From UHGV virus genome UHGV-0225074: DNA of 64,000 bases; one strand, given 5' to 3'. A program made the position numbers and the translations under genes. Under the pieces are notes generated by a model. That model had not been told where the DNA came from, did not search any database, and saw nothing but the letters and a program-made list of their open reading frames with translations. Of this stretch, positions 1-64,000 are shown piece after piece; position 1 is the first letter of the stretch, and each line of letters starts with the position of its first letter. The DNA is from a virus.

Positions 1-11
1 ACGCAGGCTAT

Positions 12-1103
12 ATGACGATCGACAAAATTGCTTTCCGTCCTCAGTCAAGCCTCTCTCGTACAAAACCTTTTGTCTTCAGCGATGATGGAAGGACAATCAC
101 AGGTGTTTATCAAAGCGCATTAGCTTTTGCTAATTTCCAGAACGGGATGAACCAGATTGCTGGGGCTATGAGTCTCGTCACAAATCTGTCAGGAAATGCG
201 GATGAGAAATTCATCCCTGTGAATAAGTTGATGATAATGTCTCTTGGTGGGACAGAATCAAACCCTACAGGTGTATCACCTCTTGTTGGTTGTTACCGTG
301 CATTCCGTGAAAAAATCCTGATCGAAAACCTTGAAGTTATAGGGGCATCTAAGGACCTCGGTGGTATCATTGAATTAAAGATCCCTTCTTCAATTCTGAA
401 TAAGGCGTCTATGGACCCGAGATCACCTGAAGCAGATATGGTTCGTGGTCTGATGGCTGACGCTGCAAACGCACACTCAGGTGAACAATCTTACTTCATC
501 TTACCTTCAGATATGAATGATAAGGGCGGTGAGCAGTATAAGATGACCCTTAAGGGAATCGATGGGGTTGGTAAACAGTATAGTACCAAGGATCTAATAC
601 AAGAGCGTAAGAAGGCGATCTTGGACAGATTTGGTGCGGGATTCATCAACTTAGGTAATGATGGTCAAGGGTCTTACAACCTGTCGGAATCAAAACAAAC
701 AATCCACGGGCATTTTGTTCAACGAGATATCGATATTATTTGTGAATCATTCAACAAGAACTTGATTCCTCAACTACTCGCTCTTAATAATATCCGTTTG
801 TCTGATGAAGACATGCCGAGACTTAAGCCTGGAGCTATCCAGGAAGTTGATATGGAAAGCTTCTCCAAATTTGTTCAGAGAATTGGTGCTGTTGGTTATC
901 TGCCGAAGACACCTACAGTTATCAACAAGATCCTTGAGGTTGGTGGGTTTGATGAAGAGATTCCTGAAAACACATCTCAAGAGGAACTACTCAAGATCCT
1001 TGGGGAAGATACCAGTCGCTCCGGTGATGGAATGAAGCAAGGTACTTCTGGTAATGGGACGTCTAAAGTAAGAGATAATTCTGTCTCTAACTTGGATAAC
1101 TAA
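12..1103 (+). CDS. head morphogenesis protein, possibly C-terminal part of portal (5' partial; frame open to window edge)
   Basis: ORF in frame with no stop back to position 1; sits immediately upstream of protease-scaffold-decoration-MCP block; polar Gly/Ser-rich C-terminus. Confidence 0.35.
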   Translation: MTIDKIAFRPQSSLSRTKPFVFSDDGRTITGVYQSALAFANFQNGMNQIAGAMSLVTNLSGNADEKFIPVNKLMIMSLGGTESNPTGVSPLVGCYRAFREKILIENLEVIGASKDLGGIIELKIPSSILNKASMDPRSPEADMVRGLMADAANAHSGEQSYFILPSDMNDKGGEQYKMTLKGIDGVGKQYSTKDLIQERKKAILDRFGAGFINLGNDGQGSYNLSESKQTIHGHFVQRDIDIICESFNKNLIPQLLALNNIRLSDEDMPRLKPGAIQEVDMESFSKFVQRIGAVGYLPKTPTVINKILEVGGFDEEIPENTSQEELLKILGEDTSRSGDGMKQGTSGNGTSKVRDNSVSNLDN

Positions 1104-1121
1104 GCAACTCACTGAAATAAC

Positions 1122-1150
1122 TTGCAAAAGAAAATAAACGGTGTTAAAAT
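1122..1150 (+). promoter_or_regulatory. late-type promoter TTGCAA-N17-TGTTAAAAT
   Basis: good -35, 17-nt spacer, extended -10; upstream of the protease-scaffold-MCP operon. Confidence 0.5.
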
Positions 1151-1167
1151 AACTATCAACGGGGAAA

Positions 1168-1797
1168 ATGATGAAATACTCAAGTATTGCTGACCTTCCT
1201 GCATCAGTATCGAATCTGTCTCTCATTCAGAAGAGCAAGGTGCTGGTTCTCGCAAATGGCCTGATTGATTCAGGCCTATCTCCTGAAGCCGCTATTGAGA
1301 AGGCATCTAAAGATGTACTCCATGTAGGGCTGAAGAAGACAGCAATTCAAAAGAATGCCAAGCCTGTATCTGTTGTCAAAGATACTGGAGAACAAATGAT
1401 TTCTTACGAAGTCATTTATGAACCAAACACTAGGGATGCCCACGGTGAATGGATGTCTCCAGAGACAATCGTCAAAGGTAAGGAAAGTTTCGATGCTGCG
1501 CGAGCGGCTGGTCTTGTTAAAGAGAACCTGTTCCACATTGTCGAGACTGATGCCTTTACCATCGAGAAGACTTGGATTCAAGAAGAGTTTGATGTCGTGG
1601 TTATCGGTAGCGAGCAAATCATTAAAGCTGGCACCTGGGTAGCTAAGGTTAAATACAATGATCCTGAACTGTGGCTCTTGAAAAAGGCCAACGCTGTCGG
1701 TGGACTGAGCATTCAATGCTCTGGCTACACAGACAAGGAGACTGGTGAAATCACCGGACTCGATTTCGGGATTGAGATTGCCGAGGAAAACGAATGA
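1168..1797 (+). CDS. putative prohead maturation protease
   Basis: 209 aa, position between portal-like gene and scaffold; His (DAHGEW) and Ser (GGLSIQCSGY) motifs loosely resembling HK97/T4-type prohead proteases; preceded by TTGCAA-N17-TGtTAAAAT promoter. Confidence 0.35.
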   Translation: MMKYSSIADLPASVSNLSLIQKSKVLVLANGLIDSGLSPEAAIEKASKDVLHVGLKKTAIQKNAKPVSVVKDTGEQMISYEVIYEPNTRDAHGEWMSPETIVKGKESFDAARAAGLVKENLFHIVETDAFTIEKTWIQEEFDVVVIGSEQIIKAGTWVAKVKYNDPELWLLKKANAVGGLSIQCSGYTDKETGEITGLDFGIEIAEENE

Positions 1798-2789
1798 GCG
1801 CACTCGTAGTCAAGGCCAAAACTATTAAGGATAAGGGTATCGCACTCTGCCACGAGAGTCAAGGTTATTCTGCAAATATGCGTCCGGTTAGTCTTCTGAT
1901 GAAGTCTGACCTTGCACCTGAACAGATTACCAAAGACGTGGTTAAGGCACTTCGCCAAGTTACTGTCGATATGAGCTTTGAAGAATTCCTTCGTCGCTTC
2001 TTCGATATGTGGAGTAGTGATGCTGAACTCCTTGCCAAACTTTTGGGCTTCGAAACAGAACTGGAAAACGCTGCTGCTGAAAATCCTGATGATGAATGGC
2101 TGCAACGTTGGAATGATGATAACCAAGAATGGTTAGAATCGAAGATGGAGTCCATCTCTATCGCCAAAGCTGCAAATGCAGGTGAAGAGCTGGACCTTGT
2201 GAAGCAATATGAACTAATCAAACTCCAACAGATGTTTGAGAAGGGTGTTGCAGAGCACGGTGTCATTTTTGATGCCAAAGACACTCAGGAGACTGAGGTC
2301 ATCAAGGACGCTGCTAAACCAGACGTACCTGTTCAAAATACAATTGAAAACAAGGAGACCTCTGTGTCCGATACTGTTGATGTAACCAAATCCCAGGAGT
2401 ACCTGGACCTGGTTAAAAAGCTTGAAGAAGCTAATGCAAAAAATGCCCAAGCAGAACTGATTATCAAGGCTGCTGTTGAAGCAGAAAAGAAAAATGCTCT
2501 TACAAAAGCCAAAGGTTTTACTTTTGCCGCTGAAGAAGACCATGAATCTCTTGCTGACTTCATCATTGAAAAAGCTAACGCCCCAGTGGTAGCTCTTCTG
2601 GAAAAAGCCCAAGCTCGTATTAGCGAACTGGAAACAGAAGTTGAAACTGTGAAGAAAGAGTTCGGTACTCAGGAAAATGGTATCAACCAAGAGGTTGTTA
2701 CTGAAGACCTAGCTAAGTCCGCCGAAGATGTTCTTAAAGCTAACGTGCAGAAAGCTCTAGAAGCTGCTCGCGCTCGCAAAACTGCCTAA
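1794..2789 (+). CDS. scaffolding protein
   Basis: 331 aa, highly acidic, Ala/Glu/Lys-rich predicted coiled coil, directly upstream of decoration and major capsid genes; start overlaps upstream stop. Confidence 0.55.
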   Translation: MSALVVKAKTIKDKGIALCHESQGYSANMRPVSLLMKSDLAPEQITKDVVKALRQVTVDMSFEEFLRRFFDMWSSDAELLAKLLGFETELENAAAENPDDEWLQRWNDDNQEWLESKMESISIAKAANAGEELDLVKQYELIKLQQMFEKGVAEHGVIFDAKDTQETEVIKDAAKPDVPVQNTIENKETSVSDTVDVTKSQEYLDLVKKLEEANAKNAQAELIIKAAVEAEKKNALTKAKGFTFAAEEDHESLADFIIEKANAPVVALLEKAQARISELETEVETVKKEFGTQENGINQEVVTEDLAKSAEDVLKANVQKALEAARARKTA

Positions 2790-2808
2790 TATCGAGGAGA
2801 TAATATAA

Positions 2809-3231
2809 ATGGCTAATCCGATTCAAGGGTTCTACTCTGACATCGTCCTGGGTAAAGTTGATTCTTCTGATCAGGGCTACAGCTTCCTGGAAATGGAAAT
2901 CACCTATTCCGCAGGGCTGAAGGCTGGGATGATCGTCAAGTCTGATGGTACTCTGGCTGCAACTGCCGACGCTGCAAGCGCATTTGGTGTAATCACCGAC
3001 CGCGACCTGGTGACTTCTTCTTACACCATGCCACGTCCTTTCGTAGTTGGTCAAAAATACAATTTCGTGGTTGCTGTTCGTGGTCTGACCCTGAACAAAT
3101 CCAAACTGTTCTTTGCTGATGGTACTACTGCTATCAACGCTGCTGCTATCGCTGCTCTTGAGGCCAAAGGTCTGAAGATCACTGATAAATATTACGACGG
3201 CTCCGTTGAGATCCCAGTAACGTCTATCTAA
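2809..3231 (+). CDS. putative head decoration protein
   Basis: 140 aa, strong SD GAGGAGATAA, high-expression codon usage, located between scaffold and MCP. Confidence 0.4.
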   Translation: MANPIQGFYSDIVLGKVDSSDQGYSFLEMEITYSAGLKAGMIVKSDGTLAATADAASAFGVITDRDLVTSSYTMPRPFVVGQKYNFVVAVRGLTLNKSKLFFADGTTAINAAAIAALEAKGLKITDKYYDGSVEIPVTSI

Positions 3232-3251
3232 TCTACACCAAGGAGAAAATA

Positions 3252-4265
3252 ATGGCAGTAGTACGCACTAATGATTTCCAGATCGTCGACCTAGGCGCAA
3301 CTCTGGAAATTGTACCTCGTCAGTACCGTATGATCACCAACATGAACCTTTTCGAGGCTTATCACGGTGTTTCCACTATCGCTCAGATCGAGCGTGTTGA
3401 TGAAATGGTTACTGACTTCCCGGCCCGTCGTCGTCAGGGTGAACGTAACTACGTTGGTACTGAAAAGGCCCAACTGAAAAACTTCAACATTCCGTTCTTC
3501 CCGCTGGATCGCCAGATCACTCCGGCAGACGTGCAGAACTTCCGTAAATATTTCACTGCGGACGCTCCTAAATCTGTACAGGATGTAGTTGAACGTGTTG
3601 TTCGTCGTATCCGTATTTCTCATGAACAGCTTAAAGAAAAAGCAATGCTTCAGGCAATCATGGGTAAATCTTGGGCACCGCAGGACCCGACTGCACAGTA
3701 TAACTACTTCACCGAATGGGGTGTTACCCAAGAAGTTGTTAACGTGGATTTCACTGACGTTGCAGTTGACCCGTCTGACCTGATCGAAAACGATGGTCGT
3801 GCATTCATCATCGACAACGCTGGTGACAACGGAAACAACTATGACATCGTAGTCCTGGCTTCTCGTAAATGGTTCTCTGCTTTCGTAGGTCACCCGCTGA
3901 TCATGAACGCATACCAATACTACAGCTCTACTCAAGAGCCGCTGCGTCGTCGTCTTGGTGACGGACAAGAGAACGCTAACAACCGTTCCTTCGTTCACAA
4001 GAACGTTCTGTACATCGAAGATATCTCCGGCTACATCCCGGACGGTGAAGCTTACATGCTGCCACGCGGTATCGACAACATGTTCCAGATCCACTATGCG
4101 CCAGCAGATGATGTTCGTGAAGCGAATACTCCGGCACAAGAGCTGTACCTGTGGTACAAATCTTCTGCTTACCTGCGTGAAGAGAAGGTAGAGTCTGAAA
4201 CTTCCTTCCTGACAGTTAACTGCCGCCCAGAGCTGGTTGTTAAACTGACTGGTACTTTCGCATAA
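3252..4265 (+). CDS. major capsid protein
   Basis: 337 aa, strong SD AAGGAGAAAA, highly biased codon usage (cgt/ctg/ggt), followed by strong intrinsic terminator; canonical position after scaffold/decoration. Confidence 0.7.
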   Translation: MAVVRTNDFQIVDLGATLEIVPRQYRMITNMNLFEAYHGVSTIAQIERVDEMVTDFPARRRQGERNYVGTEKAQLKNFNIPFFPLDRQITPADVQNFRKYFTADAPKSVQDVVERVVRRIRISHEQLKEKAMLQAIMGKSWAPQDPTAQYNYFTEWGVTQEVVNVDFTDVAVDPSDLIENDGRAFIIDNAGDNGNNYDIVVLASRKWFSAFVGHPLIMNAYQYYSSTQEPLRRRLGDGQENANNRSFVHKNVLYIEDISGYIPDGEAYMLPRGIDNMFQIHYAPADDVREANTPAQELYLWYKSSAYLREEKVESETSFLTVNCRPELVVKLTGTFA

Positions 4266-4287
4266 TATAGCTTAAAGCTACCTCTAA

Positions 4288-4321
4288 GAGGGGGAGGTGT
4301 TAATCACCTCTCCCTTTTTTC
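4288..4321 (+). terminator. rho-independent terminator downstream of major capsid gene
   Basis: GGGAGGTG ttaat CACCTC(T)CCC stem-loop followed by TTTTTTCATTTT. Confidence 0.7.
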
Positions 4322-4383
4322 ATTTTAAGATTAGCATGGTGATCTTATATGTCAAGAGGTTTATGAGGATCAAAGGAGATTCT

Positions 4384-4917
4384 ATGGCAAATCAAAATTA
4401 TCGCATTTTCCCGAACAAGGTAGAGCTTTTCAAGTTCTTTGGTGCATACATTCCCGAATTGAACATTAGTGCTTCAAGCCGCTTACCCCTAAATGGCTTC
4501 GCCCTTGGTAAGCAAATGAAGGCTTTTCGTTCTTTCATGGAGTTCTTCCAGGAACTTGCAGACCTGTCCGGTCTTCCTGTAGATACTAAGGCCTCCACTC
4601 TGAGAATGGGCAACTTTATCGTATTCTTTAATGGTGAGATTACACCACCTTCTGATGTTAAGTCGCCCGTGGCTAAACAAAAGGTTGAAGAAACCGTGGT
4701 TGCACAGGGTATAGAAGATAATGCAAAAGCAAATGAGCAAATAAAGCCAGATGTGAAAGCAATTATTGCGGAAGCCTCTGCTTTACGAGATGATGCTGAT
4801 AAGAAAGGCAGCAAAGATAAACTTGCTGAATTCGCAGCAAACAAAGGTGTTACTCTGTCGAAGACCAAGACCTTCGAAAACATGTTAGTTGATCTTGAGG
4901 CAGCGCTGACAGCTTAA
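4384..4917 (+). CDS. hypothetical structural protein
   Basis: ATG at 4384 with SD AAAGGAGA; the track ORF starts at 4297 inside the terminator and was trimmed; Lys/Ala-rich C-terminus. Confidence 0.45.
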   Translation: MANQNYRIFPNKVELFKFFGAYIPELNISASSRLPLNGFALGKQMKAFRSFMEFFQELADLSGLPVDTKASTLRMGNFIVFFNGEITPPSDVKSPVAKQKVEETVVAQGIEDNAKANEQIKPDVKAIIAEASALRDDADKKGSKDKLAEFAANKGVTLSKTKTFENMLVDLEAALTA

Positions 4918-4933
4918 GCCTGGGAGGTAGAGT

Positions 4934-5566
4934 ATGTCAATAGCTTCGGCTGGTGTAGCGGGTGTTGTTTATGGAAGAACGCTTGTAAGTCAAAAGACTG
5001 GCAAGAAAATTGATTTTGATGACATTGGTGGTGATGGGATCCAAGGGCCACCAGGTCCAGAGGGGCCTCAGGGGCCTACCGGACCAAAGGGAGACCAAGG
5101 GGAAAGCGGTATTACAACACACAGAGTAAAATCCGAGTGTTATTTTACCGGACTTAACCTTGTTGTTGGTACAACCCCTAGTAACCTTATCAGCCTAATA
5201 AAATCTTTACCGCATACAGGATCGCTATCTCCGTTCTTTAACACGACGACCAATAAGCTGAATGTTTTTAATGAAGATGCAACCTGTGATTTTAAGTTGA
5301 ACATTACTGGTTCATGGGGAGGCTCTACTGTAAATAGAAGTATGACGATAGATTTCCCACAAACAAACGGTAACTCACTGACAAAGACCAGAGATGCTCA
5401 AGTAACATCTGACATATTATCATTTCCAACATTTTTCAGTGTGGACAAGAATGGAAACTTGGCAACAAACGGCAGTGATATCACACTGGTCTCTAATGGT
5501 GCCAGCTTTACAATAACATCTTTACTGATCATCGCTGAACAATTAATCCCGACCACAATGGTCTAA
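4934..5566 (+). CDS. collagen-like repeat fibre protein
   Basis: G-X-Y triplets GIQGPPGPEGPQGPTGPKGDQGESG; N-terminal motif SAGVAGVVYG shared with next ORF; SD GGGAGGTAGAGT. Confidence 0.5.
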   Translation: MSIASAGVAGVVYGRTLVSQKTGKKIDFDDIGGDGIQGPPGPEGPQGPTGPKGDQGESGITTHRVKSECYFTGLNLVVGTTPSNLISLIKSLPHTGSLSPFFNTTTNKLNVFNEDATCDFKLNITGSWGGSTVNRSMTIDFPQTNGNSLTKTRDAQVTSDILSFPTFFSVDKNGNLATNGSDITLVSNGASFTITSLLIIAEQLIPTTMV

Positions 5567-5586
5567 CTTCTAAGGAGAAGTAAAAT

Positions 5587-5886
5587 ATGGCAACATCTGG
5601 TGTAGCAGGACTGGTCTACGGTACAAAACTGATTGACCTTGCAACTGGCGGGGTTATTTCCTTCGCTGATGTAATCGCTGCCGCAGGCGGCGGTGGAGCT
5701 GTGGCATGGGCCGACATTACTGGCAAGCCTACCACTTTTGCTCCCGTGGCTGCAACCACTTCTGTGGTGGGTGGTGTTAAAATGGCAGCAACACAGGCCA
5801 ATACGGTTGCGACTGACGTAGCTGGACTGGTTACCGACTTTAATGCCCTTCTTTCCAAGCTGAAGGCTGCTGGCATTATGGCATAA
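5587..5886 (+). CDS. Gly/Ala-rich fibre-like protein, paralogous N-terminus to 4934..5566
   Basis: 99 aa; N-terminus MATSGVAGLVYG matches MSIASAGVAGVVYG of the upstream collagen-like gene; SD AAGGAGAAG. Confidence 0.45.
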   Translation: MATSGVAGLVYGTKLIDLATGGVISFADVIAAAGGGGAVAWADITGKPTTFAPVAATTSVVGGVKMAATQANTVATDVAGLVTDFNALLSKLKAAGIMA

Positions 5887-5890
5887 TATA

Positions 5891-5917
5891 AAGGCCCTCC
5901 GGGGCCTTATTTTTTTA
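5891..5917. terminator. bidirectional rho-independent terminator
   Basis: AGGCCC tccg GGGCCT followed by TTATTTTTTT on the + strand and overlapping the stop of the - strand moron gene. Confidence 0.7.
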
Positions 5918-6305
5918 GTAGCGGTCTCGCCTCTGGTTTCAAAGATACCTGAAGATAAGGTTGTCGGCCATCTTTATAATATTTACAGATGTAAGTTCCT
6001 GTTGCAAGAACAGTACCGTTCACTATCCCCATATTTCTCATTACTTGGAAACTATCTTCTTGTTCTTCCATCTCATCTAACATACCTGTCTGCGTCGTCA
6101 GAGTGCCGGGAATGAATGCCTTTCTGAATTCTGTATCACATTTCATCCCCGCGATACGATGAATGGCCTCTGTTTTTTCTTCAGCCGACAACCAGCTCGA
6201 AGAAACATCGTCAAACTTGTTCATATTGGGATTGGTTTTCATAAAGTAGATAAGTCCGCCAGAGACAACTATGGCTGTGATAACACCTGCTATTACTGCT
6301 TTCAT
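5907..6305 (-). CDS. membrane-anchored hypothetical protein (reverse-oriented moron in the structural module)
   Basis: ATG at 6305 with SD GAGGAG; N-terminal TM helix (AVIAGVITAIVVSGGLIYF) then ~110 aa soluble domain; opposite strand to all neighbours; own TTGACA-16-TATTCT promoter. Confidence 0.55.
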   Translation of the reverse strand: MKAVIAGVITAIVVSGGLIYFMKTNPNMNKFDDVSSSWLSAEEKTEAIHRIAGMKCDTEFRKAFIPGTLTTQTGMLDEMEEQEDSFQVMRNMGIVNGTVLATGTYICKYYKDGRQPYLQVSLKPEARPLLKK

Positions 6306-6331
6306 GGGATTCTCCTCAATAATTTTCTTTG

Positions 6332-6359
6332 AGAATAGCATCCTGTCACATGATGTCAA
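6332..6359 (-). promoter_or_regulatory. sigma70-like promoter for the moron gene
   Basis: reverse complement reads TTGACA-16 nt-TATTCT about 25 nt upstream of the SD. Confidence 0.4.
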
Positions 6360-6368
6360 GTGTTTTTG

Positions 6369-6397
6369 ATGACAAAATCGACGTTCTATGATAAGAT
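6369..6397 (+). promoter_or_regulatory. sigma70-like promoter (extended -10) for the 6430 operon
   Basis: ATGACA-17 nt-TGATAAGAT; a TTGATAAATAG element also present downstream. Confidence 0.35.
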
Positions 6398-6429
6398 ATT
6401 GATAAATAGAAGAGCTTGAAGGAGCAAAA

Positions 6430-6948
6430 ATGACAGACCAAGAAATTGTTGCTTATATCCGCCTGCTCCTTGGGTCCATTTCCCCGGAAGTCTTACCCGA
6501 CGAGATTATCCTTGCCTTTTTGGCAATAGAGAAATCAAAGGCTAATTACCCCAGTGATGATAACACGCCATGCACCGTTTACTACGTTATTTACAATACC
6601 CTTGTTGACGTGGTACGTTGGTTGATTCTTCAGGAAGTGAACACAGGAGAGGCATCAATCACGGATCGCCTTGAAAAGATTGGTGATGAAACTATCCAGA
6701 TTAAAGGTGGTTCTCCTTATCAAAACTGGAAAGACTTCCTCGACTGGCTGCTTGAAAACCCTGACTATGTTAATGATTGCTTAAGCGCAGTCAGAGGACT
6801 CGTCATTGTTGGTGGCGTTCGTGAAGACGAGTTCAACCGTGTCAAATACGACAGAAACTCCCGTGGACCTTTCGATGTTGGTGGCATAATTCCACAGACT
6901 GGAGTGCCAGGAATTCCTCGTCGATACCCTCGCCGTTGGCCTTACTAA
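6430..6948 (+). CDS. hypothetical virion protein (head completion/neck region)
   Basis: 172 aa, SD GAAGGAG, first gene after the moron in the neck cluster. Confidence 0.4.
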   Translation: MTDQEIVAYIRLLLGSISPEVLPDEIILAFLAIEKSKANYPSDDNTPCTVYYVIYNTLVDVVRWLILQEVNTGEASITDRLEKIGDETIQIKGGSPYQNWKDFLDWLLENPDYVNDCLSAVRGLVIVGGVREDEFNRVKYDRNSRGPFDVGGIIPQTGVPGIPRRYPRRWPY

Positions 6949-6966
6949 TTATCCAAACCTTTATCA

Positions 6967-6995
6967 TTGATTTTGCTAAGATAATGTGGTAAAAT
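6967..6995 (+). promoter_or_regulatory. late-type promoter TTGATT-N17-TGGTAAAAT
   Basis: member of the recurring TTGnnn-N17-TGnTAAAAT motif family upstream of structural operons. Confidence 0.45.
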
Positions 6996-7013
6996 ACCTA
7001 AACGGATGCAGTC

Positions 7014-7487
7014 ATGAGACCAAATTTCAAAAGTACACAAGATCTTAGCCAGCTGATGAACTTCTTTAATGTGGTTAAGAAGCTGGATTATCGTCAGGTA
7101 AGCTACGGCTTTTTCGACGATCCTCACTATTCCGGCCTGAATACTGCAACTCTTGCAGCGATTCATGAAGAGGGTTGGAATAACCTCCCGGCTCGTACTT
7201 TCATGACTAGCGCGGGTGTTCTTTTCCAGAAAGAACTTAAAAAATTTCAGATCGACCTTTTCGGTCAATTGGCTGCGGGAGCGCAAGACCCGACTCCAGT
7301 CCTGAAACAAATCGGTCAAGCAGGTGCAGACAAGATTCGATATGTTATCGAAGGTGGTCTGTTCCCTAATAACATCGTATCTGATGCATGGGCTGATGTC
7401 AAAGGATTTAAAGAGGCCATGTTCCACTACGGCGACCTGAAGTCATCTGCAACCTATAAGATTTCCACTGGGAAGGGGACTAAATGA
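7014..7487 (+). CDS. hypothetical neck/head-tail joining protein
   Basis: 157 aa, in a chain of overlapping-stop/start genes leading to the tail sheath. Confidence 0.35.
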   Translation: MRPNFKSTQDLSQLMNFFNVVKKLDYRQVSYGFFDDPHYSGLNTATLAAIHEEGWNNLPARTFMTSAGVLFQKELKKFQIDLFGQLAAGAQDPTPVLKQIGQAGADKIRYVIEGGLFPNNIVSDAWADVKGFKEAMFHYGDLKSSATYKISTGKGTK

Positions 7488-7921
7488 CACCAGGCTACAG
7501 ACTAATAGGCAGGAATAAGCTGATTCCGAGAAAGACCTTCATCGGAAGACATCGTACTTTTTCCCAGCCAGACCCAGACAATCCATTCGAAAACCAAGAG
7601 ATCGCTATTCAGTATGAAGAGTTTGATGTCTTGGAATGCGTTGTTCAGCCTCTGACAGGCAAGGCAGCAAGAGACTACACTTCTCAGTTGACCGAGGCTG
7701 GCGGCAGACAGTATGATTCATTCACTGTATATTCGTCAACTCTTCTTAAAGGTCCTGTCGAAGGTTCTTTCCTGCTAGCAGATCAAATCCAGCTCATGAA
7801 TTCCCGTGGGGAAATGGAATGGTTTACTGTTATCAAGTCTGATCCGTATCAGACGACAGGGGTGAGCCGTTACAGAGCGTATGTGATCTCTACGCCTGCG
7901 GGGACAGAAGGAGGCCTATGA
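7484..7921 (+). CDS. hypothetical neck/tail completion protein
   Basis: 145 aa, start overlaps upstream stop (translational coupling). Confidence 0.35.
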   Translation: MTPGYRLIGRNKLIPRKTFIGRHRTFSQPDPDNPFENQEIAIQYEEFDVLECVVQPLTGKAARDYTSQLTEAGGRQYDSFTVYSSTLLKGPVEGSFLLADQIQLMNSRGEMEWFTVIKSDPYQTTGVSRYRAYVISTPAGTEGGL

Positions 7922-8463
7922 TGGCAGACTTCGTAACAAACTCCGATGATATTTTTGACGCCCTCGCAGTTACGCTCGCCAGATTTTGCAAAGAAGTCAC
8001 GGGGAGAAAAATAATTGACGGGGACGGAGACGTCATATCCAAGGTAGAGGGTGAGTTCATCATGCTCAACCAAGTTACCGCTGACCAGATGGACTGGGCT
8101 GCGAACGAGTGGGTAGATGAGAGCGGTAACGCTGTAATAACTCACAACTACGAGGTGGTTTACAACCTGACAGCATTTCGAGGAAAAGCATCAAATGCAT
8201 TAACTCGGATTCTACAGGCCTTGAGCCTCCCCTACATCTGCGACAAGTATTTTCCAACCAATTCCCCATTTGCATATTCTTCTTCCTCAACGGTATCGCG
8301 CCAGAGAGTTCCGTTGAACATGCAAACCTTCGAAAACCGTGCAACTGTACTTATCACTTTTAACGTCTGCGTTGGAGTGACAGATACAGGAGCTTTCGAG
8401 GATATCGAGAGGGTGAATGCAGAGATGGTTTATTACTATCCGGCTCCAGATGATCAACAATAA
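7918..8463 (+). CDS. hypothetical tail completion/sheath terminator protein
   Basis: 181 aa, ATGA overlap with upstream gene, immediately precedes tail sheath. Confidence 0.35.
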   Translation: MMADFVTNSDDIFDALAVTLARFCKEVTGRKIIDGDGDVISKVEGEFIMLNQVTADQMDWAANEWVDESGNAVITHNYEVVYNLTAFRGKASNALTRILQALSLPYICDKYFPTNSPFAYSSSSTVSRQRVPLNMQTFENRATVLITFNVCVGVTDTGAFEDIERVNAEMVYYYPAPDDQQ

Positions 8464-8495
8464 CTTTATGAAAGAAATAGAAGAAGAGGAAATCA

Positions 8496-9992
8496 ATGGC
8501 TTATAATGATAAGGTTGTTGACGTAACGGTTGTTCTCGGGACACAACCAATCGACACCGTAGGGTTTGAAACCCCTCTGTTTATCGCAATTCACAACGTC
8601 TTCCCAGAACGAGTACGTACATATACAGATCTGGATGAACTCGCTGCTGATGGTTTCGCTGTAGGTTCCCCTGCGTATACTTTTGCGACAAAAGCCTTTG
8701 CTGGGACTTTCCGCCCCCAAGCGCTTATGATCGGAAGACAAGCATGGGAATCCACAGTTATCAATTTCACGGGGCAGACAAACGTAGATCCTAATAACCC
8801 GGTAAGCTTCAACGTTGCAGCAGGCGCGTATACTAAAAGCATCGTTATTCCTGTTACTGCCGCATCTACACCAGATAGTATTGCAACAGCCCTAGCATCT
8901 GCAATCAACTCTGATACCACGCTTAATGTAATTGTTGGTGCAGTAGCTACCGCTGGTGTTGTAACAATCACTCCGAAAGGTGATGGCTCTCTGCTGGCTA
9001 CTAACAATGACGAGGTGGTTACAACCGAATCTGACCAAGGCATCATGGCAACATCTTCTGATGTTATCGGCGAGCCATTCAGCATCGGCATTGATTATGG
9101 TAATTGCACACTTACAAATACCTCTACGGAAACAGTTAGCGGAATTCTCCCTGAGATTGAAACTGCAAATAACAACTGGTATTTCCTGAGTACAGAGCAA
9201 CACATTGCATCTGCGGTTCTTGGTGCAGCCGCTTATGCATCTGCCAATTACAAGCTGCATGTATATTCAACAGCTGACCAACTGTCCTTGGTTGTCGATG
9301 GTAATTCTATTGCGAATCAGCTAAAAGCTCTCCAATACGATACCAGCATTGGTATGTACGACCCTCTTGCGGATAGTGCATTCTCCGAAGGAGGAATCAT
9401 AGGGGCTATGGCTTCTAATGATCCTTCATATGGTGATTCTATTCACCTGAAGACAATGCCTGGCGTAGTTGCTCCAACACTCAGTTCTTCGGATCGCCCA
9501 ACAATTTGGGGCCAGAACCTGAACTTCTATCGCATGATTAATGGTGTCGGCGCATTCTGGGAAGGTAAGTGTGCCTCCGGTCAGTATGTTGACGTTGTCC
9601 GTTTTGGACACTGGCTGAAGTTCAGAAGTGAAGAAAGCATCTTCGCTTACATGTCTCGCCGTTCTAATCTTGGCCTGTCCATGAAGATGAGCGATGATGA
9701 TATGCCGAACCTGAAAGCAGTCCTGATGAACAGTCCTCTGAATGTCGGTATCACCAACGGTTCTATCCTGACCGGATATGATTCCGTCAACAAGGTGTTC
9801 TACGATCCGGTGATCACTATCCCGCTTCGTGCAAGCATCCCGTCTAACGATCTGGCATCTCGTACCCTTAACAACGTTAAGGTAGAGTTAGTCTACAACA
9901 GTTCCTTGCATTTCGTCAAGATTCGCATCTCTGTTCTGCTAGACAAAACCGGGTCTACTTCTTCCAGCGGACAAGTAACAGCAGGAGTGTAA
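8496..9992 (+). CDS. tail sheath protein
   Basis: 498 aa, size and position typical of contractile-tail sheath (followed by 157-aa tube, chaperone, tape measure); SD GAGGAAATCA. Confidence 0.65.
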   Translation: MAYNDKVVDVTVVLGTQPIDTVGFETPLFIAIHNVFPERVRTYTDLDELAADGFAVGSPAYTFATKAFAGTFRPQALMIGRQAWESTVINFTGQTNVDPNNPVSFNVAAGAYTKSIVIPVTAASTPDSIATALASAINSDTTLNVIVGAVATAGVVTITPKGDGSLLATNNDEVVTTESDQGIMATSSDVIGEPFSIGIDYGNCTLTNTSTETVSGILPEIETANNNWYFLSTEQHIASAVLGAAAYASANYKLHVYSTADQLSLVVDGNSIANQLKALQYDTSIGMYDPLADSAFSEGGIIGAMASNDPSYGDSIHLKTMPGVVAPTLSSSDRPTIWGQNLNFYRMINGVGAFWEGKCASGQYVDVVRFGHWLKFRSEESIFAYMSRRSNLGLSMKMSDDDMPNLKAVLMNSPLNVGITNGSILTGYDSVNKVFYDPVITIPLRASIPSNDLASRTLNNVKVELVYNSSLHFVKIRISVLLDKTGSTSSSGQVTAGV

Positions 9993-9995
9993 TAA

Positions 9996-10469
9996 ATGGA
10001 TACAAGAATTCTAACCCCGTATGCCTACGACCCACAGAAAGCGCGTCTCTATATGATGACTCAGCGCGTCACTGGGTTCGCAGCGGATACCAAGATCGTC
10101 GTTGCTCGCAACGAAGATAACATCATCCCCCACATGGGGGTTGATGGTGAACTGTCAGCAGCGCTGTCTCGTAACCAATCTGGTGTCCTGACTGTCTCTC
10201 TACAGAACACTTCGGTATGGAACGGGTACTTGGCTAACTGGCAGAAACAAGCTTCCATCACTGGTCTGATTTTCTTCCCTGTCCTTCTTGAAGGCTCCCA
10301 AGGTATGGGTCTGAGCACAGTTGGTTGGATTCAGAAACAGCCTGACCTGACCTATGGTACTGAAGTGGGCCAGATGGATTGGGAAATCGGAATCCTGGAC
10401 GCATGGTTAAGCCCAGATACTCTGTACGCTACAGGCTTCGGTCTGGCTGGCCTTGCAGGTATCATCTAA
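9996..10469 (+). CDS. tail tube protein
   Basis: 157 aa, immediately downstream of sheath, followed by an attenuator hairpin. Confidence 0.6.
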   Translation: MDTRILTPYAYDPQKARLYMMTQRVTGFAADTKIVVARNEDNIIPHMGVDGELSAALSRNQSGVLTVSLQNTSVWNGYLANWQKQASITGLIFFPVLLEGSQGMGLSTVGWIQKQPDLTYGTEVGQMDWEIGILDAWLSPDTLYATGFGLAGLAGII

Positions 10470-10482
10470 TAGCGTTTCGTGT

Positions 10483-10505
10483 GCCACAAGGATGTGGCCT
10501 TTTCA
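10483..10505 (+). terminator. intrinsic terminator/attenuator after tail tube gene
   Basis: GCCACA agga TGTGGC followed by CTTTTCAAAC. Confidence 0.5.
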
Positions 10506-10550
10506 AACACGCATGGATATCCACACTTTAAAAGACGCAGGAGCGTACAC

Positions 10551-11030
10551 ATGATGAATTTTAGACCTACCACAGAAATCGATCTGGCTGGTAAGAACTT
10601 TGTAATCACACACTGGTCTCCGTCCAAGGTTATGAAAAACCTTCCTAAGATTGGTCGTTATATCGCAGTTCCAATGGCTACTATTAGTGGTGCATTGTTT
10701 ACCGGAGGATCTAACCTCTCTGAAGCACTACCTACCGCAATTTTATACCTATTTGAGCAGATGGAGCAAGATGATATCGAAAAATTATTCGAACTCATCC
10801 TTGAAGATGTGTCTGTGAACGGAATGGCTGGCAAGATTGATATCGATACAATCTTCCAGGACAAGATGTTGGATCTGATCAAACTGGTAGCGGAGGTTCT
10901 GAAGATTAACTACGGCTGTTTTTTCACGAAAGACGGTTTCGCAGACCTTCAGGGACTTCTGGGCAACTTCGGGATGGTTCACCAAGTAGCGACGGTGGAT
11001 CAGGAACCGACGGAAGTGGCAGCGGAGTAA
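10551..11030 (+). CDS. tail assembly chaperone (gpG-like, frame 0 product)
   Basis: ATG 10551 with SD AGGAG; contains slippery heptamer T_TTT_TTC at 10919..10925; positioned directly upstream of the tape measure. Confidence 0.6.
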   Translation: MMNFRPTTEIDLAGKNFVITHWSPSKVMKNLPKIGRYIAVPMATISGALFTGGSNLSEALPTAILYLFEQMEQDDIEKLFELILEDVSVNGMAGKIDIDTIFQDKMLDLIKLVAEVLKINYGCFFTKDGFADLQGLLGNFGMVHQVATVDQEPTEVAAE

Positions 11031-11305
11031 CACCGTCCAAAATTTCTAAAGTCGTCCAAAGAGCTATTGATTATGCAAGAAAAAATAGTTCCCTGACGTG
11101 GTTCGACTATCTCTGGTGCCGTGCTCTGAAGAACTTTAAGGGAGAATCTTATATCTCCCTTGAGTCTGCCGATATGGAATATTTGCTTAAGCTAAACGAG
11201 TATCTCGATGTCGAAGATTTCATCAACGATGTTAATGAGAAAGAAGAGAAATCGAGAGCAGACGCCGAAGCAGCTAAACCCCGAAGCAAAGGCAGAAGAG
11301 GTTAA
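10551..11305 (+). CDS. tail assembly chaperone frameshift product (gpGT-like, -1 PRF at 10919..10925)
   Basis: -1 frame is open from the slippery site through a Gly/Ser-rich linker (GSGTDGSGSGV) to TAA at 11303..11305; classic G/GT arrangement before the tape measure. Confidence 0.5.
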
Positions 11306-11310
11306 TCTCA

Positions 11311-11347
11311 AGCCAGGTTCCTTTTCAGGAGCCTGGCTTTTTTATTG
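11311..11347 (+). terminator. hairpin plus T-run (partial terminator/attenuator) before tape measure gene
   Basis: AGCCAGG ... CCTGGCT stem followed by TTTTTTATT. Confidence 0.4.
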
Positions 11348-11355
11348 AGGAAATT

Positions 11356-13758
11356 ATGGCAAATATTATAGTGACTTCTACAGTCAACAAGGTAACATGG
11401 GACGTTGACAAAACGTCCTTTGGACGCGCCTTGAAAGCTGTAAAGCAAATTCGCTCCGAATGGGAAAAGACCGGGAAGGCTTTTTCTTCTGCTAAAGCCG
11501 ATCCCGCTGCGGCTCTTAAACGTTCTGCCATGCAGGCGAGAATGGTTAATAAACGACTCAATCAAACTGAACGTGCAGAGGCGGCTAAGACCACAGCTCA
11601 CAATATCGCAATGGCAAAGAAAGAAGCTCGTGCTCGTGAAGCTATTGATAAGATTGAAAAGGCACGTCGTAAGGCTGCGGTCTCCAGACTAACTGCTGGT
11701 CGATCTCCAGAGTCGCAGGCAAACTATAATGCCCTGAAGGCACAGCTCCGTCAACAAGAAAAACTTGCTGCTAAGAATGGTGCTTATGGAACTAATCCTT
11801 CCATTTCTGCTGCACGTATGGCAGCATATGAAGCAAGTCTGAAAAATAAGGGTGCTGGCAGCGGTGGTTCACCGATTCTCAATGCAAATGCTACGGCTTA
11901 TGACCCGAAAGTTGCTGAACAGCAACGCAAGGCAATGGAACGTGACCATGCGAGAATACGTCGAGAACAAGTAAAACAGGATAAGGCTGACAATAAAGCC
12001 AGAGAGAAAATGGCCCGCGACGCAGAGCGGGAAGCTGGAAGAAGAGCAAGAGCACGTGAAGCAAAGATTAGCACAATCTCTAACGCCAATGTTCGTCTTC
12101 GTGCCAAGTATGGTGATAAATATGCAAGGAAACTGCCTGGTTATGATTCCTTAGTTAACCGCTACATGAAGAGCGGGAACATGAAGGCATCAAATTTCCG
12201 CGCAGAACTTGCCTCTATGGAAACCGGACTTCGTAAGGCCAGCGCTAATACTCTTTCCCTGAATGATGGTTTGAGAACTTTACGTAGCACATTGATCAGC
12301 GTTACAGCAGCATACGGGGCGTTTAATGCCGCTGCAAGCGTTCTGAAAACTGGGCAGTTCTTCCAGGGTATGGAAGCAACAATGCTGATGGTATCCGATG
12401 ACTCCGCAGAGGCTGGTAAGCGTATTGAATTTGTGAGAAACCAGGCGTATCGTTTAGGTCTCGACCTTAAGGTAGCTGCGCAGGGTTATACCCAGATGTC
12501 CATCGCAGCAAACGGTGTACTTACTAAATCACAAAACGACCAACTCTTCAAGTCATTCTCTGAGTATGCAACTGCCCTTCAGGTTGACCCTGTAAAATAC
12601 CAGCGTGGTATTACAGCTATTCAACAGATGATGGGTAAAGGCCAGATCATGGCTGAAGAACTTAAGCAACAGCTTGCTGAAGGTATCCCCGGATCATTAC
12701 AGGTATTCATAAAGGCATCGCAAGAAGCATTCAACGACTCCACCATCGACGTTACCAAATTGATGGATATGATGAAGAACGGGGAGCTGAAGGCTGCTAA
12801 AGTGCTTCCGTTTGTTGCTAAATACTACGCAGAAGCTGCTAACAAGGGTGGCGCACTACAGAAAGCTTTACAAGGTAACCGGGTTGCTATGCAACGCCTT
12901 ACCCAGACTTGGATGAACTTCCAGAACAAGATCTTCGAATCTGGCTTCGGTGATAAGATGACAGAGACATTTAATAACCTTGCCAAGATTCTTGATTCTA
13001 ATGGTCCACTCGCCGCCGCCGTTGGTCAGTTTGTGGCAGGATTCATAGACGGGTTTATGAAGATACCTTATGCCCTGTATAATGCCTTTACGATGGTTAA
13101 TGCGATCTTAGAAAGATATATTCCCATATTCAGGAAGAATGGAGAAGAAATTTCTAAGACATGGAACTGGGTGGGTTGGGGTATAGGTGCTATATTCTTT
13201 GCTACATCTTTGGTCCGGGTGTTCAACATCCTCGCTAAGATCGCGGGCCTTGCTGGGGCGATCAAGGCTATCGGGGCTGTCTTTGGTGCAGGAGATGCTT
13301 CTGAAGGGGGTAAAGGTGGGAAGAGAGGCCCTCGCCTAGGCAAGGTAGGAAAAGTTGCCAGATGGGCTGGACTGTATGGGCTTATTGCTGGAGAAAGCAT
13401 GATAGGTGGGGACTATGTCTTCGACAAAGCACAAGAATTCAGCGATAAGCGTTACGGGACAGACACGACAGCAGGCGGGAATTTGAAGAAAAATTCAGCG
13501 CTAGGAAGGACCTGGGATTTCTTTTCAAACGCATGGAGTACCAAAGAAAGCAACAGATTAAATTATCTTCAAAATCAGAGCATCATGCCTGGTACAACAA
13601 CTTCAGCGTCAACGCCTCCAATGGTTATCCCTACTGAACCTGTCTCTGGTGAGATAACTATCAAACTGGATGCCGGAGAGCTGAAGGATATGATTGACCA
13701 ACAGATCGAAGCATCGAATATGGGCAACATCAATTTAATCCTTGGTGTCCCAGATTAA
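11356..13758 (+). CDS. tail tape measure protein
   Basis: 800 aa; Ala/Lys/Arg-rich coiled-coil N-terminus, hydrophobic Gly-rich segment, position after the chaperone pair. Confidence 0.7.
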   Translation: MANIIVTSTVNKVTWDVDKTSFGRALKAVKQIRSEWEKTGKAFSSAKADPAAALKRSAMQARMVNKRLNQTERAEAAKTTAHNIAMAKKEARAREAIDKIEKARRKAAVSRLTAGRSPESQANYNALKAQLRQQEKLAAKNGAYGTNPSISAARMAAYEASLKNKGAGSGGSPILNANATAYDPKVAEQQRKAMERDHARIRREQVKQDKADNKAREKMARDAEREAGRRARAREAKISTISNANVRLRAKYGDKYARKLPGYDSLVNRYMKSGNMKASNFRAELASMETGLRKASANTLSLNDGLRTLRSTLISVTAAYGAFNAAASVLKTGQFFQGMEATMLMVSDDSAEAGKRIEFVRNQAYRLGLDLKVAAQGYTQMSIAANGVLTKSQNDQLFKSFSEYATALQVDPVKYQRGITAIQQMMGKGQIMAEELKQQLAEGIPGSLQVFIKASQEAFNDSTIDVTKLMDMMKNGELKAAKVLPFVAKYYAEAANKGGALQKALQGNRVAMQRLTQTWMNFQNKIFESGFGDKMTETFNNLAKILDSNGPLAAAVGQFVAGFIDGFMKIPYALYNAFTMVNAILERYIPIFRKNGEEISKTWNWVGWGIGAIFFATSLVRVFNILAKIAGLAGAIKAIGAVFGAGDASEGGKGGKRGPRLGKVGKVARWAGLYGLIAGESMIGGDYVFDKAQEFSDKRYGTDTTAGGNLKKNSALGRTWDFFSNAWSTKESNRLNYLQNQSIMPGTTTSASTPPMVIPTEPVSGEITIKLDAGELKDMIDQQIEASNMGNINLILGVPD

Positions 13759-13761
13759 CAC

Positions 13762-13784
13762 AAGGGGCTTCGGCCCCTTTTTCG
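13762..13784 (+). terminator. rho-independent terminator after tape measure gene
   Basis: AAGGGGC ttcg GCCCCTT followed by TTTT. Confidence 0.65.
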
Positions 13785-13813
13785 TTGTTTTATTTGAAGA
13801 TTTATGATAAAAT
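13785..13813 (+). promoter_or_regulatory. late-type promoter TTGTTT-N17-TGATAAAAT
   Basis: same motif family as 1122, 6967, 21070 and 27460. Confidence 0.45.
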
Positions 13814-13839
13814 CATAACAAGCTTATTGAGGAGGTTTT

Positions 13840-14712
13840 ATGGCAGTTGTAGCAAGCAACCAGTCCAAACCGCAACAAGGTAAGGCTACAGCAAACGTTG
13901 AGCAAAAGGTCTCTACGGCTCAGAATGCCAGTAGTGAAGTTCAATATACGTTGTTTGCTAGCGGCCTTAACAATGGCGGAAGGAATGTAGAGTTAAAAAA
14001 TAAAAACTATACGAACAATATTGCGATCTTATTTGATGTTGTTGAAGACCATACGTATACAAGAACTGTTGACAAAACCTCCTACGCAGTAGAGAATAAG
14101 GTCAAATACAGTGATCACGGCGTAATAGAGGATGGTAAATTCTCTTTTAGTGCGAGAATAAACAGCTCACCACTATATATGATCGAAAACAACTATATCG
14201 ACAAAGATACCGACCCTAACAATCCTGTCGAATCACGACGTCCTGAAAAGGCCTTAGAGGTTTTAGAAAGGCTCATCACTGATCGCCAAATCGTTACGCT
14301 TGTAACGGAAGATCGTATCATTGAAAACTATATCTTGACTTCCTTGGAAGCAAGTCGTAGCAATTCTGATGGGGCGGCTTTGGTGTTCCAACTTGAGTTT
14401 ACAGAATTCCGTACTTTTACGCTTGGAAAGACAGCCTTAGCCACGGTATATACCGACCCTAAAAAATCTGGTGGGAAAACAAAGCAGAAAGGTTCTGTTC
14501 AGTCTTCGGCTACAGATGACGAAGTAGAAGTCACTGCAAGGAGAACTAAGTTTGCTGGACCTAATCAAGATGGTTGGCAAAAGGTTGCAGATGAGATGGG
14601 TATCGGGGATTATACCAAGCAAGACCAAGTGGTTGGTACGTTGACGCCGGACGGTAAGCTCAAGGACCAAAATGGTAATATCATTGATTATAATAAAGCG
14701 GTAGGTAACTAA
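13840..14712 (+). CDS. putative baseplate/tail hub protein
   Basis: 290 aa, SD GAGGAGG, first gene after the tape measure (position of Mu gp43/P2 gpU-D analogues). Confidence 0.4.
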   Translation: MAVVASNQSKPQQGKATANVEQKVSTAQNASSEVQYTLFASGLNNGGRNVELKNKNYTNNIAILFDVVEDHTYTRTVDKTSYAVENKVKYSDHGVIEDGKFSFSARINSSPLYMIENNYIDKDTDPNNPVESRRPEKALEVLERLITDRQIVTLVTEDRIIENYILTSLEASRSNSDGAALVFQLEFTEFRTFTLGKTALATVYTDPKKSGGKTKQKGSVQSSATDDEVEVTARRTKFAGPNQDGWQKVADEMGIGDYTKQDQVVGTLTPDGKLKDQNGNIIDYNKAVGN

Positions 14713-15065
14713 TGGCAGCGATCACATTCTCTTGGGATATAGACGGGTTTGCTGACCAAACTATGCGTGTGGTTCTGGACAGCCAAACTTATGAAATGCG
14801 CTTTCAATGGAACGAAAGAGACGAGTCTTGGCTTGTCTATTTCGGGGATGTGGGTTCTGAGCCTACAATATCTTTCAAATTGACTACAATTTTCGATATA
14901 TTCGCACCTTTCAAATATCTTGACAATATTCCCGATGGTCAGTTGAGAGTATTTTCTTTTACTCAATCGACTAAACGTGTAGGGAGATACAATATTGGAT
15001 TTTTGTCAGACTTGCAACTACTTTACTCGTCTCCTGATGATGAGGTAACGACCGCTGAGGAGTAA
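14712..15065 (+). CDS. putative baseplate protein
   Basis: 117 aa, TAATG overlap with upstream gene. Confidence 0.35.
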   Translation: MAAITFSWDIDGFADQTMRVVLDSQTYEMRFQWNERDESWLVYFGDVGSEPTISFKLTTIFDIFAPFKYLDNIPDGQLRVFSFTQSTKRVGRYNIGFLSDLQLLYSSPDDEVTTAEE

Positions 15066-15068
15066 ACA

Positions 15069-16058
15069 ATGCCTGCTTACAGAACAAGAACCTATAAGCT
15101 AACGATAGGCAAACCAGTGTATGTTGGTGAAAAGCCTACCAATATCTCAGATTACACTAATCAGAATGCCAAAGATGCGTATTATATCAGTAATGAAACT
15201 GGTGCCGCAAACATCGAGTTCGAGGTCAAAAAAGACAACTCGAAGGAGCCTAATAAAGGGTATGTTACTATCTACAACCTCTCCGATGAGACGGTGAGCT
15301 ACCTCGATGCTAACCAACGAGAGTCCATTGCTATCGTTCTTGAGGCCGGGTTTGATGGTGAGAATCAGACTATCTTTTCTGGGACCGTAGAGTTTGTTCA
15401 GGATAAGTGGGACGGCAATACCCGTCAGACAAAGATGATCCTCGGTGATGCGACAGTAAACATTAAAACGGCAAAGACCTCCCGCTCTTATAAGAAAGGT
15501 ACGCCAATAGATACGGTAATTAGTGATCTCGCTTCTGATATGAAGCTCCCTGTTGGTAAAATCGTCAAGTTTGGAGACCAGACGCTTCAGCACTCTATGT
15601 CCTTTACGGGTCTCGCCGCAAATAACCTGGAGAGATTAGCCAAGAATACAGGGTCTACTTTCAGTGTTCAAGATGGGGCTGTATACTGGACAACGCAAGG
15701 GAAAAGATTTCAAAGGGCAGTTTTTGAGATCAGCGCTGAATCCGGTATGCATGATTCCCCAACACCGCAGAACCCTGAGCCTGCAAAGAGGAGACAGGAA
15801 AAAAAAGCTAAGTCTAAGAGAAAATCCTCTAAGCCTCACGTACCTACTTCCGCAGAGATAAAAGAAGACGCTGGGTTGGTGGTAGTAACAGAAATGAATG
15901 GTGCTATCATACCAGAATCAACGGTATTTTTAAAGAGCCAGAAATATACAGGTTTTTACAAGGTTGTATACTTAACTCACAAAGGCCAGCTCGAAGGTGG
16001 GGATTGGATCACAGAGTTAGGACTTGCAGAAACCCGTGGTGGAATTGTGGAGGGATAA
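15069..16058 (+). CDS. putative baseplate hub protein (gpD/gp27-like position)
   Basis: 329 aa, precedes the gpV-like spike, SD GAGGAG. Confidence 0.4.
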   Translation: MPAYRTRTYKLTIGKPVYVGEKPTNISDYTNQNAKDAYYISNETGAANIEFEVKKDNSKEPNKGYVTIYNLSDETVSYLDANQRESIAIVLEAGFDGENQTIFSGTVEFVQDKWDGNTRQTKMILGDATVNIKTAKTSRSYKKGTPIDTVISDLASDMKLPVGKIVKFGDQTLQHSMSFTGLAANNLERLAKNTGSTFSVQDGAVYWTTQGKRFQRAVFEISAESGMHDSPTPQNPEPAKRRQEKKAKSKRKSSKPHVPTSAEIKEDAGLVVVTEMNGAIIPESTVFLKSQKYTGFYKVVYLTHKGQLEGGDWITELGLAETRGGIVEG

Positions 16059-16759
16059 TGGCAGCAATAACTCGTATGGATGCAGCCCTTAATCAATGGT
16101 TTGCGAAACAGGCCAGAGATATTCACACAGGGCTAAGGGCAAAGGTAGTTGATGTAGACTATAGCATCCCGTCTGCAACAGTTCAACCCCTTGCAAGTAC
16201 AAACTTCCCAGATGGCACCGTGGATGCCTATGGTTCTGTTTTTGATGTTCCCCTATCAATGCCTTCAGGTAATGGAGGAAAAGCCCGCCTAACGCTTCCT
16301 GTGAAGCCTGGAGATATTGTGGGTCTAAGCTTCTCAGAAAGAAATGAGAATGATAATAATGACCAGACAACTCATAATATGTTCCCAGGGTGGGCAATAA
16401 TTGGTGTTCACAGCGATGGAAATGCTATGACCATAGATCCAGACAATGTTGAACTTTGGAACGACAAGGTGCATTTCTCAATGACGCCTGCGGGTGATTT
16501 CACACTGGAGACGCCAGTAGGTAAATTAGTGGTTGACCAATCTGGGAATTTCAAATTCGATAATGGAGCGGCAAACCTGACAGCAGAATCTGGTGGTACA
16601 ATTAAGATGAATGGCGCTCAAGTTACCCCTGATGGCAATATTATTACTGCGCGTGGTGTCAACATGAATGATTTTTATGATTATTTTATTCGCCATACAC
16701 ATCACTATACTTGGACAGATGATGGTGGTCAGAACAATACTGATGCCCCAAACCAATAA
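16059..16759 (+). CDS. baseplate central spike protein (P2 gpV / Mu gp45-like)
   Basis: N-terminal OB-like segment (GLRAKVVDVDYS...ATVQPL) and C-terminal HTHHY motif resembling the gpV apex; SD GGAGGGATA; the track ORF start at 16004 was trimmed to ATG 16059. Confidence 0.55.
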
Positions 16760-16771
16760 AAGGAAAATATA

Positions 16772-17524
16772 ATGAGTCTTACAATCCGTATTCCAGAGCT
16801 TCCTGATGCAGATAGTGTTTCTGGTAACGACCTTATCATATTTGAGCAGGCAGGTGGAACTAAGAAAGCTACATTTGATAAGGCCATGAATGATATTGGA
16901 ATTATTCAAGACATTACTGACATCAAGGATGAGGCGGTTGCTGCCAAAGATGAAGCCGTCCAAGCAGCAGATAGCGCAGAACAGACAGCTAGCCAGCTAC
17001 CAACAAAACAACAATTTACAGAACTTCAAACATCCGTTGACGCAATTACCGCAGATCCTGAAAATGCTGTAACTTCCATAGTCATTCCTGCGAAAGATTT
17101 CGATCTCGTTATTGGAACAGCAACTTACGGAGCTGTCGCACAACGTCTTGGTGGCTGGCAGTTTAATCACGGTGTAGATGCTTCCGTATCAAAGATGATA
17201 GACCTCCCGTCCCATTGGACAAAGATGAGAATCTCCTTGATCTGGTCAAATATGGTATCCAATTCTGGTTCAGTAAGCTTTTCAGGTTTGATCAACAGTT
17301 GGTCAGCAGGGGAATCATTCAACCAAGCGCCAGCAGGCGGAGCAGTAATTCCCGTGGCAAATGCAACACCGTATATTGCGGTTGAATCACAGATATTGCA
17401 AGATCTAACTGTTGACCCAACAAGACATACCACTGTCCGTGTCGGTAGAAATGGTACATCAGCTAACGATACCGTTGCAACAGCTATTGTTCTTCTGGCA
17501 GTAAGATTGACAAAGGTGGCCTAA
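16772..17524 (+). CDS. receptor-binding protein anchor module (paralogue A)
   Basis: N-terminus RIPELPDADSVSGNDLIIFEQAGGTKKATF shared with four downstream tailspike/fibre genes; no catalytic domain in this ORF. Confidence 0.5.
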   Translation: MSLTIRIPELPDADSVSGNDLIIFEQAGGTKKATFDKAMNDIGIIQDITDIKDEAVAAKDEAVQAADSAEQTASQLPTKQQFTELQTSVDAITADPENAVTSIVIPAKDFDLVIGTATYGAVAQRLGGWQFNHGVDASVSKMIDLPSHWTKMRISLIWSNMVSNSGSVSFSGLINSWSAGESFNQAPAGGAVIPVANATPYIAVESQILQDLTVDPTRHTTVRVGRNGTSANDTVATAIVLLAVRLTKVA

Positions 17525-17525
17525 G

Positions 17526-18761
17526 ATGAGTGTTACCCAAACTTGGAGAACAGGAGTTCCCACGCCGGGGGTCCTTAGGACATACCCACCAAACCCTCTT
17601 TATGTTGATACTGTGAGAGGTTCCGCAGCAGGAACAGGATCATTAAACAATCCTGTCAACTCCTTGTCCCTCGCACTAGGTCTCTGCGCCGGGCTTCCTG
17701 ACTATGTCATAAAAATTGCTGCACCAGAAACAAACCCTTTACGCCAGGAGGTTATTTTTGATACTTCCATGAATGTTTTCTTGGAGGGTATTGACAATGA
17801 ACCTTGGCACATATATGGTTCTGAAATGCATACTTCAGGATGGGTACTCTCTGGAAACATTTATTCTAAGGTTATAAATTACACATCTGTAATGCAAGTG
17901 GTTGTTACCACGATGACAGAGACAATAGCCGACAAAGATGATTTTTATCTTAAGCTTGTCCAGAATACTACCACTCCAACAACTCCAGGTTTAGGACAAT
18001 ACGGCTATAGTGGTTCGACAATATACGTCAGGCTTCCTGATGATTCAGACCCCAATACCCATCAAATAGAGGTTTCAAGAAGAAACTTCGGTGTCGGTAC
18101 GGTTGGTTTTGGGTTACTTACGGTAAGGGATGTAGTCTCAAGATATTGTATGATTAATGGGATATCCTGCGGCTTATCAACTCAACCTGCTGGTACAGGT
18201 TTTCTAACGGTGTATGACTCTGTGGTTGAATACTGTGCTAATGGAGGCGTTGGTGGTACAGGAAGAAATGAAAGAATAGAATGTACCAATGTAAAGGCTT
18301 ATCGTATAAGTAACGATGGTTTTGGACAACATGCCCCAACTGGAGGCGCTGGCCTCATGATACTCAATGGTTGTGATGGTAGCTATAATGGAGATGCTCC
18401 AGGACAATCTGCTCAAGGGGCATCTAATCATGAAACAACCACAATGATACTCAATGGTGGGACTTTTAACCATAATGTGTCTGGCGGTATGGTTGTTATA
18501 GAGTCAGGAACATGTGATATTCATGGAGATACTGAGTACGGACCTGTTGTAATGGATGGGAATATGCGTCTTGGTAATACCGCCGGGACCATTGCCAATC
18601 AGGCGGGTTGTGCTTGGCTGGATAATGCCAAGGGGACAGTAACGGGATCGGTAACTGTAAAAAATGGTCTTGGAATAGGCGTTAAAAGGGCGTCTACCGC
18701 AATTGTAGATGGAATTTCTAATATCATTTCTGAGAATAACGCATTCCCAGACCAACTTTAA
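17526..18761 (+). CDS. right-handed beta-helix protein (pectate-lyase-like, candidate depolymerase)
   Basis: 411 aa with Gly/Asn-rich repeats (NGISCG, NGGVGGTG, NGCDGSYNG); starts 1 nt after the stop of the anchor ORF. Confidence 0.5.
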   Translation: MSVTQTWRTGVPTPGVLRTYPPNPLYVDTVRGSAAGTGSLNNPVNSLSLALGLCAGLPDYVIKIAAPETNPLRQEVIFDTSMNVFLEGIDNEPWHIYGSEMHTSGWVLSGNIYSKVINYTSVMQVVVTTMTETIADKDDFYLKLVQNTTTPTTPGLGQYGYSGSTIYVRLPDDSDPNTHQIEVSRRNFGVGTVGFGLLTVRDVVSRYCMINGISCGLSTQPAGTGFLTVYDSVVEYCANGGVGGTGRNERIECTNVKAYRISNDGFGQHAPTGGAGLMILNGCDGSYNGDAPGQSAQGASNHETTTMILNGGTFNHNVSGGMVVIESGTCDIHGDTEYGPVVMDGNMRLGNTAGTIANQAGCAWLDNAKGTVTGSVTVKNGLGIGVKRASTAIVDGISNIISENNAFPDQL

Positions 18762-18772
18762 GGTGAGGAGCA

Positions 18773-19387
18773 ATGGCGACACTTTACTCTGACTTCTTAA
18801 TGGACCCGGTAACAGGAGACCTTGATGTTTCTACAGGTCTTCAGTTGATAGACTCCAATCAAGTAAGTCTACGACAGCGCTTATGGCTAAGGTTTAATGT
18901 GTGGGCAGGGGATTGGTATTTTGATGAGACCTTTGGATTTCCCTATAGAACCTACATAAGCAAAAAGGTTATGAAGACGGTCCTTGATAATAAGATAAAG
19001 GAAATAACCCGTCTTGAACCGGATGTTTTAGAAATTGCAGATTTCCAGTCTGTAATGGACCATACAACAAGAAGCTATTCTGCCTTCTTTGAAGTCTTAA
19101 CAAAAGAGCAGGAGATTGTAAGAATAGCCTTCGTAGGCGGTGATGATTACTACTACCCGACGCCAGACCCTGAAACAACAACCCTTTGCGGGGATGAGGG
19201 TTGGATACCTTGGGGAAATAAGTTATACTACCTTATCAACTTTAGGTTACCTAAGACTGGTGATGCAACTTGGTGGAACACTTGGGGCGGCGATATGGAA
19301 AATCCTGTGACCCCCGGATCATTACTAACTCGTAAAAGTACGCCTATTGTTACGCCAGAAGACAACACAATTAATACTATTAAATAA
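18773..19387 (+). CDS. baseplate wedge protein, gp25/gpW-like with C-terminal extension
   Basis: N-terminus TLYSDFLMDP...STGLQL...SLRQRLWLRF...DETFGFPY follows the T4 gp25 pattern (LYSDID...LGL.S...FDP.FG); SD GGTGAGGAG. Confidence 0.5.
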   Translation: MATLYSDFLMDPVTGDLDVSTGLQLIDSNQVSLRQRLWLRFNVWAGDWYFDETFGFPYRTYISKKVMKTVLDNKIKEITRLEPDVLEIADFQSVMDHTTRSYSAFFEVLTKEQEIVRIAFVGGDDYYYPTPDPETTTLCGDEGWIPWGNKLYYLINFRLPKTGDATWWNTWGGDMENPVTPGSLLTRKSTPIVTPEDNTINTIK

Positions 19388-19399
19388 TCGGGAGAAAAA

Positions 19400-21043
19400 A
19401 TGTCAATACCAACTACAAGGATCTCGGAACTTCCTCCATCCTCTACACTTGCAGGGACTGACCTGCTTGTTGTGGAGCAAGTAGATGCTACGAAAAAGAC
19501 AACCTTAAGTCAACTAGTTTCTGATATGGATATATCCAGAGAAACTATGTTTGCTGATGATGATAGTGCGAGCCTTATAGGGACAGCCACAGGTAAAACA
19601 GTTGAGGAATCCATTAGGGCTGCTTCGGGGAATTCACAGGCACTCTTTCCCCAACTTATTAACAAACTAACCGCCTATCGTCATGGTGCCTCTGGGCAGA
19701 CGCAGTTTCTACTGTACGGATTTGGGTCTTCTGTGGGGAATGGTGCAACATTACCAGATCCTGCCACCCAAGCTCCTGTGGCTAAATTCTTTGAATTCTT
19801 TAACAAAACCATTAATAAAGGTGGGATATATCCACTATCCTTTGTAAATAGATCTGTAAACGGGTCAACGATCAATAATTTTTTGGTTGACCAATGGCCT
19901 GCTGTTGTTGCTACCGGGACATATCCAGATATTGCCTTATTCGTGTATGGGATGAATGATTTTCCCACAGCAAACTACAACGCAGGTCAGACTTTCAACG
20001 AGAATGGGTTTAAGCAAAGATTAAGAGCTGCAATCAGAAATGTTAGGGATGCAGGTGGTGACGTTATTCTTACTACCACCCCACATCCTAATATCCCCAT
20101 TTATTCTTGGAGTATGCCTCCGGGTGTCGCCCAAGTATGGCCTTCTCCTTCCCCGGCCCCCGTTTCTGATGATAATATTATTCCTTCCGCTGCCGAGTCA
20201 AATGTAGATTTGGTATGGAATGGTGTGACCATTACGGTGGGCCATCGTTTCTTGCGAGGAAACGATGCTATTCGCCAGATTGCTGTAGAAATGGGTTGTG
20301 TTCTTATCGATGTCGAAAAATATTGGTTCGATGCCCTTGCCAAGTATGGTATTAGCGCATTGTTTAACAGTGGGCAAACTGTTCACCCTAACCTTCTGGG
20401 GCATCAGGAATCATATTGGCTTGCATTCGAGGAATTCTTTGCCAACATGGATAAAAATGGATGGATTGCACCAGATGCTGGCAAAAAAGACCTATTCGAA
20501 GTAGGTGGTACGGGAAGCTACCCAAACCCTAAAGAGGCTGACGTAGACCTCCAAAGCAATGGTGTGAGGTCTTATAGTTTCGTGCTGAGAGATAAGTTTT
20601 CAAGAAAAATTGAGCATGTTAGCCAAGTCGGGGAGGTAACAAGATGGTCCTACACCTCTCAAGAACCGACAACATCCAGTCCGGGATATAATCTACAATG
20701 GATTGAATATCACACTAGGACGAAAGGACTTTATGCCGCTGGGGATACTCAACTTATCACCATACCGAACCGGACAACCAAGAAAATTTTTATCGATGTT
20801 TGGACCTCTGCTCAAACAAGTTGGGCGCAGGCTGTTGAACTGATTGCTACTAACCGGGAAGGGGTGGTAACTTATACGGTTATCGGCAATCATGACCAGA
20901 CACCAGGCACTGGTTCTGCGACAGGGGGTTCAAGACTCTTTACCTTGTCCACAGTAGATGGGACAACCGATGGAGGTATAGTTGTCTCCATCACAACCAA
21001 TAATTCATCTTTGAAGTATAGAATTGTTGGCTTTGGAACATAA
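19400..21043 (+). CDS. tailspike with SGNH/GDSL esterase domain (paralogue B)
   Basis: N-terminal anchor RISELPPSSTLAGTDLLVVEQVDATKKTTL; SGNH blocks GFGSSVGNG, GMNDF, TVHPNLLGH. Confidence 0.6.
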   Translation: MSIPTTRISELPPSSTLAGTDLLVVEQVDATKKTTLSQLVSDMDISRETMFADDDSASLIGTATGKTVEESIRAASGNSQALFPQLINKLTAYRHGASGQTQFLLYGFGSSVGNGATLPDPATQAPVAKFFEFFNKTINKGGIYPLSFVNRSVNGSTINNFLVDQWPAVVATGTYPDIALFVYGMNDFPTANYNAGQTFNENGFKQRLRAAIRNVRDAGGDVILTTTPHPNIPIYSWSMPPGVAQVWPSPSPAPVSDDNIIPSAAESNVDLVWNGVTITVGHRFLRGNDAIRQIAVEMGCVLIDVEKYWFDALAKYGISALFNSGQTVHPNLLGHQESYWLAFEEFFANMDKNGWIAPDAGKKDLFEVGGTGSYPNPKEADVDLQSNGVRSYSFVLRDKFSRKIEHVSQVGEVTRWSYTSQEPTTSSPGYNLQWIEYHTRTKGLYAAGDTQLITIPNRTTKKIFIDVWTSAQTSWAQAVELIATNREGVVTYTVIGNHDQTPGTGSATGGSRLFTLSTVDGTTDGGIVVSITTNNSSLKYRIVGFGT

Positions 21044-21069
21044 TTAGCAAGGGACCTTACGGTCCCTTC

Positions 21070-21098
21070 TTTTAAATCTTTGAACTTTGTGGTAAAAT
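21070..21098 (+). promoter_or_regulatory. late-type promoter with extended -10 TGGTAAAAT
   Basis: TGTGGTAAAATG 30 nt upstream of the tailspike start; weak -35 TTTTAA. Confidence 0.35.
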
Positions 21099-21130
21099 GT
21101 ACTAATGTTAAGAAGAGGGGTAAATATAAG

Positions 21131-22780
21131 ATGCTACAGAGTGTTAAAATTTCAGAGTTGCCAAGTGCGGACACTCTCACAGAAGATGACCTGATCGTAG
21201 TTGATCAACCAGACGATACAAAGAAGGCAACTTTATTTCAAGTTTTTAGCCACCTTGAAGATACCGTTGAACAGTCAGTGCTGGTGGAGCTGGCACAGCC
21301 AACAGGCGCTAGTAAAATTGGATTGTCACAAGGCGGAAATCTCCAGCAGTCCGTTCTGTATTTCACACCTGACCAAGACGGAGCGATCGGCGACGGTGTG
21401 AATGACGATTCAGACCATGTGCAGAACATTTTTAATAAAGCAGCGGCAGCTGCTATTGCTTCACCGTCTGGGATTTTTATCCCGCAAACGGTGAAGATTA
21501 ATCGCACGTATAGAGTAACAAAAACATTAACGATTGACGGGTCGAAAGTTAGAGTCGAGAGCGACGCTGGCGGTTGCCTGTATTTTGACCCGGCGGGGAC
21601 ATATACAGATAATCGGGGTATTGTTGTAACAAATAACGCCAATTTAGCCGCATTCATCGGCAACGCGAAGCCTCTTTTCAGTGGGATTGCTTTTCTTACG
21701 ACCGGGAACACTCTTGATCTTTTCTACGCAGTACGCGGGGACGCTGTTTCTTCTAATAACGGTGCGTGTTTACATCACATTAACTCTTGTGTTTTCAGAG
21801 GGTTTAACAGACTTTTTACCCACGGCGCTGGCGGCTGGGGATGGGTATGGATGGCATGCACTGCTACAAATACTCAATTCTGGCTCTATCTTACCAGTGA
21901 GGCTGATACATACGAGCGGCACAGTTTCTTTGGCTGTCAATGGGGTTCCGGCGGCACGGCTCTATATATCAACAACCCGAATGGGAAGGTTTATTGGGAA
22001 GCCGGGTCGGTTGATTACTGCACAAGTATCGCAACTGTGGTTTCTGGGCATTTCTCGATGTCTGGGCATTACGAATTTACGGGAAGAACATCATCCCTGA
22101 TTAACATAACAGGATCTAACGCATCCGTGTCGCTAGAGGGTATGTGGGCCATTGTTGGCAATACCTCAACGAAGTGGTACTTGGTAAACCAATTCCAAGA
22201 CTATCAATTATCGATAGATAAGCTAACAGTTATCCATGATGGTAACAATATAGCCAGCGGCCTATTTTCAAACAAGAAATTCAGAAAGGGGTATATTTAT
22301 TTCCCGAGCGATGCCGCGAAACTAATGGGCTATTTTTCTTCTGACACAGAGTTGCTTCTTGATTCATCAGGATATTTTGACTTCTCGCTATCAAATTCTG
22401 CGATTACCACTGCCTCTATATCAGGAGGTCAGTTAAGATATACCGGTGTAGGGGGAGCTGGAACTACTTCATATTTATATGTTGATATACCTATACATGG
22501 GGCGTCTCAGATTTCGTTCATGTTGACCGCATCTTATACCTCCACCCTCGGCCCGATGGTGATGACTAAACAATTGCTTACTTCCGGTAAGACGTTGATA
22601 ACTGCTTTAACGGAGGGTACTGCGAGTTGGGCAACGGGATCTTCATCGGTAACGGGCGGGATGAGGACCATAAAAGAGATACCACCCGGTGCCTCCTTCT
22701 TACGTTTAATTTTCAATGGGTTTTATTTGAACTCAACGACGAGTTTCAACATTGAAAGCATAAAACTATGGAGAGCTTAA
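21131..22780 (+). CDS. tailspike, beta-helix type (paralogue C)
   Basis: ATG 21131 gives N-terminus MLQSVKISELPSADTLTEDDLIVVDQPDDTKKATL matching the anchor module; Gly/Thr/Asn-rich beta-helix repeats; the 21080 start in the track lacks an SD. Confidence 0.55.
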   Translation: MLQSVKISELPSADTLTEDDLIVVDQPDDTKKATLFQVFSHLEDTVEQSVLVELAQPTGASKIGLSQGGNLQQSVLYFTPDQDGAIGDGVNDDSDHVQNIFNKAAAAAIASPSGIFIPQTVKINRTYRVTKTLTIDGSKVRVESDAGGCLYFDPAGTYTDNRGIVVTNNANLAAFIGNAKPLFSGIAFLTTGNTLDLFYAVRGDAVSSNNGACLHHINSCVFRGFNRLFTHGAGGWGWVWMACTATNTQFWLYLTSEADTYERHSFFGCQWGSGGTALYINNPNGKVYWEAGSVDYCTSIATVVSGHFSMSGHYEFTGRTSSLINITGSNASVSLEGMWAIVGNTSTKWYLVNQFQDYQLSIDKLTVIHDGNNIASGLFSNKKFRKGYIYFPSDAAKLMGYFSSDTELLLDSSGYFDFSLSNSAITTASISGGQLRYTGVGGAGTTSYLYVDIPIHGASQISFMLTASYTSTLGPMVMTKQLLTSGKTLITALTEGTASWATGSSSVTGGMRTIKEIPPGASFLRLIFNGFYLNSTTSFNIESIKLWRA

Positions 22781-22948
22781 ATGTTAAATATCAATGAAGT
22801 TGTGATATGTACGAACAACGAAAATGCAGCAGATTTATTAAATCTTGGCACAGAGTACACAATAGAAAGCGTTACCAATGAAGGCCTGGTAACACTTATT
22901 GGTGTAGATGGGCTATTCTGTGACTGGCGCTTTGTGAACAACGAGTAA
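22781..22948 (+). CDS. small hypothetical protein, translationally coupled to the tailspike
   Basis: 55 aa, ATG 1 nt after the tailspike stop with GGAGAG 5 nt upstream; not in the ORF track (<60 aa). Confidence 0.25.
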   Translation: MLNINEVVICTNNENAADLLNLGTEYTIESVTNEGLVTLIGVDGLFCDWRFVNNE

Positions 22949-23163
22949 CGAACAGAAACGACTGTTATTGTATTGTTTTGGGAAACGATAGAAGGCCGAG
23001 TTAATGGAATACGCAACAATTCACACTAACTACGGCCTGCAACGGTTAGTGAATAACAATCTCCTGTGGCGGATATGATAGCCCCACCTCCGCCTGTAAA
23101 GCCTTAACAATTATATGGCAGTCACCATTGACCATCTCAAACGAATTTCTTGGAGGATAAAAA

Positions 23164-26100
23164 ATGGCCTTAGAAAAGATTAAAATTGCGGAGTTACCAT
23201 CCGCAACCCAAGTAGTTGAAGACGACTACCTCGTTGTAGAACAACCAGATAAGACCAAAAAGGCCACTGTCTCTCAGGTTATCTCGGACTTAGACTTGGC
23301 AAATAAATCATCCTTGACAGGACCTGGTGGAGCTGCCATTATTGGCACAGAAGATGGTCAGGGAGTTCAGAAGAGTCTTGATACCGATCGCGCAAACACA
23401 AGAGAGCTTTGGAGAAGAGCGCTCCACGATCTTGGTTTTACACTTGTGGATGGATCTTTTGAGGAAGGTGCTGTTCTTTCTTATACAACAGATGCCATTT
23501 GGCATATGGATGGAGCACAATGCTACACTTGGGCAGGTACATTCCCTAAAACTGTGCCTGCTGACTCAACTCCGTCCACAACAGGCGGCGTTTCAACATC
23601 TGCATGGGTTACTGTTGGTGGGTTAAGCCTTCTTGATGAGATGACTGTTCTTAAAAATGAAGCGGAAGATGCAAGGGATGAAGCCCAATCTTATGCTTTA
23701 CAGGCTTCAGAGCTTGGAAATCTGTATGCCTCTACTAGTGAAGGTATTGCTGCAACAACAGATGGGCAATATTTTCAAGTCCCGCAGGGGGCTGGAGCAT
23801 CCGTAGCTTATAAGGTATATAAAAATACAGCGGGGACCGCTGTAGAGGTTGCTACAGTTCCCGGAATTGGGGCAATACTGAATACCACAAGGGAATACCC
23901 AACGTTATCCGCAGCTCAAGCGGAGGTTTCCGCTGGTAATATTTCAGCGGGCGCTAAGGTAAGAATCACCAGCAGCTTGAACTCTCTTGTTTCGGAAGAG
24001 TATGTTAATAACTCTGGAACATTGGTATCTACGGGAAAGAAAACCCCCAGTAAATCTTCAGTGCTGCTAGGATCAGTGGATAATTGGACTAATAATAACC
24101 TTTATCCTTTTTCTTCCTTTTCCAGTACCAACGAAAATTCTATATCTTTAGTGGCCCCTCAAGTTTCTACAACAACCTATAGAGAGGCATATGCCACCTT
24201 GGTTTCAGGTGTCGCCACCGGGGATATCATCACCGTAAGGTATAAATTCACCGGGACAGGTGCCGCCCCCACCGTAGGGTTAAAAACCTCTCTTAATGGT
24301 ACGTTCGTAAGTAATCAGCCTGTTCTGGTAGCAAGTGATATTTGGCAAGAGGTTAAACTAACGGCCACGGCATCAACAGCAACATTGCTAACAGTGAGTG
24401 TAAATACAACCTTGGCAACAAACCTCCAGATTTCAATAATTGCCTATGGAAGTAATAAAAACTCAATAACATCATCCATTCTTTCTGCAATGGATGGACA
24501 AGGGATGCTGACCAACAAAATAAAGATAGGCTCTGTTAATACTTGGGTGAATAACCAAGGATATCCTTTTTCTTCCTTCTCGCAAGACAACGATAACAGG
24601 GTTACCTATGGTAATCCCGGTGGGACATATTCTGAGATGTATGGTAATATAGATGTTCCATCCGGTCAAAGTGTATCTTTAAACTATTCTTTGACAACAA
24701 CTTCGGGAAGATTATTTGCTAGATTGGCTAATGGTAGCACATGGACAAGTGATGAAGTTCAATTAGCTTCTGGCGGAGTAAGGCAAGAGGTTAAGCTTAC
24801 GGCGACTGCCGCTACTAAGCAGCTTAAAATTTACTCCAAGGCTGAGGTGTCCTCTGGTAGTATTTTCACAGAGGTAAATTACGGGCAGAGGAACGCTTTG
24901 ACAGAACAAATAGATTCGCTGTATACCGCAATTGCATCTGCAAACGCAATCTTGGCAATTTTGTCTCAGGCATCGACCTTTGATAGTTTTGTTAAGAGTT
25001 CTCCTTACACCTATACCCTTTCCGATTCCGGGACTTCGTATAAGCAGTTATTAAATTCAGTTGCTACGGTTTCTGGAGCATCCTCCATCAAGATGATGTA
25101 TAAGATAACCTCATCAACCGCAGCATTAAAAATACAAAGTCGTAATGGTAATGCTTGGGGAGCAAATGAAAAACCCCTTACTGCGGATGGAAAGTATCAT
25201 GAGATTGATCTGCCGATTGCAGCCGGGCAGGTTTTCTCTGGTTGGGGAGTGTACTCTCAGCCTAAAGCGGGGGGTTATTCTGCTGATGTGACAATGATAC
25301 CTATCTCAGCAGATGGCGTGTTTTTTACACCCGCGACAGCCATACTTTATGGGTTAATGATGTCCTCTTCATCATTGGATTCAAGGGTATCTGCCTTAGA
25401 GAGTGGGTCAGGACAACAGCCACAGGATACAACCGTTATATTTCCATCTTATTTTTATGCTGTAGACGGTAGACCTCTGAGATTTTATGGATCAAACATG
25501 GTCAGTGGAAATAGGCCTTGGAGAAATGGGGCAGATATTGTTCTGTCAAGTCATGGGTATGATGGAAAACCTATATTGCTGAAAGACGTTGTGCCAGATG
25601 CAATGATAATGCCTTCAGAAATAAATGGTTCTACCTTGAATGTGAATGCTCGTGCAGACAACTCTGGGAATATTTATCGTAAAAAAGCAGCCTTTTCAAA
25701 ATTAGCATCATCACAGAGTGGCAGTGTCAAAGTTGCGACTATTATGGATTCTTTGGGCGAGCGTTGTGTACCTTGGTTATACTTTGCTATCAACTCAACA
25801 GGGGCAACTTACGTTGGTGCAGGATCTCGTACCACGAGGGGTATGACGGACGATGGTGGATATGTTCTTCCAAACACACCATCAGCTGGCATTCCTTTTG
25901 ATGGGCGTGGTGGTTGGACGACGTTCGACTATATTGGAAAGACCCAGAAAACAAACTTTTCACAACCGTTCCTGCGCGATGCGACGAGCACAGACTTAGC
26001 TGCATATCCGCAGTATTGTTTCGATAAGGCGTACTCTGGTCAGAGCTATGCAGACAACCCTAATCTGTCCGCGTATCATATTTTCGACGTGACAGCATGG

Positions 26101-26559
26101 ATGGCTGCGGCTGGAGTGAGCGCGAGCGACAAACTGGTGGTTGTTATTCAGCTTGGATACAATGATTTGTACTATAACTACACTCCGCAGCAGACCGCCG
26201 ACGCGCAGGAATTCATGATCGCTAAATTCCGTGAGAAGATAGCAGATTCTCGCTTTGTGATTTCACACCAGGCTTTCGGATGGTCAGGAGTCAGTGCCCC
26301 GCAGAACTGGCCCGATTTTGCTAAATGGATCACGCAGAAGCTGCGAAAATTTGATAACCGTCTTGGTGAAAAAATTATCGTTGCTCCCGCTTGGGCACAA
26401 TTGAGCTATAAGTATGGAATGAACGAAACTATCACAGCAACCAGTGATACAGGTGTTCAAACCGTGGCGCTTTCTGATGATGTTCATCCAGGAGAACTCG
26501 GTGGCGCACAATGGGGAGACGCCATGTTGGGGCCTGTACTTGCTGCTTGGGCATTATAA
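23164..26559 (+). CDS. long tail fibre/tailspike with tandem CBM-like repeats and C-terminal SGNH esterase (paralogue D)
   Basis: 1131 aa; anchor KIAELPSATQVVEDDYLVVEQPDKTKKATV; two ~130-aa internal repeats (VDNWTNNNLYPFSSFS / VNTWVNNQGYPFSSFS ... QEVKLTATA); C-terminal SGNH blocks IMDSLGE, LGYNDL, DDVHPGE; SD TGGAGGATAAAAA. Confidence 0.6.
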   Translation: MALEKIKIAELPSATQVVEDDYLVVEQPDKTKKATVSQVISDLDLANKSSLTGPGGAAIIGTEDGQGVQKSLDTDRANTRELWRRALHDLGFTLVDGSFEEGAVLSYTTDAIWHMDGAQCYTWAGTFPKTVPADSTPSTTGGVSTSAWVTVGGLSLLDEMTVLKNEAEDARDEAQSYALQASELGNLYASTSEGIAATTDGQYFQVPQGAGASVAYKVYKNTAGTAVEVATVPGIGAILNTTREYPTLSAAQAEVSAGNISAGAKVRITSSLNSLVSEEYVNNSGTLVSTGKKTPSKSSVLLGSVDNWTNNNLYPFSSFSSTNENSISLVAPQVSTTTYREAYATLVSGVATGDIITVRYKFTGTGAAPTVGLKTSLNGTFVSNQPVLVASDIWQEVKLTATASTATLLTVSVNTTLATNLQISIIAYGSNKNSITSSILSAMDGQGMLTNKIKIGSVNTWVNNQGYPFSSFSQDNDNRVTYGNPGGTYSEMYGNIDVPSGQSVSLNYSLTTTSGRLFARLANGSTWTSDEVQLASGGVRQEVKLTATAATKQLKIYSKAEVSSGSIFTEVNYGQRNALTEQIDSLYTAIASANAILAILSQASTFDSFVKSSPYTYTLSDSGTSYKQLLNSVATVSGASSIKMMYKITSSTAALKIQSRNGNAWGANEKPLTADGKYHEIDLPIAAGQVFSGWGVYSQPKAGGYSADVTMIPISADGVFFTPATAILYGLMMSSSSLDSRVSALESGSGQQPQDTTVIFPSYFYAVDGRPLRFYGSNMVSGNRPWRNGADIVLSSHGYDGKPILLKDVVPDAMIMPSEINGSTLNVNARADNSGNIYRKKAAFSKLASSQSGSVKVATIMDSLGERCVPWLYFAINSTGATYVGAGSRTTRGMTDDGGYVLPNTPSAGIPFDGRGGWTTFDYIGKTQKTNFSQPFLRDATSTDLAAYPQYCFDKAYSGQSYADNPNLSAYHIFDVTAWMAAAGVSASDKLVVVIQLGYNDLYYNYTPQQTADAQEFMIAKFREKIADSRFVISHQAFGWSGVSAPQNWPDFAKWITQKLRKFDNRLGEKIIVAPAWAQLSYKYGMNETITATSDTGVQTVALSDDVHPGELGGAQWGDAMLGPVLAAWAL

Positions 26560-26579
26560 CAGAGACACAGAGGTAATAT

Positions 26580-27413
26580 ATGTCAAGTGATTTGCCAGTC
26601 ATTAAGATAAGAAATCTTTCTGATAAGGTGTTAGTATCAGATACTGATGAGCTAATTATCCAGTCATCTGTTGATACAGAAAAAACCACTATTAGTAAGT
26701 TCATTTCTGATATTGGAATCTTAAAGAAAGGTGATATCATGGATGTCTCAGGGGCCTCTTTGGTCGGGACACATTCAGGATCAACTGTCCAGCAAGTTCT
26801 GGACAGTCTTTCAAACAAGTGGCAAAATCTATCCAATGGGTATTATTTCGCCACCTCTGGAAACGAAGTTGGGACATATGTAGATACAATATCTATAAGC
26901 CCAGTGCAAAGGTCTTATGGTGTCCAGATATCCACATCATTGTCGGCATTTTCCCCTAAACGGGATAACTTTATTTCCAACGGTACTACAGCTCTTCGTT
27001 GGAATCAAGTTTATGCTGTGAACAGTGTGATCTCTACGTCAAATAAGAAAAAGAAAACTAACCTTCGCCAAATTTCAACCGCAGAAATAAAAGCGTTCTA
27101 TGAGATTGGAAAACTAGACTCTGTCTGGCAATGGTTGGCAAAATACTCTTCTGAAAAAGGTTTAGCTAGACTCCATTCGGGGCCTACTGTACAAGATGCT
27201 ATCAAGATTATGCTTAAGTATGGTCTTGATTGGACGAAATACTCAGCATTTTGCTATGATAAGTGGGAGGCTGATGGTGATAACCCAGCAGGAGAAGAGT
27301 ACGCTTTCAGAAAAGAAGAACTTTTATTCTGGATACTTAGAGCAACAATAGCGGTGCAGGAAGATCTTGACAAGCGCCTTTCAGCCTTGGAAGATTCTTT
27401 GTCCGGCAACTAA
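26580..27413 (+). CDS. short receptor-binding-protein paralogue (E) with possible C-terminal intramolecular-chaperone-like segment
   Basis: anchor variant IKIRNLSDKVLVSDTDELIIQSSVDTEKTTI; C-terminal region (TSNKKKKTNLRQIS...GLARLHSGPTVQDAIKIM...coiled coil) loosely resembles S74-type fibre chaperone domains; SD AGAGGTAATATA. Confidence 0.4.
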   Translation: MSSDLPVIKIRNLSDKVLVSDTDELIIQSSVDTEKTTISKFISDIGILKKGDIMDVSGASLVGTHSGSTVQQVLDSLSNKWQNLSNGYYFATSGNEVGTYVDTISISPVQRSYGVQISTSLSAFSPKRDNFISNGTTALRWNQVYAVNSVISTSNKKKKTNLRQISTAEIKAFYEIGKLDSVWQWLAKYSSEKGLARLHSGPTVQDAIKIMLKYGLDWTKYSAFCYDKWEADGDNPAGEEYAFRKEELLFWILRATIAVQEDLDKRLSALEDSLSGN

Positions 27414-27436
27414 CCACCCTCCGGGGTGGTTTTTTC
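27413..27436 (+). terminator. rho-independent terminator
   Basis: ACCACCC tccg GGGTGGT followed by TTTTTT. Confidence 0.7.
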
Positions 27437-27459
27437 ATTTACAGCCCCTTCCCCTTTAT

Positions 27460-27488
27460 TTGCAAAACACTGCCACGTATGGTAAAAT
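27460..27488 (+). promoter_or_regulatory. late-type promoter TTGCAA-N17-TGGTAAAAT
   Basis: identical -35 (TTGCAA) and spacing to the promoter at 1122. Confidence 0.5.
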
Positions 27489-27523
27489 ATACAAAAGAAT
27501 CATGGTCCTGAAAGGAGGACGAA

Positions 27524-29017
27524 TTGGCAACTCAATATGGATTGAGCGATTACGGTTTCACTATCCCCTCTCTTGATGACCTTATCGCAGACACAAAACA
27601 GACCCTCATTAGAACTTTTGGTGAAAATTTCAACACGCAAGCTAACACAATTGCTGACAAGTTGACAACCATTTTTAACGAAAGGGAATACCAGATTATC
27701 CTTCTGGCAGCGTCCGTCTATTCTGCTCAGACCCTTGCGGGGGCTGAGGGTATTTATCTTGATGAGCTTCTTTCCCGAAGAGGTGTTTATCGTCGAGGAA
27801 AGACAAAAAGTTCAGGGTCTGTTGAGATGACAGTTAATAACACTGTCCCTTACAACATGGTATATGCCCAAAACACATATACACTTGATAGTGGTACATT
27901 TGTATTAAATGACGACACTACCCTTGCTGGTAACATACTGGCACAAAAAATTCTCAATAAGGACTGGGTTGTAGGTACTTATAGTTTCCAGATCAATAAT
28001 CAAAACACCGGAACAACAAGTCAAACAACTCTTCAATTGACCAATAAAACCCCTAATAGCTCTCAGCTTAACACTTTCATGGCCTCTGTCAAGAGCTTTA
28101 TTGTCAACAATACCTCTGAGCTTAATAATGATAGAATCATCATTGACTCTCAAAACGGGGCATTGTACATTGGGTATGATACTAATCTTGAAATGATCGG
28201 CCTTAATAGCCGTGTTGATTTCAGGACATCACCAATTGTTGGTGAACGTACAATCACAATGGATGTTGTTGCTGTTGAGGCAGGTGAACTCTCGCGAGAG
28301 AAAAACACCGTAACCTCGATCTCTCCAACCCCTGGTGGGTTCATCAGCCTTAACAACATGAATGCCTTCACGGAGGGTACAGATGTTGAGACTGACACCG
28401 AATACAAGGTCAGGGCTTCTAACACAACAGCATCGAGTGCTGCCGCGACCAGACCTGCGGTGATAAGTGCAGTTCTTGGAGTGAGTGGTGTAAGTAAGGT
28501 TAAAATCTTCTCAAATAATACTGGGGTTACAGACCAGAACGGGATACCCCCGTACAAGTTTGAGACAGTGGTGTATGGTGGGTCTACTGAAGACATCAGT
28601 AAGGCACTTTATAATTCAATTGCTTTGTCTAACGCTACCTATGGTAATGTTTTTTATGATGTCCCCACTGAGGATAATCAGACAGAACGAATTTATCACA
28701 GCAAAGCACAGGCAAGGGATTTGGCTATCCGTGTCCGTTATAAAGGAAAGGTCCTCTCAACCACGGAACAGGATTCTATAAAGTCATCCCTCAAAGGTGT
28801 TATTGACCCGCTTAACATTGCTGACACTTTATACAACATCCAGCTTGTATCTGCTGTAGGTTCTTCTATCTCTGCTGGTAGATTTACACAACTTTATGTG
28901 GATGTCAAGAACGTCGGAGATCCTGATACTTCTTATACAACCTCTGATGTTGTTGCAGGGATGGATGAAGTATTCTCTATCGATACTGATAATATAACAT
29001 TCCTACAGATAATCTAA
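27524..29017 (+). CDS. baseplate wedge protein (P2 gpJ / T4 gp6-like)
   Basis: 497 aa, TTG start with strong SD AAAGGAGGA 5 nt upstream; size and position (before the gpI-like gene and fibre) typical of Baseplate_J. Confidence 0.5.
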   Translation: MATQYGLSDYGFTIPSLDDLIADTKQTLIRTFGENFNTQANTIADKLTTIFNEREYQIILLAASVYSAQTLAGAEGIYLDELLSRRGVYRRGKTKSSGSVEMTVNNTVPYNMVYAQNTYTLDSGTFVLNDDTTLAGNILAQKILNKDWVVGTYSFQINNQNTGTTSQTTLQLTNKTPNSSQLNTFMASVKSFIVNNTSELNNDRIIIDSQNGALYIGYDTNLEMIGLNSRVDFRTSPIVGERTITMDVVAVEAGELSREKNTVTSISPTPGGFISLNNMNAFTEGTDVETDTEYKVRASNTTASSAAATRPAVISAVLGVSGVSKVKIFSNNTGVTDQNGIPPYKFETVVYGGSTEDISKALYNSIALSNATYGNVFYDVPTEDNQTERIYHSKAQARDLAIRVRYKGKVLSTTEQDSIKSSLKGVIDPLNIADTLYNIQLVSAVGSSISAGRFTQLYVDVKNVGDPDTSYTTSDVVAGMDEVFSIDTDNITFLQII

Positions 29018-29026
29018 GAGGGGATT

Positions 29027-29656
29027 ATGGCAGATACAGTAAAAGATGTCAACCACATCCATCCATTGGATAATTTCGTTTCAGACGGTATTGATTACCT
29101 GCCGGGCGACTTTTTACGGGAAAAGGAAAATCTTGTAAAATTTTTATCCGTGTATTTGGAACGAATGAAGGCTGTAGATGAGATGATGGTCAATCTTGCG
29201 GAAGGGCGTCTCCTCCAGAATGCTGGAGGGGTTAACCTTGATGAGATTGGTGCTCAGGTGGGGATTGACAGAAATGGCTTGAGTGACATGAACTATCGTG
29301 CCATTATCACAATCCTTCTCTCAAGCACGGCTAAACATGGAACAAGGCCTGAGGTAATTGGGACGCTGAAGCAACTCTTCGGTGCCGAGAATTTTACCAC
29401 TTACAAAGGTGATAATTATCGTTTTGATATCAATATCTTTAATAGTTGTTTCGAGATAGAAACCGCTATACAAGAAATAAAAGATATGCTCCCTATGCCT
29501 ACGTACCTTCGACTGGTAAAATCAGAAGGGCTACCTTTTGGGTTTAAAAACGATTCCTATGCAATCGGTTTTGGGTCTGTAAGCACATCGCGAACAGGAC
29601 CTGGTGGTCTATCCAGTCTTATCTATACCTCCGAAGAAGAGAACACACTATTATAA
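29027..29656 (+). CDS. baseplate protein (P2 gpI-like)
   Basis: 209 aa, SD GAGGGGATT, between the gpJ-like gene and the tail fibre. Confidence 0.4.
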   Translation: MADTVKDVNHIHPLDNFVSDGIDYLPGDFLREKENLVKFLSVYLERMKAVDEMMVNLAEGRLLQNAGGVNLDEIGAQVGIDRNGLSDMNYRAIITILLSSTAKHGTRPEVIGTLKQLFGAENFTTYKGDNYRFDINIFNSCFEIETAIQEIKDMLPMPTYLRLVKSEGLPFGFKNDSYAIGFGSVSTSRTGPGGLSSLIYTSEEENTLL

Positions 29657-29665
29657 GGGAGAATC

Positions 29666-30712
29666 ATGGCAATTCCTACTATTCCTCTTCAGATATGGGC
29701 TGAAAGTGACGTCGTGTTACCTAATGCTCATACTGCAAATAAAATCTCCCCTATCGCTGATCTTTGGGATAAGGGTTGGGATTTGGGTGAGAAACCCGCT
29801 TGTGAAGAACTTAACTATGTTCTTAACATGATGACCTGGTGGATGACGTACATCTCAGAAGAGCAGATCCCCGGACTCTCTAATGATTATTTGAGAAAAG
29901 ATCAAAACCTTAGCGATGTATCTGATATCCCAACGGCAAGAAGCACTCTGGATGTTTACAGCAAGGGGGAAAGTGATACCCGGTATGTAAATGTTTCTGG
30001 TGATACAATGACTGGGGCGCTGACAGTACCCAGAATAACATTCCCCTCTGATTCTAGCGATACCGCTCATATCACCACCACAACAGGTGTGGATCAAGTC
30101 TATTTAGACTTCGTTATTGGTGATAATGTAGGAACAGCGGGGCAACCAAGTGTAGATGTCATGAGGTTCCGCTTTGTTCCTGTAAACAACTCTGATACAG
30201 TTTCACCATTCAACATGATGGAACTGAATGCAACGTCTAATGGCGTTGCGCTGCTAAAGGTACAAGGGAATATTACGGCAACAGGGACTACCACGACAGG
30301 TACAGTTTCTTCCACAACCATTAATAATGGTGGTAATATTCAGACAACCAGCCTTGGTGTTGGTGGTACAGCTACGTTACAAAACCTCGTAGTAAACTCC
30401 AACAACGCAACAATTGGTGGAAGATCCGTTGTTCGTGCAGTAAATAGTACCGCTGCAAACGCCAATGGTGACGTTTCTATCAGTATTGGTGTTTCTGACA
30501 TTCGCTGGAGCGGGGAGCAAAACAAAGTTCAAGTTGACTTTGAAAATTATGGTTCAAGCGGACGTTTTGCGCGTGGACCTGACGGCTCTGTATTGACTGG
30601 CTTGATTGATGCAAACGCCAGTGGAGATCTTTATCTACACGATATCGATGAGATAAGATTCCGATTTTTACAGAAAGCTCTTGATGGAATTTGGTATACA
30701 GTGGGGCTTTAA
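29666..30712 (+). CDS. tail fibre protein
   Basis: 348 aa; contains the conserved fibre motif YSKGESDTRYVNVSGDTMTGALTV (cf. T4 gp12/P2 gpH) and Thr/Gly/Val-rich beta repeats. Confidence 0.6.
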   Translation: MAIPTIPLQIWAESDVVLPNAHTANKISPIADLWDKGWDLGEKPACEELNYVLNMMTWWMTYISEEQIPGLSNDYLRKDQNLSDVSDIPTARSTLDVYSKGESDTRYVNVSGDTMTGALTVPRITFPSDSSDTAHITTTTGVDQVYLDFVIGDNVGTAGQPSVDVMRFRFVPVNNSDTVSPFNMMELNATSNGVALLKVQGNITATGTTTTGTVSSTTINNGGNIQTTSLGVGGTATLQNLVVNSNNATIGGRSVVRAVNSTAANANGDVSISIGVSDIRWSGEQNKVQVDFENYGSSGRFARGPDGSVLTGLIDANASGDLYLHDIDEIRFRFLQKALDGIWYTVGL

Positions 30713-31191
30713 TGAAAATAACTGATATGAAATGGGTTAGATATTCTCCAGAAAAGGTTGCAGTTCCTGGTGCCTTATATCTAAAAGATGAGAAAGGCCA
30801 AGATTGGTACGATTTCGTATCTCAACTGAAAGAAATACAAAAAGGCCTATATATTCAATACGATTCTAACGGCCAGGTCTATATGGTAGATACTGACCCA
30901 ACTAAATTCTTCCCCGAAGATTGTTACTTTCGTTTTGTAGATTCTCTTCCAAGTGATTTCTCTAATAGAACTCATATCTTTAACGGTGAAGAGTTCGAAA
31001 AAGTTGATTGGATGGAAGACAGAATATTTGAAAATAAGAAACAAGGACTTTTCCAAAGGGCCGCGATACTGCTATCAACTTACGCTGCACTGGGTGAAGA
31101 AGATAAGGTTGAGACAATGAAGAAATATATCATCGATCTCAGAGGATGGACCAAGGGAGACCCTCAACCAGAGCTTCCGCAGACAGCCTAA
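30712..31191 (+). CDS. tail fibre assembly protein (Tfa/gpG-like)
   Basis: ATG overlapping the fibre stop (TAATG); 159 aa, follows the fibre gene; C-terminal acidic/Pro pattern of Tfa proteins. Confidence 0.45.
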   Translation: MKITDMKWVRYSPEKVAVPGALYLKDEKGQDWYDFVSQLKEIQKGLYIQYDSNGQVYMVDTDPTKFFPEDCYFRFVDSLPSDFSNRTHIFNGEEFEKVDWMEDRIFENKKQGLFQRAAILLSTYAALGEEDKVETMKKYIIDLRGWTKGDPQPELPQTA

Positions 31192-31200
31192 GGGGGCACT

Positions 31201-31515
31201 ATGTCTATTGACCTGTTTGCTATCCTGAAGGCGGTCTGGGGGGTTATTACCTTTGTCCTGATCGGAGTCCTAAGAATAACGTACTCGGATTACAAAAAGA
31301 CTCAAGAGCGCCTTGATGAGCTTGATAAAGATATCATCCGTATAAGGGCCGAAATGGTCACTAAAGAAAAGCTGGATGATATCTTAGATAAAAAGCTAAA
31401 AGCGATTAGGGATGATGTTTCCGATCTTAGAAGGGACATCAAGGGAGATGTTGGTGATTTAAGGACAGATCTCACCAAACAATTCCAGATGTTAATGGAG
31501 AGATCCACAAAATGA
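31201..31515 (+). CDS. type II membrane protein with coiled-coil ectodomain (holin/i-spanin-like)
   Basis: 104 aa; N-terminal TM (LFAILKAVWGVITFVLIGVL) then highly charged coiled coil; SD AAGGGGGCACT. Confidence 0.4.
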   Translation: MSIDLFAILKAVWGVITFVLIGVLRITYSDYKKTQERLDELDKDIIRIRAEMVTKEKLDDILDKKLKAIRDDVSDLRRDIKGDVGDLRTDLTKQFQMLMERSTK

Positions 31516-31985
31516 TAAGCTCAGTATTCTATTTTCTGTGCTTTATTATTTTGTTGTTTCATTCTGACAAAGGTATAAGGATCATGTCTGTTTTTGGCAT
31601 GGTCCATATCTTTCTTGAGAATACCCTCCTATGGTGGTTTTCTTCAAACACCCAGTTTTTCGATCTATCTCTTTATCTTAATCTTTGTTGGTTCCTGGAT
31701 ATCTCTTTTATCTTTGGTGCTGCGTGTATATTATCGGGATGGAAGAAAAAGCTAACACTCTCTGTAGCAGTACCAATTCTCTTCTGCCAGATAATATCCA
31801 TGCAGTTTCCGTTAATAATCCCCGGACTCTTTGACTTTGTAATAAATTCTTCCTACCAAACTTGGATGGAAATTATAATACTTTGTGCAAATTTTAAAGA
31901 CACGACGATAAAGGAATGGATAAAAACTGCAACTGTCATAAGCCTGTTGGTGCTTGCCAGGGCATTACCATTCTTCACTCATTGA
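31512..31985 (+). CDS. polytopic membrane protein
   Basis: 157 aa, at least four hydrophobic helices, markedly AT-rich relative to flanks. Confidence 0.4.
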   Translation: MISSVFYFLCFIILLFHSDKGIRIMSVFGMVHIFLENTLLWWFSSNTQFFDLSLYLNLCWFLDISFIFGAACILSGWKKKLTLSVAVPILFCQIISMQFPLIIPGLFDFVINSSYQTWMEIIILCANFKDTTIKEWIKTATVISLLVLARALPFFTH

Positions 31986-31998
31986 TCCCCGAGGTAAA

Positions 31999-32274
31999 AT
32001 GCCAACTCGAATAATGAAGTTCCTAAAGGACTTAGTCAGGTCCCCTATAGACCCTGATAAGGCCTCACATACCAAGTTTTGGAGCAATATAGGACTAGCA
32101 TCCATGACGGCTGTTTTCCTGTACTGGGGATTTAAAGGAACCCTTACAGAATGGTACATGTGGGTATATGCACCCACTGTAGCAGCTCCACAACTTATAA
32201 GCAAGCTAATCTCACTTCGCTGGGGTTTAGCTATAAAGGCAGCGGAAGATGAAGATAAGCAAGAAATTAAATAA
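31999..32274 (+). CDS. small two-TM membrane protein (holin-like)
   Basis: ATG 31999 with SD GAGGTAAA; 91 aa, two hydrophobic helices, charged C-terminus (EDEDKQEIK). Confidence 0.35.
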   Translation: MPTRIMKFLKDLVRSPIDPDKASHTKFWSNIGLASMTAVFLYWGFKGTLTEWYMWVYAPTVAAPQLISKLISLRWGLAIKAAEDEDKQEIK

Positions 32275-32285
32275 GGAGACCTTAA

Positions 32286-34046
32286 ATGGCTGATACAACA
32301 CAATTTGAACAGGCTGTGGATCAGGTTATCGAGGATTCTGAGCGTCTCCATAAAGTGGTCAACGGATCGGCAATCGACACCGTTATTGTAGAAGACGGTA
32401 GCACGATTCCAACATTACGTAAAGCGCTTCTTGATAATGTGTATTTTAAAACACCACCACAACCTTGGGCTGCGGGGACACAGACAACAGTTTTTAACCA
32501 ACTATATTCATTTACGTCTTCAGCGGGAACATTCTGGTGGTACGCTCCTGGTGCGTCACCATCTACACCTGTAACCTTACCTGCTGATCCGTCTACAAGT
32601 ACCGCTTGGAAAGTTTACAATGACTCCGTTGTAGTTTCTGAAAAATTTGCACCTCTTAACACCCCCGCATTTGTCGGTTCTCCGACAGCGCCTACCCCTG
32701 CTCAGGGAAGTAATAGTGGTGCAATAGCGACAACTGCATTTGTCAACTTGGCTGTCGCAGCAGCGATCAACTCTCTTACGGGGTCTTCTCCAAGTTATGC
32801 TGCTCTTACGGTAGTTGGTGCTTCAACCCTTAACACATTGGTTGTTTCGGGGATATCACAATTTGGTGGGACGATTGATGCCTCTGGTGTGCTTGGTAAA
32901 TTCCAGAAAATTTCGTTATCTGGACAAACTGCCACGCTTTCTTTTGATTATACCGCTGCCTCTAACTATCTGAAGACTATCATATCTCCGAACTCTGTTC
33001 AAACCAATAATCTGACTTCCGCAGTTATTGTGAATGGGACAGCCAGTGCAGATAACACCACAATGTCATTAACTGGTGTCGGTAATAACACCTTCGACTA
33101 TGTGTATATCCGAGGGAACTCTTCCAAGGCCTCTACGGAACCAAGACTTAAGGTAACAGGAACGACAGAACTTGAAAACGTAAGAGTAACTGGTTCGTTG
33201 TCCGGTGTCAATGTTGGTGTTGATGGCTTAGACATTCTCCCCAACTCTATTGTCACAACGACAACAGCCGAGATAGGGTCCGATCTAACTGTAAACGGTG
33301 TAACAACTCTCGGGAGTGCCACCATTCAGGATCTGGGTGTAGTAAGCTCATTAACAGTTGATGGAAACAGCACATTAACTGGAGGATTTACAGCCGGTAG
33401 TGCTAGCTCTGTTGCAGGAAATCTCTCCATCACGGGCCTGCTTGCAGTTACCGGAGCAGTTACGGTAAGCACCAACCTTACAGTTACTGGAAACGCCAAC
33501 CTTAATAATGGTGGGACAGGCACAACAACTGTAAACAACCTTAACGTACTTGGTACTCTAACGGGCGTTTCTGTTGATGTCAACGGGAAGAACATTAACC
33601 CTAACTCCGTTCTGGCAACCACTACAATAGAGGCATACGGATCTCTAAAAGGTGCATCCCTCGTTATTACAGGTGAAGCAACGGCTCCGAAGGTCACTGC
33701 GAATTTCGTAGGAACAATCCCCGGTTCTGTTACCACACCTTCCGCAGGGACAACCTGGACACCGGGAGGGACAGGCTCCGATCTAACGAAGATGAATAAC
33801 ATCTACAACGTAGATGTGACAAATACTTTAACTATCGGGCCTTGGGCAAATCTTGGTAGTGCTTTTACTGCCACGATCTATCTGTTCCAGGATGCAACTG
33901 GTGGACATGCCGTCACCCTTGATGCATCTTATAAAATCATAAATGGTGGTACGATCAGCACTGCTGCAAATTCAGTTACAATTCTACAAGTAACCTATTG
34001 TGGAAGAGGGACTGTATATGATGTAGCTGTCTATCAAAGACCGTAA
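32286..34046 (+). CDS. distal tail fibre protein
   Basis: 586 aa of Thr/Gly/Val/Asn-rich beta-repeat sequence (LTVxGxxTL repeats); SD AAGGAGACC. Confidence 0.6.
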   Translation: MADTTQFEQAVDQVIEDSERLHKVVNGSAIDTVIVEDGSTIPTLRKALLDNVYFKTPPQPWAAGTQTTVFNQLYSFTSSAGTFWWYAPGASPSTPVTLPADPSTSTAWKVYNDSVVVSEKFAPLNTPAFVGSPTAPTPAQGSNSGAIATTAFVNLAVAAAINSLTGSSPSYAALTVVGASTLNTLVVSGISQFGGTIDASGVLGKFQKISLSGQTATLSFDYTAASNYLKTIISPNSVQTNNLTSAVIVNGTASADNTTMSLTGVGNNTFDYVYIRGNSSKASTEPRLKVTGTTELENVRVTGSLSGVNVGVDGLDILPNSIVTTTTAEIGSDLTVNGVTTLGSATIQDLGVVSSLTVDGNSTLTGGFTAGSASSVAGNLSITGLLAVTGAVTVSTNLTVTGNANLNNGGTGTTTVNNLNVLGTLTGVSVDVNGKNINPNSVLATTTIEAYGSLKGASLVITGEATAPKVTANFVGTIPGSVTTPSAGTTWTPGGTGSDLTKMNNIYNVDVTNTLTIGPWANLGSAFTATIYLFQDATGGHAVTLDASYKIINGGTISTAANSVTILQVTYCGRGTVYDVAVYQRP

Positions 34047-34051
34047 TAAAA

Positions 34052-34080
34052 AAGGCTCCCATTTGGGAGCCTTTTCTTTT
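34052..34080. terminator. bidirectional rho-independent terminator at the convergence of late (+) and early (-) modules
   Basis: AAGGCTCCC attt GGGAGCCTT with T-runs on both sides. Confidence 0.7.
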
Positions 34081-34116
34081 ATACGGCGTTCTTTACCTCG
34101 CCAAAATCATTATAAA

Positions 34117-35289
34117 TCAAAAGGGGATGTCGTCATCGAAGTCCATCGGAGGTTCATCAAAATCCATAGCCGGAGCCTCTTGAGCAGGAGGTGTCGTTAA
34201 ACGCTCCTGGATGGGCTGTGACGGCTTCTGAGATTCTTCCTGTGCCGTTGCACTGGCATAGCTGTAGAACGTCGCTGCAAGCGCATACGCTTCGCGTGTG
34301 GCCTTCTCAAGCTCGTCTGCATCGATGGTCTTTCCTTTGACAGCAATGTTCGTCACCGCATATTTGACAGCGTTACCCACTGTCTGACCAACATCTTTAC
34401 CTTCAGCTTCTGAAAGTTCCTTGATCAGTTTGGTGGTAACATCATGCACTATCTTTCCTGCCGCTTCCACATCACCCTTAAAGCCTGACAGCTTCAGGTT
34501 TACCAGAGCATTCATGGCATGACCAGCAGAAACACCGACAGGGTCGTAATTGCTACGTTTGCCTTTGACACCAGAACCACCGCTGTTCTGACCTGCGGGG
34601 CCATAAGCTTTGAATCCGTTCAGGATGTTACCGTTAGACATATCCACAAAGGCAGTCATTCGTCCACCGACAGATACCTGGGCCAGTTGTTCATCGGAGA
34701 GAACTACACCACCGGGGCCGTTCTTCTCGTCATTAACAGTCGCCAGATTACCTACGATTTCGGTAATCTCACCGAAGATCTTAACACCACCGCCCGACTG
34801 TGCTGCCTGGGCAGAAGACTGCTGTTGACGAGGGGCAGCTTGGCCCGCTTTGCTTTCATCCAGAATGTTGAATGTCTTACCGCTTAAAGTGCCGTTGATA
34901 TAGGTTTTATCCCCATTCTTAGAGACTTTCAGCGGGAAAGATACAACCATGCCAGTCAGAATATCTTTATAACCGGAATCAAACTTGACCTGAACTTTGT
35001 CAGTGTGGCTGGCGTGGAGTTTCTTCTCGCCCATGCCTACCCATTCACCTTGGCCCTGAGGATCGATAACATTGTTGTTCTCATCAACCGCCTGCATCAG
35101 GAAGCTAATGCTGTGGGTTGCTTCGATTACCTTCGCAGGCTGACCGTTACGTGCAGGGATATGGGTACGCTTAACACCGTCCTGATCGGCATTCTTCACA
35201 GGTTTGATGCTGATGAATTTGATGCTGCCTTTTGCGAAGTGGTTTACTTTGCCAGACATCGGGTCTTTGTATTCGTTTACTACGCTCAT
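34117..35289 (-). CDS. ssDNA-binding protein with E. coli SSB-type C-terminal tail
   Basis: ATG 35289 with SD AAGGAGAG; 390 aa ending PAMDFDEPPMDFDDDIPF; the last 11 residues PPMDFDDDIPF match the E. coli SSB C-terminal tip as recalled; Gln/Ala/Gly-rich linker; N-terminal domain not recognisably OB-fold by eye. Confidence 0.5.
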   Translation of the reverse strand: MSVVNEYKDPMSGKVNHFAKGSIKFISIKPVKNADQDGVKRTHIPARNGQPAKVIEATHSISFLMQAVDENNNVIDPQGQGEWVGMGEKKLHASHTDKVQVKFDSGYKDILTGMVVSFPLKVSKNGDKTYINGTLSGKTFNILDESKAGQAAPRQQQSSAQAAQSGGGVKIFGEITEIVGNLATVNDEKNGPGGVVLSDEQLAQVSVGGRMTAFVDMSNGNILNGFKAYGPAGQNSGGSGVKGKRSNYDPVGVSAGHAMNALVNLKLSGFKGDVEAAGKIVHDVTTKLIKELSEAEGKDVGQTVGNAVKYAVTNIAVKGKTIDADELEKATREAYALAATFYSYASATAQEESQKPSQPIQERLTTPPAQEAPAMDFDEPPMDFDDDIPF

Positions 35290-35302
35290 CTTCTCTCCTT
35301 TA

Positions 35303-35641
35303 TTACTCAGATTTTTCTTCAACGACTTGTGTAACTGGTACAGCAAGAAGTTGATCAACCAACATATCTTCAACTTGCGCCAAAAGGTTTTGCGCGAAGG
35401 TTGAAGCTCCACTCAGTTGCATCACAGCATTACGCTGACCACGAATCCAGGCTAACGCCGTTTCGATAGTTTCGTGTTTGCCTTCACTGATTAAACGTTC
35501 CATTTCTTTTCTGACGGGTTCAGAATTGATATGGTCAGCCATCTGAACGCTGGCACTTGAGAGGAAAATCACAGTTCCGAACTGATTGGGGTCTAGCCCC
35601 AGGAATCGTGCTTCGTTGGTAGGGGTTACTTCTTCAGTCAT
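35303..35641 (-). CDS. hypothetical protein
   Basis: ATG 35641 preceded by GGAGGA; 112 aa. Confidence 0.35.
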   Translation of the reverse strand: MTEEVTPTNEARFLGLDPNQFGTVIFLSSASVQMADHINSEPVRKEMERLISEGKHETIETALAWIRGQRNAVMQLSGASTFAQNLLAQVEDMLVDQLLAVPVTQVVEEKSE

Positions 35642-35697
35642 CAATCCTCCATTTATTAGTGAAGGGGTATCTTACCCCTTTACACTTGTTATGTCAA

Positions 35698-35916
35698 TTA
35701 CTTTCTTTTCTTTTTTGAATTTGACATCATTTCAGCCACACGGCCTACACTTGCCAGTCCCAGCCACCCGATAATCGCCATCAGGAAGAAGAAAAGAAGA
35801 ACGGCAACACCGAAGTAGAGCGGTAGTAAAACAAGCCACCACGACCAGGCGATCACGCCGCACAGTTTAAGCGTGATAAATACCAACGCCAAAAGACCTA
35901 AGAAACCAATTTTCAT
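35698..35916 (-). CDS. small membrane protein
   Basis: 72 aa, two hydrophobic helices, Lys-rich C-terminus. Confidence 0.35.
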   Translation of the reverse strand: MKIGFLGLLALVFITLKLCGVIAWSWWLVLLPLYFGVAVLLFFFLMAIIGWLGLASVGRVAEMMSNSKKKRK

Positions 35917-35925
35917 TTTATCTCC

Positions 35926-36330
35926 TTAATCACAACTACCTGAAAATGATGAACTCGAATCACAGGAGGAATACGAGTCATGACTGCTTGACGAGTGACT
36001 TGGCGTATGATGAGTATACGTATCACTAATCGTGGTTGTATTGATGATCGCCGCATCATCATTTCTCCGGCGATAACCGCCATCCTCCACGACCACACGC
36101 CTTTTAGGCGGTGAAGGTGGCGTTGGGGGTGACATTTTCAATCTACGCTCATTGTTTTGTCTTGCTTGACGAAGGGCCTTGTTGAGCGTCTCATTAAGCG
36201 CTTCAGAAGATATTGTGGTCACCTTGGTTGTTTGGCTAACAAAAGTGCTGTTTCCCTTCCCTATAGATACGACCGTTGTTGTACTGAATAACCCCAATAA
36301 CCATTTGAAAAATTTTCGGATTTTATTCAT
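35926..36330 (-). CDS. hypothetical secreted/anchored Ser-rich protein
   Basis: 134 aa, N-terminal hydrophobic segment, Pro-rich PPTPPSPP, Ser-rich C-terminus. Confidence 0.3.
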   Translation of the reverse strand: MNKIRKFFKWLLGLFSTTTVVSIGKGNSTFVSQTTKVTTISSEALNETLNKALRQARQNNERRLKMSPPTPPSPPKRRVVVEDGGYRRRNDDAAIINTTTISDTYTHHTPSHSSSSHDSYSSCDSSSSFSGSCD

Positions 36331-36634
36331 CCCGATCTACCTCTTCAAGAACCTCTCTCAGTGGAGGAACAAGACCCCCGTTAGCTGCTAAAAGGTTAGC
36401 AAACTTCCGGTAAACATACCGAGTTTCTTTTCCCGCCAGATGACAGAGTTTGATCGCCCGAACATGCTTGGCCTCTTCAGAGTACATATACTCATAATTG
36501 ATTACCTTCGCTTGTTGTCGTGTTACACCAAGCAGCTCTGCGAAAACAGAATGAGGATCAGCTTGTGGCTTACCATATGCCTCTGCCCAAGCATCTGGGA
36601 CAAGGCCACTAACACCAAGTTCATCAATTAGCAT
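36323..36634 (-). CDS. hypothetical protein
   Basis: 103 aa ORF in a coupled gene chain. Confidence 0.3.
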   Translation of the reverse strand: MLIDELGVSGLVPDAWAEAYGKPQADPHSVFAELLGVTRQQAKVINYEYMYSEEAKHVRAIKLCHLAGKETRYVYRKFANLLAANGGLVPPLREVLEEVDRDE

Positions 36635-36908
36635 AAAATTCCTCCAAAACTTTCCAGATTGTATTTAATTCCCCACCAGACATCAGGGACCAAATCACCA
36701 TGTCTTGATAACCTTTACGGCAGATGTCAACCTGCCGGAATGCTTTGTGGAAACTTGTTGGATCAGACTGGTCCACGGGCAGATCATCTACATTTTTCTT
36801 GAAATATGAGAGAACTAACTGTTCTTCCAGATTAGGATTGTCCCCTAAGCTTGCCTCATACATCTCGACAAACTTGGCACCTGTGCGTTCTTCACGAGTT
36901 AAAGCCAT
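36624..36908 (-). CDS. hypothetical protein
   Basis: 94 aa ORF. Confidence 0.3.
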   Translation of the reverse strand: MALTREERTGAKFVEMYEASLGDNPNLEEQLVLSYFKKNVDDLPVDQSDPTSFHKAFRQVDICRKGYQDMVIWSLMSGGELNTIWKVLEEFYAN

Positions 36909-37270
36909 TCTCCAGTCTCCATTTGTTTCGGTGTCAGAGTCTTTACCTGATTATCATCAACAGGCGCAAATCCAACAACAGGTTTATAACAGCGCTCTTT
37001 CTTTGCATCAAACACATAGAATGATGCCACAGCCTCTGGCTTTGCGCAAGTAGTATAATGGCGCTGGTACATTCCATAACCACCTAAGTAAGTCACTGCC
37101 CAGAACATTACCCCAAACATTACGGCTGAAAACACATAGGAGGCCACTTTTCCCTTCCAAGTAAGCCCTCCCGACAATAACCATCCTATGTAGGAAAACA
37201 TAGCAAGCGGGATCAGGCTAGATACCCAATTGTGATTCATTGTAAACCATTCCCAGAATCCAATCATCAA
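36899..37270 (-). CDS. membrane protein (possibly DUF350/YjfL-like)
   Basis: 123 aa, two TM helices plus Cys-containing C-terminus; lies immediately upstream of the YgiB/YjfM-like lipoprotein, echoing the E. coli yjfL-yjfM arrangement. Confidence 0.3.
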   Translation of the reverse strand: MMIGFWEWFTMNHNWVSSLIPLAMFSYIGWLLSGGLTWKGKVASYVFSAVMFGVMFWAVTYLGGYGMYQRHYTTCAKPEAVASFYVFDAKKERCYKPVVGFAPVDDNQVKTLTPKQMETGEWL

Positions 37271-37840
37271 CTACCCCCCAAAAGATGAGCGACTGCTAAC
37301 AGAGCTACCAAAACCACCACGAGAAGATGTGGTGCTACGAGAAACCGTTGTACGAGGAGACTGTACTGTTGGCTTTGCCGCAGAGCTTGTCACCTTGAAC
37401 GTTTGACCAGGTCGTGCATTGTAGCTACGGAACTTGTTGTCCATATACTGACCTGAACGATCCTGATACAGCGGTGCTGAATGATAACCGGAATTCATGC
37501 TATTACCCATCATGTACCCCATCATCAACGGCATCCACGAAGAACCACCATCTGAGCTGCTTGGGTTGTGTCTGCACTGGTCACCGAACTCCGCGTAGCA
37601 GTCAGAATAAGTCGCATAGCGTGGTGCAGTTTCATTTGCAACCTTTTCTGCTTCTTGTCTTGCTGCCCGACAATGATCCGGTTTGTGAGTATCTGCAATA
37701 CACTCATCAACATTTTTGTACATCTTCATGTCAATGTCTGCTTGCTCACAACCTGCAACTGTGATTGCCACCGCGAATGGCAGGGCATAACGCCCCACCT
37801 TGCGAAAAGCATTCTTATTGATATGCTTTGTTCTCTTCAC
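37271..37840 (-). CDS. lipoprotein, DUF1190 family (YgiB/YjfM-like)
   Basis: MKRTKHINKNAFRK...AGCEQ lipobox, APRYATYSDCYAEFG, SSWMPLMMGYMMG, RGGFGSSVS closely parallel my recollection of E. coli YgiB. Confidence 0.55.
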   Translation of the reverse strand: MKRTKHINKNAFRKVGRYALPFAVAITVAGCEQADIDMKMYKNVDECIADTHKPDHCRAARQEAEKVANETAPRYATYSDCYAEFGDQCRHNPSSSDGGSSWMPLMMGYMMGNSMNSGYHSAPLYQDRSGQYMDNKFRSYNARPGQTFKVTSSAAKPTVQSPRTTVSRSTTSSRGGFGSSVSSRSSFGG

Positions 37841-37848
37841 TTTTCACC

Positions 37849-38031
37849 TTACTTATAGTCTGGTAACCCTGCTGCCAATAATCCACCAACTGCCCCGACC
37901 GTCATCCCTGTACCTAAGACCCACCCAAATTCCATAGTTCCGAATTTAGCTCCGCCGCACAGAGCTACTGTTATGGAGCACATAATGACTCCAAAAAATA
38001 CTGCCAAGAACATAATTACCCGAGTTTTCAT
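37849..38031 (-). CDS. small membrane protein
   Basis: 60 aa, mostly hydrophobic. Confidence 0.3.
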   Translation of the reverse strand: MKTRVIMFLAVFFGVIMCSITVALCGGAKFGTMEFGWVLGTGMTVGAVGGLLAAGLPDYK

Positions 38032-38246
38032 ACTGCACCTGAACTTATGCCAAAAGAGGCCATACCAAGAAGTAATCCAGAAGCACTACCGACTGCAACA
38101 GATGTTTCAGTGTACTCACCGAAACCCAGCGTTCCGAACACCTGACCAGCACTGATAGCCAGATAATACCCAAGTGCGATAGAAATTCCAAGTACAATAA
38201 AGAACACTGAGACACTGATGGCTGCGGGGATGATTAAATCACGCAT
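38028..38246 (-). CDS. small membrane protein
   Basis: hydrophobic ~72 aa; internal start chosen to limit overlap with pnuC. Confidence 0.3.
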   Translation of the reverse strand: MRDLIIPAAISVSVFFIVLGISIALGYYLAISAGQVFGTLGFGEYTETSVAVGSASGLLLGMASFGISSGAV

Positions 38247-38961
38247 GTGTGGTTTCCTTTTCTGTTTTACGCCATTTGTAAGCACCGTACACAGAGTTTA
38301 ACAGGAAAGTTACCCACATTGCAAGGACTGCCCACCCTTGTGTTTCATGATGCATTGCTGTCTGAATCCACAGAGCCACAGCAACCACGTTAACAATAAT
38401 CCACACATACCATTGTTCTGCATAACGAACCATCATCAGGTAGGTTGCCAGAACCGACAGGATTGCTGTAGCAGAATCGAGACCCGGCATACTCCCTTTC
38501 AGCAGGCTAACGAACTCGGCGTATAATCCGATCGTCACCAATGTCCCGATACCAACAATCCAGCGCTGTTTTGTGGTCAGATACTTCTTGATGACATCCG
38601 CACGTTCACCATCCGCAGAGACGGTTAACTTACGCGCCCAGATTACCCCTCCAATGACCTGCATGGGGGTGAACAACAGGGTGTACATAATCGTCTCACC
38701 GTACAACTTGTACGTGAAGGAGATATATGCATACAGCACCGTTGCCACAAAGCCCCAGTAATAACTGGAGAGCTTACCTTTTGCCACCAGGATAGCCCCG
38801 ATGATCCCGGTGACAGAAGAGATGAACTCTACTAACCCACCGCCCATAGTCAAGGAGACAATGGCGATCGATGCCGAGCAGATGAGGAGCCAAAGGTATT
38901 CAAGTTTTGACCAGCCATAAAAGTCGGTCCATGCTGTCTTAATGTACAGATTTGTATTCAT
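38239..38961 (-). CDS. pnuC: nicotinamide riboside transporter PnuC
   Basis: 240 aa, ~7 TM helices, signature EQWYVWIIVNVVAVALW (cf. E. coli PnuC ENWLLWVIINVISV); co-located with NadR. Confidence 0.6.
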   Translation of the reverse strand: MNTNLYIKTAWTDFYGWSKLEYLWLLICSASIAIVSLTMGGGLVEFISSVTGIIGAILVAKGKLSSYYWGFVATVLYAYISFTYKLYGETIMYTLLFTPMQVIGGVIWARKLTVSADGERADVIKKYLTTKQRWIVGIGTLVTIGLYAEFVSLLKGSMPGLDSATAILSVLATYLMMVRYAEQWYVWIIVNVVAVALWIQTAMHHETQGWAVLAMWVTFLLNSVYGAYKWRKTEKETTHA

Positions 38962-38963
38962 GG

Positions 38964-39221
38964 TTATTCTCCTGTTAATCGTTTAAGAAGCGCTTCGATT
39001 TTAGGATTCGCCGCGCCGTTACCGTATAACTTATACTTCAGATCCAACACTGCGTCAAGCAGTTCTGGTGCTGCTGCGATAAGATTTGCATCTTCAATAC
39101 TATTAATCTCTGAACACACGTCGCTGTAAGATCGCCACCCGGAACCTACCTCAAGAGAGCCTGAGACAATGACCTTTATTTCATCGTCATCATGAAATAC
39201 TTCCCATGTATCTTTAGCCAT
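38964..39221 (-). CDS. hypothetical protein with LIAAAPELL motif (Ead/Ea22-like C-terminus)
   Basis: 85 aa; ANLIAAAPELLDAVLDL motif common in lambdoid early proteins. Confidence 0.35.
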   Translation of the reverse strand: MAKDTWEVFHDDDEIKVIVSGSLEVGSGWRSYSDVCSEINSIEDANLIAAAPELLDAVLDLKYKLYGNGAANPKIEALLKRLTGE

Positions 39222-39450
39222 TTTTGCGCCCCTTTTTCTTTTTATTTTTCATTTCTGACCGAACTTTAGTTTGCCAAGCCATTGCTTCGTCAACAGCATT
39301 CGGTCCGTCAAAAACTTGGTTCTTCTCATCTGACTTGAACACAAAATTAGTACCTTTGTTATCCATTGCCTGGAAAACCCAGCCTGTCAGTGTCTCCTCG
39401 ATGATCTTACCTCCGATCAGTAGACCATTACTTTTTGCATGAATAGCCAT
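39214..39450 (-). CDS. hypothetical protein, Lys-rich C-terminus
   Basis: internal ATG (MAIHAK) chosen so that it abuts the upstream gene. Confidence 0.3.
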   Translation of the reverse strand: MAIHAKSNGLLIGGKIIEETLTGWVFQAMDNKGTNFVFKSDEKNQVFDGPNAVDEAMAWQTKVRSEMKNKKKKGRKNG

Positions 39451-39452
39451 TT

Positions 39453-39602
39453 TTAACCCTCCATTACAACTGGTAAGACAGACCTGATCCCATCTCTCCA
39501 TGCCAACCAACACATTAACTGGAGGATTTCACGCTCCTCTGCATCTGGATAAAGATGTACTGGTGCGTTTTTATCAAACCAGTCCATAAATTCTTTAGAC
39601 AT
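39453..39602 (-). CDS. small hypothetical protein
   Basis: 49 aa from MSKEFMDWFDK. Confidence 0.25.
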   Translation of the reverse strand: MSKEFMDWFDKNAPVHLYPDAEEREILQLMCWLAWRDGIRSVLPVVMEG

Positions 39603-39933
39603 TTTGACTCCTCTGTTTTGCCCATTCGATTGCCGCAAGTATCACATCACAGTGACATGCTACCTCTTTGTTCGGCTGTTTACAGAAGCATACAAGGTCT
39701 TTACCATCCAAGTCAAGCAAATCTTGAATAGTAATTTTCCCCGAACGTATCTGTTGCCATAACCATACACGGTATCGTTCAATGGTTGCTCCACGGGGTT
39801 CATCTTTCGACAACTTATATGGATTGGCAAATTTAGATTGCTTCAAGCCTAGATGGGGCATTGCTCGCCCCATGTATTCAGCATTCTCAGGTATCACTTT
39901 ACCAATGTGGTAGAAGTTGAGTACCTTAGCCAT
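39595..39933 (-). CDS. DUF4326-like protein
   Basis: FANPYKL...YRVWLWQQI...LDGKDLVCFCKQPNKEVACHCDVIL matches the conserved Cys/His pattern of the DUF4326 family as recalled. Confidence 0.45.
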   Translation of the reverse strand: MAKVLNFYHIGKVIPENAEYMGRAMPHLGLKQSKFANPYKLSKDEPRGATIERYRVWLWQQIRSGKITIQDLLDLDGKDLVCFCKQPNKEVACHCDVILAAIEWAKQRSQNV

Positions 39934-40171
39934 TGACCAGTTCCGGATGTAGGCGACGGTACAACTCCTGAGTCAACTCGCGAATCCAGATAACGATAGG
40001 GACTTGCAGATAAGTATCCAGCAGGTCAGAAGGGTCATCTGTCCCAGGTTCTACCAGCAACCAGTTTATAGCGTTAACAATATGCTCATCAGACATGTGG
40101 CTAATTCGCATATCAAAACCCTCCTGGGTTTTCCAGACCAGGGTCGGCTTAGTTTGCTCCATCTTTATCAC
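39926..40171 (-). CDS. hypothetical protein
   Basis: 81 aa ORF. Confidence 0.3.
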   Translation of the reverse strand: MIKMEQTKPTLVWKTQEGFDMRISHMSDEHIVNAINWLLVEPGTDDPSDLLDTYLQVPIVIWIRELTQELYRRLHPELVNG

Positions 40172-40514
40172 CTTTCAGATATGCGATGATCCAGTCTGCC
40201 GCTTCTTCGAACCCCTCATAACCAAAGAATTTCCGGCGATTGAAATAGGTATCGTCCGTAGGGATGTTGGTTTGGAAATTGAAGTCCCGTGTTGACCCAT
40301 AGTACACAGTGATCTGGTCACTGTTACGGCATTCAGAGAATGACACTTGACGACAATTATCTTGCCCACCTGAGTAGTCCAACTTCATGATGGAGAAGCC
40401 CTGCTCACGGCAGTTCGCATAGGCCTGGAGGCCCTGGCCTAACTCTGGATCTTTTTCAAGGACGAGCTTTAATACACCAAACGCTTGGTACATACTTGAG
40501 TTTGTAACATCCAT
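40149..40514 (-). CDS. hypothetical protein co-transcribed downstream of nadR
   Basis: 121 aa, stop/start 2 nt from nadR. Confidence 0.35.
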   Translation of the reverse strand: MDVTNSSMYQAFGVLKLVLEKDPELGQGLQAYANCREQGFSIMKLDYSGGQDNCRQVSFSECRNSDQITVYYGSTRDFNFQTNIPTDDTYFNRRKFFGYEGFEEAADWIIAYLKGDKDGAN

Positions 40515-40515
40515 C

Positions 40516-41589
40516 TTATTCTCCTTTTATATTCAGCAATTTACGGACAGCTTCTTCGGCTTTCTGAGTACGTTCTTTGTAATCACTGCCGGAGATAACC
40601 ACCACCTTGCTTGTATCGTAAGATGCTCTGATCATTGTGTCAAGCAAAGAATGTGTTTCTTTACGTTTTTCTGGTGTATCCTGCAAGCGAAGAGGATCAG
40701 CAACCCACGGGACCTCTGGTGTGAGGAACAGGAATAGGTCGTAGAAGTTGTAGCTCTCTTCACGGCTCAGTGTGCGGAACAGAAGATCGGAGTAGTCGAT
40801 CTTGTCTGCACAAATACCAGAGAAGTGGGTGATCAGGTTTGTGGTGTCAGAGAACATAACCCCACAACCACCACAGCCAGCCAATTCCATCTCCTTCAGG
40901 CGATGCTCCATTGCGATACGCAGGTAGTCTCCACGAGACATTGCTAACTCACTGGAATGGTATTCACGCTCACAGATAAGCCGTCCGACCTCAGGAATCC
41001 AACCAGCACCGAAGGTATGCGCCAGATGCCGTGTCAGTGTGGTCTTGCCCGTACTCTCAACCCCAATGATGGCAACCTTCTTCATGAAGCGCTTACGTGC
41101 AGGCCACGCTAGGTTGTAGAAGTTGTTGTACGGATCATTACGGATCATCGTGGCTGAGATAGGAACAGCTTTACGTTCTGCGTCGATAACTACATGCTTC
41201 GCTTCAGGGAAGAACTCACTGAAGTAAGACTCATACTCCGGCTCAGAAGAGAAAGCAAAATCGTACTTAACGAACGGTTGCTTTTCACGGATCAGTTTTG
41301 CATAGGCAGCACTGCCTTCAGGGTATCCTGGGATATTCGACTCATCAACGTAGTCAACCTTCACGTTGTCCAAGCCCTCATCGGCAATAACATCCAGCAG
41401 GTCACGATAGCGATCAGCAAGACCCAACTTTGGACGAATCCATTCTGGTTGTGCGTCAACGAATTTCTGGTCATAGGACAGGAACAGATACAGAGCACTA
41501 ACCTGTTGCGCCGCCTGACGAATAAAGGCAATATGCCCGTTGGTCAGGGGTGCAAACTTACCGAAGATAAGGCCGCGAGTCATTGTCAT
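40516..41589 (-). CDS. nadR: bifunctional NMN adenylyltransferase / ribosylnicotinamide kinase (NadR-like, no HTH domain)
   Basis: GLIFGKFAPLTNGHIAFIRQA (HxGH nucleotidyltransferase motif) and VAIIGVESTGKTTL P-loop align with the E. coli NadR NMNAT and RNK domains. Confidence 0.75.
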   Translation of the reverse strand: MTMTRGLIFGKFAPLTNGHIAFIRQAAQQVSALYLFLSYDQKFVDAQPEWIRPKLGLADRYRDLLDVIADEGLDNVKVDYVDESNIPGYPEGSAAYAKLIREKQPFVKYDFAFSSEPEYESYFSEFFPEAKHVVIDAERKAVPISATMIRNDPYNNFYNLAWPARKRFMKKVAIIGVESTGKTTLTRHLAHTFGAGWIPEVGRLICEREYHSSELAMSRGDYLRIAMEHRLKEMELAGCGGCGVMFSDTTNLITHFSGICADKIDYSDLLFRTLSREESYNFYDLFLFLTPEVPWVADPLRLQDTPEKRKETHSLLDTMIRASYDTSKVVVISGSDYKERTQKAEEAVRKLLNIKGE

Positions 41590-41873
41590 TTGTTTTTCTC
41601 CATTGAATCTATTGATGATTCGGCAACTGCCTTGTCAAACTTTGCTTTTGCAATTTCCAGCTCAAAGGCCGCGATTTTCAAATTGGCAAGTGTGATTTTG
41701 CTTTGAAGTTCCATCCTACGAGCGGACTGCTCCTCGACCGATTTCAATCCTTTACCATAGGACCGCAGCATGTCTGGAGTCTCCTCCTTGATAGGAGTAG
41801 TAGCTTGTGCAACAAAAGATAACGCAAACAACGTAACGAAGATAATCTTTTTCATGATTAATCCTTTTGGCAT
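41586..41873 (-). CDS. secreted coiled-coil protein
   Basis: signal peptide MKKIIFVTLFALSFVAQA, Ala/Lys/Glu-rich helix. Confidence 0.35.
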   Translation of the reverse strand: MPKGLIMKKIIFVTLFALSFVAQATTPIKEETPDMLRSYGKGLKSVEEQSARRMELQSKITLANLKIAAFELEIAKAKFDKAVAESSIDSMEKNK

Positions 41874-42172
41874 TTGTAAACTTGTGCCACACGAGTTACT
41901 GATTTTTTGGTCGGATTGATAGAAGAACCCTGATACCAGCGAGACTCCTCGCTCAGGATGTTCCCTACCTGTGCGTCCTTTTTTGGGATCACGGTGTCGA
42001 TGCAGGTCTCACCCATGCTATCCTTCATATGGGACCAGATGCTCAGGGAGAAGCGCTCAATTTTATTGCACACCTCAACCTTGCACATCGGTTCGGTTTG
42101 GAAATCATCATCTTCTGCATGGGATGCCGCAACAAAGGCCATAGCCAGCAGAGCAATCGTTAATTTTTTCAT
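41858..42172 (-). CDS. secreted Cys-containing protein
   Basis: signal peptide MKKLTIALLAMAFVAASHA; 5 Cys in the mature region. Confidence 0.35.
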   Translation of the reverse strand: MKKLTIALLAMAFVAASHAEDDDFQTEPMCKVEVCNKIERFSLSIWSHMKDSMGETCIDTVIPKKDAQVGNILSEESRWYQGSSINPTKKSVTRVAQVYKCQKD

Positions 42173-42205
42173 TTGAATCTCCTCTTGAGATTATTTATTC
42201 AGCGC

Positions 42206-42412
42206 TTAGTAGCGAGACCACTTCACGCGACCACCGTCGCAGACCAGTTTATTCTCAACGACAATGCCATCCGCACTGTTTGCCAAGCGTTGTTCACCGT
42301 TAGGCTTACAATTATGAGTGACGGTATCTGCTGTGTCAACAACAAAAAGCGCCACTACCACAATTATTCCAACGATCACTAAAGGTTTCACCCAAGGCAT
42401 AAATCCACGCAT
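42206..42412 (-). CDS. small membrane protein
   Basis: 68 aa, single TM. Confidence 0.3.
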   Translation of the reverse strand: MRGFMPWVKPLVIVGIIVVVALFVVDTADTVTHNCKPNGEQRLANSADGIVVENKLVCDGGRVKWSRY

Positions 42413-42422
42413 TTATTTCCCC

Positions 42423-42617
42423 TTACCAGCCAGAAGTATCGACAATCACGCCGCCCAAAAGAAGCAGGAAGAATTCAAGCATAAACATACCGAAACCTGC
42501 TCCCAAAATTTCTTTTGTTTGTTGCTCATGGTCTGCTGTAAATGAAAGCCCCAACGTTGTCAGCATGGTCAGGGCCATAAGGCCTAACACTGCATAAATA
42601 AAATGTGAAAGCTTCAT
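42423..42617 (-). CDS. small membrane protein
   Basis: start MKLSHF; two TM helices. Confidence 0.3.
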   Translation of the reverse strand: MKLSHFIYAVLGLMALTMLTTLGLSFTADHEQQTKEILGAGFGMFMLEFFLLLLGGVIVDTSGW

Positions 42618-42781
42618 AGGGCGATACTCCAGAGATGCACCGTAAAAGCAGCGTTGATGACTGCACAACCTACGTACACCGTGCGGTGTGTTTCATCTTT
42701 TGAAAAGACAGCGCCGAAGGCACAAGAAACACAGGCCACTGCTGCCAGAACTAAAAAGAAATAATTGATTGCCTCTAACAT
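42614..42781 (-). CDS. small membrane protein (not in ORF track)
   Basis: 55 aa, GGAGGG SD 4 nt upstream, ATGA overlap with the next gene. Confidence 0.3.
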   Translation of the reverse strand: MLEAINYFFLVLAAVACVSCAFGAVFSKDETHRTVYVGCAVINAAFTVHLWSIAL

Positions 42782-42815
42782 ACACCCTCCAGGTTATTTA
42801 GCTTCCATAACAATA

Positions 42816-42847
42816 AAGCCCCTCAACCATGAAGTCAAGAGGCTTTT
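42816..42847 (-). terminator. possible weak terminator hairpin
   Basis: AAGCCTC ... GAGG(GG)CTT imperfect stem on the - strand, moderately U-rich tail. Confidence 0.25.
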
Positions 42848-42850
42848 GAA

Positions 42851-43210
42851 TTATTTTTGCAGCTCCTTAATGTAGTCCCGCAAACCGCAAATCATATTAT
42901 ATTTTGCCGTTTCTTCTTCGGTGAGCGGTCTGACTTCTTCATCCACACCAACATTGTTGTGGTAGTCCCACCAAGCGTCTACATGGACAAGTACAAGAAA
43001 CTGTTCATATCCTCTTTTACGTGTTTCCCACACGGCCCGCTCACCAGTAAAATCTGCTGGCAAGCTATAGATGAAGTTCCTCAGCAGTTCTTTGGTGAGG
43101 ACATCTGCGAGGTAGTCTGGTGTTTGTGCCTTGACAATATTCATGATCTCTTCATCAGAGATATCTACTTCCACGTTCTGTACAACAGTTTGTTTGCCAG
43201 TTACTTTCAT
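42851..43210 (-). CDS. hypothetical protein
   Basis: 119 aa ORF. Confidence 0.35.
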   Translation of the reverse strand: MKVTGKQTVVQNVEVDISDEEIMNIVKAQTPDYLADVLTKELLRNFIYSLPADFTGERAVWETRKRGYEQFLVLVHVDAWWDYHNNVGVDEEVRPLTEEETAKYNMICGLRDYIKELQK

Positions 43211-43255
43211 TTATCCTCCAATGCAAAAAGGCCCCGAAGGGCCTTGGCGGGTAGA

Positions 43256-43660
43256 TTACAGAGACTCCAGCTCTTTCAGGATCTCTTCACGAGACATCGC
43301 TGCATCTTTCTCGTTATCCTTCTCTGCCAGCAGATCCAGCAGTTTGCGGCGGCGATCCGCTTTCTCCTGAGCCGCCATGCGGGCAGCTTGTTCAGCCTTA
43401 CGCACTGCGATGATGTGCTTCAGCACATCCAGTTTCAGGACGGCGATATCGTTGACAGGGGTCGCATCAACTACAAAGCTCTCTTCCGCAGAAACCTTCA
43501 CATCGCGGTTTGCCAGTTTGGAAACCGTATCCAGGCTGGTATTACCAGTCATCGGTAGGTCCCACAGGTCTTCTGTGGTCAGCAGACCTTTCGGGCTTGC
43601 GAAACGCAGTTTTTGACGGGTAGCCAGTTCGAACAGGGTCGGTGCGTTGATGATAGCCAT
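43256..43660 (-). CDS. hypothetical coiled-coil protein
   Basis: 134 aa, C-terminal Ala/Lys/Glu-rich helix. Confidence 0.35.
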   Translation of the reverse strand: MAIINAPTLFELATRQKLRFASPKGLLTTEDLWDLPMTGNTSLDTVSKLANRDVKVSAEESFVVDATPVNDIAVLKLDVLKHIIAVRKAEQAARMAAQEKADRRRKLLDLLAEKDNEKDAAMSREEILKELESL

Positions 43661-43677
43661 TGTTTTGTTTCTCCTCT

Positions 43678-43890
43678 TTAGTTTTTTAAGATGCCGCGTT
43701 CTTCAAGAATCGCGACTAATTGTGCTTCTGTTGCCCGGTACGTAAAGGAGTGCAACATTTTCTTTGCAGTTATGTACGCACACCCGAACTCATTGCATAT
43801 CCTTTGGTAAGGATTTTCTGGAGGAGCGAACCCCTCCAGACATGCAATGAGTCTATCAGTTACCGGGGTTGGTTGCAACCCCGTTTTCAT
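43678..43890 (-). CDS. small hypothetical protein
   Basis: 70 aa, ATGA-coupled to the upstream large gene. Confidence 0.3.
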   Translation of the reverse strand: MKTGLQPTPVTDRLIACLEGFAPPENPYQRICNEFGCAYITAKKMLHSFTYRATEAQLVAILEERGILKN

Positions 43891-45920
43891 CAGAATTTAA
43901 TCTTCAGGGTGCGGTTGAAAGAACCAGTAACCTTCACAACCAACTCATTACGCTGGGTAGACGAGAAGCCCAGGCCGCTCAGTTGATCAGCGGAGTGTTC
44001 AGCTTTGAGCTTGGAACCCAACACTTCGAACACTTTACGATGCTCATGCAGCTCGTCACGCAGATATTCATTGTAGAAGCCACGAGTATCGTCAGGGTTA
44101 ATGCAACCTTCCAGCATAAAGAAGTAATGTTTGTTACCTTTGGTCTGACCATCCCAGAAGTTAGGAGAATTCAGCACCAGAGAAACTTTCTGGAAGGTCT
44201 CGGTAGAGACGCCCCATACTTCTTTAGATTGCTTAGTATGCCCGATGCTGTCTACAATTTCAACACCTTTCGCACGAGAATACTTAAAGGTTACAACGGT
44301 CTGGCTCTTGCTATTACCCAAAGCTTGCGGGTATGCGAAGTTGAACACTTGGCCTTTGTATTCCATCTGGACTTCAAAGCCAACGCGATCAGTCATGCGC
44401 TTATTATAGTTGTTAACAACAACCTTGTAAACACCTTCCGTGATATTACGCTCATTTTCCCACGTAACGTTCTCAACCGGATGGTGTGCGTCTGACTTGC
44501 CATAGGCATTCATATCCACATCCAGCGTACCCGTTGAGCGACCACGTTTGTGACCGAAGTAAATTTGACCACCACCCGGCTCGAATACGTGCAGGTCGAG
44601 GTCATCACTGTTGTACCAAGACAACGAAACACGCAGGTCACCAGTAACGCTACCGCCAGCGGCTTTCACACGCTCCTTGATGGAGTCAGCTACTTCGCCA
44701 TTATACGACCAAGAGAAGCCGTTATCCCATTTGAATAGGTTAGGAGCACCTGCGTTTGCCGGGGCAACCAAGCTCATCAGGTTCGGTGTCAGACGACCTT
44801 CAACCAGCGCCTCGATAGTGTCCGCTTTCGGTAGAACGTTGTTGATGAAATCCTCAATGCTGATCTCTTCTACTTTCGACAGTGACTTCGGCGCGTTTTT
44901 GGTTGACGCTGCCAGTTGCTCGAATACGTTCATCTGGGCCTTTGCAGAACGGTCAGCAAACAACACGTTGTTGATCGTCAGGTCAGAGGTCACCGCAAAG
45001 CGACGTGCCAGAGATTCAGTCAAGCCGAGGGCTTCAACCTTCTCTTGTGCTGCCTTGATCATGCCCGGAGTTACCAGAGCTGTAGTACGCTTGTAGTTGG
45101 TCCCTGAGACTTTGTCTTCAAAGGACTTCACTGCGGATTCAAGATCAATACCTTCTGCCAGATCGCTCATCAGTGTACCGATGACATCATTACGGAAGCG
45201 GCCCAGTTTACCCAGCGTTTCACTTTGTTTCCAGCAGAAGTTCATTCGCTGATCTTCCGGCGTTTTGTCGTATGCACGTTTCGCCTTAATAAAGGCAGCA
45301 ACAATGTGCTTTTTCTCATCACCACGATACAGAGAGCCTTGGTTGATCAGGTCCATTACCGTTTCGGCAGAGTCCATATCGATATCTTTCAGAGAACGTG
45401 CCAGCACAGTTGCGTTGTCACGGTACTCACCTAGGGCCGAAGGGATATCTTCACCACGTTTAACCAGCTCGCGAGGCAGGGCCTGATGGAAGTGGGTCCA
45501 GGTTTTGGTTTTCCCATTTTCCAGCAGAGCTACGTTGCTCTCAGTACCAACGCGGCCTTCAAAGTGGAAGAAGCGATCGCGGATCTCGGAGCTTTCAACA
45601 CGCGCTTTCATCGCATCGGCAACAACTTGGTAGTAACCACCAACTTTAACGTCCCAAATAGAGACCAGCTTGCCGTTGTGAATCGCGACTACTCGGCCCA
45701 GAGTACGGATGTAGCTCTTGCAGCAGTTACAGTCATATTCACGGCGCTCTTTATACATCAGGTTGGTGCCTTCCGGGAAAGAATCGAGATACAGGTCGTA
45801 CAGTTCATCTTTCGGTACATCGACCGTGTAAAGCGCACCCAGCGCTTGCATGACAGCGAACTGAGCTTTCAGAGCTTTTACGAAGTCAGCGTAAGGTACG
45901 GTTTCATATTTTGCGGTCAT
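43890..45920 (-). CDS. large hypothetical early protein (676 aa) with N-terminal CNCC cysteine cluster
   Basis: long ORF with a good sigma70 promoter and SD (ACAGGAGAACGA); no family recognised by eye. Confidence 0.5.
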   Translation of the reverse strand: MTAKYETVPYADFVKALKAQFAVMQALGALYTVDVPKDELYDLYLDSFPEGTNLMYKERREYDCNCCKSYIRTLGRVVAIHNGKLVSIWDVKVGGYYQVVADAMKARVESSEIRDRFFHFEGRVGTESNVALLENGKTKTWTHFHQALPRELVKRGEDIPSALGEYRDNATVLARSLKDIDMDSAETVMDLINQGSLYRGDEKKHIVAAFIKAKRAYDKTPEDQRMNFCWKQSETLGKLGRFRNDVIGTLMSDLAEGIDLESAVKSFEDKVSGTNYKRTTALVTPGMIKAAQEKVEALGLTESLARRFAVTSDLTINNVLFADRSAKAQMNVFEQLAASTKNAPKSLSKVEEISIEDFINNVLPKADTIEALVEGRLTPNLMSLVAPANAGAPNLFKWDNGFSWSYNGEVADSIKERVKAAGGSVTGDLRVSLSWYNSDDLDLHVFEPGGGQIYFGHKRGRSTGTLDVDMNAYGKSDAHHPVENVTWENERNITEGVYKVVVNNYNKRMTDRVGFEVQMEYKGQVFNFAYPQALGNSKSQTVVTFKYSRAKGVEIVDSIGHTKQSKEVWGVSTETFQKVSLVLNSPNFWDGQTKGNKHYFFMLEGCINPDDTRGFYNEYLRDELHEHRKVFEVLGSKLKAEHSADQLSGLGFSSTQRNELVVKVTGSFNRTLKIKF

Positions 45921-45978
45921 TTCGTTCTCCTGTTTGTGAAGTTATTTTGAAGCGAGGTCTCTCGTCTTCATGTGATAC

Positions 45979-46008
45979 ACTTTAATGCTATTAGAAACGG
46001 GTGTCAAC
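45979..46008 (-). promoter_or_regulatory. sigma70 promoter TTGACA-18-TAAAGT with A/T-rich UP region
   Basis: reverse complement reads TGTTGACACCCGTTTCTAATAGCATTAAAGT about 50 nt upstream of the 676-aa gene. Confidence 0.5.
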
Positions 46009-46041
46009 ACTATTTTTCAAATATTTTCTCATGTATGCCAT

Positions 46042-46245
46042 TCATTCCTTATCTCCAAGCAGGCATGGAGGGACAGGAAGCTCCTGCCAGTGCGTCACAC
46101 CGTCGATGTTATCTAGATAATCTCCATCATCCCAGCGCCCATCTTCTGAGAGGAAGGCAATCCACATACCCTCACCCCTCACAACTAAAACCCATTTACC
46201 TACCTGCGGCAGGGCATCTTTGCATGAAATCCAGTCAGTCAACAT
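46042..46245 (-). CDS. DUF551-like protein
   Basis: 67 aa; pattern W...D.LP...VLV......W.......VTHWQELPVPP matches the DUF551 family. Confidence 0.45.
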   Translation of the reverse strand: MLTDWISCKDALPQVGKWVLVVRGEGMWIAFLSEDGRWDDGDYLDNIDGVTHWQELPVPPCLLGDKE

Positions 46246-46339
46246 AATTTTCTCCTCACTCTTCCGTAGCTACTTACTTGATATCTCCCCTCCGAAGAGG
46301 GGATGTCTTTCCATAACTCCATATAAAAATCCTTATATA

Positions 46340-49054
46340 TCAATGACATTGTGCCCAATTAGCGCCAGTCAGGTATGCTCCTGTAATATGCACGGGGCTT
46401 CCCATAATACGAGCTGCCTTCTCTACACATCTTACGACCATTTCACCTACAGGGCAATACTGGATGTGAATTTTACCATCCTCTCCAAAAATACCCTCGT
46501 AGACTGTATTGCCTTCCGCATCCTTGACTTTATCACCATTTTCATCTTTGACGGCCTTTCTCCACTCATGCCCGTCAAATACGCGGCCTTTTGCTTCCCA
46601 TTCTTTTACGAAAGCTGTTGCCTCTTCCAGGGTATCAAACTCCCACTTCTTCAAGTATTTCTTAGGAACCTGGAGCTGGTATTCATCATGGTAGTAAATC
46701 AGGCGACGAACGTCATCATCATACCAGCCACGTTTGATCAGTTCCCAATGAAGAAGGATACCCACCAGATCGAATAGAGATGCACCACCGTTTTGCTGGA
46801 AAGCATTCAGAAGAGAGTGCTTAGAACGGGTCCAAATCTTACGACCATCGAGACCAGGGATATAACGTTTACCCGTTGCTTCCCAGAAGTTTTCAAGCCA
46901 TTCCTTACGACCTTTCAAACCAAAGTTACTATCCCAGAAAGCATCGATTACCGCCTGTGCCTTGTCAAGGGAAATGTGAAGCATTGCTGCAATCTTAGCT
47001 GCCTGAGCACCATACATGATGCCGTAGGTTACCCCTTTACCACCGTTACGCGTTACCAGAGTACCAGAAGCTTTGGTGTATGCCTCGGCGTTTCGTGCGT
47101 GGGCATCTCCACTTTCCATGATACGGAGGTATTCACCACCATCGAACTGATATGCACCCCATGCCGCGATCATACCTTCAAGGTTAGAACCATCGATACC
47201 GACCTGGTAATATTCATCGGTAACACCCCAGAGGCCACGCATCTCTTTACCCAATAACACCTTAGGGTCTGGTTTAGGCATGTTTGCACAAATGGTGTGC
47301 TTACAACGCCCGGTGTTAGTGATACCAGAGAAACGAGCTGGAAGTTTTCCATCAATCGCCAGGCGAGGATGATTCAACAGCCCTGTATCGTTTTTATCCT
47401 CGTCAATAGGGTCGAGAACAGAACGACGGTTACGTAATGACAGCCACTTAACAATCTGTTTAGCCAAGTGAACATCGATAACTTCAAGGTTAGGACACAG
47501 CTTGCCAAAGTTATCCTTCAACTGTGGTGAAGTCGGCAGTTGACGAGCTTTGCGTCTGAACTTCTTGAAGATCTCCTCGTAAACACGATCAGAACCATGA
47601 CGATGGTCGAACTTGTTTTCCGAGATATTGAACTTTGCGTCACTATTATTTAAGTACTCAAGAATCAGAGATTTATACTCGGACTCTCCAAGTTCTTCGA
47701 TGTACTTACGCACCAGACCATCAATCTCCGCATCATCGCGGGTCTTTTTGAACTGGTCTTTCGTCACATCTTTAACACGCCAGAGCGTTGGTTTCCATCC
47801 CGCATCGCGGATCAGATACTTCTTGATGTCGTCCTGGTTCGAGATCTTCATCGGAACCATCAGGTCTGGCATCTTTCCAGCACGAAGATCGGCAATTGCC
47901 TTTTCCATTAGGTCTGGTGGCAATGGGACAAGGGTATTCTCTTTCTTTATCTGGCTTCTAATGAAGTCTGGCATCGCTGCCGGGTCTTCAACACCATTCT
48001 GGATACAGTATCTTTCCCCTGCTGCACTTACATCACCGTTACCTTTAAACGCCGTCTTCGGTGGACCTTTGAATTCCAGCGCTTCACGATTAACTGGATA
48101 TCCCAGCTTGTATTCTAACCAATTCCACCCGTGATGGGAAATTCTTCCTGCACCATCAAAAGGATTAGCAGGGAATTTTGGCTGTTGAGACTTCGTCATC
48201 TCTTTGAGCGGGAGTTGAGGTTCTACTTCTTCCTCAATCTCTTTCATCATTACATCAATACGGTCTCTCAGCTTTTCAGCTTCATGCTTATTGAATGGAA
48301 CACCCTGAATTTCTTGCTCAATCATCAGGTAATCAGTCAACATACGGCGGCGTAGCGCGTTCTTCCAGTTGATCTGCCGCATCCCTTCCGGTTTATCTTT
48401 GTACATGAACTGCTTGTCATCAGGCCAGCGAGCACCTGTAGATTCATCGATCAGGGATTGCCATACTAACTCGTTGATTAAAACGTCTTCCCAGACACGA
48501 TTAACGTATTCCCACAAGGGTTGGTTACGCCAGTCATCGATCTGAACTTTCTTGTTTGCTACGCGGTAGCCCCAGGTCAACAGGCCATGAGGACCTACAC
48601 GGTCTCGCTTCCCAGTTACCGGGTTAAGAACAGAGTCAGGGCAACCGTTAGGTAATGGACGGTCAGGATAAAGCACACGGCTCATAGAGAGGGTGTCGTA
48701 GAGATTTACCTGTGTATCCCCAATCGTCCCCATGCACTTCGGGTCTTTGAACATATCATATTCAATGCCCGATAACTTCTTCCACAGACGCAGGTCATAG
48801 CCAAACAGGTTGTGACACGCAATGGCCCTACACGTCTTCAGGAAGCTTTCCAGCTCGTCGTATGAACGAATTGTAAGGTTAACATCCTTCTTGTTCCTGG
48901 CAAAGGCTACAGCGCTTTCATATTCTGGGTGTGCGGGGTCTAAAAACAGATTCCAGTTGTTGACTCCAAATTCTTTCAGCAAAGTACAATGGTACTTCGT
49001 TACTTCGTCTAACAGGCCATCGGCCTCGTTATCCAGTATAAACAGACCTTTAAT
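46340..49054 (-). CDS. DNA polymerase, family A (T7 gp5-like), apparent non-ATG (ATT) start
   Basis: 880+ aa family A polymerase; the conserved exonuclease motif FILDNEADGLLDEVTKYHC lies upstream of the track's TTG start; an in-frame TGA lies 5 codons upstream; AGGAGG precedes ATT at 49054..49052. Confidence 0.75.
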   Translation of the reverse strand: MKGLFILDNEADGLLDEVTKYHCTLLKEFGVNNWNLFLDPAHPEYESAVAFARNKKDVNLTIRSYDELESFLKTCRAIACHNLFGYDLRLWKKLSGIEYDMFKDPKCMGTIGDTQVNLYDTLSMSRVLYPDRPLPNGCPDSVLNPVTGKRDRVGPHGLLTWGYRVANKKVQIDDWRNQPLWEYVNRVWEDVLINELVWQSLIDESTGARWPDDKQFMYKDKPEGMRQINWKNALRRRMLTDYLMIEQEIQGVPFNKHEAEKLRDRIDVMMKEIEEEVEPQLPLKEMTKSQQPKFPANPFDGAGRISHHGWNWLEYKLGYPVNREALEFKGPPKTAFKGNGDVSAAGERYCIQNGVEDPAAMPDFIRSQIKKENTLVPLPPDLMEKAIADLRAGKMPDLMVPMKISNQDDIKKYLIRDAGWKPTLWRVKDVTKDQFKKTRDDAEIDGLVRKYIEELGESEYKSLILEYLNNSDAKFNISENKFDHRHGSDRVYEEIFKKFRRKARQLPTSPQLKDNFGKLCPNLEVIDVHLAKQIVKWLSLRNRRSVLDPIDEDKNDTGLLNHPRLAIDGKLPARFSGITNTGRCKHTICANMPKPDPKVLLGKEMRGLWGVTDEYYQVGIDGSNLEGMIAAWGAYQFDGGEYLRIMESGDAHARNAEAYTKASGTLVTRNGGKGVTYGIMYGAQAAKIAAMLHISLDKAQAVIDAFWDSNFGLKGRKEWLENFWEATGKRYIPGLDGRKIWTRSKHSLLNAFQQNGGASLFDLVGILLHWELIKRGWYDDDVRRLIYYHDEYQLQVPKKYLKKWEFDTLEEATAFVKEWEAKGRVFDGHEWRKAVKDENGDKVKDAEGNTVYEGIFGEDGKIHIQYCPVGEMVVRCVEKAARIMGSPVHITGAYLTGANWAQCH

Positions 49055-49110
49055 GATTCCTCCTATTCAAGGTGGGCTAGACTGTACCGTCGCCCACCTC
49101 TCAGTTGGTA

Positions 49111-51186
49111 TTAAATTACATAAATTGCATGTTTTGCGTATTGCAATCCTATCGGGGCGAAAGGCGTATCATCGTCAGGACCAAGAGTAGGAACGGGGGT
49201 CCTGTCAAGATCGATGGTTGGCTTATACTCAGGTGCCGGGACATTTACCTTTCCAACCGGAGTTTCCAAGGAGAGTTGATGGATCAGGCTCTGAGGACGA
49301 AGCATAACTTCACCATTAAGCTTGAACATCCCATCTTCCCATTCCCAGCCGGAAGCATCGGAGAACTGCCCGTTGTCATCCATAACCATTGTATCAGCGA
49401 TACCCAGTTTTTTGTGTGGGCGGTTCTTCAGCACCACGATACGTACACGTCCACGGGAGCGGTCAGGAAGCTCTTCTGGTTCAACACCCAGAACCACCCA
49501 TGAGAGTTGTTCAAGGGCCGCAGAACCGCGCAGGTCTTCTTTACGGACCGGATACCAGAACGGTAACAGATTCCCATCTTTATCTTTCGGAAGCTGAAGT
49601 TCTTTACGCTTCATGTGACTGATTGATAAGATGAAAACATCGTACTTCTTACAGAAAGCTGCCAGCTCGGTCATGATGTTATCAAGGTCTCGACGTTCGT
49701 TGTCGGACTTAAGACCAGAGATTACCATTGACAGGTGATCGAGGATGATCCATTTACAACCATCAAGGAACACCATCTGCTTAAGTTTCTGAATAAGCTG
49801 GTCTGTCGGGATAGAACCGAAGTGATCAAAGATCTTAATCTTATCTTCCCGAATCCAGCGTTGGTGAATCTCAAGGTGTTGCTCTTCGGTTAAGAACTGC
49901 TCCGGGTCAGCAACAAATGCCTTAGGGTCCACCTTCAGCTCTTCAGCATACAAGCTGTTTACAGACTCTTCTTCATCCTCTTCCAGACGGATGATGGCTA
50001 CTTTCTCACTCTCGGTCCAGCCATCTAGGCGGGGAATTGACATATCACGAAGATAGTCAATGATCGCGTATTCAATCTTACGAGAGATTGTAGACTTACC
50101 ACCACCAGACGGGCCTGTCAATGTCCAAAGCTCACCAGTACGGGGACCACGGGTCAGGTTATATAGGCCGGGTAGCCCTGGTAATGGAACACCATCTTTT
50201 TTCTTCTTGCGAAGATTCTCAATGGTAATATCCTTAAGACCGATAAGCTTATCAGGAACATAGCGATCGTCTGCTTTAGTAAACATTGCATAAAGCTCGC
50301 GTACCTTACCCGCATCATACATGTCACGAATGTCTTTAAAGCCATCCGGGTCATTACGCTCGTTAGGATATCGCACAACGTAAATGTTTTCTGACAGCAG
50401 GAAGCTAGCGACATCGTCGGTTGCTTCTTTACCTTTCTTTATTTTCTTTTCTTTTTCTAATGCTGTGGCTTCGTCGTTATCAAAGCCCAAGACTACCTTC
50501 TCATAACTGCGAATGAACTTCTCGTTGTTTGCGAAAGTATCAACAGCGTTTGCAGTACCACAGTTTAATCCGACATAGGGTAGTGTCGGAAGACCTCCAA
50601 TGTCCTCGTCGTTCTGAATATGACGGATACCTTTTAAGATGCTATCCGCCCAGTCTTTAACGCCTTTACTGGCCTTTGGACTGGTGGACATAGCCTTAAC
50701 CATCTCATACGCTGCCTGCCATGCGGCGCATACGTCACCTTCACCTTCCACGATATTGATCTGCTTACGACCAACACCCATAGAGGCTTCATGCTGCCCG
50801 AAGAACTGAGATGATGCCTTCACAGCACCAACAGTTGAAAAGTGTCCTGTCTTTTCCTTCTGTAACGTCCAGTCACGTTTCTTGAATCCCGTCAGTTTCC
50901 CATACTTATCATAATAGGGCAAGTATGTTGCTACCGGGGTGATACCATCCGCCGGGGATACCGCAGAACGGATCTTAAAATACTGTGCTGCTTCAAGAGA
51001 GAGACTCATTTCGGGAACAGCCATGATGCGGGTGCCAGACAGCACTGATTCCAGGGTCTCTTCTGCTCGATTGTTACTATAACTCAACTTGCCTCCGCGA
51101 TTACTTCCAAAACCTGCTCTTGGGTTTTCATTGCCACCTTTGCGATACGCCGCCCAATCCGGTCCATTTCCCATTATCCCTCTCAT
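49111..51186 (-). CDS. DNA primase/helicase (T7 gp4-like, TOPRIM plus DnaB-family helicase)
   Basis: TOPRIM region (VVLGFDNDEA), Walker A TGPSGGGKST, DnaB-type helicase motifs. Confidence 0.7.
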   Translation of the reverse strand: MRGIMGNGPDWAAYRKGGNENPRAGFGSNRGGKLSYSNNRAEETLESVLSGTRIMAVPEMSLSLEAAQYFKIRSAVSPADGITPVATYLPYYDKYGKLTGFKKRDWTLQKEKTGHFSTVGAVKASSQFFGQHEASMGVGRKQINIVEGEGDVCAAWQAAYEMVKAMSTSPKASKGVKDWADSILKGIRHIQNDEDIGGLPTLPYVGLNCGTANAVDTFANNEKFIRSYEKVVLGFDNDEATALEKEKKIKKGKEATDDVASFLLSENIYVVRYPNERNDPDGFKDIRDMYDAGKVRELYAMFTKADDRYVPDKLIGLKDITIENLRKKKKDGVPLPGLPGLYNLTRGPRTGELWTLTGPSGGGKSTISRKIEYAIIDYLRDMSIPRLDGWTESEKVAIIRLEEDEEESVNSLYAEELKVDPKAFVADPEQFLTEEQHLEIHQRWIREDKIKIFDHFGSIPTDQLIQKLKQMVFLDGCKWIILDHLSMVISGLKSDNERRDLDNIMTELAAFCKKYDVFILSISHMKRKELQLPKDKDGNLLPFWYPVRKEDLRGSAALEQLSWVVLGVEPEELPDRSRGRVRIVVLKNRPHKKLGIADTMVMDDNGQFSDASGWEWEDGMFKLNGEVMLRPQSLIHQLSLETPVGKVNVPAPEYKPTIDLDRTPVPTLGPDDDTPFAPIGLQYAKHAIYVI

Positions 51187-51917
51187 TTATTTTTCTGGTA
51201 AAACGCCTCCGCAAAACCGCGAGGTGTACAACTACGAATATTTTTAGTCTTGGTGGATTTGCCACCACACTTCTTCCAGCCTGGATTGTCCTTGTACAAT
51301 TCCTTCACAGGAAGCTTGTCAGGCTGTTTTGCGCCATTGCCCATCCAAATGCACGTCTTCTTGTTATACGCGTCCTGAGGAGGGTATACGTGCGGATATA
51401 GTGGGTGTATATCAGTGGTTGGGAGATACCCGCCGTAATCCTTAGGATCAAACATGTAATCAGGTTTTCGATACATTGAAGAGAGAACACCGACAGGGTT
51501 TTCAAAGGCCCACGGAACATTATATAAATCTCCAACCTTCTCTACCAATAGGCAAAGTTCCATTGCTTCCTTCTGGAAGTTAGGGTTTGCTGCTCTTTTC
51601 TTAGCCCAATGACGTGAACCTGCATTGGTCAGGTGAGTACATTCCGGGAAACCAAAGACGATGTGAACATTGTCACCAACCATTTCTTTGATCTCTTGAG
51701 CTTGTTGAACGGTCTTGTCGTGGAAGAACCACATCCCGACTTTAACAAGGTCACCCTCGCGGGTGACTCCTGGTGAATGTTGACCATCAAAAGTCCAAAC
51801 TTCATAGCCAGCCTCTAACCAAGGACGGGCCATGACCGAAGTGTAATCATAAAGAATGATCACTTTCTTCTTCAAACGCCCTCCCTTAGTGGAAACTGAC
51901 CCCTTGGTGATCGGCAT
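51183..51917 (-). CDS. truncated C5-cytosine-methyltransferase-like protein (no target-recognition domain)
   Basis: IVFGFPECTHLTNAG resembles motif IV (GFPCQ..AG), AFENPVG resembles motif VI (ENV), EAGYEV resembles the motif I/II region; no Gly-rich SAM loop; only 244 aa. Confidence 0.4.
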   Translation of the reverse strand: MPITKGSVSTKGGRLKKKVIILYDYTSVMARPWLEAGYEVWTFDGQHSPGVTREGDLVKVGMWFFHDKTVQQAQEIKEMVGDNVHIVFGFPECTHLTNAGSRHWAKKRAANPNFQKEAMELCLLVEKVGDLYNVPWAFENPVGVLSSMYRKPDYMFDPKDYGGYLPTTDIHPLYPHVYPPQDAYNKKTCIWMGNGAKQPDKLPVKELYKDNPGWKKCGGKSTKTKNIRSCTPRGFAEAFYQKNK

Positions 51918-52104
51918 TTGTTACCGTACCCATCATGGAAATTGGAATAATTTTAACCAGGGTGTAGGTCAGATATCTAGCGCTTTCAGATTGCCCTGCG
52001 ATAGTATATCCTTCATCAAGATGTTCTGCCAACACTTTAGCCACGTAATTTGGGCCACTGTGGTTATTGAATTCGAATTCGACGACTTTAACTTCGTGTT
52101 TCAT
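51886..52104 (-). CDS. small hypothetical protein
   Basis: start MKHEVK chosen to abut the upstream gene. Confidence 0.25.
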   Translation of the reverse strand: MKHEVKVVEFEFNNHSGPNYVAKVLAEHLDEGYTIAGQSESARYLTYTLVKIIPISMMGTVTNADHQGVSFH

Positions 52105-52388
52105 TAAAACTCCTCCTCTTCCTGGAAGCAACCTACAATTTCAAGATTGCGGATATACTCGCGTAAATGATGGTATAGGACATCATCTGGAATGTCAACG
52201 TAGATCTGTTTATCTCCAGAGAATACAGCATAATACTCCAAATCTTGGAAACCGTTGTAATCTACATCGCTTTCACGACTGTTATGGTCGCCTTCCATCA
52301 CAGAATAAAGTGCTTCGACGGTGACGACACCCGCAGTAGGGTGGTCATAACTGAATTCGATCTCTACAGGAAGTGCGGCTTTACTCAT
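52104..52388 (-). CDS. hypothetical acidic protein
   Basis: 94 aa. Confidence 0.3.
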   Translation of the reverse strand: MSKAALPVEIEFSYDHPTAGVVTVEALYSVMEGDHNSRESDVDYNGFQDLEYYAVFSGDKQIYVDIPDDVLYHHLREYIRNLEIVGCFQEEEEF

Positions 52389-52617
52389 TAAGTCCTCTCG
52401 CTTCTAAATTAATTACGAACGCGCCTTCTCCACGGCGAAGCTCGGTATCATCACGCCAGTCACGGAACATTCCCCCGGCGCGACCACGAAAATATATGCA
52501 CTTATCGGTTATCCGGGTGATCTCCCCGAATTCCCACTTTTTTGCTCCAGCATTGCCTTGAGAGAAGGCGATCTTGTCGCCAACTCTCGCCTCATTCCCA
52601 AAACAATCTTTGATCAT
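52381..52617 (-). CDS. hypothetical protein
   Basis: 78 aa. Confidence 0.3.
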   Translation of the reverse strand: MIKDCFGNEARVGDKIAFSQGNAGAKKWEFGEITRITDKCIYFRGRAGGMFRDWRDDTELRRGEGAFVINLEARGLNE

Positions 52618-53111
52618 TTAGACTCCAGTTCGGCCTTTAATTCAATATTCTGGTCAATCAGTGCCTCGATAAACTGAACTGCATGGACTGCTGCACTATG
52701 ACAACCGTCATCAAACAACTTCCGGCTCACATCATTACGTAAAGCGGCTGCATCACTATGCAGGCGAGTTTCCATATAAGTGCTTATGGTATTCCACGCG
52801 TTAGCACCAGAACTTAGATATTCCAGAACTGCCAGCACATTCTGAGGGCAGGCAGTCGCAATGTATGTTGCATCCATATCATTGCGCCAAGCCGAAAGAT
52901 TACCTGTGTTCTCATGGCGCACAACCGGACCCATATTTCCGTCTGTCACAAACACTGTTTCCATGCCAGCATCTTCCGTTGAAAATGCAACCATAGCATG
53001 ACCATGTGAATCTATCCACCACTTACCTGGTGTTGCTTGACTTGCGATGCGTTTCAAATCATCAATAAGCTTACAAATATTTTCACGATGTTTCATCTTC
53101 TGCGCCTTCAT
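52614..53111 (-). CDS. hypothetical protein
   Basis: 165 aa. Confidence 0.3.
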   Translation of the reverse strand: MKAQKMKHRENICKLIDDLKRIASQATPGKWWIDSHGHAMVAFSTEDAGMETVFVTDGNMGPVVRHENTGNLSAWRNDMDATYIATACPQNVLAVLEYLSSGANAWNTISTYMETRLHSDAAALRNDVSRKLFDDGCHSAAVHAVQFIEALIDQNIELKAELESK

Positions 53112-53397
53112 AACGAGTTAGGGTCAATTTAGTAACAGTCAGGCTCACACCTTCTGAAGTTTCTACCACAAAAGTATTGTGGACACCATCTAAAACTACG
53201 ACGATGAAGTCACCAACCGCAGGCGGGAGATCCGCAAGGTTCAGGGCAACCACTGCCTCAGCGTATTCACCATCATTGATGACTCGTATAGCGATATCAT
53301 GTCCAGGACCTTGCTCTGTGAAGTCGAATACCCGAACTTCATTTTCTGTAGTTTCATCCTCTTTGGCAAAGAGCCAGTTAATTAGACGTTTGAACAT
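53083..53397 (-). CDS. hypothetical protein
   Basis: internal start MFKRLINW. Confidence 0.25.
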   Translation of the reverse strand: MFKRLINWLFAKEDETTENEVRVFDFTEQGPGHDIAIRVINDGEYAEAVVALNLADLPPAVGDFIVVVLDGVHNTFVVETSEGVSLTVTKLTLTRYEGAEDETS

Positions 53398-53560
53398 TCT
53401 TCGCCCTCTTGACAATTTCATGAATTATATCTTGGAGTCTTTCCCACGCTTCCAGTTCAGCTTGTTGCATCTCATCGTGATAATCTTGAGCGATATCACG
53501 GAGTTTCATTAGCTTTTCTGTTGTTACCTTACTCAAGTCGGTAAAATCTTCAACCTGCAT
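53378..53560 (-). CDS. small hypothetical protein
   Basis: 60 aa from MQVEDF. Confidence 0.25.
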   Translation of the reverse strand: MQVEDFTDLSKVTTEKLMKLRDIAQDYHDEMQQAELEAWERLQDIIHEIVKRAKNVQTSN

Positions 53561-54008
53561 TTTTGTTCTCCTCATAGAACTTAATCCACTTCTTAGTTGA
53601 TTTGATACCACCTTCCAAAGACTTGTCCCTCTGAACCGCCACCTGCTCAACAATACGGTTCTGTAGAGCAAAACTCATGCGATCCCCCAACCTACGGAAT
53701 GGATTACCCTTGTACCCATTACCATTATGGATGCTAACTGCATCCTGTAACGAGATAAAGAATGGGCGACAAATCTTTTTACATCGAGGGAATGCAAGCT
53801 GGTAGCCAAAGCGACCATCTTTAACTTCCGGGAAGTTCGGAAGACGACGAGGGACATACCCATAAGCAGACATCATCTCGTCAAGAGAGGCCATTTGGAT
53901 GTGGGTAGTGTCCATAGCTTTTTCAGAGCGAGGAACCTGCCATTGATTCCATACTTCAAGTTCTTTGCGGAACTTTTCTACCAGCTCCAGACGAGAATAT
54001 GATGCCAT
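53550..54008 (-). CDS. hypothetical protein
   Basis: 152 aa. Confidence 0.3.
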   Translation of the reverse strand: MASYSRLELVEKFRKELEVWNQWQVPRSEKAMDTTHIQMASLDEMMSAYGYVPRRLPNFPEVKDGRFGYQLAFPRCKKICRPFFISLQDAVSIHNGNGYKGNPFRRLGDRMSFALQNRIVEQVAVQRDKSLEGGIKSTKKWIKFYEENKNAG

Positions 54009-54017
54009 TATTTTCTC

Positions 54018-55325
54018 CTAAAATTTTCCTGGGAATGTGTCTTTGTAGAATTTAACAATTCTTTGGTCTACGATAATATCACGTTCTTTAACCGGACGCA
54101 ATAATCTTAAACCTTTTGTAGAAGTGGCCCTGCTAAAGGCAACATAGGCCATCCCAGGAGCAAAAGCTCCATAACCAAAGTCTATATTAACCTCTGGCAA
54201 AGTCAAGCCTTGAGCTTTGTGAATGGTCACTGCATAACCAAGGCGAATGGGTAAGTTTGTGTATGTTCCAACAACAATCTTTTCCAATTCCTCTTCAGTC
54301 TTACCATTCTTGATAACCTTTCTTGGGAAGTATTCAACATTTTCCCAGACATTCTTTTCGATCTCTACAACCTTGCCATCTTCCAGTTCTACATCTACCG
54401 AAAACTTCCTTAGGGCCTTGATAATACCCCGTGTTCCGTTTACAAATTTAGGACCGTCTTCATCTGGATTCTGATCATTAACGGTGATCATGACACGAGT
54501 CCCTACCTTGAGGTGTAGACTCTCAGCAACTGGACGCTGGGCAAAATCTCCTGTTTTGGAGGCTTTGTAAATAACCTCTTCACCAAGTATCTGATCGTAA
54601 TGCTTTTTGTTGATACGCTCCGCTGCGGCATTAGTTGAAGTTAGGGTAATCGCATTCAGTGCTGCACCTTTTGAATAGCACTGATTGTTGAGGAATTTAA
54701 CTATTTCATCAATACGCTCGCCTTTCCTCATATGATTCAACAACGATGAAAAATGCACACTGTTTTGACGATAAATCTTGTCAAGAAGTACAGGGTATGG
54801 ATTTATCTCTCCCCAAGTGTCTGAGAAACACGATAATTCTGTGCTGTGGAGTTCGAAGTAAGCGTTTTCTTCAGAATCTGTCAGAACTGGAGGGTTCTGA
54901 AAGAAATCACCAAACATTATGACCTGAAGACCGCCGAAAGCTTTCTTAGGCTCCCTTCTCGCAACACGTAGTTTCTGATCCATTTCCCACAATTTGTCGG
55001 CTCGCACCATAGATATTTCATCAATAATGATACGCTCAAGAGATTTGCTTTTTAAAAGTTTTTTAGGTTTAGTTTTTACTGTCTTACCATCATCTTCTGT
55101 GGCTATCCCCATTGATAACCCGAAAGCTCGATGAGTTGTCATTCCATCAACATTAAGTGAAGCGACCCCTGTCGGGGCCACTGTTAATGTTGAACTTGGA
55201 TACAGGGATTGGATTGTTTTGATCAGATGGCTCTTGCCACTACCACCAGGTCCCGTAATGAAAACGTTTTTGCCTTCAATGATAGCACCTAAGGCCTCTT
55301 CCGTTCCCACTCCAAAATCAGACAT
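54018..55325 (-). CDS. SF1B DNA helicase (Dda/RecD-like)
   Basis: Walker A GPGGSGKS, IIDEISM, FGDFFQ, VTIHKAQGLT motifs; 435 aa like T4 Dda. Confidence 0.7.
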   Translation of the reverse strand: MSDFGVGTEEALGAIIEGKNVFITGPGGSGKSHLIKTIQSLYPSSTLTVAPTGVASLNVDGMTTHRAFGLSMGIATEDDGKTVKTKPKKLLKSKSLERIIIDEISMVRADKLWEMDQKLRVARREPKKAFGGLQVIMFGDFFQNPPVLTDSEENAYFELHSTELSCFSDTWGEINPYPVLLDKIYRQNSVHFSSLLNHMRKGERIDEIVKFLNNQCYSKGAALNAITLTSTNAAAERINKKHYDQILGEEVIYKASKTGDFAQRPVAESLHLKVGTRVMITVNDQNPDEDGPKFVNGTRGIIKALRKFSVDVELEDGKVVEIEKNVWENVEYFPRKVIKNGKTEEELEKIVVGTYTNLPIRLGYAVTIHKAQGLTLPEVNIDFGYGAFAPGMAYVAFSRATSTKGLRLLRPVKERDIIVDQRIVKFYKDTFPGKF

Positions 55326-56560
55326 TAATCCTCCTTATCGAGATAAATTTCGTCCAGGATAGCACCCCTTACACCCACAACAATAACATCAGGAGCACCT
55401 GCTGGCTTTTCTTTTCCTGTCAATACCTCATAGCGGCAGCAGCGGCATTTCTTGTTATTGTAGTTATATGGTACGCTAACAATGTCTGCCGGGTCAACAG
55501 ATACCTCAACCACATTACCATAATCACGGGCATATTCCTTGGAGGCGATATGTAAACCCTGGCTACAAGCTTTGGTTGGGTCATCTTCAACCATGTTTCT
55601 TGGCATAGTGACTGTGGTGTTAGCCCAGTTAGGGACCAAGCCTGTGAACCAGTCACGAGGACCATTCTCAGTGCGTTTAAGACCCTTGTAGGCCAAGATG
55701 TTGCCATTCTCCAGAATCTCGAACTTGTTATGCTCCAGGAAGTCGTACAGCATTTCAACCGATTTGTAAGAAGGATTGAGCATCAGCTTCCGCATGAACT
55801 CGACATAACGGTTATCGAACTTCCCGGTCTCGATATCGGAAACAATACGGCGAGCAATACCGCTTTCTTGTTTGATACCGTGCCAGTACAGAATACCGTC
55901 CAGCAGCTTCATATCCGGTCCAAGATCGATTGCCACTTCAGCTTTTGCAGCGATTCCCGCCTCAATAAGCGCTACGGCTTCGTCGATCTTGTTGTTTAAC
56001 AGTAACATACCAACGTCGTTAAAGATTTCGCTGTTACTGCCCAGAGTATGAATGGTCCCATCGGGAAGTGTGATGGAAACGTTGCCCGGTGTCATGATGA
56101 CAATGGGATCAGCTTTCGTGTCATCAACAACCGAAATCTTAATAGGCACAGGTGTAGGTTCTGGAAGCTGAGGAACAGTAACGCTCACTTCTACATCAGA
56201 AACTACGAACACCACTTCCCAGCGCTTACCACGCTTGCCAAGGTCCTTGACAACTCCCTCCTCTTTGTCATGTCCTGCTGTTGTCTTTGCATGATCGATA
56301 ATCTTCGCATTCTGTACAGTCTTAGAGAATGCTCGGGCCTCTCCCCGACTCGCAAAGAACATAGAGGCAGTTGGCGCAGGGTAAGTTTCCATATCGAAGG
56401 AAATCGTCTTTTCCGGGGAAGCACCAATACTGTCTTTGGGGACAACCATCCAACGCCCCTCTGCCAGCACCGCCGGGGATACACCCCGGTCCACAACTTT
56501 CATACCACGACTTGCAGCACAAACACGAGCATCTGCACGGGATTTAAAAAGATTACTCAT
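55325..56560 (-). CDS. putative rIIB-like protein
   Basis: 411 aa, ATGA-coupled immediately downstream of rIIA; the adjacency is the main evidence. Confidence 0.35.
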   Translation of the reverse strand: MSNLFKSRADARVCAASRGMKVVDRGVSPAVLAEGRWMVVPKDSIGASPEKTISFDMETYPAPTASMFFASRGEARAFSKTVQNAKIIDHAKTTAGHDKEEGVVKDLGKRGKRWEVVFVVSDVEVSVTVPQLPEPTPVPIKISVVDDTKADPIVIMTPGNVSITLPDGTIHTLGSNSEIFNDVGMLLLNNKIDEAVALIEAGIAAKAEVAIDLGPDMKLLDGILYWHGIKQESGIARRIVSDIETGKFDNRYVEFMRKLMLNPSYKSVEMLYDFLEHNKFEILENGNILAYKGLKRTENGPRDWFTGLVPNWANTTVTMPRNMVEDDPTKACSQGLHIASKEYARDYGNVVEVSVDPADIVSVPYNYNNKKCRCCRYEVLTGKEKPAGAPDVIVVGVRGAILDEIYLDKED

Positions 56561-58548
56561 TTATTTTCTCCTTTGCTATCAATAAATTTACGGTACTCAA
56601 CCACCTCTGGTGAGTTAAAATGTTGCATCGGGACGTGTTTCAGCAACGGGTAACGTTCTTTTACCTTGTTAATCAGACTTTTACCAACACGAATACGTCC
56701 ATTGACGATTCTCTTCGCAGTTCTTTCTGCACTATAATAACCTTTAATATGGTAAAGGGTACTAGCCATATTAACCTTTTCCTTGTATTCAGGATCTTTG
56801 ATAACCTCTACACCTATCCCCTTTAAGTCGTCCAAGAGAGAGCGATACTCACGCTGTCTGGTTAACTGATTAAGATGATAATCCAACAGGTTTGAACTTG
56901 CAACCTTATAAAGGTCGTCCTGTGTAATCATCCTAACATCATCATCCAGCCAACTCACTCGGTTTAAAGGTACGATATACAATTTATCATCAATACCAAG
57001 ATCTGACAAGAAGGTCTCCGGTTGATGACGGTTAGAAAGGTACGCCGTAGACCCAAGGTCACAAGTCCCTCGTGCCTGACCACCAGAATAGATCATGGCA
57101 TATTTGATATCATCAAATTCCGCACGGGAGATACGTGTTTTCCTAATAGCCCCACTCTGCTCAATGATCCATACGGGGTGCCCTGGTTCATACAGGCTAT
57201 AGCCGCCGTACTTTTTATCCGATTTCGATGCTGGACGCTTTTCAAGATCAGACAACTTGTGGATCATACCGGAAAAGAATGGGTTTTCACACATTTCCAA
57301 CACTTTTGCATTATCTGTCAGATAAACCGCTTTCCCAGATACGTCAAACAACTGATTACATTTGCTTCTAACCAGCTTATTGTCGTCGTTGTATACAAGA
57401 TGGTAACCATTCATCATATCCGCATATGAATAGTCTTTGTCAGTTTTACGCTTCTCCCCGTGGCCGTTGTAAGTTACACATTCCTTCACGCTTACAGAGT
57501 CAACATAATCTCTGAACGATTCTGCAATGTATTTTGCGCCGTATTTTGTAGCAAACCACCCGCCAACTCGCTTCATATACTCCAGAACATCCGCAAGTTT
57601 TGGAAGCTTACGGAGTTCATGATAGATTTCTTCACCACGACGATCAAGGGCAGTCTGGACAAATGCCTTAAGACGCTCTTCGAATCCACGGTCATTCTTA
57701 CCCTCGATAGTCCATTCACGTCCTGGGTTTACGTCACAATCCCCGATCGGAATGGACACCATCATCAGAGGCCATTCAGGGTTATTGCTCAGAAACTTTG
57801 ACTTGTACGGCTGTTGTCCCATAACCACAACGCTATCAGCATTGTTAGATACCGCCGAGTACATTTCCAGCATCCAACCAGATTCTTCATCTTTGAACGT
57901 ATACTGCACCGGGTAGGTACGGTCTCGAATAGATGAAGTCACAAATGGGTCATTGATCTCGTAAGGGAACTTAGCATAACGCAGGCAACTGATAATTGCA
58001 CGGCGGTATTTCTCAGTCTCTGCCGGGTCAACGTTGAATTTGATTTCAACACCATTTTCTTCTATGGTTTTTGACTCGTGGAGAGGCACAACCTCAGGTA
58101 TCCCTTGGTCTTTATGAACAGAGTACACAGTTTTAGTACCATCTTTGATAGAGATGACACTGAACATGTCCGTAACGGTGAACGGGGCCTTGGAACCAAT
58201 ACCTTTCGCACCGATCAGATCGTTGGATTCACGTTTAGTGGACGATCCCAGCATCATGAAGGTCTGGGTAACCATGTCAAAGTCCATCCCAATACCACCA
58301 TCCTTGACAGAATACCACGGTTCCAGGTCCGTTGGGGAGTGGATGATAATCGGTTTGTCCCGGCATCCGGCTTCTGTGTGTGCATCTACCGCATTGAACA
58401 GGGGTTCACGACAGGCAGCAAGGATCTTGTCCTCATAAATACCATCGATCAAGATACTGAAAGTTTCAGCATTAATCGCGATACCAGCCTGATAGCGTTT
58501 GACGTTGGTACTAACTTCTACCTTCTTCTCATTACGCTCGATTATCAT
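56557..58548 (-). CDS. rIIA-like protein with GHKL-type ATPase domain
   Basis: 663 aa; N-box EPLFNAVDAH and G1 box DGGIGM near the N-terminus as in T4 rIIA; SD TAGGAGAAG. Confidence 0.55.
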   Translation of the reverse strand: MIIERNEKKVEVSTNVKRYQAGIAINAETFSILIDGIYEDKILAACREPLFNAVDAHTEAGCRDKPIIIHSPTDLEPWYSVKDGGIGMDFDMVTQTFMMLGSSTKRESNDLIGAKGIGSKAPFTVTDMFSVISIKDGTKTVYSVHKDQGIPEVVPLHESKTIEENGVEIKFNVDPAETEKYRRAIISCLRYAKFPYEINDPFVTSSIRDRTYPVQYTFKDEESGWMLEMYSAVSNNADSVVVMGQQPYKSKFLSNNPEWPLMMVSIPIGDCDVNPGREWTIEGKNDRGFEERLKAFVQTALDRRGEEIYHELRKLPKLADVLEYMKRVGGWFATKYGAKYIAESFRDYVDSVSVKECVTYNGHGEKRKTDKDYSYADMMNGYHLVYNDDNKLVRSKCNQLFDVSGKAVYLTDNAKVLEMCENPFFSGMIHKLSDLEKRPASKSDKKYGGYSLYEPGHPVWIIEQSGAIRKTRISRAEFDDIKYAMIYSGGQARGTCDLGSTAYLSNRHQPETFLSDLGIDDKLYIVPLNRVSWLDDDVRMITQDDLYKVASSNLLDYHLNQLTRQREYRSLLDDLKGIGVEVIKDPEYKEKVNMASTLYHIKGYYSAERTAKRIVNGRIRVGKSLINKVKERYPLLKHVPMQHFNSPEVVEYRKFIDSKGENK

Positions 58549-58557
58549 CTACTTCTC

Positions 58558-58713
58558 CTACTTTTTGCAGTTGTTTGTATTTAGTCTAAAGGCCGCTGTA
58601 GCCATACCTATTGCGTATGCTCCACAAATTTGTTCCCAATACATGGGCTGTGACAGTGACAATATCACACACAGAGGGGTAATGCAAACAAATATTACTA
58701 AGAATTTCTTCAT
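58558..58713 (-). CDS. small signal-anchor peptide (not in ORF track)
   Basis: 51 aa MKKFLVIFVCITPLCVILSLS..., ATG 4 nt after the hydrolase stop. Confidence 0.3.
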   Translation of the reverse strand: MKKFLVIFVCITPLCVILSLSQPMYWEQICGAYAIGMATAAFRLNTNNCKK

Positions 58714-58717
58714 GAGT

Positions 58718-59248
58718 TCATGCCCCCTGAGAATCTTCTTTCTCTTTATAATAGATATGGTTATCGATCCTGACTGTGCGTAGCATGGCCTTTGTCCAGT
58801 AGGGTTTTACTTTTCGTGAATGGTAGTGAGTGGCCCCGTGTGTTATGTCCAGAGCATCGTAAACGATCCTGTTCTGTTTATGAATCTTGATCAGAACTTT
58901 AGCAAACTCTTGTGCCTTATCCCAGCGATCCTTTTCATAGACTTTAAACGTTGTTCCTGAAGATGTCCAGGAGAATTGTCCTGGTTGGTAGACAATCTTC
59001 TTTACGGTACCCGGATATTTGTCGTTATCCTTACGATTCAAAGTCACGAATGCGATCGACATTAACCCGGAGTCGCTTTCTCCACGGGCCTCTCGATACA
59101 TATTACATGCCAAGATGTTTACCGCTGTGTCATCCTTCTTACAAAGATGGATAACTTTGGGCTTCTTTGCGTTGTCTTTAGCCAGTACAGGTGTGGTGGC
59201 TAGAGAAAACACACAGGCGGTTGCCAGAATCAGATTTTTCAATTTCAA
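58718..59248 (-). CDS. cell-wall hydrolase, SleB/CwlJ (Hydrolase_2) family with signal peptide; candidate endolysin
   Basis: signal peptide MKLKNLILATACVFSLATTPVLA; NMYREARGES...VTLNR...YPGT...VYQPGQFSW matches the Hydrolase_2 core. Confidence 0.55.
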   Translation of the reverse strand: MKLKNLILATACVFSLATTPVLAKDNAKKPKVIHLCKKDDTAVNILACNMYREARGESDSGLMSIAFVTLNRKDNDKYPGTVKKIVYQPGQFSWTSSGTTFKVYEKDRWDKAQEFAKVLIKIHKQNRIVYDALDITHGATHYHSRKVKPYWTKAMLRTVRIDNHIYYKEKEDSQGA

Positions 59249-59290
59249 ATTTACACTCCAAATTAAAAAGCCCCATTGCGGGGCTGTATA

Positions 59291-59656
59291 TCAACGACGG
59301 TGAGAGACATCTCCTGAGACTGTTCTAACATTACCTTCAATGGTTTCTGCTATAACGTCTCCCGAGACGGTGGTCACATCTGCAAGTGCCCCTTTTTCAA
59401 CATGGACATCACCAGACACAGTCTTAATATTGCCTGCTGTCCCATAAACATTCACACCACCAGACGTGGTGTTTATGCTACCGGTATTCCCGTGGATGAC
59501 CACAGTGATGTTTTTATCAGAAGTGGCGTAGACCTCTTTTCCGTTGATGAGGATTTTATCCCCATTTGCAGAAATACTCAAGTCCCCACCAATAATGCTA
59601 CCATTAACCACGGTATTCCCGTTGATAGTGATGGTATTACCATTCACCTTAACCAT
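59291..59656 (-). CDS. beta-helical repeat protein
   Basis: ATG 59656 with SD AAGGAG; repetitive (V/I)xGN/(S/T)GxV units reminiscent of bactofilin/DUF2807-like beta-solenoids. Confidence 0.35.
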   Translation of the reverse strand: MVKVNGNTITINGNTVVNGSIIGGDLSISANGDKILINGKEVYATSDKNITVVIHGNTGSINTTSGGVNVYGTAGNIKTVSGDVHVEKGALADVTTVSGDVIAETIEGNVRTVSGDVSHRR

Positions 59657-59709
59657 AGATTGCTCCTTTGCATGTTTTAATTTCACTACTAAGTATTCAC
59701 GCAGACCCA

Positions 59710-59952
59710 TTAAACCGCCTCCAAGTCCGACTCTGGATGGAATAACCACCCGATATGGTCTATAGAATATGCCCATTCGGCCTTGTTGTACTCATCCCCT
59801 TCTGAAAAGTACATGGTTGAAATAGGGCCTATCTTACCGCTCCAAGTATCTTTGACTATCTGCCCGACTTTAAACTTCGGTTCTGGTCTCACCATTCTTA
59901 ATGACCCTCGCTTTTTGGACATGATAGACAAACTGTTTGTTCTCTTTAACAA
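59710..59952 (-). CDS. hypothetical protein
   Basis: 80 aa. Confidence 0.3.
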   Translation of the reverse strand: MLKRTNSLSIMSKKRGSLRMVRPEPKFKVGQIVKDTWSGKIGPISTMYFSEGDEYNKAEWAYSIDHIGWLFHPESDLEAV

Positions 59953-60058
59953 ACTTTTTGCCCTGTTCTTCGTCTTCGAAAATCAAGGTATCACACTCGG
60001 TGAAAGAATGTCCAGGTCTTTTTTCAACAGACCGCGTTGTGGCTACAATGAGGGCCAT
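59870..60058 (-). CDS. hypothetical protein
   Basis: 62 aa; overlaps the upstream gene, so the start is uncertain. Confidence 0.2.
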   Translation of the reverse strand: MALIVATTRSVEKRPGHSFTECDTLIFEDEEQGKKFVKENKQFVYHVQKARVIKNGETRTEV

Positions 60059-61044
60059 TAGCCCTCCTCACTCAGACGAGTCATGTACCATGCACGAGCT
60101 TTGTTGCTGATAAACTTGCCAACATCTTTCATGGTCATGGAGCTGGCTTCCAGAACATCACCCTCTTCCTTGTTGATGTCTCGGTTAATCCACCCAATGA
60201 ATTCACCGATCTTAGTCTGGTCAAGACCGACTTCGCTGACACCCTGCTCAAGACGTGCTTCCGTCACAGCGTACTCAACGAACTCACGCATACTTGCGAG
60301 GCGTTCTGGGTCGATTGCCGCCAGGGTCTTAACTTTGGATACAGAGTGTTTATCACCCTTGACTTTAAACCACAGGCCAGAGATTTTAGAAAGCTCAGGA
60401 TCTTTTGGAGACCAGACAATGCCTTCACCGATACCTTCTACGCCAAAGAACTTACCTGCCGGGCATTTGTTTTCCACTTCACGAGTCAGTTCTGCCAGGT
60501 CATTCTGGACAAGCTCTGGCTCATTGAATGGAATATTAGCCATCCAGTAACCAAAGTCAAGGATACTGTAGATACGAGCATCCGGCAATCCAATTCCAAA
60601 CTGGAATGTTGGTGGTAGCCAGTTGAGGGTATCCGTTGCCTCATCCCGCCCCACAGCCACACGGAAGATAGCAAAGAACGGCTCCACTTCAGTGATGGCA
60701 ACACCTTTCTGAATGCCACGCCCAGCCCATTCACCAGCAATTTCAACCGGGAACTGGAACTCAACGTCATTGACTTCACACAGATATTTAACCTGAGAAA
60801 GAAGCTCTGCGGTGTCTTTTCGAGACATGAAGGCCGCGAAGCCATTGTTATCGTCGCCTACAGTCACGACACGCTCTTTGGACTGGAAGACAACTTCATC
60901 CTCAGAGTGGAATACCACACTGCCATTAGTGCCGTGAAGCTTAACCGTACCGATGTACGGGATCAGGTACGCTTCCGGTGGCAACACCTTCCGCTTGATA
61001 TTGCCCTCTTCATCAATACCGTCGAACGTCAGTTTATCATGCAT
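60058..61044 (-). CDS. RNA ligase 2-like (Rnl2 family)
   Basis: nucleotidyltransferase motif I KLHGTN (cf. T4 Rnl2 KIHGTN) at residue ~35 when started at MHDKL (61044); start uncertain, since the track's TTG start at 61149 overlaps the upstream gene. Confidence 0.5.
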   Translation of the reverse strand: MHDKLTFDGIDEEGNIKRKVLPPEAYLIPYIGTVKLHGTNGSVVFHSEDEVVFQSKERVVTVGDDNNGFAAFMSRKDTAELLSQVKYLCEVNDVEFQFPVEIAGEWAGRGIQKGVAITEVEPFFAIFRVAVGRDEATDTLNWLPPTFQFGIGLPDARIYSILDFGYWMANIPFNEPELVQNDLAELTREVENKCPAGKFFGVEGIGEGIVWSPKDPELSKISGLWFKVKGDKHSVSKVKTLAAIDPERLASMREFVEYAVTEARLEQGVSEVGLDQTKIGEFIGWINRDINKEEGDVLEASSMTMKDVGKFISNKARAWYMTRLSEEG

Positions 61045-61084
61045 GGTGCGGATAACCTGACGGAACTGTGCGGTGCTTGGGTAT

Positions 61085-61342
61085 TTAATTGGTTTTGTCA
61101 ATTTTATTCTCCTCAAATAATTTGCTAATGTGTCCGCCAGAAAGTTCAAGAACTACATATCTTTGTTGGTCATCAAAATACTGCTTCCCACTCCATGTTG
61201 CGTGGACAAGATTCCACGCATTCTTGGCAGCGCCAGAGCTAATCCATCCAATCTTGGCTTTGTGGTTCCAGAGGCATCTGTCAACAGTGTCATAGATGAC
61301 AAAAACCGATTTACTCATCAGGACCCTCCAGCTTCCAGCCAC
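61085..61342 (-). CDS. hypothetical protein
   Basis: 85 aa. Confidence 0.3.
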   Translation of the reverse strand: MAGSWRVLMSKSVFVIYDTVDRCLWNHKAKIGWISSGAAKNAWNLVHATWSGKQYFDDQQRYVVLELSGGHISKLFEENKIDKTN

Positions 61343-61553
61343 GACTATTCAGCCATTCGTCAATCTGAATACCCGTGCCGTCACCACTTGGTTTCTCTAC
61401 CCCAAGTAGTAGTATGGCAAAGCTCTGACCACGAGGGGCGTTATAGGTTAACACCGTATTACCCACATAAAGGTCGATCTTTTTGGTATGTGCTACCATA
61501 CCGTCTCTCAATTTAACCACGATAATCCAGTCCCCCCTGTGGATAATCCACAT
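61311..61553 (-). CDS. hypothetical protein
   Basis: internal start MWIIHRG; start uncertain because it overlaps the macro-domain gene. Confidence 0.25.
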   Translation of the reverse strand: MWIIHRGDWIIVVKLRDGMVAHTKKIDLYVGNTVLTYNAPRGQSFAILLLGVEKPSGDGTGIQIDEWLNSRGWKLEGPDE

Positions 61554-62119
61554 TTTGTCATTTCCCGAATGGCAGCGATCTGTTCTGATGTCAGAGCGCC
61601 GTCGTCTGGAGGGTAGTAACCAGGGATTTCCCATTCTTTCAAGACATAAACTGTCACATCACAATCAAAGAAGATTGATTTGATCATTGCCTCGATGACG
61701 TTCCAGTCACCGCCTGCAAGGCCAGCACCGATTTTAGGGAACCCGATTCGATAGGTGTCCATAGGGCCGTCTGTATAGCTCTGTAAGAGCTTTTTCATCT
61801 CAACCATCGAATCGTACAGGGCATTGTAATCAAGGTCCCTGAGGCCCTGTTTACGGCGATTATAGCCGTATTGCGAATACAGATTAAATCCTGCGAGAGA
61901 TCCATCATTCAAAAAGGCCATTGTACAGGTTCCCAGCTTGGTCTTATCGCCCTTCTCAGTTTTCAGATCGGCAGCGTACATCTTAGGGAATGCTTCTTTG
62001 ATCAACGGGGCGATTCCGCTCCCCATTGTGCAAAAACAGTTACAGCCATGTCCAAAGACATTAATCTCACCGCTTTTTGCAGCCTCGATCAGGTCACCAA
62101 CTTTGTATTTGAAGCTCAT
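61508..62119 (-). CDS. macro-domain protein, TARG1/DarG-like clade
   Basis: INVFGHGCNCFCTMGSGIAPLIKEAFP resembles the (H)x(S/C)xDxxMGxGIAxxFK signature of TARG1/OARD1-type macro domains; Gly-rich second loop GFPKIGAGLAGGDW. Confidence 0.55.
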   Translation of the reverse strand: MSFKYKVGDLIEAAKSGEINVFGHGCNCFCTMGSGIAPLIKEAFPKMYAADLKTEKGDKTKLGTCTMAFLNDGSLAGFNLYSQYGYNRRKQGLRDLDYNALYDSMVEMKKLLQSYTDGPMDTYRIGFPKIGAGLAGGDWNVIEAMIKSIFFDCDVTVYVLKEWEIPGYYPPDDGALTSEQIAAIREMTKCGLSTGGTGLSWLN

Positions 62120-62625
62120 TTCTTCACCTCCATACCGAGTTTGGCAGCGATAGCGGCATCAACAACCGCAGCGAATTTCTGGTTAAGGCGAGCAGAGACA
62201 TGTTTTTCAACATCCTGAAGCGCATTGTCGATATGGCGATCAAGAGTATCCTTCATCGTATTGGTAGAACGAGAAAGGGTATCGTTAATGATCTTTCGCA
62301 TTTCTGAATCTGCAAGCTGTTCCACCTTTTTCTTAACCAACTCACGGATCTGCCCTGTAGTGCTATCCTTAAGACGGAAATCATGCCAGCCCGTTTTCTC
62401 AAGGTGTACATCAAGAGCATTCTTGACCAAGGTATTCAGGTCCATCATGCCGCACTCATGTGTCACATGGGTACGGATCGAGGTTTCCAGGCGAACAGAG
62501 ATGTCGCGATCAAGAATACGCTTGGCGATATTGTTCACCACAGCTTGTTGCAGGTTTACACGCAGTTCTGTCCCTTCTGGGAAAAGCTTTTCTACTGCCG
62601 CTGTGTCTAGTTTTAATTCAACCAT
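62116..62625 (-). CDS. hypothetical protein
   Basis: start MVELK; 169 aa. Confidence 0.3.
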   Translation of the reverse strand: MVELKLDTAAVEKLFPEGTELRVNLQQAVVNNIAKRILDRDISVRLETSIRTHVTHECGMMDLNTLVKNALDVHLEKTGWHDFRLKDSTTGQIRELVKKKVEQLADSEMRKIINDTLSRSTNTMKDTLDRHIDNALQDVEKHVSARLNQKFAAVVDAAIAAKLGMEVKK

Positions 62626-62797
62626 TATACTTCCTCGCATTCATATGGATAGATGTCAAGGTCTTGTCCTTTCCATTCACAACGGTAATAGTCAAGAAAT
62701 GTCCCGTTATACACTTCCTCCAGAACATCCAAAATATCACCTTTTTGAGGGGCGTGCCCTTGTTCGCTGTAACTTGCGGTCATTTTAACTTTCATTT
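62625..62797 (-). CDS. small hypothetical protein (not in ORF track)
   Basis: 57 aa, TAATG coupling. Confidence 0.2.
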
Positions 62798-62968
62798 ACA
62801 ACTCCTCTCTTTAAACTCTTTCATGGATTCAATAGCATCCGCACGATTTTTCGCACAGACAACAAACACCCGATGACGTCGATAAGTGTACCCCGCCATA
62901 ACACAATCCGCAGTCTCTAACCACCAATGTTCGTTAAGTTCAGAGGCCGGAAATTTGAATTTTGCCAT
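62792..62968 (-). CDS. small Trp-rich hypothetical protein
   Basis: start MAKFKF; ATGA coupling. Confidence 0.25.
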   Translation of the reverse strand: MAKFKFPASELNEHWWLETADCVMAGYTYRRHRVFVVCAKNRADAIESMKEFKERSCK

Positions 62969-63165
62969 TAGCGATTGTACCACGCTACATGAGTAGCCCA
63001 TTCTGGGCGCGGACTCCAGCAACTAACATTGGACTCATATTTATCGTTTTTGCACCAATACCCGCTACCATCATCGGGGATAAACGCACCAACACTGACA
63101 CACATATCCCATACCTCAGATGACATAACATCTGCGTAATCAGGGATAGGCCTGAATTCTACCAT
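62968..63165 (-). CDS. small hypothetical protein, possible DUF551-like C-terminus
   Basis: W...DDGSGYW...WSPRPEW pattern. Confidence 0.25.
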   Translation of the reverse strand: MVEFRPIPDYADVMSSEVWDMCVSVGAFIPDDGSGYWCKNDKYESNVSCWSPRPEWATHVAWYNR

Positions 63166-63458
63166 AATTCCCCCTTCATTAAAACAATCCGGTTACGATG
63201 TGCATAATCACGGAAGGCTCCAAGATTGTCTTTATCGTGTTTAGCGATCTTCTCAAGAACTTCCATTGCAGTTATGCCAGATGTCCAGCCTGACTGACAG
63301 AAGCCATTGTCTGTACGAATATAACACTCTTTTTCAGCCTGTCCATATCGTGCCTGATTTTCAATATCACTGATGTCAAGGTCACTAATCCTAACAAGGC
63401 GCTCTTCCCCAGTAAAATCGGGAATGTAAACATAACCAAAACCTGGTGAACGTCTCAT
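63159..63458 (-). CDS. hypothetical protein
   Basis: 99 aa. Confidence 0.3.
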   Translation of the reverse strand: MRRSPGFGYVYIPDFTGEERLVRISDLDISDIENQARYGQAEKECYIRTDNGFCQSGWTSGITAMEVLEKIAKHDKDNLGAFRDYAHRNRIVLMKGELW

Positions 63459-63607
63459 ACTTTAATCTCCACGTAATAAGGTAATCGCTTGATCAAGTCT
63501 TGAGGGGCACCATTTTCTGTCCAGGTGAGGCCTTGGTCACCAGACACATAGCCTTTACCGTTAACAAACTTGCGCCATACATTACGGAGTTGGTTTTTGT
63601 AGATCAT
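63457..63607 (-). CDS. small hypothetical protein (not in ORF track)
   Basis: 50 aa, ATGA coupling at both ends. Confidence 0.2.
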
Positions 63608-63795
63608 TCAATCACACTCCAGCCTTCTTCCTGCCATGCTTCACCGCGATACCAGCGGGTCATATCATAACCCATTTCACAACGGATCGCGCCATCGCGC
63701 CACTCAAACCACTCGTCAGAAGTGAAATGTTCGTTACGGACACGTTTACCTTCACGCATAGCCTGCTGTGCTTCTTTCCACGTTAATTTAGACAT
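63604..63795 (-). CDS. DUF2829-like small protein (Tad2-like candidate)
   Basis: ATG 63795 with SD GAGGA; N-terminus MSKLTWKEAQQAMREGKRVRNEHF fits the DUF2829 signature (M..F.EAL.ALK.GKKVRR..W). Confidence 0.45.
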   Translation of the reverse strand: MSKLTWKEAQQAMREGKRVRNEHFTSDEWFEWRDGAIRCEMGYDMTRWYRGEAWQEEGWSVIE

Positions 63796-63858
63796 TGAGT
63801 TTATCCTCGTTTTGTTTGATACATGAAGCATAACAGCCCCGGAAGGGGCTGTCAATAT

Positions 63859-64000
63859 TATTTTCCTTCGATAAGCTTAATATCTTCAGCGTAGTTGACT
63901 TGGAAGTCTGCCATAATTTTCATTATGATGGGCTTTGCCTTCAACAAACGTGCAGGAAGCTTGTCACGGTGGCTTGCAGTGGTCAACAGCGCCTTACCGA
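63859..64000 (-). CDS. 3' end of an unidentified gene continuing beyond the window
   Basis: open frame on the - strand ending ...KLIEGK* at 63859. Confidence 0.2.

Follow-up and report, generated by a model that had tools for sequence, protein, structure and literature searches.

Organization of the nadR-pnuC region

The window, a 64,000-nucleotide stretch of the virus genome UHGV-0225074, belongs to a Mydovirus (Vequintavirinae, KB57 group), a virulent myovirus of Klebsiella. Two of its minus-strand genes, pnuC and nadR, lie at the positions that the original prediction had given them (Table 1). Their products are 100% (PnuC; KB57_030) and 98% (NadR) identical to the counterparts in phage KB57, which already bear these names. 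Both genes lie in the early/replication block, adjoining genes for DNA polymerase and helicase. They are not adjacent to each other, a point that the original prediction omitted: 1,554 nt containing six small ORFs separate them, a split layout shared by KB57, 4MG and PVP-SE1.

Table 1. Features of the nadR-pnuC region, in window coordinates.
Feature	Coordinates	Strand	Description	Basis or match
Terminator-like hairpin	42815..42846	minus	14-bp stem	consensus scan only
orf104	41858..42172	minus		phrog_6894
orf95	41586..41873	minus	stop overlaps nadR start (ATGA)	phrog_16511
nadR	40516..41589	minus	NadR-like, HTH-less NMNAT + RNK, 357 aa	PF01467, PF13521, NF005988, phrog_3462, 9X6F
orf121	40149..40514	minus	start 2 nt past nadR stop	phrog_6319
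orf81	39926..40171	minus	overlaps both neighbours	phrog_16964 (6e-41)
DUF4326 gene	39595..39933	minus	112 aa, within the nadR-pnuC interval	PF14216 (2.4e-18)
orf49	39453..39602	minus		read directly from sequence
orf78	39214..39450	minus		phrog_8602
orf85	38964..39221	minus	ends 2 nt ahead of pnuC start	phrog_1273
pnuC	38239..38961	minus	nicotinamide riboside transporter, PnuC family, 240 aa	PF04973, TIGR01528, phrog_1880, 4QTN

All eight genes of the nadR-to-pnuC string overlap or sit no more than 3 nt apart, and because the string is gap-free, translationally coupled and confined to one strand, nadR, the six small ORFs and pnuC are most likely co-transcribed, together with the early/replication gene block. 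Upstream, the densely packed run of minus-strand genes that holds the module is bounded by the 14-bp hairpin. A promoter-like site overlaps this hairpin (consensus scan only).

With 1.55 kb and six ORFs in between, nadR and pnuC might be regarded as independent cargo of a variable accessory region, functionally uncoupled from each other. The intervening segment is indeed mosaic (window positions 39934-40519 and 41609-42161 do not align to KB57), and coverage among relatives is only 62-92%. Such uncoupling is nevertheless highly improbable in our judgement: the two genes have the strand and order seen in every other lineage, both are kept together in all relatives examined, and the string has no intergenic space. 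A consensus scan of the minus strand also found no strong terminator-like site, with 6 or more stem pairs, between the two genes; its one weak match, with 5 pairs, falls within nadR (41538..41526). In phage Bas30, moreover, neither gene of the homologous pair works alone (PMC13464706).

The genes originally proposed to share an operon with nadR (orf121, orf95 and orf104) proved to be real and to belong to conserved families. The product of orf121 (121 aa) is lineage-restricted, with two invariant motifs (YANCREQGF and FSECRNSD) and a predicted alpha/beta5/alpha, TriTu-like immunity fold; orf81 is kept in 4MG (L005) and diverged in KB57. The DUF4326 gene occupies the same position in KB57, 4MG and PVP-SE1-like loci, and searches by sequence found no PDB relative of its product; the family has been proposed as a rhodanese-phosphatase clade with ADP-ribose-derived phosphates as its substrates (PMC9503650). 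The sole apparent gap in the operon is occupied by orf49. Its start codon, an ATG just after a GAGGAG, shares bases with the stop codon of the DUF4326 gene (ATGTCTAA); the mechanical ORF list extends it to an upstream TTG start (39453..39638). The true start of orf78 is likely the ATG at 39450, preceded by GGAGGG; in the 99-aa ORF of the mechanical list, the phrog_8602 match starts at residue 22, and KB57_028 has 78 aa. The orf85 product is 98.8% identical in KB57. Upstream of nadR, orf95 has a predicted signal peptide (MKKIIFVTLFALSFVAQA) and only 34-37% identity to KB57 and PVP-SE1-like loci, and probably encodes a variable small secreted or envelope protein. The product of the highly conserved orf104 is small and, having a signal peptide, predicted to be secreted; it has 4 conserved cysteines and a ESRWYQGSSINPTKKSVTRV core, and it recurs beside NadR-PnuC modules in four phage lineages, its linkage being facultative.

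Identity and conservation of PnuC and NadR

The original prediction had assigned the 240-aa membrane protein to PnuC, and the profile searches agree. It matches PF04973 (NMN_transporter) with an E-value of 6.2e-39 and 134 bits (cutoff 27), the PnuC equivalog TIGR01528 with 115.6 bits (cutoff 42.45), and phrog_1880 at 4e-80. The solved, NR-bound nicotinamide riboside (NR) transporter of N. mucosa (4QTN) is matched at 1.3e-41, with 35% identity over 222 ungapped residues. About 8 hydrophobic segments can be recognized in the protein, and 'EQWYVWIIVN' contains a WxxWxxxN motif. The protein is 37.8% identical to Bas30_87, whose NR contacts derive from docking and not from a solved complex; two of them are kept (Q94 as Q101, N180 as N191), and N45 is replaced by G52. 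Against the enterobacterial chromosomal PnuC subfamily (NF011926) it scores 55 bits, below the cutoff of 335; by its sequence this PnuC belongs to a phage clade and is not a recent copy of a host gene.

The 357-aa protein has the two-domain architecture originally proposed for it. An N-terminal NMN adenylyltransferase (NMNAT) domain spans approximately residues 4-151 (PF01467 CTP_transf_like match, 8-151), and a C-terminal ribosylnicotinamide kinase (RNK) P-loop domain spans approximately residues 171-340 (PF13521 AAA_28 match, 171-340). The protein matches phrog_3462 at 1e-138 and the NadR structures 9X6F, 8X7F, 1LW7 and 6GYE at 8e-58 to 1e-24, including Bas30_86 (9X6F, 8e-58, residues 5-352) and E. 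coli NadR (8X7F, 2e-29). The profile searches that the original prediction had called for thus place the membrane protein in the PnuC family and identify the P-loop domain as the RNK of NadR, with E-values that chance could not explain for either gene. The NadR profiles TIGR01526 and NF005988 match from profile position 65 on (for NF005988, positions 65 to 408 of 411). Because the NF005988 alignment begins there, leaving positions 1-64 unmatched, no HTH repressor domain is found, and the protein begins at the NMNAT domain.

The catalytic motifs of both domains are intact: in the NMNAT domain, TNGH at 16-19 ((H/T)xGH) and ISATMIR at 144-150 (ISxTxxR); in the RNK domain, the Walker A motif GVESTGKT at 176-183 and VMFSDT at 244-249, with a Walker-B-like Asp. 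Identity to Bas30_86 is 35.4%, and 16 of the 20 structure-function residues of that enzyme are identical here, with two more replaced conservatively (D115 by E118, R167 by K) and two pocket residues different (W90 to S93, D164 to R167). The residues identified as essential by mutation are identical at K10, F11, S37, E80, P84, G89 and F110, and likewise at S112, V139, I141, E230 and D275; the sole replacement within the needed set is the conservative change at D115. The protein scores under the curated equivalog cutoffs (175.5 against 341.15 for TIGR01526, 160.1 against 201 for NF005988). By sequence it is best described as a divergent phage branch of NadR, with a probable function read from Bas30_86 rather than from equivalog membership.

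These scores, the pocket residues that differ from Bas30_86/87, and the fact that the Pnu family also contains non-NR transporters would suit an incomplete route, in which the transporter takes up another vitamin or nucleoside of the Pnu family's range, or only one activity of the NadR-like protein survives. We give this very little credence: PnuC scores well over the TIGR01528 equivalog cutoff and aligns without gaps at 35% identity to NR-bound 4QTN, both NadR motif sets are intact, and the PnuC-NadR linkage is kept in many lineages.

Predicted role in NAD+ supply during infection

From the gene identity, domain architecture, conserved motifs and residues, compact operon and distribution observed here, we conclude that the locus is very probably an NR salvage module of the NARP3 type. 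PnuC in the inner membrane would admit NR, the C-terminal P-loop kinase domain of NadR would convert NR to NMN and so trap it in the cell, and the N-terminal nucleotidyltransferase domain would join NMN and ATP to give NAD+. These activities are ascribed by homology to Bas30_86/87, the NadR enzymes of H. influenzae and E. coli, and N. mucosa PnuC. As it lacks the repressor domain, NadR would be a pure enzyme under phage control. The likely gain is an NAD+ pool that is kept or rebuilt during infection, also when defences of the Sir2, TIR or DSR type hydrolyse it.

NARP3 was defined with Bas30_86 (NadR-like) and Bas30_87 (PnuC-like) of Escherichia phage TrudiRoth (Yan et al., Sci Adv 2026; PMC13464706). 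The pathway had been predicted in 2024 and was shown experimentally in August 2026 for this pair, with crystal structures (9X6H, 9X6F), biochemistry, NAD+ restored in an NR-dependent manner, and rescue from Sir2-HerA and DSR1 (PMC13464706). The anti-defence evidence came from plasmid co-expression with T7 and lambda rather than from deletion in the native phage (PMC13464706). By analogy with this pair, the original proposal that the route differs from NARP1 and NARP2 and may counter NAD+-depleting defences finds support, and an anti-defence role can be suggested for the present phage. The original reading was correct, but the pathway was already known, published in 2026 as NARP3, and the genes have long been annotated in this group of phages. 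The case confirms that a reader with no aid but the sequence can correctly arrive at a genuine pathway of anti-defence or metabolism.

Homologues of NadR and PnuC occur in 724 and 819 phage records, respectively. Counts by genus are nearly equal (Salmonella 176/177, Klebsiella 48/47, Escherichia 38/38, Bacillus 24/24, Erwinia 14/14), indicating that the two proteins co-occur, and the records include Vibrio ICP1-like, Bacillus, Enterococcus and jumbo phages. In T5-like, Stephanstirmvirinae, Eneladusvirus and Vequintavirinae-like phages and in metagenomic loci, nadR likewise precedes pnuC on the same strand. The defining paper counted 124 close T5-like NARP3 operons (PMC13464706); modules of the NARP3 type are far wider and more divergent than these, extending to more than 700 phage records.

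Rather than an anti-defence function, the module might be a general auxiliary metabolic one, supplying NAD+ for nucleotide and redox metabolism of the phage whatever the immunity of the host, an explanation that we regard as possible but rather doubtful. The consumers would be ribonucleotide reductase (RNR), thymidylate synthase, Sir2-like and NADAR proteins, all of which KB57 encodes, and the pyridine-nucleotide scavenging pathway of KVP40 offers a parallel. The placement beside DNA polymerase and helicase genes fits such a role, as does the very wide occurrence of both homologues in large phages, and a jumbo-phage survey reads NadR/PnuC as independent NAD+ synthesis (PMC11662467). The rescue of phages from Sir2-HerA and DSR1 by the homologous Bas30 pair argues the other way, and the metabolic and anti-defence roles are not mutually exclusive.

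Enterobacterial hosts carry pnuC and nadR of their own, so the added value of the phage module depends on its level of expression and on the availability of NR. NR import is also probably not the only NAD+ route of this phage, since close relatives carry Nampt and the PRPP synthetase Prs, which the original prediction had not noted. KB57 encodes both, and no NMNAT other than NadR was found in it; in FBKp34 the two genes are divergent and lie right beside nadR-pnuC. As the sole phage NMNAT of the relatives coexists with Nampt and PRPP synthetase, NadR probably also finishes a NARP2-type route from nicotinamide through NMN to NAD+.

Closing this nicotinamide recycling could even be the main task of NadR, with NR import through PnuC minor or conditional, a reading that we hold only tentatively. 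The Nampt and Prs of KB57, a phage with a 98% identical NadR, the same PnuC and no other NMNAT, and the arrangement in FBKp34 are consistent with it, and NADase defences make nicotinamide in place, while NR must enter from outside the cell. The window itself contains neither Nampt nor Prs, however; we infer them from close relatives, in which these genes lie elsewhere in the genome. Moreover, full conservation of both pnuC and the RNK motifs throughout the lineage points to selection on the NR route too.

A broader version of the NARP3 reading would have the accessory genes work with NadR and PnuC in an expanded operon, an 'inhibit, recycle and import' island. The orf121 product, given its predicted fold, might inhibit by binding a host effector that consumes NAD+ (an ADP-ribosyltransferase or NADase); the phosphatase-like DUF4326 protein might process ADP-ribose- or NMN-derived phosphates; and the conserved secreted 104-aa disulfide protein might raise or protect the NR supply in the periplasm. 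We consider this expansion unlikely.

The breadth of the NARP3-type modules, their split form with Nampt and Prs in Vequintavirinae-like phages, and the strongly conserved secreted 104-aa protein that repeatedly accompanies the module are modest leads for phage counter-defence and for the engineering of therapeutic Klebsiella phages, without representing a new kind of system.

Comparison with known NAD+ salvage systems

With NARP1 (Adps + Namat; Osterman et al. 2024) the module shares only its purpose, the rebuilding of NAD+ in infection; the enzymes and the chemistry (ADPR to ADPR-PP to NAD+) are unrelated, and no homologues were seen in the window. NARP2, the NadV-NatV system of KVP40 (Nampt + NMNAT; Osterman et al. 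2024), has the same purpose and the same last step (NMN + ATP to NAD+), and the Nampt and Prs of the relatives would supply NMN to the same NadR. In contrast to NARP2, which has a NadM/NatV-type NMNAT with a Nudix fusion and takes nicotinamide and PRPP as input, the module here has a NadR-type NMNAT joined to a kinase and is predicted to draw on imported NR.

The bacterial PnuC and NadR proteins (H. influenzae NadR 1LW7, E. coli NadR 8X7F, N. mucosa PnuC 4QTN) belong to the same families, carry the same motifs, and share the expected logic of facilitated NR entry through PnuC followed by metabolic trapping by the RNK. Enterobacterial NadR has an N-terminal HTH repressor, whereas the phage enzyme is without it and falls below the equivalog cutoffs. 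In E. coli, pnuC and nadR are at separate chromosomal loci (PMC13464706).

The closest parallel is NARP3 of Bas30, with the same two protein families, an HTH-less NMNAT-RNK enzyme, nadR placed ahead of pnuC on a shared strand, 16 of the 20 named NadR residues and 2 of the 3 PnuC residues conserved, and the same predicted chemistry (NR import, NR to NMN, NMN to NAD+). The two differ in that identity is only 35.4% (NadR) and 37.8% (PnuC), and in that Bas30 is a T5-like siphovirus, whereas the present phage is a Vequintavirinae myovirus. The Bas30 operon is compact, its two genes spaced by 1 nt; here 1,554 nt and six ORFs intervene, and the module encloses or adjoins genes for DUF4326, the TriTu-like orf121 and two secreted proteins. 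Relatives of this phage additionally carry Nampt and Prs. In the Vequintavirinae-like form of the module, split by conserved small genes and accompanied by Nampt/Prs, NadR would thus be the hub of two salvage routes.

Identity of the PnuC-like and NadR-like proteins

The original prediction placed genes for PnuC and a bifunctional NadR in this part of the window, and both open reading frames are present exactly where it put them (see table), with matches far beyond chance. The 240-aa protein matches the Pfam family NMN_transporter (PF04973) with E 6.2e-39 and 134 bits (gathering score, 27), scores 115.6 bits against a cutoff of 42.45 for the NCBIfam PnuC equivalog TIGR01528, and matches PHROG 1880, 'PnuC-like nicotinamide mononucleotide transport', at 4e-80. 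It has about eight hydrophobic segments, and its match to the solved nicotinamide riboside (NR) transporter of Neisseria mucosa (4QTN, 1.3e-41) spans 222 ungapped positions with 35% identity.

The 357-aa protein (PHROG 3462, 1e-138) has a cytidylyltransferase-like domain at residues 8-151, followed by an AAA_28 P-loop domain at residues 171-340. The nucleotidyltransferase motifs TNGH (16-19) and ISATMIR (144-150) are present, as are a Walker A motif, GVESTGKT (176-183), and a Walker-B-like VMFSDT (244-249). Its alignment to NF005988, a NadR profile of 411 positions, runs from 65 to 408, so the N-terminal HTH repressor domain is missing. Four solved NadR structures are matched: 9X6F (8e-58), 8X7F (2e-29), 1LW7 (1e-25) and 6GYE (1e-24), and the top match is Bas30_86 of Escherichia phage TrudiRoth. 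The window NadR scores under the cutoffs of the curated bacterial NadR equivalog models and therefore belongs to a divergent phage branch, so that its function is inferred from Bas30_86 and the motifs, not from equivalog membership.

The most likely mechanism, in which we place considerable confidence, is import followed by two-step conversion: PnuC would admit NR, the RNK domain of NadR would phosphorylate it to NMN, and the NMNAT domain would adenylate NMN to NAD+. Expressed from a phage operon and without the repressor domain, the route would be uncoupled from host NAD+ homeostasis.

Gene string around nadR and pnuC

The genes from orf104 to pnuC form an uninterrupted string on the minus strand, in which, by the sequence and the ORF list, neighboring genes overlap or lie no more than 3 nt apart. 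A scan of the minus strand between nadR and pnuC found no strong terminator-like site; the only match it listed, a weak one of 5 pairs (41538..41526), falls within the coding part of nadR. Neither NAD+ riboswitches (the pnuC motif/NAD+-II, nadA) nor other Rfam elements were found across 36-44 kb. Given this close packing, the lack of a strong terminator-like site between nadR and pnuC and the lack of Rfam elements, co-transcription is likely.

Features of the nadR-pnuC gene string, in window coordinates
Feature	Coordinates	Strand	Remarks
Terminator-like hairpin	42846-42815	-	14-bp stem; upstream of string
orf104	42172-41858	-	first in string
orf95	41873-41586	-	between orf104 and nadR
nadR	40516..41589	-	357 aa; ORF list
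orf121	40514-40149	-	follows nadR
orf81	40171-39926	-	follows orf121
DUF4326 gene	39933-39595	-	follows orf81; 112 aa
orf49	39602-39453	-	follows DUF4326 gene
orf78	39450-39214	-	follows orf49
orf85	39221-38964	-	follows orf78; then pnuC
pnuC	38239..38961	-	240 aa; ORF list

The region 37.5-42.5 kb has 64 megablast matches among phage records, the closest being Klebsiella myoviruses of about 143 kb: VIK251 (94.4% identity, 92% coverage), followed by Iguana_ER37, KpS8, KB57 and Mydo. The window is collinear with KB57 (Vequintavirinae, genus Mydovirus) from 56356 down to 1, wrapping to 142987 down to ~139400; identity is 100% between the window PnuC and KB57_030, and 98% between the window NadR and KB57_023. 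Related records label pnuC 'PnuC-like nicotinamide mononucleotide transport' and nadR 'nicotinamide-nucleotide adenylyltransferase' (or 'NadR type'). The two genes are also listed in the published genome of a Salmonella phage of the Vequintavirinae (PMC11358711). Four records (OY979426.1, OY978796.1, OY978784.1 and OY757067.1) carry unrelated feature names under their NadR/PnuC matches, such as 'Sir2', 'ATP-dependent DNA ligase' and 'tRNA nucleotidyltransferase', which suggests that product names and coordinates are out of register in these records.

The split layout with orf121 and the DUF4326 gene is common to KB57, 4MG and PVP-SE1-like loci. In Klebsiella phage FBKp34 a single 61-aa ORF lies between nadR and pnuC, and in an Erwinia jumbo phage and metagenomic relatives the two genes overlap. 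Two stretches of the window, 39934..40519 and 41609..42161, have no DNA alignment with KB57, while their flanks are 93-95% identical: orf81/orf121 and orf95/orf104 are small accessory genes swapped in mosaic fashion.

Immediately downstream of pnuC (37271..38285, minus strand) are genes for two small hydrophobic proteins of 85 and 60 aa and for a DUF1190 protein whose N terminus resembles a lipoprotein signal; given these neighbors, small envelope-targeted proteins lie on both sides of the module. Farther off, a 676-aa ORF (43890..45920, minus strand) is conserved in phages (phrog_1735, E 5e-298) and has no Pfam or NCBIfam match.

Wider NAD gene content and accessory genes

Beyond the stretch of its genome that corresponds to the window, KB57 also carries a Nampt-family phosphoribosyltransferase, a PRPP synthetase, a SIR2-family protein and a NADAR protein, all verified by Pfam (fetched locus L015, 68995-71536, 76542-77318 and 82570-83076). 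No second NMNAT was found in KB57, whose 'nucleotidyltransferase' KB57_159 is of the RlaP type. This gene content indicates a broad NAD/ADP-ribose toolkit in the phage family, with NadR as the sole adenylyltransferase. Nampt and Prs were sought in the window and are absent from it. In FBKp34 (Stephanstirmvirinae; L004, 907-6942), genes for Nampt, an HNH endonuclease and Prs are divergent from, and adjoin, the nadR-(61 aa)-pnuC set, so that the locus is a single NAD salvage island in which NARP2-type and NARP3-type gene sets are combined.

Because Nampt and Prs occur in KB57 and FBKp34, and KB57 has no other NMNAT, NadR is probably the shared last step of two routes, one from imported NR (NARP3) and one recycling nicotinamide (NARP2 type). 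By homology with the characterized system, an anti-defense benefit in this clade is plausible; a general metabolic benefit, or service of NadR as the NMNAT of the Nampt route, would be alternatives, and here neither is separable from the anti-defense role. An NAD+-dependent DNA ligase was considered as an NAD+ consumer in the window and rejected: the small 'DNA ligase' ORFs of KB57 correspond to window ORFs without a ligase domain. The KB57 ligase is ATP-dependent.

Among the accessory genes, orf104 belongs to a family that occurs in 264 phage records. Its members have a signal peptide that varies, four cysteines that are conserved and a ESRWYQGSSINPTKKSVTRV core with almost no variation. Homologs of orf104 lie directly after pnuC in TrudiRoth (Bas30_0088, 55% identity), directly before nadR in Eneladusvirus jumbo phages (72%), and directly beside the module in 4MG, PVP-SE1-like phages and the metagenomic contigs L017-L020, which carry an ADP-ribosylglycohydrolase (PF03747) gene about 3 kb upstream in the same gene string. 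We nevertheless rejected orf104 as an obligate third NARP3 component: it is missing from the whole KB57 genome and the FBKp34 locus, and none was found within 5-6 kb of NadR/PnuC in Aeromonas T4-like phages, Salmonella 7-11, RCIP0023, Pantoea Survivor and two metagenomic lineages. In four further metagenomic contigs (L021-L024, 5001-6204), a 92-aa homolog is followed directly by an Acb5-family (PF26761) gene and a DUF7695 gene; neither NadR nor PnuC is encoded nearby, and these surroundings look like an anti-defense neighborhood.

According to one proposal (PMC9503650), DUF4326 proteins form a rhodanese-phosphatase clade with ADP-ribose-derived phosphates as substrates. The PHROG/RefSeq name of the 112-aa protein, 'ribonucleotide reductase NrdA-like', looks like a misnomer. 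No PDB relative of DUF4326 was found by sequence. A sequence-profile search of the PDB likewise found no link between orf121 and TriTu, so the likeness is at the level of fold only; the predicted TriTu-like fold is a common binder architecture.

Comparison with NARP3

Phage NadR had been catalogued as an NAD+ synthesis enzyme by Iyer and colleagues (PMC9503650). Osterman et al. noted in their discussion that it is usually in one operon with PnuC and that the pair could be a further NAD+ reconstitution pathway (bioRxiv 10.1101/2024.02.11.579819). Yan et al. (Sci Adv, August 2026) named this pathway NARP3: in TrudiRoth, the PnuC-like Bas30_87 binds and imports NR, and the HTH-less NadR-like Bas30_86 converts NR to NMN and NAD+; co-expression of the two restored NAD+ and rescued T7 and lambda from Sir2-HerA and DSR1, rescue was also seen for Klebsiella phages in K. 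pneumoniae, with an NR EC50 of ~4-6 uM, and crystal structures 9X6H and 9X6F were solved (PMC13464706). Because NARP3 was demonstrated for the very pair that includes the top PDB match of the window NadR, the reading as PnuC plus bifunctional NadR, borne out by profiles, structures and motifs, is correct but already published: the module is real and known, with genes that have long been annotated, a prediction from 2024 and a demonstration from 2026. A literature search on PVP-SE1 and nicotinamide salvage found no paper. What is left to follow up is the split operon, in which DUF4326 and TriTu-like genes are embedded, together with the secreted, conserved neighbor of 104 aa.

By tblastn, NadR homologs occur in 724 and PnuC homologs in 819 of 50,697 phage records; the count of close operons given with the description of NARP3 is far lower, at 124 (PMC13464706). 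NadR/PnuC counts by genus are nearly equal for Salmonella (176/177), Klebsiella (48/47), Escherichia (38/38), Bacillus (24/24), Lactobacillus (18/18) and Erwinia (14/14); those for Vibrio, ICP1 included, are 302/384.

For comparison with the CHARACTERISED system, we fetched the TrudiRoth locus and aligned its proteins to those of the window. Bas30_86 and the window NadR share 35.4% identity, and 16 of the 20 residues named for Bas30_86 are identical (K11, F12, S38, E83, P87, Y89, G92, Y96, F113, S115, V142, I144, K166, K171, E233 and D284). Two more are replaced conservatively (D115 by E118, R167 by K170) and two differ (W90 to S93, D164 to R167); all loss-of-function sites are kept, D115 by conservative replacement. 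Bas30_87 and the window PnuC share 37.8% identity, with Q94 and N180 kept and N45 replaced by G52. The layout differs as well: nadR and pnuC are separated by 1 nt in TrudiRoth and by 1,554 nt in the window.
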